DNA of 64,000 nt from Podarcis vaucheri (Eukaryota), in NCBI GenBank assembly GCA_965113315.1, contig OZ220365.1. One strand, 5' to 3'. Of the stretch, positions 1-64,000 are shown in pieces. The notes below the pieces were generated by a model that saw only the letters and a program-made list of their open reading frames with translations, ran no database searches and was not told the origin of the DNA. The translations under genes and the position numbers were made by a program. Every line of letters begins with the position of its first letter. Position 1 is the stretch's first letter.

Positions 1-263
1 GCTGGTTTTCTCCTGCTTTGGAGGGGTAGGACTCAAACCAATGGCTTCAAGTAACAAGAAATGAGATTCTGACTTTCTGACAGTAAGAGCTGTTCCACGG
101 TAGAACGGACTTCCTCAGGAGGTGGTGGACTCTCCTTCCTTGGAGGTTTTTAAGCAGAGGTTGGATGGCCACCTGTCATGGATGCTTTAGTTGAGATTAT
201 CGTATTGCACATGGTTGGACTAGATGACTCTCCGGGTCCCTTCCAACTCTACAATTATGTGAT
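1..263 (+). mobile_element. CR1 LINE 3' fragment
   Basis: Typical CR1 3' end (ggttggactagatgac...cccttccaactc...) matching the CR1 copies at 24034-24981 and 46170-46710. Confidence 0.8.
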
Positions 264-839
264 ATAGAGGCCCTTCTCTTTCCATGCAAGTGTAGGTAGC
301 TTTATCTTTCTGGTCTCCAACCCCACACTTGACTTTGGTTGAAATCCTTCCTATGCCTGCTTCCCTGGACATAAGTCCCATCGAACTTAATGGAGCTTCC
401 TCCTGAGTAGACATGTCTAGGGTCGCACTCTTAAAGCGTGAACACGGCTGATACGTGTGTGTTCCTCCCAAGCCCCTAGACTTTATGGACCCACGCCTGC
501 CACGGACGCATTCCACAACAGAATGCCATGCTTTTTCCGGATTTTAAGGAGCGGGGGCGGAGGAGCGATTCCCGAGAGTGGCCCCGCTTGGGGGGCGGGG
601 GAGCGAGTGCTCTGCAGTGGAGAACGCGTGTCTGCTTGCGTGCGTGTTTTGATTCCGCGACGTGCAATGGGAGCGCTGGGCAGCGCTGATGCGGCCGGGC
701 TTGCTCCTATCCTGGAGCAGCGTGCTGTTGGCAGGCAGTTTCTTTGGGTTATTGAACATCTTTCCAAGCTGTCGTTTTTTTGAGAGCAGGAAAGCGGCGG
801 CGGCGCGTGAGAGAGCGCGAGTTTGTACTTTAGCTGGGA

Positions 840-854
840 ATGACGAAGGACCTG
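840..854 (+). CDS. Candidate alternative first coding exon end (MTKDL, phase 0)
   Basis: ATG at 840 followed by CTG|GTGAGG donor at 855 inside CpG island. Confidence 0.25.
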
Positions 855-1691
855 GTGAGGGGGTGGGGCGGCCGGGGGTGGAGGTTACCTTTCTGGTTTC
901 CCTCTTCTTGGCTGAGATGGCATTTGGTGGGGACACGTGTGTATTCTTTATTTCTGCAGTGCGTCCAGGGACGTGGATTTAGAATTGCGATGCCTTTTAA
1001 AGTACACATACACGTCGCTAACACAGAGTAAAGGAAGCGTCTCCACCTGCGTCACACACCTGTGAGGCTTCGCCACGTTCCTCCTCACTCTGCTGCAGCA
1101 GCAGATCCATAGCCAGAAACGGGGCCATTGGTAGCCAGAAATGGCACCTTATAACAAAGAAAGCTGCCTTACACCGAGTCAGATCCTTGGCCCATCTAGC
1201 TTACTATTGCCCACACTGACTGGCAAGCGACTCTCCGGGATTTCAGGCAGGGGACCTTCCCAACCCAACCCGAGGATCGAACCCAAGACCTTCTGAGCTA
1301 TTTCCACCCCTTCCCCTCATTTAGCCGATCACAATATGGGGTGGGTAGGGGGGAATTGGGGCTTGCTGCTGCGCCGTTCCTCCGGGCAAACTACGTGACG
1401 TAGATTCAGTAGGGACCAGCTTCCTTGATGGGGAAAAGCTTCACCTGTTGGATTTCTGGTCTCTTGAGCGACCAATAAGGTGCCTTGAACCCTTGGGAAT
1501 AGAAGGGCTACATTTTAATATTAGGGAGATTTCCCCCATCTCCCAGCCTGGAAAGAGACAGAAAGGGCGTCGGATCACTTTCAGCCTCTCTTCATTTCAG
1601 CCTCATCAGGTTCAAGTTCTCAGCCGGCTGTAAGGAATCGTGTGTTTTTGTGGCTCTACAGAAGCGTCGGCGACTGCAGAGATCCCTCCCT

Positions 1692-1695
<4 letters not shown>

Positions 1696-1731
<36 letters not shown>
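1696..1731. repeat. (CT)n microsatellite
   Basis: Direct reading. Confidence 0.95.
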
Positions 1732-1734
<3 letters not shown>

Positions 1735-2482
1735 CGCTCCCCAACTCCAAGCCTTTTCCAAACTGTTTTACGTTTGTTTTAGGAAGGGTGTGAGCGCTGC
1801 TGCAAATCATCTCGGCTTCCAAGTCTCTTGCTGAAAGGGTGCAGGTTGCTTACGCCCGAGCGCCCCTTATCATTTCAATAAATGCCAATTGCAGCCTTGG
1901 CGCTGTTATAGCAATGGAGCTACAGACGTCATTGCCTCCTCTTGGACGTGAGATGCGGCCAACCCCTCAGCCCCCTTCTCGCGCTCAAGAAAAACTCTGC
2001 AACTTCCAGCCAGGCGCGCAGTCTTTTGCCCAGAGATCCTGGGCACAGCAACCCGCTAACAGACGGACCGGAGAGGGATCAGCCAGCCCAGTTCTTTCTT
2101 TCTCTCTCTCTTCGAGGAGAAAAAGAAGTAATCATGAACTCAGTCGATTTGGGGGTGGCTGCCTTGCAAAAAGGCTTTGCAGAAGCTTCCGGGCAACGGA
2201 TGGAGAGGGAACCAAGCAGCCAACATGTCTTAAAGCAAGACTTGTCGAGCGCGGGGTTCCCTCCTTGGGGCGTCCAGGTTCCCTTGGGGCACCTGCTGCT
2301 CTTACTGTCTGCACCAGCAAAAGCTGGGAATTGGGGTGGGGGGGGGACCTTAACTTCCAGCCACTTCTGCGGCGAGCCCTCCCCGATTTCGTCTCTCTTT
2401 TGCCTTCCGGACTGAACCCCTTTCTTTCAAACTTGCCCCAGAGGGCGAAACAACCGAGATCAAGCTCGCTGCGCAGTTTTGG

Positions 2483-2491
2483 ATGGTAAGT
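2483..2491 (+). other. Strong splice donor ATG|GTAAGT (candidate first-exon end)
   Basis: Consensus 5' splice site with GT at 2486 within CpG island. Confidence 0.45.
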
Positions 2492-3737
2492 GTCCGTGAA
2501 GAGCGGGGGCGGGGGGGGGGAGGCGGCGTGGAGAACGCAGCAGCCTCGGAGGGCAGAGCAGGTGGTAGAAAAGCCGCAAAGGTTGGCGGGGTGGGGGGGG
2601 GGAGAAAGAGATAGAGGGAAAGAAAAAGTGTGGCAGCTTCTGCCAAAGCATCGAGGCAGCCTGGAGTGGAAAGGGTTACAGAGGCATTTGGGGCAGGTGC
2701 GGGTGGTGGTGGGGAGAGAGAGCGGGACAGGACGCAGATCCTGTCCGACTGCTGGGATTCCACCTTCCGTAACCGGGGAGCGCGCGTGCTTAGGAGTCGA
2801 GTTGCGCGTGAACTCCTGGTGGCCAGCTGCGAAGCGCCGGCTGCCCGCAACGATTCCTTAAGAGTCCGGCGCAACTTCCTTCGAGGGGACTGGCTCTCTC
2901 CTAGGCAGCGTGCTTCGGCGCTAGCAAGCCGAAGGGATCCGGGATCGGAGCTGGGAGGAGCGAGCAGGCTCCTCCCACGCGCCCCGCGCCCGATCCGGCT
3001 TTCCTGCCCACTGCCCCCCTTCCTCCGCCTGGACGGATCATCTGGTCCCTCTCCGCCCCCTGGCGTGAATTTCATCCGCCAGGACTCGCGCTCCGCGCAC
3101 CCCACGCCGCGTCCCAAAGCAAAGCGCCCCCCCTGCAGGCGACTTGGGCCCCTTGCAGCCCCGTGAGTCCCAGGCTAATAACTCCTCCTCCTCGCTCTCT
3201 GCAAGTCCTCCTCACCTTCATTGAGGTTCATTTAGAAACATTTCGCGCTGCACCCCGTCTCTAATATATATGTATATTTTAATATATTTAGGACTTCCCT
3301 AGTGCTATTACGCAGCGTTCCTTAATTTTTAACACCCCCCCCTTCCATGATCAGTTGGCCACTTTCTCAATTTCGCACCTCCACTTACTAGTTTCCCCGA
3401 AAAAGGCTATAATAACAATAATAATAATTAATAATGGTGGTGGTCTGTAGGAGGGTGGGGAGCAGATCCCATAACCAGGCAACCCTCCTTCGACGTGGGG
3501 CTGCGCGGATGGGCTTGTGATTTGTAGGATTGCTCCACTTAGACCCTGCCTCCTCCTTGCTCTCCAGCCACTCTAAAGTCTCTCCCCCTTTTTAAGCAGC
3601 GATTCTTTTCCATCCGCGGCGGTGTGTGTTACGCGCGCGTGTGTCTCGCTTTCTCCCTCCCGATCTCCCTGGAGAGAGAGAGAGAGAGCGAGAGAGAGCG
3701 AGGGGAAAAGGAAACTCTACTCCCAAGCCCCGTCCAG

Positions 3738-3828
3738 ATGTCGAAGAAACGCAAAACCCCCGAGGGTGGAGGATCCGGCCTCCCCGAGGAGGAACCCAAA
3801 ACCCAGTTGGGGGACAGCGAAGAGCAAG
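3738..3828 (+). CDS. Candidate first coding exon MSKKRKTPEGGGSGLPEEEPKTQLGDSEEQ(G), phase 1
   Basis: ATG 3738 after GA-rich leader; NLS-like KKRK plus acidic peptide; AAG|GTAGGA donor at 3829. Gene not identified. Confidence 0.55.
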
Positions 3829-4084
3829 GTAGGAGGGGGGCGGGAAGCTGGTTCGCCTGCCAGGGGGAAATATTAAGAGTGGGATCCAGCATAGGAATGC
3901 ATCTTTGAGCCGACCAGGTCCCCCACCAGCTGCTTGAGTTGGGCTGGCGATTGTCAAATTTAGGCCAGATTCCCTCTAGTCCAGGCTCTGTGATTGCATA
4001 TATACTTCTATTGTGTGTCTCGGGGTATTGTTGAACTTTTGGGAGTGAAGGGGTGAAAAGGCTGGAGAGGAAACAAAAGGGACG

Positions 4085-4107
4085 ATTGATTGATTGATTG
4101 ATTGATT
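4085..4107. repeat. (GATT)n microsatellite
   Basis: Direct reading. Confidence 0.9.
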
Positions 4108-6116
4108 GGCTGATCAAGTGATGAGAGGAGGGGCTGCAGCGTGGCTGATCAATCGTTCTTCCCTCCCCAGCCCTTTTATTTCAGTTGCATATGGTGTGCT
4201 CCTTTCGGTCTGTCTCTGGAGCATTGGGAAAATATTATATGGAGATCAGTATGTTTGGCGGTGTTGTGGGAGTGGGGGTTGCTGGTGAGTGAGAGTGCAT
4301 TTCTCTGTGGGAAAGACTGGTGGAGGGTCTCCTTACTTCCTCCATTGGCAAATCCTCCATCTCTGCCAAGGTGCTAGTTGCAAGATGCCGATTGCTGCAA
4401 ATATTGCACTTGCATCGCACTTGAGAGAAAGTTGTGGTTTTTTCTTTGCTGCATCCCCCCCCCCACTTTTGTGTGGGGAGCTGCCATGCACTTTAGCAGA
4501 TGGTGTGGGAAAGCAGATCAGCCCTGCCCTCCTTTGATCTCTTAGGCACTTTTGCAGTTGTTTGTTCTTTCTTTCACCTGCTCGTTTTCTTTCTCTTTGG
4601 TGCTTATTCTGCTTTACTGGGGCCTAGGTTTCACTCCAAGCCAAGGCATAGTCTTGAAGGGCTTGTCATTACAATGCAGAGGAGGGATTGGGGTGTGTTA
4701 GGGGGTCAGTGGTCCAAGCGATGGTTGTGAAGAGCAAGTTGAAGATTGTGTGTCCCCCGTGGACTGTAAATGTGTTTCTGCCCATGGCAGAATTGAGACG
4801 GTGCATTTGCCTTGTTGGCAGGTGAAAAACCTGAGACTGGAGCCGAAAGAGAGGGAATGCATGTCATCCAATATGGAGTCAGTTGTCCTTGTTCTCAAAA
4901 TGTTGAGGCTCAAAATGCCGTGAAAGCCGATCAAGACTTGGGAGATTCAGTCTCCGCCATGGATGTGTTTCTGGGGGGTGATATGATGTGGGTTTTTGTC
5001 TGTCTTCATTGCATCAAACCCGGTTCTTGGTGTGCTCTGCAAACATTTTCACAATGACGCAGTCATGGCGTTCCACCATTTGCTTTGAAGGGGCTTCTGG
5101 AAGGTGTTCGTTCTTCCTCTGTATTAGAGTCCTTTAGCATCAAAATTAAGGAAAGCCATCCTCTCCAATCCTAAATTATTTGTCTGTGAAAACAAGTCCA
5201 GTCACTTGCAGGCAAACCCAAACCTTCTGTGCATATTTCTATGCAGTTTATTTTCTTTTCAGTTGCTTGGAAGTGAATATTTTTTTCAGAAAACCTTCCT
5301 TCCTTCATTGAACAGAGACCTGAAAGCTAGATTGCAAGTGAAGTGCTATTTACACTACTGGGTTGCTTGCAATGAACATGGAAGCTCACGGAGAACACTG
5401 GCGCGGTGCAAATGTGATGGTTTCAAAACCGCTGCTTGTCAAGAAACCTCATGTAATGGCGGACAAAAGTACATTATGTTAGCAACGACACCTTTATTTG
5501 GAAACAAAGTAGAACTGATGAGCATACTTCCTCAGATTTGCAAATGTTTAATTAGCGAGTGATCGCCTAGCCTCTGCTCTGCTCACCTAATTTCTGACTC
5601 ACTTCCATTGCAGCCAAGGTATTGAGCATGGCCCAGATTACTGTATCTTTTTCAAAGCCTCAATGGCTGCTGGTCCTTTGTAGGCTGGAGGGTTCAAGCT
5701 CCGAATGCGTCAGCTCAGCTCTACCTTACGCTGGGCAGTGGTGAAACAAGTGTCCGCAGGGCACTCAGTGCCAGTGAATGCCACAAGTACTCATTTCAGA
5801 GAGCAGATAAAGCTTCTGCACCTATATTAAGTGTATCCACTGCAGATTCATGTACGCTCATTGATACTGTAAAATCATGGAACTAAACTCAGAATGCTTG
5901 ACTTGCCACACTTATTTTTACATAAACATATTTAAAAGTCTTTCTTCCCAGTTGACAGGAAAAATAATTCTGTTTGCTAATTTTGTGAAAATGTAATTGT
6001 GTAAACCATTTGAAGTATATAGAATGCCACAATATCTGAGTGTATGTGGGGGTGGGGGTGTGGCTGTTCTCTTTTATATTACCACCATGGATTATCCTAA
6101 AATGATTTGCTGTATT

Positions 6117-6333
6117 CAGTGGTACCTCAGGTTAAGAACTTAATTCATTCTGGAGGTCCGTTCTTAACCTGAAACTGTTCTTAACCTGAGGTACCACTTT
6201 AGCTAATGGGGCTTGCCGCTGTGCCGCTGCACAATTTCTGTTCTCATCCTGAAGCAAGGTTCTTAAACCGAGGTACTATTTCTGGGTTAGCAGAGTCTGT
6301 AACCTGAAGCGTCTATAACCCGAGGTACCAGTG
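6117..6333. mobile_element. Tc1/mariner(Tigger)-like MITE family A
   Basis: TIR cagtggtacctc.ggtta; same family at 20094, 38646, 59060. Confidence 0.85.
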
Positions 6334-7359
6334 TACATACAAAACACTTGTGTTTTACAGAGACAAAATACTTACTAGGCTCCAACATGCATTATATTGG
6401 GATTATTCAACCCAATGAAAGTCTGCCAACAGAAATTTCCAATCTACATTTATCCCTAGTTTTGTTTAATTTAGACAGGTGATATTATTTATTAACCCTG
6501 CTAGGATTTCTAGAAATTGCAAAAATGCAGAGGGACTGCAAAAACCTTCCTGCTTTGCATGTAACAACAGGAAAAGAATAGATGAAGGCTGGAGATTGGA
6601 GCAACCGATCAAAGCTTTGCTATTGTAATTCTTTACAGTATTTGGTAAATAGAGGGTACAAGCTGCTAGTAAGCAAATTGACTCTTTGTAAGGACATGTG
6701 TGGTTCTTAAGTATCTCTGGCCAACACCACTTAATTCATACATAACATCACAATGAGTTCTCCTCTCTTTGCCATTTATTATATTAACAAGCCCATGCCG
6801 TATTATTTTGACATCCTGAATCTTGCTTTTCTGCACATGCAACAAAGCAGACGACTGAACGATGGTCTGCTGAATGCTGGTGGTGCAGACACAGAATCTC
6901 TCTTAGCGTTCTGAGCTGGAGAAGAACAGGATTTGATTCATAATAAAGCCAAACATGATGGACTGGACAAATTCATATACTGAACTAGGGGCTGTTTGAT
7001 GATGAACTTCAATGACATACGGTAACTAGTTTATATACATAGAACTTATTACTAGTTAGATTTGTGTTAGGAGACTCGGCTGAATATCTGATGTTCAGAT
7101 ATTACTGCTTTTTTATTACTGGATATTTGCAAGTATGAATGATTTTTTCAGCTTAAATATTAGATTAAAAGTAGTGTCTGAAATCAGCCATCTATGAGAA
7201 TAGGAAGGCATTAGCTAAATGAAGCAAATGTTTAAAAAATGAATGTAGTCTCTACTGCAGCAGGAAAACATTCACTTCTTCAAAAAATGTGCAATATTTA
7301 TTTTGTGTATCCTATCCTCCCACTGTCAAAACAGTGCTTGCACCACTATAAAAAAGCAA

Positions 7360-7408
7360 AATAATAATAATATAATAATACAAATAATAATAATAATAAT
7401 AATAATAA
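7360..7408. repeat. (AAT)n microsatellite
   Basis: Direct reading. Confidence 0.85.
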
Positions 7409-7967
7409 TTTCAATAAAATCAGCTTTTTATGTGTCATTAAGATTAGACAGCTCCAGTGGCAAGATCAGCTGCTAAAATTTCAACCAGGCAAGCAAAAGA
7501 TGGTCAAAATATAAGAAATGTGGAGCAGGTGGTAGAATAGAGACGAAAGGAGCCAAACAGTTTTCCTGAAGATTTCCACAGTTTTGGTACAATCACACAG
7601 AATATGTTATACGTCTCAAACAGTCTTGCATCTGTTTAGTTGGGATGCAGAAATTGGCCTTTCTATGGTCCTTCAGTTAAACTTGGCCCAAGGCATTTGG
7701 GAATTTAAAGGTGTTTACCAGCACCCAAAATTATTCCCGACTGGTAACCAGTGCATTGCAGAATGGTGCAACCGAGCACCCACAAACAGCTGAAACATCT
7801 GGAGACTTTTGAGAGATAGGTAGCCTCCTGCAAAGTGTCACATCTAGAATGCAAAAAATAAAAAATCAGTGTAGCCATCTGATGTTCATCTTATGTCTCT
7901 CGCGATGCAGACAAACCCTTACTGTGGTTTTAAGGAGATCAGCATAAATTTAAAAAATAATGTTAGC

Positions 7968-7968
<1 letters not shown>

Positions 7969-8005
<37 letters not shown>
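7969..8005. repeat. (AAT)n microsatellite
   Basis: Direct reading. Confidence 0.9.
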
Positions 8006-8006
<1 letters not shown>

Positions 8007-9421
8007 TATTTTAGGGCAGCTTTTGGTTAAAGCATCTCATTTCCATGTAGAATTCGACTGGAGGAGTGAAAACAGCATTCCCAGGACAGCTTAGTTTGAT
8101 GGCAGCTCTTGCTTCCTTAACACCCAAATATCTGGAAGCATTCACATGGGTCCGGATGTCCAAGGGCTGAGCAGTTCCTGGACTGATCATGTTGTATATG
8201 GATTCACTTAGGCACCTCATCTGCCTCTGTTCCATGCAGGGCATCCTGCCTGTGGTGTTAAGGATGCAGCAAAGTCAGAGGTCTCTGGCTGCAGGCATAA
8301 ACCAAGCTCTAACACATAACAGTGGGCTTCTGAGGGCTGAAGTGGATGTGGCGCTATGTGTGCACAGTTTTTTTAAATGCAAATAGAAGTTGCTGAGGGA
8401 GACTGATTCTTACTGGGATCTAGAACAGCTTTCTTGGGTAGTCTGGAGTCACTGGTGGACTCTAGTTTCCTGGTATGTTGCTGTTACCAGGAGGGGTAGT
8501 TGTTGCTGTGCAAATGCATTGGCAACGTTGCCTGACTTTGCTGGTGCAGTTGCACCAAACCACCATTCCCTGGAATCAGCATAGTGGCTCCATCTCCTCA
8601 AGTGAGCTCCTTCTGCTGAGATTACAGCAGGGGAGGGGGAGATTAACGCTTTCCTTGCCTCCTGTTGTCTATACAAAAGCCACTTCTTTGAAGTGGCAAT
8701 TTGCACTGTAAGGAAACCCCCCCCCCCAATTTTTAGTTAGTTTTTTTTTAATCTCCCCTCATTTGATGCCACTGGGGGATTCCCACTCCAGAGTAAATAC
8801 TAGCTTCAGAAAATGGGTTTTCTTCATGTTAGCAATAGAGAAAGAAAGCGTTGTACTTTTCCCAATGTCCAGTCAGCTCTGATTGCATTATTCACCAGCC
8901 TCCGCCAGAAGCTATGTCTACATTTTTCAAAATATGTTAAATGCAGAAATGCATTTAATGCCACATCTAGTTTGACCCTGACTTTTCCCTCCCCTCTCTC
9001 GTAGTACAGGAAAGTATTATGAGTACCTGAAACTTGTACGGCTTTAAAAAGGGATTAGACAGATTCATGGAGGGCAAGGCTATCAGTGGGCACTAATCAT
9101 GTTCTCTTCATACTGGTGTGGTGTTGAAAGTCAGTGTCTAATGGTTAGAGTGCTGGAATATGACCTGGGAGATCAGGTTTCAAATCCCCACTCAGCCATG
9201 AAGCTCACTGTGTGACCTGCTCAGAAGCAAGTCCTATTAAATTCAGTGGAGCTTACTCCCAGGTAAGTGTGGTTAGGGTTGCAGCCTTTATCTGGATCCA
9301 ACCCATGGTGTAACTGCAGCTGTGCCTTTTGGCTTGTGGTGAGAGGGTTGCAGTTGTTTGTTCTAACCTGTTGACAAAAGGGCAGAATAACTAAAATGTT
9401 CCATGGCTAACTGAGCATAAC

Positions 9422-9568
9422 CAGTGCTTTTTTCTGGAGGGACACAGGGGTATGCATACCCCTAAACATTTTGTGAATCTAAGTTTGGCCTCATTGAGGG
9501 GCAGTATTTCAATATGAGTAGGAAAATGAGAGTACTTCTAAACATTTTTTAAAGGAAAAAAAGCACTG
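9422..9568. mobile_element. hAT-like MITE
   Basis: TIR cagtgctttttttc/gaaaaaaagcactg; 8-bp TSD agcataac/tgcataac (1 mismatch). Confidence 0.8.
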
Positions 9569-11548
9569 TGCATAACTATTGGTTTTGTAGCATGTTTATT
9601 TATAACGAGGCTTATCCTGACATTGATTCTTTCTCCTTTATTTTCAAAATAGTTTGCCTTATATGTATAACAGTAGCTGGTTGAATTCTGTGATATCCTG
9701 CAAGTTATCAAAATAGTGCCGATTGTTCTTGGTAAAGTAAAACTATGAAGAACACAGACAATATTTGAATGTTGTGGTAGTGGTGAATGCAGCTATGAAT
9801 ATTTTGTTTATCACTAGCCTTTTAGATGAACAAGAGCAATTTACATTCCACCGGCTAGGGCTGTAGTTTTCAGTCTGGACTCAGGCACATGAGTTTTCTT
9901 AGAAACCTCATTTTTAAAGCAATCTTTGTCATCAGATCCCAGGAATAGATTGAGAGGAAGAGTGCAGTAGCCAGATTTGCAAGTCTGCTTTGGAACTGGG
10001 CAAGACATTCAGCAGTAAGGGATCAGCTGCCTTGGACTTGGCAGTCTAGAAATTTTGCACTGGATTGCCAATAAACCAAAAGACTAAAATCTGTGTTTGG
10101 AAGAAATCATACAGCTTTGAACGAACATTTTATGCAGCATCCTGCTTTTTTTCCTCTTTTTTTGAGGGAGGAGCTTATGTTGTACAAGATAGGAAAAAGT
10201 AGTGTAGCAGATAAAGCATTGGTCTTGATTACCACCCCCTCTGCACCTTCCTGTACAGTATCTAAAATGTTGCCAAGCAGTTTTAGTGTTCTTATTTGCT
10301 TCCTCCTTGCCTTTCTTTTCACCAGTAGCATTTTAAATTCACCTTTCACCAATATAACTATTACTACTGTTATCGTCATTATTTTGCTATTCTTATTTAA
10401 AGCAGCGACAACAGTCCAGCAAGTTAAGAGCAGGTAAAATACCGGTAAAACACAAAATAAAAATTTCTGACATAAAAGCACAACCAATTAACAGCAGCAA
10501 AATAGTATCCCATAAATGCTTGGGAAAATAGAGGTTTTAAGCAGGCATCGGAATGTCAGCAACGTTGCTGCCAGTCATAATTCTGTGGGGAGGGAATACA
10601 GTACTCCAAGTAGGGCACCCTCATCAAGAAGGCTTCTGGTGGTGGGACAATGAAAATATTATCCCCAAGGTGCTACATGCAAAAATTGAGGCAGGCATCC
10701 TGTTTGTTGCACCCTAACTCCTGGGCTAAACCTCTTCACATCTTTAGGCCAAGGTCTTTATTCTCTAAAAAACCTTTCGGTCACTGAAGAAAGAGAATGG
10801 GTTGCTCTCCTTGACTTTGCAATTCTGCAATGGATTTGGATTGTTGCTTTTAACATAGTGTTGCTTTTGTTGTTTTATGTAGTCTCCAAGCCATTTCAGG
10901 GCTTAGTACATGGGACACATCTTTCTTTTTAGCTGTATTAATAAACAGGCTGTGAGGGCTCTTCATTGAAGTGTATTCACTAAGGTGAATTCAAGCAGAG
11001 TGAGCCTATAATCTGAATAAACTACAGAATGAGTCTTTGGAACACTTCTGTGTTTTGTTTCTCTTAAATCTCTGTCTACAGTGCCCACTACCTTTCCCAC
11101 AAATTGCTTTTAAGTTCTTCATAACAGGAATTATATCACATTTTGTCCGAGACTTACCTTATTTGACTTTTTCCTTCTTCCAATTCATTCTGAGGAAAGG
11201 AGCTGAGTCACTGAGAGGCAAACCTAGCAACTGTTGAATAAGACACAAGCACAGATAATACTAACGTGTAAGCAGGAGTAGCGCTTACAGTTTTGCCACT
11301 TCACTTTTTTGGAAAATAATGAAATGTGCCTAAACTGAGATTGTTACAACTTTGAATATAAAATGTGCTTAAGGTCCAACACTTAGCTACTCACCCCCTA
11401 CTGTCTGTTGCTTCTGAAAGTATATTGAGATCATCATTTTTGTGTGCTCTGTTTTCATAAACTGTAAACTGTTTTCTCACACACAGTCAAATTATTAGGT
11501 AACTTCTTGCTGGCATTGCTTTTGACACATTTACAAATTCAGGGTTAC

Positions 11549-11901
11549 CAGACCTCCAAGTGTCCCTATTTTCCAGGGACAGTCCCGGATTTACAGAAGC
11601 TGCCCTGGTTCCTGATTTGATTCCAGAATATCTCACTTTTCCTTAGGATGTCTCTAGTTTCATTGGAGAAATGTTGGTGTGTATGGAGTTATGTGTCCCC
11701 TGAGCCAAGGAGAGAAGTAACTATACAACCTTTAGAAGACATCTGAAGGCAGTCCTGCGTAGGGAAGGTTTTAAAAAAATGTTTAATGTTTTATTATGTT
11801 TGGAAGTCACCCAGAGATGGGTGGGATATAAATAATAAAATAATCGTTGTTGTTGTTGAATAGGACATCCCTATTTTCATCAGAGAAATGTTGGAGGGTA
11901 T
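11549..11901. mobile_element. Degenerate non-autonomous DNA transposon
   Basis: Imperfect terminal inverted match (cagacctccaa/ttggagggtatg) and repeated internal tccctatttt motifs. Confidence 0.5.
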
Positions 11902-12295
11902 GTATTACTTTGTAGGCTTGGGAAATGGGATTTGATTTATGAAATGGAATTTGGTCTTCAACCAGTTGGCCTGGACCGCTACCAGGCCGCAACCTGATCT
12001 AAAGTGGCTCACAACAGCAGCACTACCGCCATAAATGTACATGGCTAAGGATGGATCTGGGTTCTGAGAAGGCTGAAGATTACAGGTTTCAGTGAACAAA
12101 ATAGTTCAGGTAAAATTTAACTTTAATGGTACTGATCTGTGATTGCAAATATTGCTATCTCATGAGTATTTATTAGAATGTTAGTCTTAATTTTTCTTTT
12201 AAAATGCCTGTAATTAGGTTCTGAGCCTTCCCTTTAACTGTTTTTGTTTGCCCCTGGATTTTGTATAAGGTTTTGTCAAACTACAAGGCATAGTG

Positions 12296-12497
12296 AGCGT
12301 GGTGTAGTGGTTAGAGTAGTGGGGGGAGATGAGTGTTCAAATCGCTGGTCAGCCAGGAAGCCTACAGGTTGACCTTGGGTCAGTCGCTATCGCTCAGCCT
12401 AATTTACCTCATAGAATTGCTGTGTAGAGAAAATGGGGGGGGGGGGAGAGAACGTATGCCACCTGCAGCTCCTTGGAGGAAAGGTGAGGTGTAAATG
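12296..12497 (+). mobile_element. Old tRNA-derived (MIR/Squam3-like) SINE
   Basis: A box tggtgtagtgg, B box gttcaaatc; similar to 47746-47956 and fragments near 9130 and 20995. Confidence 0.65.
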
Positions 12498-13252
12498 TCA
12501 GAACATTTTTTTTTATGCTCAGAACTATTTTTTTCTGGACTGCTGTAGAAAAACTATTTTGAGAAAACTAGGATAACGAAGAACTCATAGAATCATAGAG
12601 TTGTAGAGCTGGAAGGGACCGCGAGGGTCTTCAGTCCAACCCCTTAAAACGCAGGGATCTTTTTGGCCAACGTGGGGCTCGGAATTAAGACCCTCAGAAA
12701 TACCCAGAAAAGAAAAGCATGATGACTGCTGGCTGGGATTAGGGACAAGAACATTATTGATGTATTGCTGTACCTTGGCTTTCAGTTTATTTATTTTGTC
12801 TGCAAAAACGTCTACACCACCAATATTAAGAAAAAATGTCATGGTGACAAACAGCATAAAATCAACAATTAAATTGCATAATTATTACAAGGGACTTTTG
12901 TTTTCTTTTTCTGCTTCGTTATACTGCCTAGCTACCTTATTGGTTACGTCGTGAGGTTGTTGAATGAGGGAGAAAGACCTAGCTGAACTTTAAACGAAAC
13001 AAGGCACAATATAGAAGCTTAAGACCAGTAATATTTTCTAACATTTCAAATGATTGATACCTCACAAGTCCCGATGTAAATAGCTGGAGAACTAAACAGG
13101 TTGGAGAGGTTGGAGAGGTTCAGGAGGCAACTTCCATAAACTTCCATAAATCGGCACCTCTGCTACTGTTTACTCCAGCTTAGAACAAAAGATAAGCCGC
13201 CGGTAAGCAAGCACCCCCCTACTATACATCCATATATACCCATATACCCACT

Positions 13253-15175
13253 ATGGTCCTCACCAGGAAAAATTACAAGGACCAAGGAATTCTGCCTAAT
13301 TCACCACAGAGGCCGATGGAACGACGAAGGAGACAAAGTAAAATTACCAGCTACTTTCCCCAAAAAGACTCGAGCAAGAGAACTCTGAATGAGAGTATCC
13401 TAGATGTAGCTATGCCTTTGCCACTTACAGTGCTGGATTGGTCAACACAGTTAAAGGACTTGCAAACAAACAACAAGTGGACAAACCATCCAACAAATCT
13501 GGCTCAAGAACTTGCCATAGCAGAGAATGCTACAAAGGCTAACACAGCCAACACATCCGATGCCAATCCTCATTTGTCACCGCTGGAACTTGGAGGTAAT
13601 CTTTCATCCCACTGGGTGAAAGCCAATGACTGTGGAACAGAAATGTGGGGTGATCATCTTCAGGAGCAGATATACCAGATCTCTAAGGATCTCCTTAACG
13701 TTAAAAAATTTCTAGCGATAACAAACGGGCTGCTCCTGACCCTAGTGGATAACTTCAAACAACATGTGAGCGCTTCAGACCAGAATACAAATCCCCTAGC
13801 CAGCCCGGATCCACCACTCCCCAGTAAACCCCCGAGGAAAAAAGCTGAGCCTAAGAGGAAGAAAAGCAAAAACATGAAAAACCTAAGGCGGCTTAAGACA
13901 ACTCACCGTACCTGTAAAAAATATTGGCAGAAGCTCTTTAACCTTCTTCCATCCCTTTCTACAAGTGGAAAAAACAAATCCAAGTCGAGTGCCATCAAAG
14001 AGACACGTAAAGTAGATACTCCCATAAAAGAATCTAAATCAAGTTCTGAAGAATCAACACCGAGCTGGGACAAAGGAACTGATCCATCTGCAGTCATATC
14101 GCCCCAGAGTCCTCTCATGGCCAGCACAGAATCAGTAGACAGAGGTGAGCAGGCGACCCAAACTATCGAGGGGAACCACTCCTCTCAAGTTCGACAGATG
14201 TTGTGTCCCAAAAGAGAATGGAGTTTAGTCCTAATCCCACAAAAGCTTGTCTTTGCTAATTACCCTAAACCGCCTAGATTTTACGCCAGGTTGGACCGTA
14301 CAGACCACTTTTTGTCTATTATAAGTGGCATTTTACCGGGGGTAGTAAAAGCAACTGACATAGCCGCTATAGAGTATCTACATCAAGATGATTGCTCGGT
14401 ACGAGCACTGATTACTTTTTTAGATCATAATCTGGCCAGTTTCATTTTTAGAGCTAAAAACCTATTCAAAAAAGAAAGAATAGTTCTGTTAAGAATATTT
14501 GAAAATAGAGCACCTGCAACCCCTCTGATAGGGCCCAAGAGCATAGGAGTGGAAGTTCACAAAAGGGAAAAAACCAACCACCAAAACCATCGAAATAGAA
14601 AGCATAAGTTCCAGCAGGATCATCCCCACCAAACAGCACCAAATGAAAAAAAGGAAGCCTCACACCCAACTGGCGTCGAGCCTCCCACGTGGGACAGTGA
14701 GGACTCCGTTTGGGAGGAAGAACTCTCGCTGATAAAGCGATTCTGGTCACTGCATTCTCCAGCTCAAACTGAGATCCTGAAAAGATTTGATTTACTTCGA
14801 AGCAGACTAGAAAAAAAGGATGATCAAGGTGAGACAATGAAGGACCCTTATGTGCAGCCTATATCTCCCAAATGTCTGGTGGATAAGAAGACAGTGGGAG
14901 GCACCTTTAAATGTGTGGACGTGGAATTACAATCAGAGCCCCCTGTGATGTACAATAAAGTAAGACCAAAGCAAGGTGTGAAACCTCAAAGCTCCTGGCA
15001 CAGCTATCTTAAATTGTCTCCGAATGAATTAGCTTCCCCCCCAACTCCAAAATCTAGCCCCAAATCACCAAGAAAAGAGGATCACTACACTCTCTCCAAG
15101 CAGCCAGCCTCGAAAAGAACCAACGGGTGTGTTTTTTTAGACACCAAAGAATTGCTGGACATGGTGGTGACATAG
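13253..15175 (+). CDS. Retrotransposon ORF1 (640 aa; putative coiled coil, basic tracts, possible RRM-like core)
   Basis: Uninterrupted ATG-initiated ORF upstream of APE-RT ORF within the TSD-bounded element; domain calls are by eye only. Confidence 0.85.
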   Translation: MVLTRKNYKDQGILPNSPQRPMERRRRQSKITSYFPQKDSSKRTLNESILDVAMPLPLTVLDWSTQLKDLQTNNKWTNHPTNLAQELAIAENATKANTANTSDANPHLSPLELGGNLSSHWVKANDCGTEMWGDHLQEQIYQISKDLLNVKKFLAITNGLLLTLVDNFKQHVSASDQNTNPLASPDPPLPSKPPRKKAEPKRKKSKNMKNLRRLKTTHRTCKKYWQKLFNLLPSLSTSGKNKSKSSAIKETRKVDTPIKESKSSSEESTPSWDKGTDPSAVISPQSPLMASTESVDRGEQATQTIEGNHSSQVRQMLCPKREWSLVLIPQKLVFANYPKPPRFYARLDRTDHFLSIISGILPGVVKATDIAAIEYLHQDDCSVRALITFLDHNLASFIFRAKNLFKKERIVLLRIFENRAPATPLIGPKSIGVEVHKREKTNHQNHRNRKHKFQQDHPHQTAPNEKKEASHPTGVEPPTWDSEDSVWEEELSLIKRFWSLHSPAQTEILKRFDLLRSRLEKKDDQGETMKDPYVQPISPKCLVDKKTVGGTFKCVDVELQSEPPVMYNKVRPKQGVKPQSSWHSYLKLSPNELASPPTPKSSPKSPRKEDHYTLSKQPASKRTNGCVFLDTKELLDMVVT

Positions 15176-18100
15176 ATCCAGCCCCCCGAAGGGCCCGGGG
15201 CCTAAAAGTGCTGTCCTGGAATATCGCGGGCTGGCACGCCAAGAAAAATAATCAACAATTTTTGTGTTACCTTAAGCAATTTGACATCATCTTCTTTCAG
15301 GAGACATGGCAGAATGACCCTATATTTCTTAATGGGTATAACTGCCACTACCTGCCTGCCTCTCCATCTCAAAGGGGCGGCAGATCTAGTGGTGGCCTAG
15401 CTTGCTTCATTTCCACGGAGCTAGCGCACTCCCTAACAGCCCTACCCAGCTGCAACTCTTTAGCAACAGCCGCCCTACTTAGCTTCAAGAGAACTATTCT
15501 CTTGCTGGTCAATGTCTATATCCCCCCAGGCCAAAAAAAAACCGTTGTTAAGGCTACATGGGCTGAGCTAGAGGCGTTTTTAGAGCCACTCGAATCTATT
15601 TACCCGTCTGCCCTGACCATTGTGTGTGGAGATTTCAACGCTCGTATAGGAACAGATGACAACAGTCTACACACTCATTTCAACCAATTTTTGGACACTG
15701 AAGAACAGACGGATATCGGCGCGACACGTCTGTCCAAAGATAGTAGAAGTAATTTCCCAGGTCTCTGCTTAGTGCAGGCTGCTAGACGGAGGGAACTGCT
15801 GATATTAAACGGCAATATAGAGGGGGACCGCCCCGGGGAATATACCCATTTCTCCAAGGCTGGGGGAAGTATTATAGACTATATCTTAATCTCAAGATTT
15901 GCTCACAGCTTTATAAGGAAGTTTCAAGTGGGCCATAATACCCTGAGTGATCACCTACCTCTAATTTTAGAGCTTGCAGGCGGGCCTTTTGACTATTCTA
16001 TTGCCGAGCCACAATATATACCTTCTGTAAATTTGGATATACCAGCCCCCAAAAGACTCAAATGGTCCCCAATATTGAATGAAAACCTAACCCTCCTTCT
16101 TCAGTCAGTGGAGTTAAAGCTTATTCGCTCCGCTATTGTATCAGGAAATTCAGCAGCTGCGATTATGGAACGCTTTAAATTACTCTTGGAAAGATTGAAA
16201 CCCCATTTAACAACAGTGATACATAGCTCCGCTACAAAGAGGGCAAAGGACGGAGCTAGCTGGTTTGACCTGGAGTGCAGGCAAACAAGGAGACAAATGA
16301 GAACAGCCTACCGGAGATACAGGAAATCAGGGACTGCTCTCCTACTTAATGCTTATATTTATCTGAGACGGTCGTATAAACAATTATTAAGGAGAAAGAA
16401 ACTGGAAGCTGAAAGAGCCGCATGGCACAGGTTGGTTAAGGCATCGCACGAGAAAGATACTACTTGCTTTTGGCGAACCATATCTGGTCTACTGGACCAG
16501 GAGCGCACTAATTCCATCTGTACAGTGGAACCAATGGAGTGGTTGCGCCATTTTCAATCTTTGTTCTATGACCAGGAAGCCCAACATTACAAACTATGCA
16601 TTCAACTGGAGGACCTACCTCATTGGCCAGCAGTAACTCCGAAGGAAGTTGAGAACTTAATCGTACAATTAAAGAACAACAAGGCCCCAGGGAATGATTA
16701 CATCCCTGCCGAACTTCTGAAGTCCAACATTGGCTGGTGGGCCCCCCTGCTGGCGTCTTTATTTTCTTGGATCGACTCAACGGGTTTACTCCCAGATGGT
16801 TGGACTGAGGCAATAATTATCCCAATCTACAAAAAAGGTCCCATGACAGATCCGGCGAGTTATAGACCAATCAGCCTTCTGCCTATACTCAGCAAACTAT
16901 ATGCCAAACATCTTTATACCAAGCTAACTAGCTGGCTGGAAACTGAAGCTATTCTAGCGGAAGAGCAAGCGGGTTTCAGGCAAGGCAGATCCACCATAGA
17001 CCATTGCTTCACCCTAGCCTATTTAATTGACAAATATGCCAAAAAATCCCGTGGGGTGTTATATGCAGCCTTTATTGATCTAAAGGCTGCTTTCGATTCA
17101 ATTCCACGTGTAAGACTCTGGGACAAATTGAGCACCTCTAGCATAGACAAAAGACTATTATTTCTGATCAGCTGTTTATACAAAGACACGGTGCTGCATG
17201 TAAGAACTTCGTTAAATGGCCATCTTATAGGACCAGTTCCTGTCAGTAAGGGGGTCAAGCAAGGCTGTATCCTGGCTCCAGTTCTATTCAACATCTACAT
17301 CAATGATATGGTTAACTGTTTGTCATCTCCGGACTTCCACGCCCCCAAACTGGCTGACAAAGCAATATCAGTGCTTTTGTACGCTGACGATGCGATACTC
17401 CTATCCCGAACAAGAATAGGTTTAAATAGGCTCATAGATGAATTCTCAGCATATTGTAGAAGAGAGCAACTTGCAATAAACTATCAGAAAACCAAAATCA
17501 TGGTTTTTGCAAGGAAACACAGACAGTACAGCTGGAGGATGGATAACCAGACAATTGAACAAGTCAAAGCCTTCAAATATCTGGGTATCGTTTTCCAGTC
17601 GACCGGGTCCTGGGATGTCCACCAAAAATGTGCCAAAGAAAAAGCTGCTCAAAGCATCAAGATGCTGTCCCGCTTCTTCTATACGAAGGGGGGCAGATAC
17701 ATCCCAGCAGCCCTTGAAGTTTATCAAGCAAAACCTCTGGCGCAGTTATTGTACGGGGCGCAAATCTGGACGGGGACCCATTGCTCCAGTCTTGAAACTG
17801 TCCAGTCCAAATTTCTAAGGCAAATACTCGGTGTCCCCCCCTGTGTTCCAAACGCAGCATTGCGACTCGAGGCCTGCCTTCCATCTGTGGAAACTCGGAC
17901 CTGGCAGAGAACATTTAATTATTGGCTTCGTCTTAATCTGAATCCTCCTGGTCTACTGCCGTTAGTAATGCAAGATCCTCACGAAAGCAAGTGGTTTAAA
18001 ACTGTGCATAAAAAACTCCTTACATGCGGTCTGCACTCACAGTCCCTACTATCAATGGGCCTCATCAAAGCAAAGAGTTTAATAGGCCAGCGCCTGAAAG

Positions 18101-18537
18101 ACATCGAACGACAAAACAACCTGACTATCTTAAAGAAACTGTGCCCATGGTATACCTACTTTCCCCCTTCTCATTTTGACTCTCCAGCCTCATATTTGTC
18201 TAAACTAACCATCCCAAAATACAGACGTGCCTTTACATTGGCTAGATGGGATGTTCTTCCCTCTGCTGTACTCGAAGGTCGTTACCAAAAGACCCCATTT
18301 GAAAAACGACTCTGCCCATGTGGAGATGGTAACACGGAAACAGTGTCCCACGTCCTTTTTTCTTGCCCTCTTTACAAAGACCTAAGGAATGAGATTATTA
18401 CTCCACTCATTCTCTCCAACCCCGGCCGTTCAACAGACATTACACTGCATTTTCTATTATCTGATACGAACAGTCAGATAACAGAGAAGGTCGCGAGGTA
18501 CATCGAGAGAGCTGTGAAATTGAGGGCCACCATCTGA
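15058..18537 (+). CDS. Retrotransposon ORF2: AP endonuclease + reverse transcriptase + C-terminal CCHC knuckle
   Basis: APE motifs SWNI, FQET, GDFNA, IDY, SDH; RT motifs YRPISLL, QAGFR, FIDLKAAFDS, GVKQG, YADD, KYLG; CPC-x8-H-x4-C; frame open from 15058 (preceding stop 15055-15057), first ATG only at 16165. Confidence 0.95.
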   Translation, partial: PQITKKRGSLHSLQAASLEKNQRVCFFRHQRIAGHGGDIDPAPRRARGLKVLSWNIAGWHAKKNNQQFLCYLKQFDIIFFQETWQNDPIFLNGYNCHYLPASPSQRGGRSSGGLACFISTELAHSLTALPSCNSLATAALLSFKRTILLLVNVYIPPGQKKTVVKATWAELEAFLEPLESIYPSALTIVCGDFNARIGTDDNSLHTHFNQFLDTEEQTDIGATRLSKDSRSNFPGLCLVQAARRRELLILNGNIEGDRPGEYTHFSKAGGSIIDYILISRFAHSFIRKFQVGHNTLSDHLPLILELAGGPFDYSIAEPQYIPSVNLDIPAPKRLKWSPILNENLTLLLQSVELKLIRSAIVSGNSAAAIMERFKLLLERLKPHLTTVIHSSATKRAKDGASWFDLECRQTRRQMRTAYRRYRKSGTALLLNAYIYLRRSYKQLLRRKKLEAERAAWHRLVKASHEKDTTCFWRTISGLLDQERTNSICTVEPMEWLRHFQSLFYDQEAQHYKLCIQLEDLPHWPAVTPKEVENLIVQLKNNKAPGNDYIPAELLKSNIGWWAPLLASLFSWIDSTGLLPDGWTEAIIIPIYKKGPMTDPASYRPISLLPILSKLYAKHLYTKLTSWLETEAILAEEQAGFRQGRSTIDHCFTLAYLIDKYAKKSRGVLYAAFIDLKAAFDSIPRVRLWDKLSTSSIDKRLLFLISCLYKDTVLHVRTSLNGHLIGPVPVSKGVKQGCILAPVLFNIYINDMVNCLSSPDFHAPKLADKAISVLLYADDAILLSRTRIGLNRLIDEFSAYCRREQLAINYQKTKIMVFARKHRQYSWRMDNQTIEQVKAFKYLGIVFQSTGSWDVHQKCAKEKAAQSIKMLSRFFYTKGGRYIPAALEVYQAKPLAQLLYGAQIWTGTHCSSLETVQSKFLRQILGVPPCVPNAALRLEACLPSVETRTWQRTFNYWLRLNLNPPGLLPLVMQDPHESKWFKTVHKKLLTCGLHSQSLLSMGLIKAKSLIGQRLKDIERQNNLTILKKLCPWYTYFPPSHFDSPASYLSKLTIPKYRRAFTLARWDVLPSAVLEGRYQKTPFEKRLCPCGDGNTETVSHVLFSCPLYKDLRNEIITPLILSNPGRSTDITLHFLLSDTNSQITEKVARYIERAVKLRATI

Positions 18538-20093
18538 GTGACAGACCTGTTCACCCGACGGACCTCCTTTTGTCTGTTCTTTTCTTCCTTTTATCCCTAT
18601 TCTCATTTTTAACTTTTGTACAGCTGTGGCCTGTTGGCTTTGCTAATAAAGTTTTGATTTGATTTGATTTGATTTGAACAATTAAATTGCATCTGTAAAA
18701 CAAATGACTACAGGACAAATCTGTAGATCACATTAAGACATCAACATGCCTGGATCAGCTCTTAGGGCAAGGCTAGATGAGCAGCTGTGGACCAGGTTTC
18801 CTGAAAGGCTGACTTCTCCTCCAATTCCTGGTAAGGGTATTAAAATCAACCAATGAAATCTGGTTAGTCTTGTCAGTTGCCACAGCCTAATGGTTACGGA
18901 GGTGGGATTTTTCACTGGTTGGCCCTGGTGTTAAATGCATTCCCTACTGAAATACAAGAGGTCTCATCTGTATTGTCATTCTGTTGGCTTTGAAGATGCA
19001 TCGGTTTTCATAGACATTCCTTTGATCTCTCTACCTCGGTCCTTCAAAATTGCTGTGTTTTTTTCCATAGGACTGTTTTATTCTGTATTTTAATTATGGG
19101 CATTTTTGTTGAATGCTTGCCTTTTATACTTGTAAAACCACCTAGAAGCCTGTTTTGGCATTTCTAGAAATTGTTTATTATTAGTAATACTGTAATGATA
19201 ACAGGTGAGTTTTAGGTGGCAATACTGTAGGTGCCTGACAGATGTTCATTAGATACACGTTCTAAAAGGCAGCTGCTGCCACACGAATGGCCCTGGTCTC
19301 AGAGGATATAAGATAAACCTCAGGAGCGTACAGCACTGCTTAGGAGTGTCTCTCTTGAAGTTCAAAGTGACAGGGATACATAAGGTAAGGCATTCCAGCA
19401 GTAGAGGAAGTTTTCTGAAAACATTGTAATTGTACTAATGTATTAATTGACAAGAGGAGCTGAATGTGGAACTGTTCTTTCTGAAACTTTGTAATTAGAT
19501 ATTAGGGTCACTTTTCCTATCATAATTGTCAGTCACCCTATATTGAATTGTGGTTCCATCATCTGACATGCTAAGGGTCCAACCATGTGTAACACTAAAT
19601 CTGTTTTTGCATTTAACATGCATGTTCATGTTTAAAAATAAATAAATATGCAAATGGCGGCTGCTGGACGTGCTGGCAATTTTTGGGATCCCAGGTACAT
19701 AGTACCCACAACTAGTCAGCTTGGGTCAGCATCTGAGACAATATATTCAGAAGTTCCTCTAACCCTCACTGAAAGTAAAAAATATATATACAATAATAAT
19801 ACATCAAACCAAAGGACTAGTAGTTTGCTGCTCTTTTGTGACATCCAAAATCAGCTGCCTGAGGCAGCTACTTCACTTTGCATAAAGGTAGGACTGGCCA
19901 TGTATAAAGCCAACTCTGAAGGGGTGTGAGGGGGGAACATCTAAGTATGTGAAATGTTTAGACTTCAGGATATAAACAGAGGGTACATATTAGATTTTCA
20001 CTTGAAAAGTAAGCATTCTCCTCCCCCTTGGTATATCTACTTTCTTTTTATTCTGCTCCTTGTATGGAAGTTGTATGGCACCCCACATGAGTA

Positions 20094-20319
20094 CAGTGGT
20101 ACCTTGGGTTAAGTACTTAATTTGTTCCGGAGGTCCGTTCTTAACCTGAAACTGTTCTTAACCTGAAGCACCACTTTAGCTAATGGGGCCTCCCACTGCC
20201 GCTGCAACGCCGTTGCACGATTTCAGTTCTCATTGTGATGCAAAGTTCTTAACCTGAGGTAATATTTCTGGGTTAGTGGAGTCTGTAACCTGAAGCATAT
20301 GTAACCCAAGGTACCACTG
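20094..20319. mobile_element. Tc1/mariner-like MITE family A
   Basis: Perfect 18-bp TIR cagtggtaccttgggtta, TA TSD. Confidence 0.9.
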
Positions 20320-21805
20320 TATCATGAAGTGTGAGCCTGTTAGGATATTTCTTCCCAAGAAGTCAAGCTATTTATGTGCGTCACAGCAGGGTTGGCATGG
20401 CATCATTTCTGTAGAATCCAAAACCTCCCTAGAGGAACATCATTGCTTGTTCTGAAACAAAACATAAAGCTTTCTGCAAAGTCTTGTCTAAAGTTCAAAG
20501 TTCAGCAGACATTCACCAAATGTAAGTTCACACCTAGAACTCCCCCCCCCCAATTTTTTTTTTAAAAATGAAGTGGATTTTGGCTTATTTTGGCTGAATT
20601 TCAGGGCACTGCTGTCAATCCCAAATTTGGCTAGGAAGACTTCAGGTAAAAACATTCATTCTGGACCAAAGGCAAATAAAGATGTAAGATTCGGTGAAAT
20701 TGAAGTTAAAGCTCTTTTACAGGATATGATAATTCTTGATTTTATTTGGGAGAATGTTTACACTTCTACTCAAATTATATATATTTAAAAATAATTCCAT
20801 TTGTGCATAGGGTTAGGAACATAGGGAACTGGCTGGGGCCACCTAGCTCAGCATTGTCTGCACTGAATGGCAGAAGCTCTTCAGGATTTTAAGCAGGCAT
20901 CACTGAGCTATGACCCTCGCCTCCCCATTTATTAGTAAGAAGGTTTGGTAACTTGGCTTGGACTGGACGTGTCCACCCTACTTGCTAATGAGCCAGTGTG
21001 ATGTGAAAACCTCCATTTGACCAGGAAGTTCCCTGGGTCACCTTGGGCCAGTCGCTGCCTCTCAGGGTTGTTGTGGGGATTAAATGAGGGAGAGAACCAT
21101 GTATGGCAACTTGAGCTCCTTGAATAAAAAGGTGGAATGTGTATGCAATAAGGAAATGAATGAGTTAAGGAGGGGAAAGTAAATTTGTCACCTCCTGTGG
21201 CATGACTGGAAGAACTTGTGGCCTCCCAACTGTTTGACTCTAGTTCTTTTGATTGCAAACGTTCATTTTAGTACAGGCAGGAATTGGTGGTGGCCATGTG
21301 TCCTAGTTTATTGGTGACAATCCTTTGTTTGAAGGGCTGGTCAGGCCCAAGCCTGGTTACAAGATAAAGGATCCTAAGTAGGGAAAGCAGGAGGTGCCTT
21401 GAAGTTTCCCATCAGCTGATAGCAGCTGGACAGCAAACTAAGCAGGCTGTCCCATTTCCCATTGCTGTGGTAAATCATGCAATGTGCTTAAATTATGGCA
21501 ATTATTTCTAAATTTGCATCTATCTCCGTAAATTAGCATATCCAAGTTTTCAGGAAATCTGTATTTCCCTTAGTGGAGACTCCTAGTGGAGTTTCAGATT
21601 TTGTCAAAATGAAGCGGACAAACCAAATTTACCAAAAATAATTTCCAAAAATTAGTGTCTCGGGAGTTGGTTTTTAGCTTAACCCTGTCCCACCTCCTGG
21701 GATAGATAAGTGGAACATGAAAGTACCAGACCCAAGTGACCTGAATTTTTTTTACAGTAGAGTGCAGCACAATATTTTCTAGACTAGATCAGAATGCCTC
21801 AATAG

Positions 21806-22165
21806 ACCAGGTAGGTAGCCGTGTTGGTCTGATGCAGTTGAAATAAATTTAAAAATTGTCCGGTAGCACTTTAGAGAACAACTAAGTTTGTTCTTGGTAT
21901 GAGCTTTCGTGTGCATGCACACTTCTTCAGATAGAGTGACACAGAAGTCACCAGACCCTTATATATAGTGGGAGGGTGGGATGGGTTTTTTCTCAGAATA
22001 GTAGTAGGCGATGGGTGATTGACTCAATGGGTATGGTAAACCTGTTGTCTCATTGTCTCATTACATATGCTGAAGCTATTTTTGGTCATCTGCATACTAT
22101 CCCTTTCTTTTTCCTGTAGGACTAATTGCAGTCGTTAACAGTCGTCAACAGGTTTACCATACCAA
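21806..22165 (-). mobile_element. Short Penelope-type (Neptune-like) pseudo-LTR repeat with hammerhead and internal inversion
   Basis: Family shared with 55304, 56685, 58289; hammerhead core; 18-bp inverted repeat 22030-22047/22146-22163. Confidence 0.7.
21898..21933 (-). ncRNA. Minimal type I hammerhead ribozyme (family 2)
   Basis: Minus strand UAU-CUGAAGA-A-GUGUGcaugCACAC-GAAA-GCUC|AUA. Confidence 0.75.
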
Positions 22166-22647
22166 CATTTGCTCTTGCTTTTCAACAGTTACATTCTGTT
22201 CAATCAGTTCTTTGAAATAAAGAGCAGTGTGCTATGCTATGCGGTTCTGCATCCCCATTCATATTGCTTCCATAGAATATCACAGCACATGCTTCTCTTT
22301 CTTCAGTGTGTTGGAGCACATGTGAAAAACCTCCTCTGTCTGATAATTTGACCTTCTTGTTTTAACCACCCAAGCAAGAAGGAAATATTAATTAGGGAAT
22401 TGTTTTTCTCAACTACAGAACAAGTTGGCTTGCTTAACTAAATAATGACTGGATTCATAGCATGTCATATGTAGGAGACTGCAGTGCTGGCAACTGTAGC
22501 TGCCCACTGATTCATTCCCATCTGTTCTTGCCTTGCAAAACAGTAGGTGAAACAGAGAAGGAAACAGAATGCAATACCTCTGCATAATATGGGATTGGCA
22601 GGTTCCTAGTGGTATAGACGAATTTAGGTGGGAGTACAGGAAAACAT

Positions 22648-22997
22648 TGGACACGGGTGGCGCTGTGGGTTAAACCACAGAGCCTAGGGCTTGCGGATCA
22701 GAAGGTCGGCGGTTCAAATCCCCCGACAGGGTGAGCTCCTGTTGTTTGGTCCCTGCTCCTGCCAACCTAGCAGTTTGAAAGCACGTCAGAGTGCAAGTAG
22801 ATAAATAGGTACCGCTCTGGTGGGAAGGTAAACGGTGTTTCCGTGCACTGCTCTGGTTCGCCAGAAGCGGCTTAGTCATGCTGGCCACATGACCTGGAAG
22901 CTGTACCCCGGCTCCCTCGGCCAATAAAGCAAGATGAGTGCCGCAACCCCAGAGTCGTTTGCAACTGGACTTAACTGTCAGGGGTCCTTTACCTTTT
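22648..22997 (+). mobile_element. Sauria-type SINE
   Basis: tRNA-like head with A/B boxes, (CCTTTA)n-like tail, 13-bp TSD tacaggaaaacat. Confidence 0.9.
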
Positions 22998-23561
22998 TAC
23001 AGGAAAACATAGGCTTAAACTAGCTTTTAATAGAGTCCAGACTTGAAGTAGCTGTTAGAGATACAATATTTTCTCAAATACCAGTAGTGCTATAGTAGTA
23101 AACTTTGAAGAGTACCATGACAGCCCTTAGGAATACATGAAGCTGTCTTATACAATGTCAAGCCACTCACCCATCTAGCTAGACTGGCAGTGGCTTACTG
23201 GGGTTTCAGGCAGAAGAAATGGAAGAGAGAGAAGCTTGAATACAGCAAGAAGGGAAAAACACTGAAAGGAGAAAAAAGGTGGCTGTTTTAAATGGTGGAA
23301 AAAGTTTGTGTAAACTGATTGGAGAGTCACTGAGAGGCGAAAAATGATTTTAAACAATGGTAGAAATTTGAGTAGAGCAAGTGGAGGTGAGACGGGGGAA
23401 GTGGCAGTTTTTAAAAAGTTTGAGTATGGCAAGAAGGGAGTTTAGAAAAGTATTGTATTAGCTTTTTGGTGCAGGCTTTGTGTTGCATCCATTTCTGTTA
23501 TTGGTCCTTGGACTCAGCTGCACTTGCAAATTATATTGTTATAACTGTGTTATAAACATCC

Positions 23562-23578
23562 GTCACCAGATGGCGCTG
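23562..23578 (+). promoter_or_regulatory. CTCF-like motif
   Basis: gtCACCAGATGGCGCtg matches CTCF core consensus. Confidence 0.45.
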
Positions 23579-24033
23579 TAGAGCTGTCATCTGTCACCAT
23601 TGAGATTTTCCATTAAGAGCTTTATAATGCATTTTTCAGTAACTTTTTTTTAATGTGTATAGATCCAGCCCTTGTTTGTTTTCATATAAAACAACCCATC
23701 AGTATTCCTCCATCCTTGCTTTTCTCAAATGTTCTTTCCTCAAGCAATGGGCTAAGGAAGGAGAACTGGAAGTGAGAGCAGTGGCCAAGTCCATCACTTC
23801 CTTCAACAATATTAAATTACTAAACAATAATTAAAACTGATCCATAGCTGTGCCGCTTTATTCCCAGGCAAATACGTTTTCTCTCTGTGTGTGTGGTGAT
23901 GAATATTATTCAGGACGACCTGAAATTCTCCAGTAGTTTGGAGGGAATTCCTCCTGCTACTGACATTTTTTGACATTTTATCTGGAAAATATTTTCTTAG
24001 ATTTTTTGAGCAAGCCAACCCTAAGGAAAGTGT

Positions 24034-24981
24034 TAGAATCATAGAATCATAGAGTTGGAATAGACCACAAGGGCCATCGAGTCCAACCCCCTGCCAAGCA
24101 GGAAACACCATCAGAGCACTCCTGACATATGGTTGTCAAGCCTCTGCTTAAAGACCTCCAAAGTAGGAGACTCCACCACACTCCTTGGCAGCAAATTCCA
24201 CTGTCAAACAGCTCTTACTGTCAGGAAGTTCTTCCTAATGTTTAGGTGGAATCTTCTTTCTTGTAGTTTGGATCCATTGCTCCGTGTCCGCTTCTCTGGA
24301 GCAGCAGAAAACAACCTTTCTCCCTCCTCTATATGACATCCTTTTATATATTTGAACATGGCTATCATATCACCCCTTAACCTCCTCTTCTCCAGGCTAA
24401 ACATGCCCAGCTCCCTTAGCCGTTCCTCATAAGGCATCGTTTCCAGGCCTTTGACCATTTTGGCTGCCCTCCTCTGGACACGTTACAGTTTGTCAGTGTC
24501 CTTCTTGAACTGTGGTGCCCAGAACTGGACACAGTACTCCAGGTGAGGTCTGACCAGAGCAGAATACAGTGGCACTATTACTTCCCTTGATCTAGATGCT
24601 ATACTCCTATTGATGCAGCCCAGAATTGCATTGGCTTTTTTAGCTGCCGCGTCACACTGTTGGCTCATGTCAAGTTTGTGGTCAACCAAGACTCCTAGAT
24701 CCTTTTCACATGTACTGCTCTCAAGCCAGGTGTCACCCATCTTGTATTTGTGCCTCTCATTTTTTTTGCCCAAGTGCAATACTTTACATTTCTCCCTGTT
24801 AAAGTTCATCTTGTTTGTTTTGGCCCAGTTCTCTAATCTGTCAAGGTCGTTTTGAAGTGTGATCCTGCCCTCTGGGGTGTTAGCCACCCCTCCCAGTTTG
24901 GTGTCATCTGCAAATTTGATCAGGATGCCCTTGAGTCCATCATCCAAGTCGTTGATAAAGATGTTGAATAAGACCGGGCCC
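24034..24981 (-). mobile_element. Young 5'-truncated CR1 LINE (RT C-terminal part, one nonsense codon at 24483-24485)
   Basis: [13 protein letters not shown]...KFADDTKL...LEYCVQFW; 3' (ATTCTATG)n terminus. Confidence 0.95.
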
Positions 24982-25179
24982 ATGCATGTGGGAACCCCAT
25001 GCAAAAGGTAGAAACCTGACCCTGGATGGCTTTGCCTCCACTGTTGGAGATCCCCTGAAAAAATGCAGTCCATCACTGGTCCTTGGATTAGAACTCCTTC
25101 TACTATACTTCCCGTGAGAATCATGTGGATTTCTCTGTTTTTTAACATAAAGCTGAAATAGCAAGTTTGACTGTGCTGA

Positions 25180-25388
25180 CAGGGCCGGCCCACTCACCCA
25201 TGAGGCAAGATGAGGCGACCGCCTCAGGCAGCAAGGTCCACCAGAGCAGCAGATCCTGATATTTATCTTTCTTCCATTCCTTGTTCCTGATGTAGGTCTT
25301 CCCTGACCCCTTCTTCGCTGATGGGGGTGGGGTGTGTGTGCCATTTTGAAGTCTGCCTCAGGTGCCAAAATGTACTGGGCCGGTCCTG
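25180..25388. mobile_element. hAT-like MITE
   Basis: TIR cagggccggccca/tgggccggtcctg; 8-bp TSD tgtgctga/tgtgctgc. Confidence 0.8.
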
Positions 25389-27550
25389 TGTGCTGCTATT
25401 CTTAGACATACAACATGCAAGTTAATTTGTGGCTAACACACTCTACCAGCCCTTATTTCAAGTGAATAAGTCTTCAAAGTCTTGGTTTTAAATACATGAG
25501 AAGTTTTGGCTAAACTGTGGAGAATGGAGATGTGCTTCTAACAGTCTGTAGCTGCAGCAAACTGAAAAACAAAACATATATTATTGTGTTAAGCAATTTT
25601 AAAATGAACAGTGCTGAAAGAGGGAGCATATTTTAAAACAAAATATCAAAACATAAAGATATAAGCTGAAAACCAGGTGGTTGTTCTTCTAAAGAAAAAA
25701 TCTTAAGCAACTTTTGAATATGTGTACTATTGCCCTCTGCTGGACAACTTGGGACTGTGAGCAATATTGTGCTTGATAAGGTGCTTTTTCTGTTCAGAAA
25801 ACACTTTTATGATTTATGAAATAATAAGGGAGTAAAGTCTAAATGGCAAGGACAGATGGAGCAACGGGTTTAGGATCACTCAATAATTGTCCCCAATTGA
25901 CAAGGTTTGCGTTTACAATAAAATAAAACCTTATCCAGGATAATGCAGCTCCCATGTAATTTGTCAATTAAAACAAACAAATAATATAGCAGGGTGCTGG
26001 CAGGAAGGCATGGTGGGTTCTGCATTCTTCATTTGGTCCATATAGATCTTTAGAAGAGGATCCGCAGGAAACATTTCTTATGGTTCATGTGGAAAGATAC
26101 AAAGGGTCATCAGGACAAAATGAAACTTAGTGGTGATGCCCTTTAAACACTCTGAAGCTTTTTCTGTTCATCCAGGCATAAAGGCAGCTTGAGGTCCTGA
26201 AGATTTGGCGTTCGGATGAATTGAAACCTACTGTGAAATTGCAGAGAAGCAAGACAGATGCTGTGGCCATTTCCAACCGCACCTAGATTGCTTTCCCTAT
26301 TGCATCAGGCTATGCATAGCCAGTCTAGAAGCTATGGCATGTACTACTAATGCCACACTACTAGTGTGCACTAGAACCTAGAAGAGATGGCCAGTGTTTG
26401 GGGGCCTGTGAACAACTTTGCAAATGGAATAACTTGCCACAGGTACCACACACACTGCAACCTGCAGCCTTTTCTAGTCAGGAATGCTACTCTGAAGCCT
26501 CATTTCAGCAGGGCAAGGGGCCCTGTGGGTGCCAGAGAAGACATCTGTGGGAACATGGGTGCTCCTGAGTGCTGCACTGATGAGCCCTGGCCTAGAGGCT
26601 ACCTGATTCAGATTGCACAGCATGGATCAGATCATTTTGGCCATCTCTCTCCCAGGTTCCATGAAGCATAGCTTCAACACTTAGGTTGCAGAGGGGCAAA
26701 GGAGGTATTGATACTAACAGGATCGATGAACAGCTCTTCACTGTATGTTGCATTATGCTTGTATGGCAGTCTGCATTGTGCATCATCACTGGCATATGCC
26801 AAGGTCCAGAGGCCTCTCTCATTATCAGACTCTGGGATAACAAATCAGATGGCCAGCAGGTGTCTGAAAAACGAATGGGAACTGACAAGGCTCACCTTTC
26901 CCTTTTGTCTACTGAGGTTATACTGTCAAGAGTCCCTTTGCAGCTACTCTGGACTCTGGATGATCAGAGGTGTATGGAAGGTGTGTTTGGTCAAACTGTT
27001 CATCCTATCCAAGCACATTATCTGTATGTAATGGACCTACTATGAACAGAGAACAATATTTCACAGCCTAAAAGGGCCATAAACATGACACTAACAATGC
27101 AGCTATACATCACTGATTGGCAGTACCAGGAGGTTTGCTGTCAGTGGTGGTAGAGGAGAAATTCATGGTTGCAAAGGCAAGGGTGTGAATATGAAGAGCT
27201 GCTTATTGAAAGCCAGCAGTAATCTCCTAATATGTTTCGATAAGTGGATTAGAATTTGGAAATTTTAGATAAAGCTGTCAGGTTGCAGACTTGCGCTGTA
27301 ATAAATCCTGAGCTCCATTCCGTCGTCTTAAGAGGGAGAAAAGCTAGCTAGCCTTTCTGTTTCTTAATAATACCATGTGTAGAAGAATTTCTGAGTTCTC
27401 CATATGAATATGAAGCGGATGTGAAACTCAGTTTGTGGGTGCTACTTTTAAAGGCTGTGATACACAGCAAACATTGCAAACACTATGTTTTAATAATGTA
27501 GGGCAACTGTTATACAAGGCTGACATCTTAGACATGGCTACAGTCCCACT

Positions 27551-28539
27551 AACAAGGTCCAATAACAAGGCCAGTGGAAGTGATGGTATTCCAGCTGAAC
27601 TGTTTAAAATTTTAAAAGATGATGCTGTTAAGGTGCTACACTCAATATGCCAGCAAGTTTGGAAAACTCAGCAGTGGCCAGAGGATTGGAGAAGATCAGT
27701 CTACATCCCAGTCCCAAAGAAGGGGAGTGCCAAAGAATGCTCCAACTACCGCACAATTGCACTCATTTCACACGCTAGCAAGGTTATGCTTAAAATTCTA
27801 CAAGGAAGGCTCAAGCAGTATGTGGACCGAGAACTCCCAGAAGTGCAAGCTGGATTTAGAAGAGGCAGAGGAACCAGAGACCAAATTGCAAACATGCGCT
27901 GGATTATGGAGAAAGCCAGAGAGTTCCAGAAAGACATCTACTTCTGCTTCATTGACTATGCAAAAGCCTTTGACTGTGTTGACCACAGCAAACTATGGCA
28001 AGTTCTTAAAGAAATGGGAGTGCCTGATCACCTCATCTGTCTCCTGCGAAATCTCTATGTGGGACAAGAAGCTACAGTTAGAACTGGATATGGAACAACT
28101 GATTGGTTCCAAATTGGGAAAGGAGTACGGCAAGGCTGTATATTGTCTCCCTGCTTATTTAACTTATATGCAGAATTCATCATGCGAAAGGCTGGGCTGG
28201 ATGAATCCCAAGCCGGAATTAAGATTGCCGGAAGAAATATCAACAACCTCAGATATGCAGATGACACAACCTTGATGGCAGAAAGTGAAGAGGAATTAAA
28301 GAACCTCTTCTCATGAGAAGAGAGGACTCCCTGGAAAAGACCCTGATGTTGGGAAAGATGGAGGGCACAAGGAGAAGGGGACGACAGAGAATGAGATGGT
28401 TGGATGGTGTTCTTGAAGCTACTAGCATGAGTTTGATCAAACTGCGGGAGGCAGTGGAGGACAGAAGTGCCTGGCGTGCTCTGGTCCATGGGGTCACGAA
28501 GAGTCGGACACGACTAAACGACTAAACAACAACAACAAC
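27551..28539 (+). mobile_element. RTE-BovB LINE, 5'-truncated with internal deletion at ~28309
   Basis: RT motifs NYRTIALISH, QAGFR, FIDYAKAFD, GVRQG, YADD; (CAA)n tail; 11-bp TSD acagtcccact (27540-27550, 28540-28550). Confidence 0.95.
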
Positions 28540-30223
28540 ACAGTCCCACTGTATTTTTCCAAGTAACTAGAATTTGGCTATAAGCCTAAGAAACACACAG
28601 AACATTCTTCTGAGGCATACAAGGCCCCATTCTACTTTTTTCTAGGCTTCTGATCAGGTTATTGCCCCACTCTTCACAAACCTTTTGGAGAAACTCACTT
28701 GGTCCCTTGGACATCATCTTGCTTCAGGCACTGCCACTTCCAACTCTGAGACACGTCAGCTTTTCCTTCTCTCTGTTCTCTCTGACATGGAGGAGAGGAG
28801 TGATTACGGAGCAGTTGGTTCATTTGTCTGTAGTTCCTTAGTAGAGCTCATGCTTTGCATATAAAAGGTCCCAAGTTAGGGTGGTCACATGTCCTACTTT
28901 TCAAAATACAGTCCTCAGTTTGAAGGGCTATTGAGATCAAGCCCAGTTTTAAATAAGGGGCCATAAGAAAGGAAAGCAGCACAAGCTTTGAAGGTGCTCC
29001 AGAATAATTAGTGGTTGGACAGCAGACTGAGTCGATGCTCGGGTCATCTGGCCTTGCCTGCTATGGTGAGATGTATTGCATTTCTGTGCAAATTATACCA
29101 GCATGTGCAACTGTTCTGCAAATATGTCACCTTTTGTCCTTTTTTTCTGGTGATGCATGTGTGGCTGCTCTATTTCTTGTTCAACCCCTGCCACCTCCAT
29201 TTTAAAATGAGTCCTATCATTGAAAGCCCTGTGCAAGAACTTCTGCTTGCACGAAGGGATTTGCCCCTCTTCCTCTGTGTGCTCCCAAAATTGATTTTTT
29301 TTTGCAGGGTGTGTGTGTGTGTGTGTGTCTGGAGAATCTGCAAATTGGTGTACGGACAAGAAGAAGGAGTATCATTTCATCTGGCAAGCCAAAATGCTTG
29401 TCCTGACAGAACAATTACCTTAGGGCAATGCTGAATTCTTCTCAATGAGTGGACATCCTTATACATATGGACCTAATACACAGGCTCAATTATATGAATG
29501 TCAAAAGCACACATCACTTTGTCTCTTTGCTATATACAGGCAACAACCTATTTGTGTGTGATTGCACACATGCACATGGTGCTGAACCCAGAAGTGCCCC
29601 TAAAATGTTCCTAAAAGTGCAGAACGGTAGCGGAATGGAATGCTTTACGAGGTCACTGCTGACATGCACAGGGTCCAGAATGTAACCCCCGTGCAAACTG
29701 AGGATTGCCAACATGGTTGCAGTGGATTATAACAAGTATCTCCTAAAATGGTTTTCTTTGACACTTGCTCCAAACCACGTCTTCATACTGTGAAACTTCC
29801 CTCTGGCCTCTTTAGTTTTATTATAAGGCTGAGGAAATGAACACACTAGTCTTTACTGTATCCTAACTGGATATGCATGTTCAAGACTTGCACTTTCTTC
29901 ATTTTCTTGAACTTCTAAGGAGACCCTCTGTGAAGCTCAAAATTTACAGTTTTAACCATCTCATTATAGGAAGAGAGGAAGAAACGTACACCGTAATTTT
30001 AAATTGTAGTTAGGATACCATCAACCACGTGTCTCTGGTGTAAACATCTTGCTGCATTTTCCAAATTTATACAATTGATGCCAAGAAGACAATACCCGAA
30101 ATAATGCCATTTTGAAGCATAAAGCTTGATGGCTGCAGGACAGCAGAGGGAGGGGACTTATCCAAACTTCCTTTTGCGCTGCATTTCTAGGCACAGATCC
30201 ATGTTTTAAAACTTCATATCCAA

Positions 30224-30265
<42 letters not shown>

Positions 30266-30312
30266 GGTTTTGGTGTCTTCGGGTGTCTTCCCGTGTAAGA
30301 GTCGGGGTGTCT

Positions 30313-30358
30313 GTGCGACGTTTCGACGAGGTCTCACTCGTCATCTTCAGGCTGGTGC
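30313..30358 (-). ncRNA. Minimal hammerhead ribozyme core (PLE), copy 1
   Basis: CUGAAGA-U-GACGAGugagacCUCGUC-GAAA-CGUC on minus strand. Confidence 0.7.
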
Positions 30359-30453
30359 TTTCGGCTTCTTGTTACTGGAACAGAGCAGAGTCTGGTGTTT
30401 GAGTTCCTATAAATACTGTTGAGGGGTGTGGTGTATAGCCTCCAACGTTCTGG

Positions 30454-30500
30454 GCACCAGCCTGAAGATGACGAGTGAGACCTCGTCGAAACGTCGCACA
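30454..30500 (+). ncRNA. Minimal hammerhead ribozyme core (PLE), copy 2
   Basis: CUGAAGA 30462-30468, GAAA 30488-30491, predicted cleavage after GUC 30495. Confidence 0.7.
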
Positions 30501-30654
30501 GACACCCCGACTCTTACACGGGAAGACACCCGAAGACACCAAAACCTGCATTCCTGTACCCGTGAAAATCTACGAAAGCAAATATATATATATATATATA
30601 TATATGCAGGTTTTGGTGTCTTCGGGTGTCTTCCCGTGTAAGAGTCGGGGTGTC

Positions 30655-30701
30655 TGTGCGACGTTTCGACGAGGTCTCACTCGTCATCTTCAGGCTGGTG
30701 C
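30655..30701 (-). ncRNA. Minimal hammerhead ribozyme core (PLE), copy 3
   Basis: Identical core on minus strand. Confidence 0.7.
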
Positions 30702-31345
30702 TTTCGGCTTCTTGTTACTGGAACAGAGCAGAGTCTGGTGTTTGAGTTCCTATAAATACTGTTGAGGGGTGTGGTGTATAGCCTCCAACGTTCTGGGCAA
30801 AGAGGAAGTTCCTAGATTAGTGTGCCTTTTCTTCTTTTGTTCCTTAATTACTTGAGGGATATCTTGGGTGATTTCATGAGTGATATTCAGAATATCACTG
30901 GGTGGGTCATTAAGTGTAGATTAGTTGCTAAAGCTTTCGTGTCTTGACCTCTTGAGCTTGTGAAGAGTTTTTCTGAGAAGATGGCTGTGCTGCATTTAGT
31001 TGTGCTCTGGCTTGGCTTCGTGTATAGGGGCGAGCTATGGTTTTGTGCCTTGTGCCAGCCAGATCTGTGTAGGGATTGCAGGGGGGTGCAGCATCCGGAG
31101 GTGCCACTATAGTTTGGCTACTGGATGGAGTCTGTAATATGTCTGTGGAGAGGGTCTGGGTTTGGGTCTGGTGTGGTTGATTGGTGACGGCGTTCTGTGT
31201 GCCTCTGGTTCTGGTGTCGGTTTTTGTGGGGAGGGCTAATTTCCAGATGTCTGGCAGGCGGGACGTGTCGTCACGCTTGTTCATGTTGTGAGGGTGTTTC
31301 TCTATCTCGATGGCTTCCATGATTATTCTCTTGTGGTGATGTTCC

Positions 31346-33523
31346 ATGTTAAAGAGCAATTTGGAATCTGCAAAATTAATTTCATGTCCTGTTTCTTTCA
31401 TGTGTTGGAAAAGAGAGGAAGTTTTCAACTTTGCAGTCGCCCCGAGACGCATCCCCACGGAAAACATCATATGCGGAGTCGAAGCTAGCCTGACCAAAAT
31501 CGACCCAGATGAAGCCAATAAAATCAGACTTGAAGTCACCAACATCCTCTGCTCCAGCAAACCACCCAGAAGCAATTTACACAAAGAAGAACAGAAAGCA
31601 CTCACCAACCTGAGGAAAGACAACAACATAATCATTCTCCCAGCAGACAAAGGCAACGCCACTGTTGTGATGAACACATCGGACTACCAAGCAAAACTAT
31701 CAAATCTACTCCAAGATCCTACCTACCAACCTATAAAAACAGATCCCACCACCTATCTGGAAAAAACCACCAAATCCAAAATAAAAGCCTCTCCTATCAG
31801 TGAAGAAATCCAGCTAAGAATCATCCCCAGAGAAAAATCATCCAGATGCCCCAAACTCTACGGTCTCCCCAAGATACACAAAGAAGGAACACCACTCAGA
31901 CCAATAGTCAGCTCCATAGGCTCACCTCTACAAAATCTCGCTAAATTTCTCGCTAAGCAACTTCAGCCCTATGCAGAATCCATCGCTTCACACGTTACTA
32001 ACTCCTTCCAGTTCATAGAAACAATAAAGAAGCAATACCTACATCCCGATGACCTTCTTGTGAGCTTCGATGTTGTATCTCTCTTCACTCAAGTACCCAT
32101 TAATGAAGCCTTGACAGCCATCCAAAACAAATACAATCCCCCCAAATACATCCTGGACCTGACCAACCACTGCCTAACCAACACGTACTTCATCCACAAT
32201 GGACAAAGATACAAACAGATAGAAGGAGCACCTATGGGATCACCCCTCTCACCGGTCATCGCAAATTTGTACATGGAACACTTTGAAACCAATGCTTTAG
32301 ACAAGTCAGAACACAAACCCAAACTTTGGCTCAGATATGTTGACGACACCTTTGTAATTTGGCCACACGGGAAAGAAAAACTAGATAGCTTCCTCACACA
32401 TCTCAACAGCCTACACCCCAAAATACAATTCACTATGGAAATAGAAGACAACAACCAACTCCCCTTTCTTGACGTCCTAATCTACAAAAAACCTGATGGC
32501 TCCCTAGGACACACTATCTACCGGAAAAAAACACACACCAACCGCTACTTACATGCACAATCACACCACCACCCTGCACAAATAAACTCCGTAGCCAAGA
32601 CTCTCATCTCCAGAACCAAACGCCTGGCTGACAAAGACCACTTGACAACTGAGTTACAGAATCTCTCAAATGTGTTAATCGCCAATGGATACCAGAAAAA
32701 CAGGGTTACGAAGCTAATCCAAAAAGAAACACCCCCCAAAAACCAAGACACAGAAGAAAACAATGGCATGGCCCTCCTTCCTTATATCAAGGGCACTACA
32801 GACAAAATTAGCAAAATCCTCCATAAACACAATATCAAAACAGCCTTCTGCACCAACCAAAAAATAACCAATATCCTCAGAAACCCAAAAGACAAAATCC
32901 AGCTGGAAAACCAAGGGGTCTATGAAATACCCTGCAAAGTCTGCCCAGCCACGTACATTGGACAAACAAACAGACGAATAAATGCACGTATCGCAGAACA
33001 CAAGAATGCCGTCAAAAAAGAAGAAAAAACTTCCTCTCTTTTCCAACACATGAAAGAAACAGGACACGAAATTAATTTTGCAGATTCCAAATTGCTCTTT
33101 AACATGGAACATCACCACAAGAGAATAATCATGGAAGCCATCGAGATAGAGAAACACCCTCACAACATGAACAAGCGTGACGACACGTCCCGCCTGCCAG
33201 ACATCTGGAAATTAGCCCTCCCCACAAAAACCGACACCAGAACCAGAGGCACACAGAACGCCGTCACCAATCAACCACACCAGACCCAAACCCAGACCCT
33301 CTCCACAGACATATTACAGACTCCATCCAGTAGCCAAACTATAGTGGCACCTCCGGATGCTGCACCCCCCTGCAATCCCTACACAGATCTGGCTGGCACA
33401 AGGCACAAAATCACAGCTCGCCCCTATACACGAAGCCAAGCCAGAGCACAACTAAATGCAGCACAACCATCTTCTCAGAAAAACTCTTCACAAGCTCAAG
33501 AGGTCAAGACACGAAAGCTTTAG
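31346..33523 (+). CDS. Penelope-like RT + GIY-YIG endonuclease (5'-truncated; first ~26 codons come from the inverted segment)
   Basis: LYGLPKIHK, LRPIVS, SFDVVSLFT, GAPMGSPLSP, LRYVDDTF, LPFLDV; GVYEIPCKVCPATYIGQT, RIAEH; no stops. Confidence 0.92.
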   Translation: MLKSNLESAKLISCPVSFMCWKREEVFNFAVAPRRIPTENIICGVEASLTKIDPDEANKIRLEVTNILCSSKPPRSNLHKEEQKALTNLRKDNNIIILPADKGNATVVMNTSDYQAKLSNLLQDPTYQPIKTDPTTYLEKTTKSKIKASPISEEIQLRIIPREKSSRCPKLYGLPKIHKEGTPLRPIVSSIGSPLQNLAKFLAKQLQPYAESIASHVTNSFQFIETIKKQYLHPDDLLVSFDVVSLFTQVPINEALTAIQNKYNPPKYILDLTNHCLTNTYFIHNGQRYKQIEGAPMGSPLSPVIANLYMEHFETNALDKSEHKPKLWLRYVDDTFVIWPHGKEKLDSFLTHLNSLHPKIQFTMEIEDNNQLPFLDVLIYKKPDGSLGHTIYRKKTHTNRYLHAQSHHHPAQINSVAKTLISRTKRLADKDHLTTELQNLSNVLIANGYQKNRVTKLIQKETPPKNQDTEENNGMALLPYIKGTTDKISKILHKHNIKTAFCTNQKITNILRNPKDKIQLENQGVYEIPCKVCPATYIGQTNRRINARIAEHKNAVKKEEKTSSLFQHMKETGHEINFADSKLLFNMEHHHKRIIMEAIEIEKHPHNMNKRDDTSRLPDIWKLALPTKTDTRTRGTQNAVTNQPHQTQTQTLSTDILQTPSSSQTIVAPPDAAPPCNPYTDLAGTRHKITARPYTRSQARAQLNAAQPSSQKNSSQAQEVKTRKL

Positions 33524-33692
33524 CAACTAATCTACACTTAATGACCCACCCAGTGGTATTCAGAATATCACTCATGAAATCACCCAAGATATCCCTCAAG
33601 TAATTAAGGAACAAAAGAAGAAAAGGCACACTAATCTAGGAACTTCCTCCCTGCCCAGAACGTTGGAGGCTATACACCACACCCCTCAACAG

Positions 33693-33700
33693 TATTTATA
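33693..33700. promoter_or_regulatory. TATA-like box in PLE pseudo-LTR (TATTTATA + / TATAAATA -)
   Basis: ~60 bp upstream of hammerhead; repeated in both inverted copies. Confidence 0.4.
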
Positions 33701-33749
33701 GGAACTCAAACACCAGATTCTGCTCTGTTCCAGTAACAAGAAGCCGAAA

Positions 33750-33798
33750 GCACCAGCCTGAAGATGACGAGTGAGACCTCGTCGAAACGTCGCCCAGA
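33750..33798 (+). ncRNA. Minimal hammerhead ribozyme core (PLE), copy 4
   Basis: CUGAAGA 33758-33764, GAAA 33784-33787, predicted cleavage after GUC 33791. Confidence 0.7.
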
Positions 33799-36547
33799 CA
33801 CCCCGACTCTTACACGGGAAGACACCCGAAGACACCAAAACCTACATTCCTGTACCCGTGAAAATCTACGAAAGCATATATATATATATATATATATATA
33901 TCCCCAGCACTTTCTCCATGGAAATCTGCTCTTTACTGCTAAATTGGAGCAAATGGCGATCCACAGAAAACTTGGAATTGCTGTTTGTTCCAATTCATCA
34001 TTAAAGAGCCACTTTCCCTCTGGAAAGCAAAGTGGCAAAAACAGCACACTCAGACATACAGGTTTGAAGTACGGAACTGTGCCTCGAAAGCGCAGGATAA
34101 AAGGTAAGTGTGGATGAGCCAGAGAGAGAGAAATGGTTGGCCTAGTGCAGTACAGCAGGCCAGTGGCCAGGACAGGAAAAAGATGGGTGGCCAGTTCTCT
34201 ACAAAACCATTGGCACAAGCTGGCTAAAGCCCACATGAAACACCTGCTGCATGCATTGGCTGTGCTAAGCTTGTTTCATGCAGGTGTTGCCATTGCCAGC
34301 ATTACATTTTTTGTCCTCCCTCTACAAGCAATCCTCTGTGGTTTAGCAGTGGTGATCTTAAACATGCTGCACGTAAGAAGGGAGCCAGCAGATAAAGCTA
34401 TTCCAGAAGGCCACCACATGGCCGGATGATTGTGAGAAGTAACCTCCAGATTCCAATAGGTTTTCATACTGTTTAGACTCAATTCACAACCATGCCTCCA
34501 TTATCACTTCAAGCAATTGCAAAAGGTCAGGCAGTCTCGCCTGGCACTGTTTTGCCTAAGATAGTGATGGGGAACCTGTTGTTCTCCAGTCCTAGCCTGC
34601 ATAGCCAAATGCTCAGGGCTTGTGGGAATTGTAGTGCAGCTACATCTGTAGGGACACAGGTTCTCCGCCCATTTCTGCCATCATGAAATATGCAGAAACA
34701 AAGCTTTGTTGTTCTGCATATGTAAGGCTGAAACTGACTGAAATTCAATACAGAAATGAAAAATCCAGATTCTGTGTGGTTGTTTCTAACCACACATAAT
34801 ATGTCTTGATTACTATGTTGTGTGTATATAAGACACCATAGAATAACAGTTTGATTTTTAGAATCAAGTTGTACTGGAAAAGGTTGATGCCAGTACCTAA
34901 TGTTCTGTCTGCAGAACAAAAATAATGTAATGCATCAGAATATGTAAAAACACATGCAGGCTAGTTTGCCCCCACCACTCTCCCTTCTTGAGAAAGTTTT
35001 GCTGTAATGGTAATTTATGATTGCATGAGATACTTGGTTTTAAATGCCACTCTTAAATGCAAATAGTGTACTAGATCATGTAAGGCCATTGCCAGGGTCT
35101 CCAGGTCTCATGGTTGAAGCGTTTTACCTGGTTCCAGATTTTTGCCAGGGTTTTTTTTTTTTTTTTGGGGGGGGGAGATCTCACACTTCTGGATCCAACA
35201 GATTGCAGACCAAGAATTGGCTGTGGTCTTCTCTGCCACAATCTGCAATGATTATTTTCTCTTGTGATTTAATTATTTATTCCCACGTTAATGTTCCCAT
35301 AGCAATGTTAGCTCTGCCACAGCGCACATATGTAGCATTATCAAGAACTGCTAATTTATGCTTGTCTACATGCTGGGACTCTGATACGCACTGATTTTTT
35401 TTTAATAAAAAAAGCCCACTCACTTTTTTATGTGGGATACTTTTTGAGCATTGAATATGCTTATCACTGAGGTATTTCAAGGCCTGCTCTGAAGGGAATG
35501 GTGAGCAGCAGGAGGCCCAAGGTGGTGCATGAGGAGCAGAAGCTGCTTGTTCTGTCCCCTGGACTTGAAACAGCAGGCAGCTCCAGGCTGTCACTATTTT
35601 CTGGAAGAATTTGACAGAGGCAGATTTAAGGCAGCAAGACCAGCTCCCCCGCACAGGGTGCTGAGCCAAGCGGGTGCCTTCCTGCCTCGTTCCCAAAGCC
35701 TAGTTAGTGCCTTTGTAGCTTTGGGAAGGAGATGGAAGGGCTCTAGGACCCTGCCAGAGCCCTCACACCCCTTTCCCAAAGCCTGGTGCCTCTCTTACCC
35801 AGCTTTAGAAGGTGGTGTGAGAGCTGAGGTGTGTATCAAATTTTGGTCTCACATATGGTGCCATATTACCAAGGTCTGCCCCTAGAATGGTCATGTGCTC
35901 AAAAATTCAGGTTGCACGATTATAGCTTATCGGGTGGTCCTGCAAAGCAAACCCCTTTCCTTAAATGAGCAGACTTTTTGTAATAAGGAAAGTGATGGGG
36001 AAACGCAGAGGGAAGTGGGTGATGCTACTTACTGAGACACATTATCTAACCTCCCTGCAAACAAACCAGAAGGAATGCTCCATAAATGGTCAGCGTTGTC
36101 TAACCTCCTTGCAAACAAATGGGGATGCATGCTCAAGAAACAGGTCATCTGGAAATGCCCAGTATTGCTTCAAAACATCCAAAGTCCTGCCAGTCCTGAA
36201 TCTCTGCAATGTTGTCTACAGTGGCCCTGTGTTTGCATGCAAAGGTTTATTATTATTATATTTATATTCCCTATTTCCTCCAAGAAGTTCAAAGTGGCAC
36301 ACATGTTTACCCCGCTTCCCTATTTTGTCCTTAAAACATGTCTGAAATTTCTGCATAATGTTCATTGCTGTAGAAAGACATGATCAGGAGGCAGAAATGG
36401 CACTTCTATGGCATGATGGGAAGATCGCATGCTCTTCATCTCTACAGTATGCATTTTGCCTTTAAAGAATATCTATAGTACAAACTCATTCTTTAACATA
36501 CTGCTTTTTCCTACTTCCCTTGACTGTTGGAGAGAGGTGTGAAATAG

Positions 36548-36912
36548 TAAAGCTAAAAGTACCCCTGAACATTAGGTCCAGTCACAGATGACTCTGGGGT
36601 TGCATGCTCACCTCGCTCTGTAGACCGAGGGAGCCGGCGTTTGTCCGCAGACAGCTTCTGGGATCCGGGTCATGTGGCCAGCATGACTAAGCCAGTTCTG
36701 GTGAACCAGAGCAGCGCACAGAAATACACGGACTGGTGGCACTGTGGTCTAAACCACAGAGTCTAGGGTTTGCTGATCAGAAGGTTGGCAGTTTGAATCC
36801 CCGTGATGGAGTGAGCTCCTGTTGTTCGGTCCCTGCTCCTGCCAACCTAGCAGTTTGAAAGCACGTCAAGTGCAAGTAGATAAATAGGTACCACTCCGGT
36901 GGGAAGGTAAAC
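36548..36912. mobile_element. Sauria-type SINE with inverted 5' half
   Basis: 3' half on minus strand (36548-~36724) joined to 5' half on plus strand (~36726-36912); flanking tgaaatag direct repeat (36540-36547, 36917-36924). Confidence 0.85.
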
Positions 36913-38645
36913 ATGATGAAATAGAGAGCCTAAATAACTTGCCCTCAAAGCTTTACAGAGTTCACCAGTGTTGTCACTAGTAATTAGGTGAGGACAGATG
37001 TTTCTGGACAGCTACGTTGGAAGGAAACTCAACGTGTTTCTAGTGATAGTTTAGTTCACTAGTGACGACGTACTATCACTGTCACCTAGGAAATGAAACA
37101 TGTTGCTATGGGAACCTCAAGGCTGCATTATTACACATTCTCAAAATGTTGACACTTAGAAAAAACGACCTGTGTGTGTAATATAAACATTCCCAATATT
37201 TGTCTTTATCAGTGTTGCAAAATAAGAAGATTTCTTTGTTTATGTTTCACACAGTCGCTGGAATTTGCAGGTGAAAATGCCTAAAGGCCTCCCATATGTG
37301 TCCAAATGCTTCAAACACTTTGGAAGGTTGTGTTGGTGAAATGTATGGCATTGTAAATTAGTTTCTTGGGGTGTGTATCTTATTGAGTGATTATATGCTT
37401 TTCCTTATTGCTGGAAAGGATGCAATGTTAAGGATCATATTTCCATCTCTGGTGGGAAAGCCTGCAAATGCAAGACCTTTGGGCTTTAGTTCACCAAATA
37501 TTATTCAAAAATTACAGGGGATAATATAATTTATGCACCTGAGTTGTTTTTTTGCTATCACTGTTTTACAGGCCAAACAAAGACGTTACATCGAAGGATT
37601 TACTGGTATTTCTTTTAATTGTTGTCCGTCAAGCTGTAGTCCAACAGTTGGGGACTTTGGACAATTTGTCCTTACGGGCTTGATCTGAGAACATCTGTTT
37701 TATTGTGATCTCAGGAAAAATAACACAAAAGATACATTTGATACAAGACAAGAAAATAACATAATCACTTAGTGCCATATGGTGGGCCTTCATCTTGTAT
37801 ATTTCTAAACCGGATGTACAGTGCTACCTGCCAACAGCAGCTGAAGACATGTGGACAACATAACAATCCTTTGTACAATCAAGCAGACGTTGTAACATGA
37901 TCCATACATAATCTCTTGGTCTCCTGTCTGATCTCATCCCCCATGTTGTGGGATGTTCTTTAGTTGTTATTGCACTGTGTGTGTGTTTTGTTCTTTTTAG
38001 ACACAAACTCTTTAATAATTCAAAAAATGATGAATGAATAAATAATATGGCATAGTTTACTTGACTTGAAGCATTTATGAATTTCCACGATGCGTTTGTT
38101 AGGGTTGCATTCAACTTGGCGCTAAGTAATTCCTTGCGAAAATGCAACAGCCTTCACTTGTGCAACTGGAATTATGCCATCTCTTCTCCTGCATGCCTCC
38201 GAAGTTTGTTGTGGGGTTTCCTCACAACCCTATGGAGCAGGCATGGCTTTGGGTTGTTGAGTTGTTGTTTTAGGGGGAATTTAGGGGGGTAGATTTTGGC
38301 AGGTGTGGGACACATTCTGGCCAGACAGTGCCTCAGTAGCCATGAGAAACTACTCCTGCCTCTAAACTAGCCTTCCCCAACCCAGAGCCGCCTTCTGTTG
38401 TTGGACTTCTCCTTCCCGAATGAAAGCACTCTTGCCTCAGTAGCTTTCAAAAATACTTTACTTCCTGGGATGTAGAGATTTGGTTGTTTTCTGTGCTCAT
38501 GTACAACTGAAGAAGACCAGCTAAACAATCCTTATATTATTTCAAAGGTCTATCATCATACAAAAGTTAACCATCTGAACTGGGAAGCTTTACATTCCAA
38601 AACAGTGAATAAATCAAGAAGCTTATTTCCTTTAAAAATTATGTA

Positions 38646-38887
38646 CAGTGGTACCTGGGGTTAAGTACTTAATTCGTTTCGGAGGTCTGTTCGTAACCTG
38701 AAACTGTTCTTAACCTGAAGCACCACTTTAGCTAATGGGGCCTCCTGCTGCCACTGCGCCGCGGGAGCACAGTTTCTGTTCTCATCCTGAAGCAAAGTTC
38801 TTAACCTGAAGCACTATTTCTGGGTTAGTGGAGTCTGTAACCTGAAGCGTATGCAACCTGAAGCGTATGTAACCTGAGGTACCACTG
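38646..38887. mobile_element. Tc1/mariner-like MITE family A
   Basis: TIRs and TA TSD. Confidence 0.9.
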
Positions 38888-40145
38888 TATTGTATAAACA
38901 GTCACTTACTCATTTTTCATATATGGTTAACTTTCACCAATGGCCGAGTCCAAAATGCATTTACTTGAAGTGAACCTCACTGATTTTTAATGGAAACTAC
39001 TGTTGCCAAGTATGTTTTCATGGGACTGCAGCCTAAAGTATTGCAAATGTCCGGGTTGATTGTCTTGTCTTAACATGAGTCAAAATAACAGATTTGAGGA
39101 CCATCTGGGAAACTAGACAACTGTGCTTCAGGCAGCAGTTCACCTTGTTTTCAGCAAATGCTGAAGTTTGCCTCTAGCATTATTCTTTTGGACAGCTTGG
39201 AAGAGACAACTGTTTTGTGGGTGTGGGAAGCTCAGTGCAACAGTTCTTCACACCACTGTTCTAGGCTGTTCACTCATTTAGAACAAGCTGCCAAGCTTCT
39301 GCAAAATGTCAGGGATGGTATAGGCCCTGTTAAGGACATAAGAAGATAAAAGGAGTCCTGCTGGATCAGGCCAATAGCCCATCTGGTCCATCATCCTGTT
39401 CTCACAGTGGTCAACCAGATACCTATGGGAAGCCTGCAAGGAGAACCCAAGGGGCACAAGCTGTCCCAAACATTTGTGATTCCCAGAAACTATTATACAG
39501 AGACATACTGTATTTGATGGTGGACATTCACATGTGTTGGCAAATCTGTGACTGGAATATGCAACTTCAGGTGAAGAAGTGGGGAGGGGGTCAAAGAATT
39601 TGAATGACCCTTCATACTGAAAAAATATATATTATTGCATAGAATATTAGTATATATGGGAGAAAGGCTGTTTTCTATATGCACATCTTGTTTTTTGTTT
39701 ATTTGGAAGAGCATTCAAGAATATGAGCCCCACCTCCAGTGTGAAGTGATACATAAGTTTTCCACTTTATGTACCATTTCGTTAGAACTCTGAAGAAGAT
39801 TCCATTAGAATGCACTATGTCTTATTCTGTTCAGCTCTCTACTCAGCTTTGCTTGGCCCATGGAGGGACCTTTTCAGATGTGGGTGTGGGGGGAGAGGTT
39901 TGCTGCCTACAGATGGGCTTTTTGAAAATGGGGTGTGGGGAGGAAAGAGAAGAAGCACCAGAATTTATGTGCCTCCTGTCCACTTTGCTGGCCTAGTGAA
40001 ACAGGCAACAGGCTGTTGACCTGGCCATAGAGGAGCAATTGGAAAGTTTGTGTGTGTGTGTGTGTGTGTTGGAAAAAGACGTGTCAGGATTAGCTAATTT
40101 GCTGCTGTATTTGTTTTGCTGCCTACCAGTCATGTCAAACAACTA

Positions 40146-40481
40146 CAGTGGTGCCTCGCAAGACGAAAAGAATCCGTTCTGTGATTCTCTTCGTCTAGCG
40201 GTTTTTTTCGTCTTGCGAAGCAAGCCCATTGAAGGATTAGCGGATTAGCGCTATTAGCGGCTTTTAGTGGCTTATCTGCTGATCGGATCAGCTGATAAGC
40301 GGCTTAGCAGCTTAGAAAAAGGAGGGGAAGGAAAAAAAACCAGCAGGAACTCGCAAGACATTGTCGTCTTGCAAAGCAAGCCCTTAGGAAATTCGTTTTG
40401 CGAAGCACCTCCAAAACGGAAAACTCTTTCGTCTAGCGAGTTTTCCGTCTTGCGAGGCATTTGTCTTGCGGGGCACCACTG
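40146..40481. mobile_element. Tc1/mariner-like MITE family B
   Basis: TIR cagtggtgcctcgcaagac/gtcttgcggggcaccactg, TA TSD, internal repeats of gtcttgcgaag. Confidence 0.88.
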
Positions 40482-41387
40482 TACTTAAGAAGCTTTTGCC
40501 TGTGTGAGAGTGGGTTCGGGGGGGAAGCGCAGCTGTTTGCTTTGCTGCCTTCCAGGCACGTGGAGCAGTTGGCAGGCAACTACTTGAGGTACTTTGTGAA
40601 TATGTATGCATATTGGCCGGCTTTTTAGAGATGTGGGAATTGGAGGAAGAAGCAGATACTCTAGTTGGGCCTCATACTGGGGCAGGGACAATACAACAAT
40701 CCTTTCTTTTTCCTGCTGCCTGCTCCACAGCAGGAATTTCTCCAAAGTTGTTGTTTTGTTTTGTTTATGTGGGGCAGCCCAGTTCAGAGGCATCATTATA
40801 ATCATTATCTTTTTCCTGTTGTCTTCCCCACATCAGGCTTGAGGGTTTGCTCCCAAGTTGTTGGGTAATGGGGAGCAGAGTGCAGAAGCTTAATCATCAT
40901 CATTACTATCATCATTACTATTACCAATGGTAATATGGAAGGGAAATCATCATTATTTTTACAATTTTATATTCCTGTCTCTTTTCATTTTCTGTTCTTT
41001 TGGAGGTGGCGGCCATTTTGTGTTAGGCCACTACAATATTTCTTTAAATAGTATGAAAAGTGGTGTATTAAGAAGGGCGTGAGATGAAGCCTGCAGGCCT
41101 GTTTTATTGCCTGAGTGTTTCTGTGGTTTCTTATTTTCTTCTTCTTTAAAATATCCATCACAAATATTGTTGGCCTCTTTCAATACAGCTCTTGTATAAA
41201 GCTTAACTATAACTAATCTTCTGTATTAGCACTGTCTGAACCCCAGTTCTGAGAATTTTCTCCCTCTCTGTGTAGGATTCTAAATATCATGGAATGTGAC
41301 TCTAAGCAAGAAAGCATGCATGCGCACACACACACACACAAGGAAAATGCACAGGTGTGTGGACACAAACAATAATTCCATACCATT

Positions 41388-41508
41388 TGTTGTTGTTTAG
41401 TCATTTAGTCGTGTCCGACTCTTCGTGACCCCATGGACCAGAGCATGCCAGGCACTCCTGTCTTTCACTGCCTCCCGCAGTTTGGTCAGACTCATGTTTG
41501 TAGCTTCG
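41388..41508 (-). mobile_element. RTE-BovB 3' terminal fragment
   Basis: Matches 28420-28539; 8-bp TSD ataccatt. Confidence 0.9.
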
Positions 41509-43430
41509 ATACCATTGGGCAGTTCTAAATTTTCTTTTAAAAGAGCCCTGCCCCACAAACCATATTCTAAACTTGCTTTTTGCACAGCAATTTACAGCAG
41601 AATCCTAACCATATCTACTCAGAAGGGACTACTGTTACATTCAATAAGGCTTACTCCCAAATCAGTGAGATTAGGATTTCAGCCTAGATATCTGAGAATC
41701 AGAGGAGTTTCCACTGTTCAGATTTCTCCCGTTCAGTCCGTGTGCTTTGTTCACAGACTTGCTCTCATGCGAATGATTTTTATTTTTTGCTCTGAGTCTG
41801 AAGCAGGCCAGGAAGCAGCTTTTAGTTGTTGAATGGGTTTGCGAGTGTGCCTTATTTTGTTTTTGTGTGTTGGCTCATTGTTTTTAATTTTGATTATGGG
41901 TTGAGGCCTCCAAAGCTTGAAGTGGCTGTGGCTTCTCTGGATCTCTGAGAGGCCCTGGAGAGCAATATGTGAGCATGTGCAGAAACTAGCCTGCTGTACA
42001 ATGAAAACATTTGCATGTCATAGAATCACAGAATTGTAGAGTTGGATGGGAGCCAATGGGTCATCTAGTCCAACCCCCTGCAATGCAGGAATGACAGCTA
42101 AATATTCCTTTGTGGTATTGCACACTTTGGTTTCTGGCCCCACCTGCTAAAACCATGTGGCTCCCAGAAGCCTGCCTAGATGGGAATGGAGCACTCAGTC
42201 TGACAGTGGTTCTACACCCCTGTCATAGGGTGTATGTAAGCAGACCACACAGGCCCAAAAATAGACCCATCAGCTTTTGAGACTCTTGAACTAACTTGTG
42301 AGAGGAATTCCATTTTCAGGGGCAAAGGAATTCCCCTTGAAATAGCTTCCGTAGGTAAACTAGCATTGCAAGCCTAGTCTGATCAAACTCCCCTCATTTC
42401 TGTAGGAACTCATGAACTTTGAGGAGTTAAACATTTGCTGTAAGAGGGAGCTGCACAACCTTTTTCAACAAATCCTTTTTTATAGCAGTTTCCCCTTAGT
42501 TCGATCCTTCCTACAGTCGCAGTGATCTCTCTTTCAAATAGTCACCTGCAAATGGATTCTACTGCAACGTTAGTGGGTTGTGCTGTTTCTGCAGACTGAC
42601 TGCTGTGAAGGCCAATGAGAAATGAGAGAACAGGGGCACTAAGAAAGAAAGAAAAGCCCAACAAACAACAACCAGCACAGGTTGCTGAGCAACAGTATGA
42701 CATCAGCATGCTTGGTCTATTTTTGTAGCACAAAGGTTGAAGAAGACTGCAAAAATCATTTCTTTCTTAGATTGCTGAGCGAAACCAAGAGAATGACCAT
42801 CTTCTGAAGGAGAGACACTTACAAGGATGACATCCCAAAATAAATCCTGACTTGCCCAGTGCTGCACATTTTCTTCAAAAGTTTTGTTCTTAATCTTGAA
42901 AGAAAAATTCCAGACTGAGTTTCTCTCAAGTGTCTTTCTCTCATGTGTCTGCATGTGTGACAAAGTACTTGCCTGTTTCATCTGGTGGAGGTAATTCCAG
43001 ACAGATTTAAATCTCAAGTTGCTCGTCAAATGCGTCTGAAAATTTAGCCCCTCTTTTCTTGTGTTCTTCCATTGCTCTTGGCTTCTCACTCCATATAGCA
43101 TCACATGATGAAGCTGAGTTTAGAAAAGAGATCCAATAGGTTTCCTAAAAGAACTCTCCCCACTCACCCCCCCCCCCGTATTTACCTCTAGTCTACTGGA
43201 AAAGTCATGAAATTTCTGGCTGGTTCAGCCACTCCTTACAAGTCAGTCAGCCATCATTTAAATCAGGGTTGGGGAACTAGTGGCCCTCTCTGGACATTGT
43301 TGGACTCCATCTCCCATCAGTCCCTATAATCGGGCCAAGTTCAAACCCAAAGTTTATAAACAACAATAAGAGAATGTTCCCCAGCTCCCTGTGTGATTAC
43401 ATATATATTTGTCACATTGTGTATTGGATA

Positions 43431-43796
43431 AAGGTAAAGGTAAAGGTACCCCTGCCCGAACGGGCCAGTCTTGACAGACTCTGGGGTTTGTGCGCCCATC
43501 TCACATCTATAGGCCGGGGGCCAGCGCTGTCCGGAGACACTTCCGGGTCACGTGGCCAGCGTGACAAAGCTGCATCTGGCGAGCCAGCGCAGCACACGGC
43601 ACGCCGTTTACCTTCCCGCCAGTAAGCGGTACCTATTTATCTACTTGCACCCGGAGGTGCTTTCGAACTGCTAGGTTGGCAGGCGCTGGGACCGAGCAGC
43701 GGGAGCGCGCCCCGCCGCGGGGATTCGAACCGCCGACCTTACGATCGGCAAGCCCTAGGCGCTGAGGCTTTTACCCACAGCGCCACCCGCGTCCCC
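43431..43796 (-). mobile_element. Young CpG-rich Sauria-type SINE (distinct subfamily)
   Basis: Full head to (CCTTTA)n tail; 12-bp TSD gtgtattggata. Confidence 0.92.
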
Positions 43797-45653
43797 GTGT
43801 ATTGGATACCTACTCTTAAAAGCATTTTGGGCGCTGGGGGAAGCTAGGCATTCCCAAGCCTTGCTTCAGAAATGGCACTTTTATCAAAAAGAGTGCAGCA
43901 AAGGTGCCTGACTGATGTCAATATGCAGAGAGTAACTTTACCATGCTATCTTATTGGTGCCAGAATACCTATCATTTCTGCACTATGCAAGGAGCTGTTG
44001 CATTATGTGATCAGCGGTCTACTTCCTATGTTCTTAAATCTATACTATTCTCATATTTGATGTCCTTTGTTTATATCTGTGTAAATATCATACATTGCCT
44101 CTCCTGTCAGGCATTGCCTCACTCCTCCTACTTAGAGGATGCAAGCTTAAATAAGCTGCTTTTGCAGTGGATCCACTCATCCAGCTTTATGGAAGTTGCT
44201 CCTTTTGATTTAAATCTGAATTTATAAAGGTGTCCACCTTGTTCACCTCATTAATCTCTTCTGCCATTTTTTTTTTTTGGGGGGGAGGAGGTTAGAATAT
44301 GAGGAAGGCACTGTGCCAGCTATTTCACATATCAACACTCCCCTTTCCCCTCTTTTATGCATAGCATCAACATGTTGGGGCTGGTTTGTGGGTATGAAGT
44401 ATGTTTGTGCTTATTCAGTGCTGTAAAAAATATTAAAATCCCCGAAGCCACAATTTTGAGAAAGGAAGCGTGTATAAGTGAGGATTTTGCACAGATTAGT
44501 TCCAGGATCACAAGACGCAAGTTGAAATGAAACAAATGCCGCAAGAGGCTGACTGGTCTAGAATACTCGAAAAAGTGGTAGCTTGGCTGTTTGGGTGCTC
44601 AAGCATCTTGAATCTACCTGTAAGCATTTACTGCCACCTTGCGGTAGACAGAGCAACAGATGCTCAGTTTTGCTAATCTGAATGTTTTATCCATAGCAAA
44701 AATGGAGCAAATAGTCTGCTGTTCGTGTGTTAACTATTGATGGGCAACTTCAAGGCCAGTACTCTCTCCTCTTATGGTTATTTAAATTGGACTTGGACCA
44801 CGCAGCCCTTCAAATAGAAGATGTTAGCATTTGAGTTGAATGCCAGTAGAAGCGGAACTGAAACAGAAGAGCTGTTGGAGGAGCACACATTCCCTGGGTA
44901 CCATCACCCTGAGACTCTATGTTTAAGAAAACAAGAAAGCGAATATTTATCACTGGAAATGCATGTTGATTTTGATTTACTCTACCTTTTTTTTGTTGAG
45001 GCGGAGCCGAGCATCAGTCAGTTACATGGTTGACTATGCAGAGGTCCTTGCATGCAGTTAAATGCATATACTACTGCCATTATGTGCAGTGATCTATGGA
45101 CTAGAGTGCTAATCTTCACTCTGGTATGAGAGAAGGAATGGAAAATAATTCCCTGACCACCGCCTACATAGCCTTATACAAAGGGAATATAATAAGAACA
45201 AAATCAGGGCTGTAACCAGCATTTCTCACTAGGTGGGGGCCTGACACATTTCCATGTGGGACTAAATATATGTGGGAAGCCAGTGAATCATCCCCCCACC
45301 TCCACAACATGAATTACCATTAAAAGAAATAATACATATTGCCATATAAAGAGTAGGCCATTTAGGCCAGAGTCTAACATTTCATAAGCCTGCTAGAGTA
45401 AAATGCTGTCACTTTAATGTAGGGCACAGAGCCAAGGAGAGAGTCAGATTTCTTAATAATAGTGTTGAGAAATGTGGTGTCTGATTGATGGTTATGAAAA
45501 TTCATTCTGTGTCAGTAAAGCAAATCATTGCCACCTTCTTCTTGAACTTGGCAACTGCAGTGTCATGTCAGGCATTTAATAAACCTGAGGCTTCCAGGAA
45601 AATTGGAAAGGTGTGAGTGTGTGAATTGTGCAGTATGAATTGTGCAATAAGTG

Positions 45654-45940
45654 TAGGGTTGCCATATTTTGAAGAGCAAAAAAGAGGATGCTATAATGAC
45701 TCTTATTTCAAATACCCCTACTCTATGTAGGCTGTAGAACTTGTGATATATTGTTTGGGGGCAAGTGGAGTGAGGAGGAGAAAAGAAGAGGAAAGGAAGT
45801 CTTCATCCACCATTTATGTCTGTGTCTCATCCAGAAAGTACAGCCAGAGACATTTTGGCAAATTTAAAAAATCTTGGACAGAAATTTTACCCCTGAAAAA
45901 GAGGACGTGTCTAGGAAAAACAGGACAGATGGCAACCCTA
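45654..45940. mobile_element. hAT-like non-autonomous element
   Basis: 12-bp TIR tagggttgccat/atggcaacccta; TSD not evident. Confidence 0.6.
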
Positions 45941-46169
45941 AGTGCATTGCTAAGGCTGGTTTCGAAATGAGCCTCAGTCTTGTTCTCTGTGAGTATGGTA
46001 TACTGGTGTTCTGGCTGCTGATCTGCCCATGCTGTTGATTGACAGGTGAGTTCCTTCCACACCCCACCTGGATCACACAGCTGGCCCTGAGGAAGAGCAG
46101 CCACTAGAAATTGACAAGTGAAACACATCTGGAAGTTAGCAGCCTGCTTATGGGTCCAGCTACTCAATA

Positions 46170-46710
46170 TGTTACAAGTGTGCAGAGGAGGGTGACCGAG
46201 ATGATCAGAGGTCTGGAAACCAAGCCTTATGAGGAACAGTTGAAGGAGTTGTGTATGTTTAGCCTGGAAAAGAGGAGAGTGAAAGCAGATATGATAGCCA
46301 TCTTCAAATATCTAAAGGGCTGACACCAGTGGCGTAGCATGGGTTGTCAGCACCTGGGGCAAGGCAAGTAATTTGCGCCCCCTAACCCGTGGATTTGCGC
46401 CCCCTAACCCCCAGATGTTGCGCCCGGTGCGGCCGGCCCCCCCTGCACCCCCCACGCTAGGCCACTGGCTGACACACAGAAGATGGAATAAGCTTGTTTT
46501 CTCCTGCTCCAGTGGGTAGGACCCGAACCAATGGCTTCAAGCTGCAAGAAAGGAGATTCTGACTAAACATAAAGAAAAGCTTTCTGACAGCAAGAGTGTT
46601 CAACAGTGGAATGGACTCCCTTGGAACGTGGTGGGCTCTCAGCTGAGATTCCTGCATTGAAGCGGGTTGGACTGGATGATCCTTGGGGAACCTTCCAACT
46701 TGACAATTCT
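46170..46710 (+). mobile_element. CR1 3' fragment interrupted by a MITE
   Basis: [33 protein letters not shown] peptide; CR1 3' end. Confidence 0.85.
46327..46467. mobile_element. hAT-like MITE nested in CR1
   Basis: TIR cagtggcgtagc/gctaggccactg; perfect 8-bp TSD gctgacac. Confidence 0.92.
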
Positions 46711-47745
46711 AAGTGGATAACATGACCCAAGTCCAGTTTAAAGATAAAGAACCATAAGAAAGGAGAGCGGTTGGGGGCTCCTGAAGACAGTGACCAGATC
46801 ACCTATGTTTCTGCTCAGTCTGTTGTCCAGCTATTACCTGGGGAGAGGGTCAGGTTAGCTTCAAGCCTCCCTCACCGTTCTCTTCTTATGGTTATTTTTA
46901 GATGTACTTGGGCCAGACAACTCTTCAGATAGAGGACCCTCTCTCAGTCCTTCAAACAGAAGAGTGCCTTCTGTAAAGATGGTCAGCCTACATTTAATGT
47001 CTTGTTCCTGGTTTGGTCCTGGGTTTGTCTAGAGTAGCAGTGACGTGCTGGGACTGGAAGAGACATGACGGGGAGGCCTATATGGTAACTTCCAGAATTG
47101 TTCAACCATCAGCTATCCTCACATGCAGGTTTCAGGTCTGTGACTGGAGTTTACGCTTGCTTGCCTTTTTTTTTTTTTACAATGGTCTTTTCTTTATCTT
47201 TTTCTTGCTTATATGGCAACTCTTCAAGCTGTCCTTTTTGGTTCTAGCCTGAATCGTTCTCCGGATGTTGTTCTGCATAGTGCTTGCAAATTTGAAATAT
47301 TAATAATATTTGAATGCCTGGCCAAACCCATCTTTAAAAAAATAAAAACGGATGTGTTTATAAAATATTTAGTCACAGTGTTATGTTTAGGAGAACACAC
47401 AGGCAAAGGCTCTGTTGAAATGTAAGCATAGCCTGAGTTATGACCAACTTCAATAGCTACCACACTGCAGTCTCTAATGAGATGAGCAACAATGCCATGA
47501 CTGCTTAAGCTGTTTGGGGGGCATTGTGCACTCTTTGCCTTTTGTTTCCTTTTGTTGCCTTCTCTTGATTTTAGTTTGTACATAAAAAGAGGGAATGTGT
47601 TTCTTTATTTCCAAGACAAAGACCCCCTTGTTCTTGACCCCCCTCCAAATCCTCAGAGCAATCCAGGACTTTATGAACAACAACAAAAATTACCAGTCCT
47701 GCAGAATCACTGAAGCAGTGTGTAAACTCTCTAAATAGGAGAGTA

Positions 47746-47956
47746 GAGCCAGTGTGGTGTAGTGGTTAAAGTGTTGGACTAGGACCTAGGAGACAAGGGT
47801 TCAAATCCCCACTCAGCCATGAAGCTCACTAGGTGACCCTGCGCCAGTCACCCTCTCTCAGCCTAACCTGCACCACAGGGTTGTGGCTGGGATAAAATGG
47901 GAAGGAGAACTAAGTACGCCATCTTGAGCTCCTTGAAGGAAAGATGGGATATAATT
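47746..47956 (+). mobile_element. tRNA-derived (MIR/Squam3-like) SINE
   Basis: A box tggtgtagtgg, B box ggttcaaatcc, core gggtgacc...gtcac. Confidence 0.8.
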
Positions 47957-48977
47957 AAGTATATTAAAACAATCTCCAATCAGTTTCTTCATGAAATGTG
48001 GAGTTCAGAATAGAACAATTGGTGATTTTAATGCTCCCTTTTTACACTTTGCCATTGAAAATGGTTGAATGAAGAAGATGGGAGGTATGGTCTACCAGTT
48101 ATAGTCCTGTAATTCCAAAAAGAGAAATCTGCTACAGGTAGAATAATGGTATTTCCATGATCACCCAAAACAAAAGTGAGGATTTTGTTGTACTGAACAT
48201 TTGCTTCATCTTAGACCCAGAACATGCTAATAATATAGATTCACTATAATGTAATGGCAAGCTTCCAGCAAATAGAAACATACTAGTTATGTATTTTCGA
48301 AGGAATAAAATTTGGATGCCCAAACATGCTTTGTCTTTGATCTCCGTTGGGAGGAGTAGCTGGCTCAGGAACAGTGAAGGCCTCTGTGCTATACTATATA
48401 ATCTTTGTTGATGCTAACAAATCCAACAGCAAAGATTCAGAATGTTAATACACAGCCCAGCACCTTGTTGTGAGAGCTGCCAAGAGAAGAAGAAAGAGTC
48501 CACCCAGCAAGCAGGCCTTAAAACTAACGCACCACCTCTCAGCAATCCTGGGGCAACACCTTTCATCAGATGTCAGTTCTGAAGGGGGAAAGAGTTTGTG
48601 CACCTTGCAGAGGCAAAAGGCTTTTTAAAAAAAAGAACAGTAGGGCCCCTGTAGAATAACCAGCAATGTGTCATTAACAGGCAGTGCCTGTATGCTTGCC
48701 ACACCTCTGGCAACTTGCTTCCTTACTCATAAAACAGAGAGGTATTTGCTTATGAAGAAGGCATGCTGTGTATGCTATACTGCAAAACAATGAAAGTGAA
48801 GTTGGGAACTTCTGGAACATTATCTTAGAAGGATCATGTTACTATATAGGCTGCTGTTCTGCATATATAACAAGGACTCATCTTGAAGACTAGCACCTGT
48901 ATTCTTGGATAAGTTTAATCAGTGACAGTCCATTTCTTCAGATGTATAAACATTACCTGATGGGGATAACTCTTCAT

Positions 48978-49050
48978 GCATCTGATGGATTGGGCTGTAG
49001 CCCACAAATGTTTATGCTGAAATAAATTTGCTAGTATTTAAGGTGTCATA
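48978..49050 (+). mobile_element. Decayed Penelope-type pseudo-LTR with degenerate hammerhead
   Basis: gcat-ctgatgg-a-(t)tgggc tgta gccca(c)-aaat-gttt-atgc: stems I/II retained, core mutated. Confidence 0.5.
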
Positions 49051-49051
49051 A

Positions 49052-49778
49052 TAATGAGGGTGAAAGAGGAGAGCGCAAAATATGGTCTGAAGCTCAACAT
49101 AAAAAAAAACTAAGATCATGGCCACTGGTCCCATCACCTCCTGGCAAATAGAAGAGGAAGAAATGGAGGCAGCGAGAGATTTTACTTTTTGGGTTCCATG
49201 ATCACTGCAGATGGTGACAGCAGTCACGAAACTAAAAGACGCCTGCTTCTTGGGAGAAAAGCAATGACAAACCTAGACAGCATCTTAAAAAGCAGAGACA
49301 TCACCTTGCTGACAAAGGCCCGTATAGTTAAAGCTATGGTTTTCCCAGTAGTGATGTATGGAAGTGAGAGCTGGACCATAAAGAAGGCTGATTGCTGAAG
49401 AACTGATGCTTTTGAATTATGGTGCTGGAGGAGACTCTTGAGAGTCCCATGGACTGCAAGAAAATCAAACCTCTCCATTCTTAAGGAAATCAGCCCTGAG
49501 TGCTCACTGGAAGGACAGATCGTGAAGCTGAGGCTCCAAGACTCTGGCCACCTCATGAGAAGAGAAGACTCCCTGGAAAAGATCCTGATGTTGGGAAAGA
49601 TGGAGGGCACAAGGAGAAGGGGATGACAGAGGACGAGATGGTTGGACAGTGTTCTCGAAGCTACCAGCATGAGTCTGACCAAACTGCGGGAGGCAGTGGA
49701 AGACAGGAGTGCCTGGCGTGCTCTGGTCAATGGGGTCACGAAGAGTCGGACACGACTAAATGACTAAACAACAACAAC
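49052..49778 (+). mobile_element. RTE-BovB 3' fragment
   Basis: RLLLGRKAM...VVMYGSESWT peptide, (CAA)n tail, shares 3' end with 27551-28539. Confidence 0.92.
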
Positions 49779-49837
49779 ACAGAGAAATCTCTATGGAATT
49801 CTGCAGATAGATTCCTCCAGACAACCTGTTACAAGCT

Positions 49838-50360
49838 TTAGAGCATAATATGAGCCTGTTGGATCGGAGCAGTGGCCCATTTCGTCCAGCATCCTGTTGT
49901 CCCTTTGGCCAACTAGCTGCCTATGGGAAGCTAGAAAACAGGACCCAAGTACAACATAGCTCCCTGCATTTGTGATGCCCAACAACTGGTATTTGGAAGC
50001 ATCTCTGACTGTGGAGGCAGAGCATAGCCATCACACTTAGTAGCCACTGGCAACCTTATACTCCGTGAATTTATCTAATCCTTTTTTGAATCCATCCAAG
50101 TTGATGGCCATCACTGCCTCCTGTGAGTTCCATCATTGAATTATGTGCTGCATGCAGAAGTATTTTCTTTTAACCATCTGTTAGCACTCAGCTTCATTGG
50201 AGTTCTAGTCCATGAGTTCTAGTGTTACAAGAGAAGCATAAACAATTTCCTTCATGCCATGCAGGGTTTTATAAATTTTATCTTACTCACATTTCTAAAA
50301 AGTCTTCAATATTGCAACCTTTCCTCATGGGGAGATTCTCCAACCTGTGATCATTTTTTT
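49838..50360 (-). mobile_element. Old CR1-like fragment
   Basis: Degenerate similarity to CR1 3' region; related pieces at 39335-39490 and 62560-62890. Confidence 0.55.
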
Positions 50361-50716
50361 TATCATCCTGATTTATCTGCACAAAGCTTATGCAGAGTTT
50401 AGGCTATGTCTCGTCTTTAAGGAGCGTTCATTCTGATTTTTTTTTTGCAGGGAGGTTCTCTAGCTTGAGCACTCATCCTGAATTCGTTCTGATTTGCTTG
50501 CATGGTAGTTACATGTCTTCTTGTCAATCATCTGTCACTTTTCAGTGCATTCCCCATCATTTTCCTCACTGCAAAAGTCTGTTTTTTTAAATTTAAAAAA
50601 GTGGATCTGTTGCGCTAGAACAACAGAGTGGTTTGAACTGCCTACATTTCCAGTATTTGCTTGAATTGAATTGTTGCAAAATACTGGCAGTCTGGAGGCA
50701 ACTTGCTTCAATCCCA

Positions 50717-50719
<3 letters not shown>

Positions 50720-50764
<45 letters not shown>

Positions 50765-51100
50765 TTATTTATACCCCACCCATCTGGCTGAGTTTCCCCA
50801 GCCACTCTGGGTGGCTTTCAACTGAGTGTTAAAAACAATACAGCATTAAATATTAAAAACTTCCCTAAACAGGCCTGCCTTCAGATGTCTTTTAAAGATA
50901 AGATAGCTGCTTATTTCCTTCACATCTGAAGGGAGGGCGTTCCACAGGGCAGGCACCACTACCGAGAAGGCCCTCTGTCTGGTTCCCTGTAACCTCACTT
51001 CTTGCAATTAGGGAACCACCAGAAGGCCCTCGGCGTTGGATCTCAGTGTCTGGGCCGAACGATGGGGGTGGAGACGCTCCTTCAGGTATACAGGACCAAG
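50720..51100 (-). mobile_element. L2-like LINE 3' fragment with (TAT)n tail
   Basis: Minus strand resembles L2 C-terminus (PVYLKERLHP.R....LRS-like) ending in aaataaat(tat)n. Confidence 0.7.
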
Positions 51101-52854
51101 AAGTCAACCAAGAGTGAAGGAGTATGCTGGATGGCAGTTCAACTGCTCAACCTCATGCTTTCTAGGCATGGGACAACTAGGAAGTGTGGATGAGCCCACA
51201 GCCTAGCATTTTCTTCATAAGCAGATGCCCATGGGAAGCCTACAAGCAGGACATGACCATATAAGAGGAGACTGTAGTCCAAGACTGCAATCCCAAGCAC
51301 ACATACTAGGGAGGATATCCCATTGAATAGAGTGGGCCTTACTTCCAAGAAAACGTATGTTTAATTGCACTGCGAGTGTGCACTTAATACCCACTTTTAT
51401 CGCTAAAATCTGGACACCACTGCTTCATTTCTAACTATTCTTCATAGACTTTTTGCATCTTGTCCTAAATTGCCCACCAAGAACCGGCAGTCTGTTGCAA
51501 CACATGGTCGATTGGAAGACACACATGTTTGTGTAGCCTAGTAGCGAAATAAGCTTTGAAGGAAAAGCAGCCTGGATTAGAGGAGTAGGGGACAGATTTG
51601 CTGTTATGCTGGCAATTTAATATTTGGCATAATTTATTGGAGGATGGATTAGAATCTTTTTACTATTTTCATAAATAACTTGCTAAGCCCAAGATTTGTT
51701 TGCTCCCAAGTCAACAGTCTAACCCAAAGTCTGGAATTTTAAGTCTATTGTATAATAATTCTGTACAGAAATCAATGTAGCTTGTTGACTGAAGGTTTTT
51801 GATTTAGTTCTTTTTATCCAAGTAGGAACTTCAAAACAGAATTGGCTGGGAATGCATTATTTATGATGTGGTGCTGCAGTGGACAAGCTTTATATCCTCT
51901 CGTTTGGTTTCCCAAGTTTATGCAGTTATCTTTATGCTAGCATAGAATGATGTAATTTTAGAGTGGACCATGAGGTCATCTAGTTCAACCCTCTACTCAT
52001 TGTAGGGTGTATGGCAGGGATTGGGAACCTTTTTGGACCAGCAGGCCAGATCTTTATACCCCCACCCCCATGACTGCCACCCCCATAAGGCAAAGGGGCA
52101 GCCACTTCAGGCAGGATCCGCAGCTATGGCAGACTTTGGAATCTCAAATTTCAGCAAGGATAATAGGAAAGATTTGTCGTGCAACAGCATTTCAATATAT
52201 TATTTATATACCCACAATAGTTTTTATTTACTTGTGATACTGTATATTGATAGGACACAGAAGTTTAAAAGAAGCTATTTTGGCCACCCACCTCCCAGCC
52301 ATCTGACAACCTATTGACATCACAAAATTGGCAGATGGGTCATCCCACTGGGGTGGGCAGAGATGTGGCACAAAGCAGGATTGAACTCTCCATGCATTAG
52401 CTGATGCGTGGAATGTTCAGTCCTTGCTTTCTGTAACTGTGTCTCTTCCTCTCTATTTATCTATAGGATGCAGTTATATGTTGAAAGAATTTAATAACAT
52501 TTAAATAAATAAATACTACTATTGCTGCTGCTATTATTTCTGCTGATGATGGTGTGATTGATATGTGAGTTCTGCAATTGTTATTCGTATGAACTTGGTA
52601 CTTGAGACTATATCCCATTCATTAGAAATTTTGTAATTTTTTTTTTTTTACTGCTGTAAGCTGCCTTGGACAGGCATTGCCTAGAAAGGTGATGTAGAAG
52701 TATTTTTTTAAATAAAATACAGCCAGTGAAGGAGAAAAACATTTGCACCAATGGCTGACAGAAAAGGGGAAGAATAAACGGTAGAATTTAAAATCTAGAA
52801 TTCCCTTTGCCTAAGGATATTGTGACCCTTCTCTTTTGTTTGCTATCTTTATAG

Positions 52855-52923
52855 GAACAAACTCAGAAAGTACTTTTGTGGCGCAGAAATGCCTGATGCA
52901 GCGCACTCTGCAGCAGTTAACTG
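52855..52923 (+). CDS. Candidate 69-nt phase 1-1 internal exon
   Basis: TGAC branch-like site, pyrimidine tract, TAG acceptor; open in phase 1 (GTNSESTFVAQKCLMQRTLQQLT); CTG|GTATAG donor is weak. Confidence 0.25.
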
Positions 52924-54590
52924 GTATAGTATATAATCATTTGCTATTTGGAAATTTAATAAAATAACAGTAATTAGAAGGGCTGAGCCGAATTTATTAG
53001 GATCATTTTATGCAGTGTTAAAAAAAGCACTCATGTTTTTCAACAGCTTCATTGGCATTGCTTCCAAAAATGTTTGTTTCATTCTTATTGCCCTTTCTTG
53101 CTATCAGTGACATAATCACATGGCCATATCTGACTATTTTGCATTGTGACATCATCCTGTTTACTATATGGTGATTGGCTGGTGTCATGCATGTGACCAG
53201 TCTCGGAAGCAGAAGGAAGGGATATTCAGAGTTGAGAAACACTGTGTCAAAACAGTGGTGGGAAACAATGGTGCCAAACAGGATACAAAAGATGACTATT
53301 TGCCCAAGCAAATTATTTTAAAAATATCCCCAAGCATTCCCCCTATGATCTACTGCTTGTGGCCTAGAGAATATGGAGAATATTCGGCACAGCCCAACTA
53401 ATTATCTATATCTTATAAAATAAAATATATCAATAGAAACATGCCAAAATAATTTTGAATTACATTCCTAGCTATTATAAAGGGCCCTTGCCTCATCAAG
53501 TTATCTTCTCCATATAGTGTTAATATGATGTGATTTAAGTTTTATAACTTGATGTTCTTCTCAACCTGGAATTCTTCAGAGATACTTTCACTAAACTGCT
53601 CATTTCTTCCACAGTGATTTTGTCTTTTTCATCTTTTGGTGACATTTGTCATTTTAGGTTTATTTGAATTTTGCTGCAATGTATCATTGATGTTCTGTGG
53701 GTTGCTGGAGAAGAGAATTGGGGTGGGTTACTGTTGCATCTATTGGCAACCGCAGTTGCAACAGATTTAAAGAGATACAAAGCGATGCTACTTCCTCTAT
53801 TACCTGTATCCTTTACTCAACAGCAGCAAAGAGTTGAGCTGATAACAGCCTTTGGAAATAGCAATCGAAAACCCACACTTCCACACTTGCATGTGACACT
53901 TAGATAACGCAGGGATGGGGGCACGGCAGATCTTCCATACATTCAATATTCAGGTTAGAAACAGGATGCGATGGAGCTGTGACAATTAAGAGCCAGAAAA
54001 GGAGCTAAACCCATCAGTTCAAAACTTGGGGCAATGCTGATGAAAGAAGCATTGCCCTTACTCTTAGGTCTGATTGGTTGCCTAGCCCTGTGATATCCTT
54101 ATGTGAACTGTATGGTTCTCTATTGATTGGAATCACTGGTCCCAAGAAGCAGACCCGGCTTAATGAGAATGGCACTGAAGCAAAAGCCTATCAGGAAATG
54201 TGGTGTGTGCATGTGTGAGAGCTCAGTGAATACTGTGGCCCCGAAGCATTGCATTCACTCCCATAGTGGAACAAGTGAACATTGGTGCATCCCTAACATG
54301 AATTGCAATCCCAAGAAAGATAGAGGATCTGAAAACTGTTCTGAGCAGTATTTTCGATACCCAGATAGTCCACTTCAAGAAGGGTGATACTGCAGCTCAG
54401 ATCCTTGAGAATTTGGAATTGTCTTATGGATTTGCTAGTAAATGCTCTGACCATGAATGGGTAAGAGACTTATTTAAATTGAAGCTTGTATCCACAGGCA
54501 GGCTGGGGTAGTGGAGTAGGGCAGTGCAAACCCACATTGATTCCTACAACACCCTCCTCAGTGTATTTAATGCTTCTTCTGGTCACAAAT

Positions 54591-54943
54591 GGGACGCGGG
54601 TGGCACTGTGGGTTAAACCACAGAGCCTAGGGCTTGCCGATCAGAAGGTCGGTGGTTCAAATCCCCGTGACGGAGTGAGCTCCCTTTGCTCGGTCCCTGC
54701 TTCTGCCAACCTAGCAGTTCGAAAGCACGTCAAAGTGCAAGTAGATAAATAGGTACTGCTCCGGCGGGAAGGTAAACGGCGTTTCCATGTGCTGCTCTGG
54801 TTCACCAGAAGTAGCTTAGTCATGCTGGCCACATGACCCGGAAGCTGTACGCCGGCTCCCTCAGCCAATAAAGCGAGATGAGCGCCGCAACCCCAGAGTC
54901 GTCCACGACTGGACCTAATGGTCAGGGGTCCCTTTACCTTTAC
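54591..54943 (+). mobile_element. Sauria-type SINE
   Basis: Full length; TSD core ctggtcaca at 54579-54587 and 54944-54952. Confidence 0.92.
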
Positions 54944-55303
54944 CTGGTCACACACACTTGGGTAGCAAGAGCTGCATCTGAAGGTTTTTCTGACTGTTTA
55001 CATTTGACATTTCTCTCTCTTCTAGCTAGGAAGGTACAGCTGTCCCTGCTACTCCTCTGTGCATCAGTGCCTGAATTTTGAGAGTTTGGTTGGGAATGTT
55101 GTGCCTTCTGTGAAGGATTTTAAGAGTCATTTTTGACATGCTCTTTCTGTTGCTTATTTTGGTTTTGATGGCTTTGCTATTGCTCTGCGATGGAAGGGAA
55201 TGCAAATGTAATATTGCACACACACGTACACACACATGCTTGAAGCAACTGATAAATGGTCCGATGTAAATGCATAGAAATGTAAAACTGCTATTTATAG
55301 TTT

Positions 55304-55470
55304 CAGGTAGGTAACCGTGTTGGTCTGACGCAGTCGAAATAAATGGAAAAAAATTAAAAATTGTCCAGTAGCACCTTAGAGACCAACTAAGTTTCTTCTG
55401 GGTATAAACTTTCATGTGCATGCACACTTCTTCAGATCCTTCTTCAGTGTATCTGAAGAAGTGTGCATGC
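55304..55470 (-). mobile_element. Penelope-type hammerhead repeat family 2 (core mutated) with fold-back; duplicated at 56685-56851
   Basis: Family match to 21806; 22-bp inverted repeat; TSD-like tgctatt(t/a)atagt. Confidence 0.7.
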
Positions 55471-55971
55471 TATTAATAGTGTGCAGGAAGGATAGTCCTA
55501 ACAAAAAGGGGGCCTGTTTGTGGTTTAGTGGGTTGGATGTTGAATTTTGGCTTGGAAAGCTTTGAGTCAAACCTCTGCACAACCACATACATGCTGGGTG
55601 GCCCATTTCTGTGTCTCGGGATGACTGGGATGAACAGGGAGAAATTTTAAAGGATTCTCTACATTTAAAGTGCTACGGGAATGGGTATTAATAATAACAG
55701 GCCACATACACTCCACAGAATGTTGTACAATGAGGAGATGCCTTTTATGGATGGCAGAGCACCGCTCTCCTCACTGCTATGGCTTCATCTGCCCACCTGC
55801 ACATCTGTCTCCCATATCGGTCTCTACAACCACAGAAGGTGCTGTATCTCTTCAACGATTTGACTTTACCCCAAAAGATGCACTCTTCCATTGTCTCTTA
55901 AGACAGAGGGTTGCCAGCAATGTTCTCATGAGCAAAGTGTTCATTTTGGAGGGGAATCCCCTTATGTTATA

Positions 55972-56324
55972 GGGACACGGGGGGCGCTGTGGGTTAAACC
56001 ACAGAGCCTAGGACTTGCCGATCAGAAGGTCGGCGGTTCAAATCCCTGCGATGGGGTGAGCTCCCTTTGCTCGGTCCCTGCTTCTGCCAACCTAGCAGTT
56101 CGAAAGCACGTCAAAGTGCAAGTAGATAAATAGGTACTGCTCCGGCGGGAAGGTAAACGGCGTTTCCATGTGCTGCTCTGGTTCACCAGAAGTAGCTTAG
56201 TCATGCTGGCCACATGACCCGGAAGCTGTACGCCGGCTCCCTCAGCCAATAAAGCGAGATGAGCGCCGCAACCCCAGAGTCGTCCACGACTGGACCTAAT
56301 GGTCAGGGGTCCCTTTACCTTTAC
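55972..56324 (+). mobile_element. Chimeric Sauria-type SINE
   Basis: Head differs from copy at 54591 at 9 of first 84 nt, remainder identical; lacks 5' TSD. Confidence 0.88.
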
Positions 56325-58070
56325 CTGGTCACACACACTTGGGTAGCAAGAGCTGCATCTGAAGGTTTTTCTGACTGTTTACATTTGACATTTCTCTCTC
56401 TTCTAGCTAGGAAGGTACAGCTGTCCCTGCTACTCCTCTGTGCATCAGTGCCTGAATTTTGAGAGTTTGGTTGGGAATGTTGTGCCTTCTGTGAAGGATT
56501 TTAAGAGTCATTTTTGACATGCTCTTTCTGTTGCTTATTTTGGTTTTGATGGCTTTGCTATTGCTCTGCGATGGAAGGGAATGCAAATGTAATATTGCAC
56601 ACACACGTACACACACATGCTTGAAGCAACTGATAAATGGTCCGATGTAAATGCATAGAAATGTAAAACTGCTATTTATAGTTTCAGGTAGGTAACCGTG
56701 TTGGTCTGACGCAGTCGAAATAAATGGAAAAAAATTAAAAATTGTCCAGTAGCACCTTAGAGACCAACTAAGTTTCTTCTGGGTATAAACTTTCATGTGC
56801 ATGCACACTTCTTCAGATACTTCTTCAGTGTATCTGAAGAAGTGTGCATGCTATTAATAGTGTGCAGGAAGGATAGTCCTAACAAAAAGGGGGCCTGTTT
56901 GTGGTTTAGTGGGTTGGATGTTGAATTTTGGCTTGGAAAGCTTTGAGTCAAACCTCTGCACAACCACATACATGCTGGGTGGCCCATTTCTGTGTCTCGG
57001 GATGACTGGGATGAACAGGGAGAAATTTTAAAGGATTCTCTACATTTAAAGTGCTACGGGAATGGGTATTAATAATAACAGGCCACATACACTCCACAGA
57101 ATGTTGTACAATGAGGAGATGCCTTTTATGGATGGCAGAGCACCGCTCTCCTCACTGCTATGGCTCAGTCTACATGCCATGATTTATCAGGACCACCTCT
57201 ATTTCAGCCAACTCATTGCTTCTGCACACAGAGTGACTATTATTATAAACAAATGGATCTGCTTGGTAGGTGCACAAGCCAAAGGCACAAATCCCTTCAA
57301 TGAATAAAAAACCAATGATCTCACTGTGTTTATGACATGGTTGTATAATTATTATGAAGGATTAAAAAAAGTAAATAGGCGCTTTGTGATATTGTCCATT
57401 GCAATCCAGTTGCCCTCCCCATTGCTGTAGTGCACACCATCCCGATCTTCTCGTATTTAATTTTCCTCTGCATGTGTATTTATTTTCACAGCCAGTTAGG
57501 GGTCACAGTATGAGTATGAGGTCAAAAGATTCAATCGACCTGTCTCCCCTTTCGTTTCACACTCTTACTTCTGAATCTCACAATGCAGTCTTAATATTGT
57601 GTATTCAGAAGAATGTCTCATGGAGTTTAATGGGGCGTACTTTCTGGTAAGTATGCTTAGGATTGCAGCCCAAACAAACGGCAAAGGTAGAGAAGGGGGC
57701 ATTTGTTTTTGCTTGCATGTGTTTCCTCCATGAGGATATTTTGTGAAGGGTTGAAAGACGTACAGGGTTGAAAGATGGGCGTACTGCAAGAACCAGAGCT
57801 GTTCATGAAATTTTTTCACACCACACACATCACTGAATGAAATGTCTTCACCCTAGTGATTTTGCACAGAGCCATTTTACTTGATTCCAAACGTACATTG
57901 CTGTTTTGCTTGTTGTGTTTAAATTGAGAACAAAGAGGGATCTTATAGACTAATTATGGCAAGGATATGCCTTCATTTGTGCTTTATTATATCTCCTCAC
58001 AAAAACACTTACTGTACCTTTTCTGTGCTTTCTCTAGAAAATAGCATGCTCCAAATGCTATTGTTATTTT

Positions 58071-58088
58071 GTGCACTAGAGGGCAGCA
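58071..58088 (+). promoter_or_regulatory. CTCF-like motif
   Basis: gtgCACTAGAGGGCAGca. Confidence 0.4.
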
Positions 58089-58288
58089 CGGCTTCTGTGT
58101 CTCTGCCTTTGCACTGTTCTCTCTTCTGGACTGAACACCCTTTTGCCTGCGCATCCATTCAGTGGAGTCATGGAAGAATAATATTTAGAAGGCTGGGAAA
58201 AATAAGAAAATGCTGTTTTGTTATGAGCGTACCCTGCACACACAGGCAGAAAGGAAAACAATGTGCTACAAATGAGAGGGAATGTGTA

Positions 58289-58442
58289 GATACAGATAGG
58301 TAGCCGTGTTGGTCTGCCATAGTCAAAATAAAAAAAATTCCTTCCAGTAGCACCTTAAAGACCAACTAAGTTAGTTCTTGGTATGAGCTTTCGTGTGCAT
58401 GCACACTTCTTCAGAGAATGTGTGCATGCACACTTCTTCTTC
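58289..58442 (-). mobile_element. Penelope-type hammerhead repeat family 2
   Basis: Intact core 58385-58414, partial duplicate of stem II/core; 12-bp TSD agggaatgtgta (58277-58288, 58443-58454). Confidence 0.75.
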
Positions 58443-59059
58443 AGGGAATGTGTAATTAGTTTTTCAGGAGCAGGCAGTCACTAGGCTTTCAGCTAATCGG
58501 GGTGGGGTGGAGGAGGAAGCCTAGTCAAGCCAGGATTGTCTGGCATGTTTCTGGGCCAGTTGCCAGAAAAACACGACGGGCTTCCCCCCCTTAGCATGTA
58601 GTTTTGTTTGGGCCGTACAGCATTGGTGAATATAACCAACTAAATAATCCCACAGAAGTTAGTAGCCTGCAAAAAAGTGTTGTATGTTGTTACATACAAG
58701 TCTCAGTTAACAGAAATGTGTTGAATCCAGACCCCAACCTGCAAAAAAAGCCACAGAGCTGCAAATGATGCACTGGGGGCTCTACCTCTAACCCTCCCCC
58801 GGGTACCAGAATTATTTCACTCTTTCAGGAATAATTATTTCAAGAATTGCCAACTCTGGCTTCCTCCCACTCCTTTCTGGTTATGCCCCGATGTAGTTTT
58901 GGGTTGTAAAACAAAAAGCAAAGACGTTGGTGCATAAGAAACCCTCCTCCAATCTACAGTTGGACAAAACCTTTATCATGTCAAGTGTTGCTCTTCATAG
59001 AGCAAGATGTGACACAAAAGTGGGGGTGAAGGGGCCACACACACACACACACACACACA

Positions 59060-59274
59060 CTCTGGTGCCTTGGGTTAAGAACTTAATTCGTTCTGGAGGT
59101 CTGTTTTTAACCTGAAACTGTTCTTAACCTGAGGTACCACTTTAGCTAATGGGGCCTCCTGCTGCCACCATCCGATTTCTGTTCTCATCCTGAAGCAAAG
59201 TTCTTAACCCGAGGTACTATTTCTGGGTTAGCGGAGTCTGTAACCTGAAGCGTCTGTAACCCGAGGTACCACTG
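59060..59274. mobile_element. Tc1/mariner-like MITE family A, left end eroded next to (AC)n
   Basis: Family match; right TIR + TA. Confidence 0.85.
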
Positions 59275-61418
59275 TATATTCTTTTAAAAACTGTTCAATT
59301 GTCAAAGGTTTCAGTGTCTGAGGGCTCTTCCTGTGATGGCCCCAGTTGGGTCGAGCCAAACCAAGGCAGGCCAGCCACTGGGAGGTCTGAAGACTTTTAT
59401 TCTTCTCTCGCCATGAAAAGCGCCCTCCTTTTTCAGTGACTCAGTGATTGCCCAGAGATAATGAAGAGAGAAGGCACCCCCTCATCACTGTGCCCTCCAC
59501 ACACCTAGCATTCAGGAAACAGCATCCATTGTGAATCTCTTTGCAGCTCTGATTGGCTGAAGCTCCAAACACGGCTTTTTCTTTCCTTTGTCCTTTTTCT
59601 TCATAACAGCAACATAGTCGCATCCTTGACAACGCCTTTGAGAAAAATGAAGCTCATTCAGAGAGCATTTCCCTCATTCTGAATGATCTTACTTTCCCCA
59701 AGTTCGGCCAGATTGCTAAATCTAATCAGCTATGTGATTGTGCTGCTGTTACTATCCTGACGCTGTGGTTTCAAAACAAAACAAAAATGGTGTTAGCGCA
59801 GCGGATTATCTGGAAGGAGGGCAGCACTAAAAAGATAAACTTGGAAAGCTCCTAACCTCCAAAGCGCTTCATTTGGCAAAATTAACTTCAATTATAAGAT
59901 ATCAATCAAATCAAAAGTTAAGAATGGAGTGGAAGTATTTTGAAGATTACATGTCAAAATATTGTTCTAAAAATGACATGCTGATAGGCTTAGAATAAAA
60001 AAGTAAGCAATAACAATAAAGAAAGAAGGAAAAATCAGAATGTAACAAAAATAACTTATTATAGAATGCAAGGAAAAAAGGTAGAAAGAAATATAAAGAA
60101 AGTCAAATTGCTGTGGAGGGAAGTAGAGGGTGGGTGGTGGGTTTTTTAATTAAGTGTATAATTAAGTAGCTGTTGTAATTTAGATATTATATTTTATGTG
60201 AAGGAATCATTGGGAATTTTGGTTATTATGTATATATGTTAAGTTTCAATAAAGATCTTTTTTTGGGGGGGGAATGGAAAAAATAAAAATAAGAATAATA
60301 AAAAGATAAGCTTGGGAAGCCCCTAACTTCCAAAGCGCTTCTTTGTGCCAAAAAATGCACAGTATTTAACTCAGGGTAATTTCACAATATTAGTACATAG
60401 TAGCTAGGAGAAGAAATGCGCTTTTCCCAGTGACTGTATCTTGCTGATTGGGTACTGGAAAGATGTGCTGTCCTCACACAACAGAAGCACAATTTGACAG
60501 GGAAGATGACTGAACCACCCACTAAAAATTGCAATTGTGTAGCAATTGTGGTTCAGCAAGATGATTTTCTCAGGACATAAAAGACAGTTACTTCCTCCAG
60601 CTGATTTACATTTACCGTCTTATTTCTGTCCTCTTCGTTTTGAACATCATAATTTTCCTGCAGAGATCATTGCATCCACACAGGAAATTCCAAGTCCGCC
60701 ATGTACATACCACTGTGTGCAAAGAATACACTCGTGTCTCTTTGGCCATGTAAACAAATGCTGAAAAAGACAGACACCTGCTTTAAATAAAACCCTACAC
60801 AGGTCTGTATAGGAAATTTTTCAGATACGTGGTGCTAGCAAAATCTGCATTTGAATAGCTAAGACATTTCAAAAGTAACTTCTATTGCGTGAGTTCAAGT
60901 CATCACAGATCTCTCCCCCACACTGGCAGAGCTGTCAAGCAGGAAAATGTTTGGAGTGCAGAGAAACTGAAATCATCTTCTTCTCCCCCCCTCCCCCATA
61001 AAACTAATTCAGAATTAGTCAGAAAGCTGTTAAGTGCTAAGAGAAAGACTTGCATGGAAACATAAGCAGCACAGGCAATTTCCCCTGAATAATTCTGGAA
61101 AGGATGTGAAACAAGGAAGATGACTTTTTATGTGTCTGCATCTTTAATCCCTGTAGATCAGAGTTATGAAACAGTGCCCTCCATATGTTCTTGGTCTACA
61201 ACTCCCATCGTTCCTGACTATGCTATTTGGGGCTGATGGGAATTAAGCCATTATCATATGCAGAGCCACAGGTTCCCAATCCTTGATGTAGAAATCAATT
61301 AGGAAAGGAATGCTGTAGGGCCATTTTTTTAAGCTGTAGAATTTAAGAAAAAACCTAATTGATCAGACGAAAGTCTAGTCCTGTCCAGTCCAGTCCAGTG
61401 TCCCTTTCACATAGTGTC

Positions 61419-62166
61419 TGTGATGTCAACATATGAGAGTGCTGGAGGTGAAATAGTTAAACAAGTTACCCAATCAGAACCCGGGGGGTGGAGTCAGAGG
61501 GACTATAAAACCAGCTCTGGGAGGGGTAAAGGGGGAGTTCGTTGGGAGTTGGGTGGCTGGTTGGAGTGGGAGTGAATTGGGATAGAGTCTGTGGGGAGGT
61601 TGAGTTACTGTAGCGAAATAAGCTGAGTCGGGAACAGTTAGGAACTAGGAAGAAGAAGAGTTTGGATTTGATATCCCGCTTTATCGCTACCCAAAGGAGT
61701 CTCAAAGCGACTAACATTCTCCTTTCCCTTCCTCCCCCACAACAAACACTGTGAGGTGAGTGGGGCTGAGAGACTTCAAAGAAGTGTGATTGGCCCAAGG
61801 TCACCCAGCAGCTGCATGTGGAGGAGCGGAGATGCGAACCTTGTTCACCAGATTACGAGTCTACCGCTCTTAACCCCTACACCACACTGACAAGTAAATA
61901 TCTGAGAGGCGGTTTAGTGAGTGAGAGCAGGTAGCGGAAGTTATAGGACTGGATAGGCACCCCATGTTTGTAATTGACCGATACCGTTTATGAAACCACA
62001 CGCTTGTAAAACTGCAATAAACCAACAAAAGTTTATGTTCCAATTTAACCCTGACTGGGCTCAGTATTGTACCAGGTAGGGCCTGGGTGGTGGCAGCGAG
62101 AAATAAAGTGGTGGCACAGGGATCAATAGACGGTGAAATGTCCGGGAACCCTGTGTGATTGCCACA
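61419..62166 (+). mobile_element. Solo LTR (TG...CA) with nested SINE
   Basis: tgtg...caca ends; CCAAT ~61470, TATAAAA ~61505, AATAAA ~62016; 5-bp TSD-like gtgtc/gtgac. Confidence 0.7.
61649..61889 (-). mobile_element. tRNA-derived SINE (Squam3-like) with (CTT)n tail
   Basis: Minus strand cagtgtggtgtagg..ggttcgcatc head and ctcttcttctt tail. Confidence 0.8.
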
Positions 62167-64000
62167 GTGACCAGCCAAATTAGAAGCAGGCCAGCACAAA
62201 AAGCCGTAGCTAAGTGGTACAGTGCTGGCTCAAGCCATTTTGGCATCTGAGGCAGACCCCGAAATAGAGACTCACTCCCTGCCAGGGAAGATCTACAACA
62301 GGAACAAGGGGAAAAGAAAGGCCAACATAGGGAGTTGCTGTCCTGGTGGACCTGCCATGTGTGGCAGTCGCTTCACCTTGCCTTATGGGTGGGCCGGTCC
62401 TGCTTTTAAATGGTCCCAAGTTCAGTCTCTGGTACTTCCAGGTCGGGTTTGGAAAGATTCCTACCTCAAACCCTGAGGAACTGTTGTTAGTGTCAACAGT
62501 ACTGAGCTAGATGGAACCATGGTCTGTCTTGGTATAAGGCAGCTTCTTCCTCTGTTCCTATGACACGACCATGACTGCACTCTTCTCCCAAATTATTGAT
62601 ATTCAGAAGTGCATTGCATCTGATACAGGAGGAAATATATAGCCATCGTGACTAGTAGCGTTTGCTAGCCTTATCCTCCATGAATTTGGTCTTATCACCC
62701 TTCAAAGCTGTCTGCGTTAGGGACCATTACTACATCTTGTGGCGGTACATGCCAGAGTTTAGTTACGCACTGTGGGACGAAGTATTTGCTTTTCTCTATC
62801 CTGATTCCCCCATCCTTTAGCTTAATTGGGTGAACCTGGGTCTTAGTAATACGGGAGATGGATAAAATTGTATCCACTTTTTCCACACTACATGAATAAT
62901 GTTATACTCATCGGCAGAAATCACCTCAGCCTTCTTTTAGATGTCTTCTGAAAATGAAATTGTTCAGATGGGCCTTTGTAATAGGAATTCCTGCTTTTTA
63001 ACAACCCAGTATTTACTGTGTTGTACAATCACCTTGTTACTCTTTTATGAAAGTGCAGATTATAAATACTTCAAATGATTGAATGAATGAATGAATGCAT
63101 GCTGTTGGAAGGTGACTTTGAAGTAATTGGCTGCAAGCTATTACTTTAAGCAAGCTTGTATCTCTTGGCCTTAGTTTGGGCTCCAAGGGTCAAACCACAC
63201 TTTCAGGCCCTTGACAGAGAAAGTCAAAAGAGTAGACCCTTTTCCTGAAAATGTATGGCACTAAAAATAGAGACAAGGCCATATTAATGGGGCAAGTAGT
63301 TTGCAGACAGAAATGTCAATCATCCTCAGATGGGGAATAATGCTTTCACTAAGGCCTCTTTTGCTGACTGGGCAATTGCTGAGGTCACACATGAGATCCC
63401 AATGAAAATGAGCTGGGAAAAGACAGAAGTGCATCCAAAGTTTCATCTGGTCCACGCTACAGACCCTGACACAGTGAGCCAGGAAAGCCAGAATTCATTC
63501 CAGCTACTGAAATGTCAGAGGGAAAATGTCTTGCATGAGTGGCTGGCAGCTGATAAGGCAATCATTCGTTTTATTGCAGGTCACACTCTCAAGGGCATTG
63601 CCTGCAGACCAGCAGTACCCCAGAACAAATCCTCTCACACATGCATAGGAAAAACCCACTGAGATTGTTTCCTAATGAGAGCTTTATGTGGGGCTGAATG
63701 TACCATTAGGTAGAATGAGGCAGCTGCCTCAGGTAAATGATAAAAAACTGTCAGTAATTTATTATTATTGCTTGTTAAAAATTTTTTTACAGTTAGAGAA
63801 TGAGAGAAGTGATTGTGGTGCTTTCTGACTCAGGTACCATGATAACTCGGTTGGCCTTAAGCACTGTGGGCTTTGACTTAGGGGAGGAAGCACTCTTTGC
63901 TCCTTGCAAAATGTCTTAGGTAGGCGTTGGTTTAGGAGTATCCAATGGCTGTTGGTTCAGTAAAATGGGACAGGAGGCATTGGAACAGCTCCCATGTACT

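Follow-up and report, generated by a model that had tools for sequence, protein, structure and literature searches.

The translation of ORF2 in LINEs has long been an unsettled problem; in the tested models it proceeds by termination-reinitiation. These models, mammalian L1 and silkworm SART1, are bicistronic APE-RT elements with an ORF2 AUG (excerpts of PMC5972666 and PMC5009743). Recoding has been proposed for LINEs of Dictyostelium and Paramecium. ORF2 of the Dictyostelium elements TRE5-A and TRE3-A, which are APE-type non-LTR retrotransposons, is said to need a -1 frameshift, although the excerpt consulted (PMC5911963) gives neither a slip sequence nor an experiment; a second review (PMC5633606) does not use the word frameshift. 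Given this precedent, a -1 frameshift claim for a LINE is not the first. Related Paramecium LINE groups 1-3 have differing junctions, for which consensus sequences suggest frameshift or readthrough: +1 or reinitiation in some, readthrough in others, with no motif given in the portion available (PMC5405496).

Viral recoding provides the closest motifs. The available part of PMC3542737 defines the -1 slip site as an X_XXY_YYZ heptamer, describes a stimulator 5-9 nt downstream as the usual second element, and lists UGA-CUA, UGA-CGG and CAR-YYA as readthrough contexts. According to the excerpt of PMC5009743, HIV-1 gag-pol slips on U_UUU_UUA, and Semliki Forest virus frameshifts without intra-mRNA structure.

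A young LINE of Podarcis vaucheri carries the HIV-1 heptamer at its ORF1-ORF2 junction. The element lies in a 64,000-nucleotide stretch of contig OZ220365.1 (the window). We set its ends by blastn against other copies and by the 16-bp target-site duplication; copies are numerous and about 99.5% identical. It has an APE endonuclease, a reverse transcriptase, a repeat tail, a target-site duplication and 5'-truncated copies, and no LTRs. The annotated features are as follows.

12864..12879, + strand: target-site duplication, 5' copy, 16 bp
12880..18676, + strand: full-length APE-type LINE (blastn boundaries, target-site duplication)
13253..15175, + strand: ORF1, 640 aa, from its first ATG at 13253 to a TAG
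13334..13357, + strand: PIP-box-like motif QSKITSYF, inside ORF1
14416..14422, + strand: second in-phase T TTT TTA within ORF1, unconserved, a chance control
15058..18537, + strand: ORF2 frame (-1), 1159 aa stop-to-stop, endonuclease plus reverse transcriptase
15133..15139, + strand: slippery heptamer T TTT TTA in ORF1 phase, predicted -1 shift site
15142..15201, + strand: stems proposed by the sequence-only reading, present only in this LINE family, z near 0
15173..15175, + strand: TAG stop of ORF1, only in this LINE family
15203..15205, + strand: ORF1-frame TAA common to all five frameshift-type lineages
15211..15954, + strand: APE-like endonuclease domain PF03372 (Pfam, ORF2 residues 52-299)
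16831..17592, + strand: reverse transcriptase domain PF00078 (Pfam)
18652..18676, + strand: 3' tail, TTTGA repeats after AATAAAG
18677..18692, + strand: target-site duplication, 3' copy, 16 bp

The ORF1 frame is free of stops over 13196-15175, and no Pfam match to ORF1 was found. Its QSKITSYF resembles the consensus of the PIP box, a PCNA-binding motif; ORF2 has no such motif. We presume that the element belongs to the RTE-X (RTEX) clade, which it resembles in its two ORFs, APE and RT domains, C-terminal Cys/His motif and short-repeat tail. A search of the supplement of PMC11203168 for labelled references gave no hits. Named relatives occur in Podarcis muralis (69%) and Anolis carolinensis (41%), and the nearest solved protein to ORF2 is human L1 ORF2p (E 1.9e-25).

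ORF2 is probably translated as a fusion with ORF1. The sequence-only reading had proposed an ORF1-ORF2 fusion made by -1 frameshifting, and its junction layout was correct throughout when recomputed. ORF2 lies in the -1 frame and overlaps ORF1 by 118 nt; its first in-frame ATG, at 16165, falls beyond the Pfam endonuclease match ending at 15954. The T7 run spans 15132-15138 and is followed by A at 15139, so that T TTT TTA at 15133-15139 stands in zero-frame phase and fits X_XXY_YYZ (Y = A/U, Z = A/C/U). ORF2 is open from this site. No AUG of the L1 type, at or just after the ORF1 stop and before the endonuclease, is present in this LINE family, which in this respect differs from L1 and SART1. 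Relative to the Trp codon of SWN, which lies 84 nt downstream of the heptamer, the first ATG stands at +948 in this family (A), +474 in A2 and +48 in lineage B. Because ORF2 lacks a start before the endonuclease and overlaps ORF1 at a conserved slippery site, we consider it likely (probability roughly 0.7) that ORF2 is translated as a fusion of about 1761 aa (629 + 1132, junction NGCVF(L)RHQR) through -1 slippage on U UUU UUA. A minority of ribosomes would slip one base back at 15133-15139 and so enter the ORF2 frame.

The heptamer and its phase are those of HIV-1 gag-pol; in both, the polymerase lies in a -1 frame that lacks a start of its own, and the same Leu/Phe heterogeneity at the junction is predicted. 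Unlike HIV-1, this LINE is a non-LTR element, has no fusion-cleaving protease and lacks a conserved 3' stem-loop at 5-9 nt. The Dictyostelium elements differ from it in their amoeba host, L1-group affiliation and targeting of tRNA genes. In contrast to the Paramecium groups, it combines a -1 offset with a canonical heptamer, and its 11 TGA-C sister lineages (below) belong to a vertebrate genome.

The slip site is conserved among copies and lineages. In an alignment of genomic copies from the family and a 91%-identical subfamily, T7 is in register in 43/46, T8 occurs in 2/46 and a T>G change in 1/46. An assembly error at T7 was rejected on these counts. The two T8 copies, which would be single fused ORFs, sit in different sub-lineages whose remaining members are T7 and have no private variants in common; a T8 master element was rejected on this ground. 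The sequence-only reading had named T8 in other copies and an in-frame AUG ahead of the endonuclease as refuting its claim; neither condition holds, T8 being a minority and such an AUG being absent from this family. Four further lineages (B, C, D and E; 52-72% amino acid identity in the endonuclease) keep the T-run and AG 84 nt upstream of SWN. Exact T7 is found in 10/20 rows of lineage B, where 8 others, nearly identical and clustered on a single contig, carry +2 nt, and in 1/2 rows of lineage D. T5 or longer occurs in 10/11 rows of lineage E that cover the site (4/15 rows without the slip site were left out), and each of the 4/4 rows of lineage C has one change there. In B, C, D and E the ORF2 frame has a stop no more than 6 codons upstream of the site and is open downstream. 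The ORF1 stop shifts among lineages (-44, -32, -14), while the slip site stays put.

The site lies within a conserved ORF1 peptide, NG.[VI]FLD, and thus protein constraint accounts for part of its conservation. It would account for all of it if the heptamer were a by-product of the peptide V/I-F-L-D, with ORF2 reached by internal entry or an upstream non-cognate start. The ORF1 C-terminal pattern NG.[IV][FY]..D..[GS].LD.[IV] does occur in non-frameshift lineages too, and T TTT TTA is not rare per se, as the chance copy at 14416 illustrates. That copy is missing from 8/8 copies of the 91%-identical subfamily, and a shift there would meet a -1-frame stop after 4 codons. At the junction, the synonymous positions of all three slip-site codons are fixed while neighbours vary (AAC/AAT, GGG/GGA, AGT/AGC, GAC/GAT), and baseline synonymous retention is low. 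Synonymous sites between A and B are saturated (four-fold sites identical in 74/205), and pooled retention is 10/28 for ..T in V/I, 12/27 for TTT and 5/23 for TTA, jointly about 0.03 for one pair; T7-bearing copies were picked for D and E in the retention, folding and junction alignment. We regard the by-product account as the least probable of the alternatives. The junction site thus appears conserved beyond protein constraint in five lineages, with noise in the old, decayed lineages C, D and E. What goes beyond chance is the conservation of this site, not the heptamer or the stems themselves.

The predicted frameshift site lacks a recognizable stimulator. The sequence-only reading had paired GCTGGA with TCCAGC and CACCA with TGGTG, as a pseudoknot, beside a GC hairpin. 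These pairings are present, but they fold at chance level and are not kept in B, C and E, and the pseudoknot and stems were rejected. Against dinucleotide shuffles, this LINE gave z = -0.60 (+6..+65) and -0.17 (+6..+105); across 9 copies, z for +6..+65 ranged from -1.2 to +0.6, with no structure 5-9 nt downstream. For long-range pairing between the post-slip region and the rest of the element, the best duplex in A and A2 did not exceed shuffles; one B copy had a duplex about 2 SD from shuffles, elsewhere in the element. In 5/19 copies (A, B, D, L080, L100) a hairpin spanning the SWNIAGW codons outperforms synonymously recoded versions at the 5% level; lying about 65 nt from the slip site and not being general, it was rejected as a stimulator. 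No stimulator is identified, because the stems are unconserved and fold no better than shuffles. Since Semliki Forest virus shifts without structure, this weakens the case for a classical signal, not for a -1 shift. With no conserved 3' structure found, the slip rate, presumably low, would be determined by the U6A run alone or by that run aided by an unstructured helper.

Sister lineages carry homologous ORF1s and a different junction. In 13 more distant lineages ORF1 and ORF2 are joined in frame through TGA, followed by C in 11/13. Loci L092, L099, L102 and L110 (no element), L127 and L128 (junction missing) and L093 and L094 (too decayed) were left out of these counts. Among the 11 TGA-C lineages, T, G, A and C are the sole invariant columns of 69. 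The codon after TGA varies (CTA, CTG, CAA, CAG, CGG; background C 0.21), giving four UGA-CUA, one UGA-CGG, five UGA-CAR (two with full CAR-YYA) and one UGA-CUG. UGA-CUA, UGA-CGG and UGA-CAR match the type I/II readthrough motifs described for alphaviruses and tobamoviruses (PMC3542737). Unlike those motifs, the sister lineages have no common 3' stem-loop (z below -2 in 2/11). ORF1 and ORF2 are in frame in 22/26 copies, the other 4 being displaced through indels. One in-frame lineage (L107, L112) has TGA-A without an AUG, and one lineage has an in-frame AUG for ORF2 without TGA-C. A metagenome scan yielded 80 distant loci (24-42%), one of which passed the endonuclease-start filter, too few to inform the comparison, and a weak search for naturally fused longer proteins returned none at E 0.001.

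Three other routes to ORF2 compete with slippage on the ribosome. The most credible, though unlikely, is AUG-less termination-reinitiation as proposed for mammalian L1, with restart at the near-cognate NTG at 15208 and a free ORF2p. L1 (PMC5972666) and SART1 (PMC5009743) are precedents. All five lineages share the TAA at -14 (the ORF1 stop in B, C and D), the ORF2-frame NTG that follows it at -9 and an A at -3; in lineage E an ATG stands at -6. Yet initiation at either -9 or -6 would remove the conserved L-K-(L/V), which probably opens the first endonuclease strand. Nor does reinitiation account for the unvarying T-run at -84 or for an ORF2 frame that is already open from -93. The 11 sister lineages have codons other than NTG at -9, and the C that always follows their TGA is likewise left unexplained by it.

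Splicing and transcriptional slippage both make predictions about RNA and genomic copies. The T-run plus AG could be a 3' splice acceptor, with spliced RNA linking an upstream AUG exon to ORF2; TTTTTTTAG matches the acceptor consensus and the AG is conserved. L1 ORF2p preferentially copies its own mRNA (cis preference), so spliced genomic copies should be common if splicing were used, whereas 0/46 show a joint to different sequence there. Nor does splicing need exactly seven in-phase T's. Alternatively, RNA polymerase could add a U on T7, and the resulting in-frame U8 mRNA would encode the same fusion protein: T8 yields a 1780-codon open frame, and two separate gains of it are seen among 32 young copies, compared with no length changes at the 14416 T6 run. 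Cis preference would, however, make new insertions mostly T8 (observed 2/46), and neither T8 copy has descendants in the 32 copies compared. In a close relative, sense-strand RNA reads span ORF1 (30 of 30 bins) and the junction at a depth of about 4, and at a threshold of 3 reads no joint, loose end or indel is listed at the junction in these shallow data. We consider splicing improbable, and transcriptional slippage marginally more so.

The -1 frameshift reading thus stands on copy counts, conservation in four further lineages and the readthrough-type junctions of sister lineages, while its pseudoknot and stems fail. Most lineages may use UGA-C readthrough and this branch -1 frameshifting. 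The sequence comparisons (AU p = 0.028 and 0.185 for direction) suggest that one branch exchanged readthrough for -1 frameshifting. We lean slightly towards a broader reading in which this whole vertebrate LINE group makes an uncleaved, retrovirus-like ORF1-ORF2 fusion by recoding, its junctions having switched, over the history of a single genome, among UGA-C readthrough, structure-free U6A -1 frameshifting and AUG-initiated ORF2. Recoding would yield much ORF1p and little fusion enzyme across the wider group, and the fusion would bring the PCNA-binding motif to the enzyme.

Within one genome, related elements show three types of junction, and two of these types match textbook viral recoding motifs. 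The fusion reading predicts a Gag-Pol-like product in a protease-less element. Automatic annotation would cut such ORF2 proteins at the first ATG, losing the endonuclease. The three-junction series offers an evolutionary exchange between readthrough and frameshifting, and brings recoding in vertebrate LINEs within reach of direct tests.

The junction under study lies in a retrotransposon of a putatively RTE-X-like clade. Its closest named proteins are those of Podarcis muralis (69% identity) and Anolis carolinensis (41%), so that the host is probably a squamate. The features of the window are as follows.

12880-18676, plus strand: full-length non-LTR retrotransposon (LINE), flanked by a 16-bp target-site duplication, with TTTGA repeats at its end
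13253 (ATG), plus strand: start of ORF1, 640 aa, without a Pfam match
13334-13357: PIP-box-like motif, in ORF1 and not in ORF2
14416-14422: another T TTT TTA in ORF1 phase, confined to the youngest family
15058-18537, plus strand: ORF2 frame, encoding APE endonuclease and reverse transcriptase
1794-3174, both strands: three open frames that overlap, each 231-274 aa long, without a Pfam match
24483-25193, minus strand: reverse transcriptase fragment
27414-28316, plus strand: reverse transcriptase fragment
31340-33523, plus strand: Penelope-like element, 727-aa frame with reverse transcriptase and a weak GIY-YIG match

The sequence-only reading had proposed a -1 ribosomal frameshift between ORF1 and ORF2, and its coordinates are all correct on the window sequence. 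ORF2 lies in the -1 frame relative to ORF1 with a 118-nt overlap, T TTT TTA at 15133-15139 is in ORF1 phase, the earliest ORF2 ATG is at 16165, and both the frames and the arithmetic of a 629 + 1132 aa fusion hold. By itself the heptamer is weak evidence for frameshifting, because ORF1 has three in-phase X XXY YYZ sites; the second T TTT TTA, at 14416, is missing in all eight copies of the 91%-identical subfamily. A slip there would cut ORF1p short.

The most likely reading, to which we give a probability of about 0.7, is that ORF2 is made as a fusion by a -1 slip on U UUU UUA. Ribosomes would translate ORF1, the majority terminating at 15173, while a minority would slip and read on as RHQR... 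into the endonuclease, giving a fusion of ~1761 aa.

Genomic copies do not bear out an indel or assembly error in the window, which a T-run of eight elsewhere in the family would have indicated. Among 40 copies scored from 75 candidates of a DNA search, 38 have T7 and two T8. An exact pattern of 24 bases 3' of the AG matched 46 places, and examination of all 46 loci found T7 in register at 43, T8 at two and a T>G change at one. The T8 copies (L024/L041 on contig C10, L039 on contig C26) carry a single open frame of 1780 codons. They fall in different sub-lineages whose remaining members are T7; therefore, T8 arose twice, independently and without spreading, through copying slippage or assembly error. 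Thus, on these counts, the -1 arrangement is the form that retrotransposes.

The putative slip site is conserved beyond the window family (lineage A). We found a T-run plus AG, 84 nt upstream of the SWN Trp codon at the endonuclease start, in four diverged lineages of the same genome, which share 68% amino acid identity with A over ORF2 (B) or 52-72% in the endonuclease (C, D, and E). Exact T7 is present in part of the rows: 10 of 20 in B (the others being a +2 nt cluster of eight, one T6, and one substitution) and one of two in D. All four C rows have one change apiece. Eleven E rows span the site, and in 10 of them a run of at least five T precedes the A. The +2 nt copies (L271-L278, contig C41) are near-identical and are probably one segmental duplication cluster; they vary among themselves (G/T) where the T-run begins. 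The ORF2 frame is closed within six codons upstream of the slip site in B-E, and ORF1 stops at -44 in A, -32 in most E, and -14 in B, C, and D (nt relative to the Trp codon). Because of these stops, the entry window common to all frameshift-type lineages is -93 to -44, with the slip site inside.

Synonymous sites between A and B are saturated (four-fold sites identical at 74 of 205). With A-B retention pooled over both ORFs (..T in V/I 10/28, TTT 12/27, TTA 5/23), joint retention of the slip-site codons is expected at ~0.03 (0.014 if the ORF2 rates are used, 0.15 if those of ORF1 are). In a table of one copy per lineage, biased in that its D and E copies were picked for an intact run, adjacent codons vary synonymously and the slip codons are fixed, save one base in the C copy. 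That the heptamer is a by-product of the ORF1 peptide is the least probable of the alternatives.

The stems and pseudoknot of the sequence-only reading are not borne out. GCUGGA/UCCAGC pairs 6/6 in A and A2 and 5/6 in D, with 1-2 of 6 in B, C, and E; the CACCA stem pairs 5/5 in A only. Folding z-scores over +6..+65 range from -1.2 to +0.6, and long-range duplexes are no better than shuffles in A or A2. The usual -1 signal includes a downstream structure at a spacing of 5-9 nt (PMC3542737). As we find none there, the junction does not qualify as the classical signal in two parts; Semliki Forest virus is a described case of frameshifting without structure (PMC5009743). A hairpin across the SWNIAGW codons (15206-15235) is pronounced in B, D, and one further locus (L080) and weaker in A; it is not general. 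The junction signal itself is real and conserved, and programmed -1 frameshifting is its probable function.

Raw reads from a close relative (run X24) cover 30 of 30 bins of 13100-16400, which shows that ORF1 and the junction are transcribed there; first mates lie mostly on the minus strand, which is sense RNA under the usual protocol. At a junction depth of ~4, too shallow to exclude splicing, no joint, indel, or loose end was called in these reads. Splicing at the AG is improbable, with no junction to foreign sequence there in any of the 46 genomic copies, and transcriptional slippage slightly more so, as the two T8 copies are independent and did not spread. Both arguments depend on the cis preference of ORF2p, known from L1. 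AUG-independent reinitiation at a common TAA/NTG near 15203-15210 is the leading alternative, though an unlikely one. L1 and SART1 are described as making ORF2 by reinitiation (PMC5972666, PMC5009743), whereas we read the window LINE as -1 frameshifting.

Other junctions occur in more remote relatives from this genome (34-44% amino acid identity), which were recovered by protein and pattern searches; the pattern search contributed 28 loci, taken from the first 100 of its 332 matches. At least 13 lineages have ORF1 and ORF2 in one frame with a single TGA between them. Among the lineages recovered, C follows the TGA in 11 of these 13, the next codon being CTA (4), CAA (3), CAG (2), CTG (1), or CGG (1). 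T, G, A, and C alone are invariant among 69 columns (background C 0.21), and 22 of 26 TGA-C copies are in frame, the other four being shifted by indels. UGA-CUA, UGA-CGG, and CAR-YYA are published readthrough contexts (PMC3542737). A common 3' stem-loop was not found at TGA-C junctions (z below -2 in 2 of 11). One exception (L087/L100/L114) represents a third junction type: it has TGA-T/A, a longer in-frame spacer of 150-190 nt, and, ahead of the endonuclease, an ATG in frame. Another, old lineage (L107/L112) has TGA-A without an AUG. In the upstream flank of locus L088, the ORF1 region holds a 520-aa frame that resembles the final part of a different LINE's ORF2.

A quick-search ORF2 tree of 23 rows, built under LG+G4 and with long branches in the outgroup, places the frameshift lineages in a single clade (SH-aLRT 100), which sits within the TGA-C lineages (98, 86). 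Keeping the TGA-C rows together was rejected (p-AU 0.028); holding them together with the AUG lineage was not (p-AU 0.185). ORF1 N-termini (MV[LF]TR) unite the same nine rows as the tree. This suggests, without proving, a switch from readthrough to frameshifting.

TRE5-A and TRE3-A are said to require -1 frameshifting (PMC5911963), and a +1 shift or readthrough has been suggested for Paramecium LINEs (PMC5405496). Full-text searches, mainly of open-access papers, turned up none that, judged by title and abstract opening, describes a vertebrate LINE with a slippery or readthrough junction.

Of 15 groups, 12 carry the putative PIP-box-like motif in their ORF1 region, against 1.1% in shuffled ORF1; among 28 ORF2 stretches, one has it. 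It is N-terminal in one branch (the window LINE, L073, L080, L083, and L087); in a second (L089, L095, L103, L104, L111, and L118) it lies ~23 codons before the TGA, immediately preceding TGA-C. Carrying this ORF1 motif may be one use of an ORF1-ORF2 fusion. More broadly, recoding signals appear interchangeable within this LINE group.
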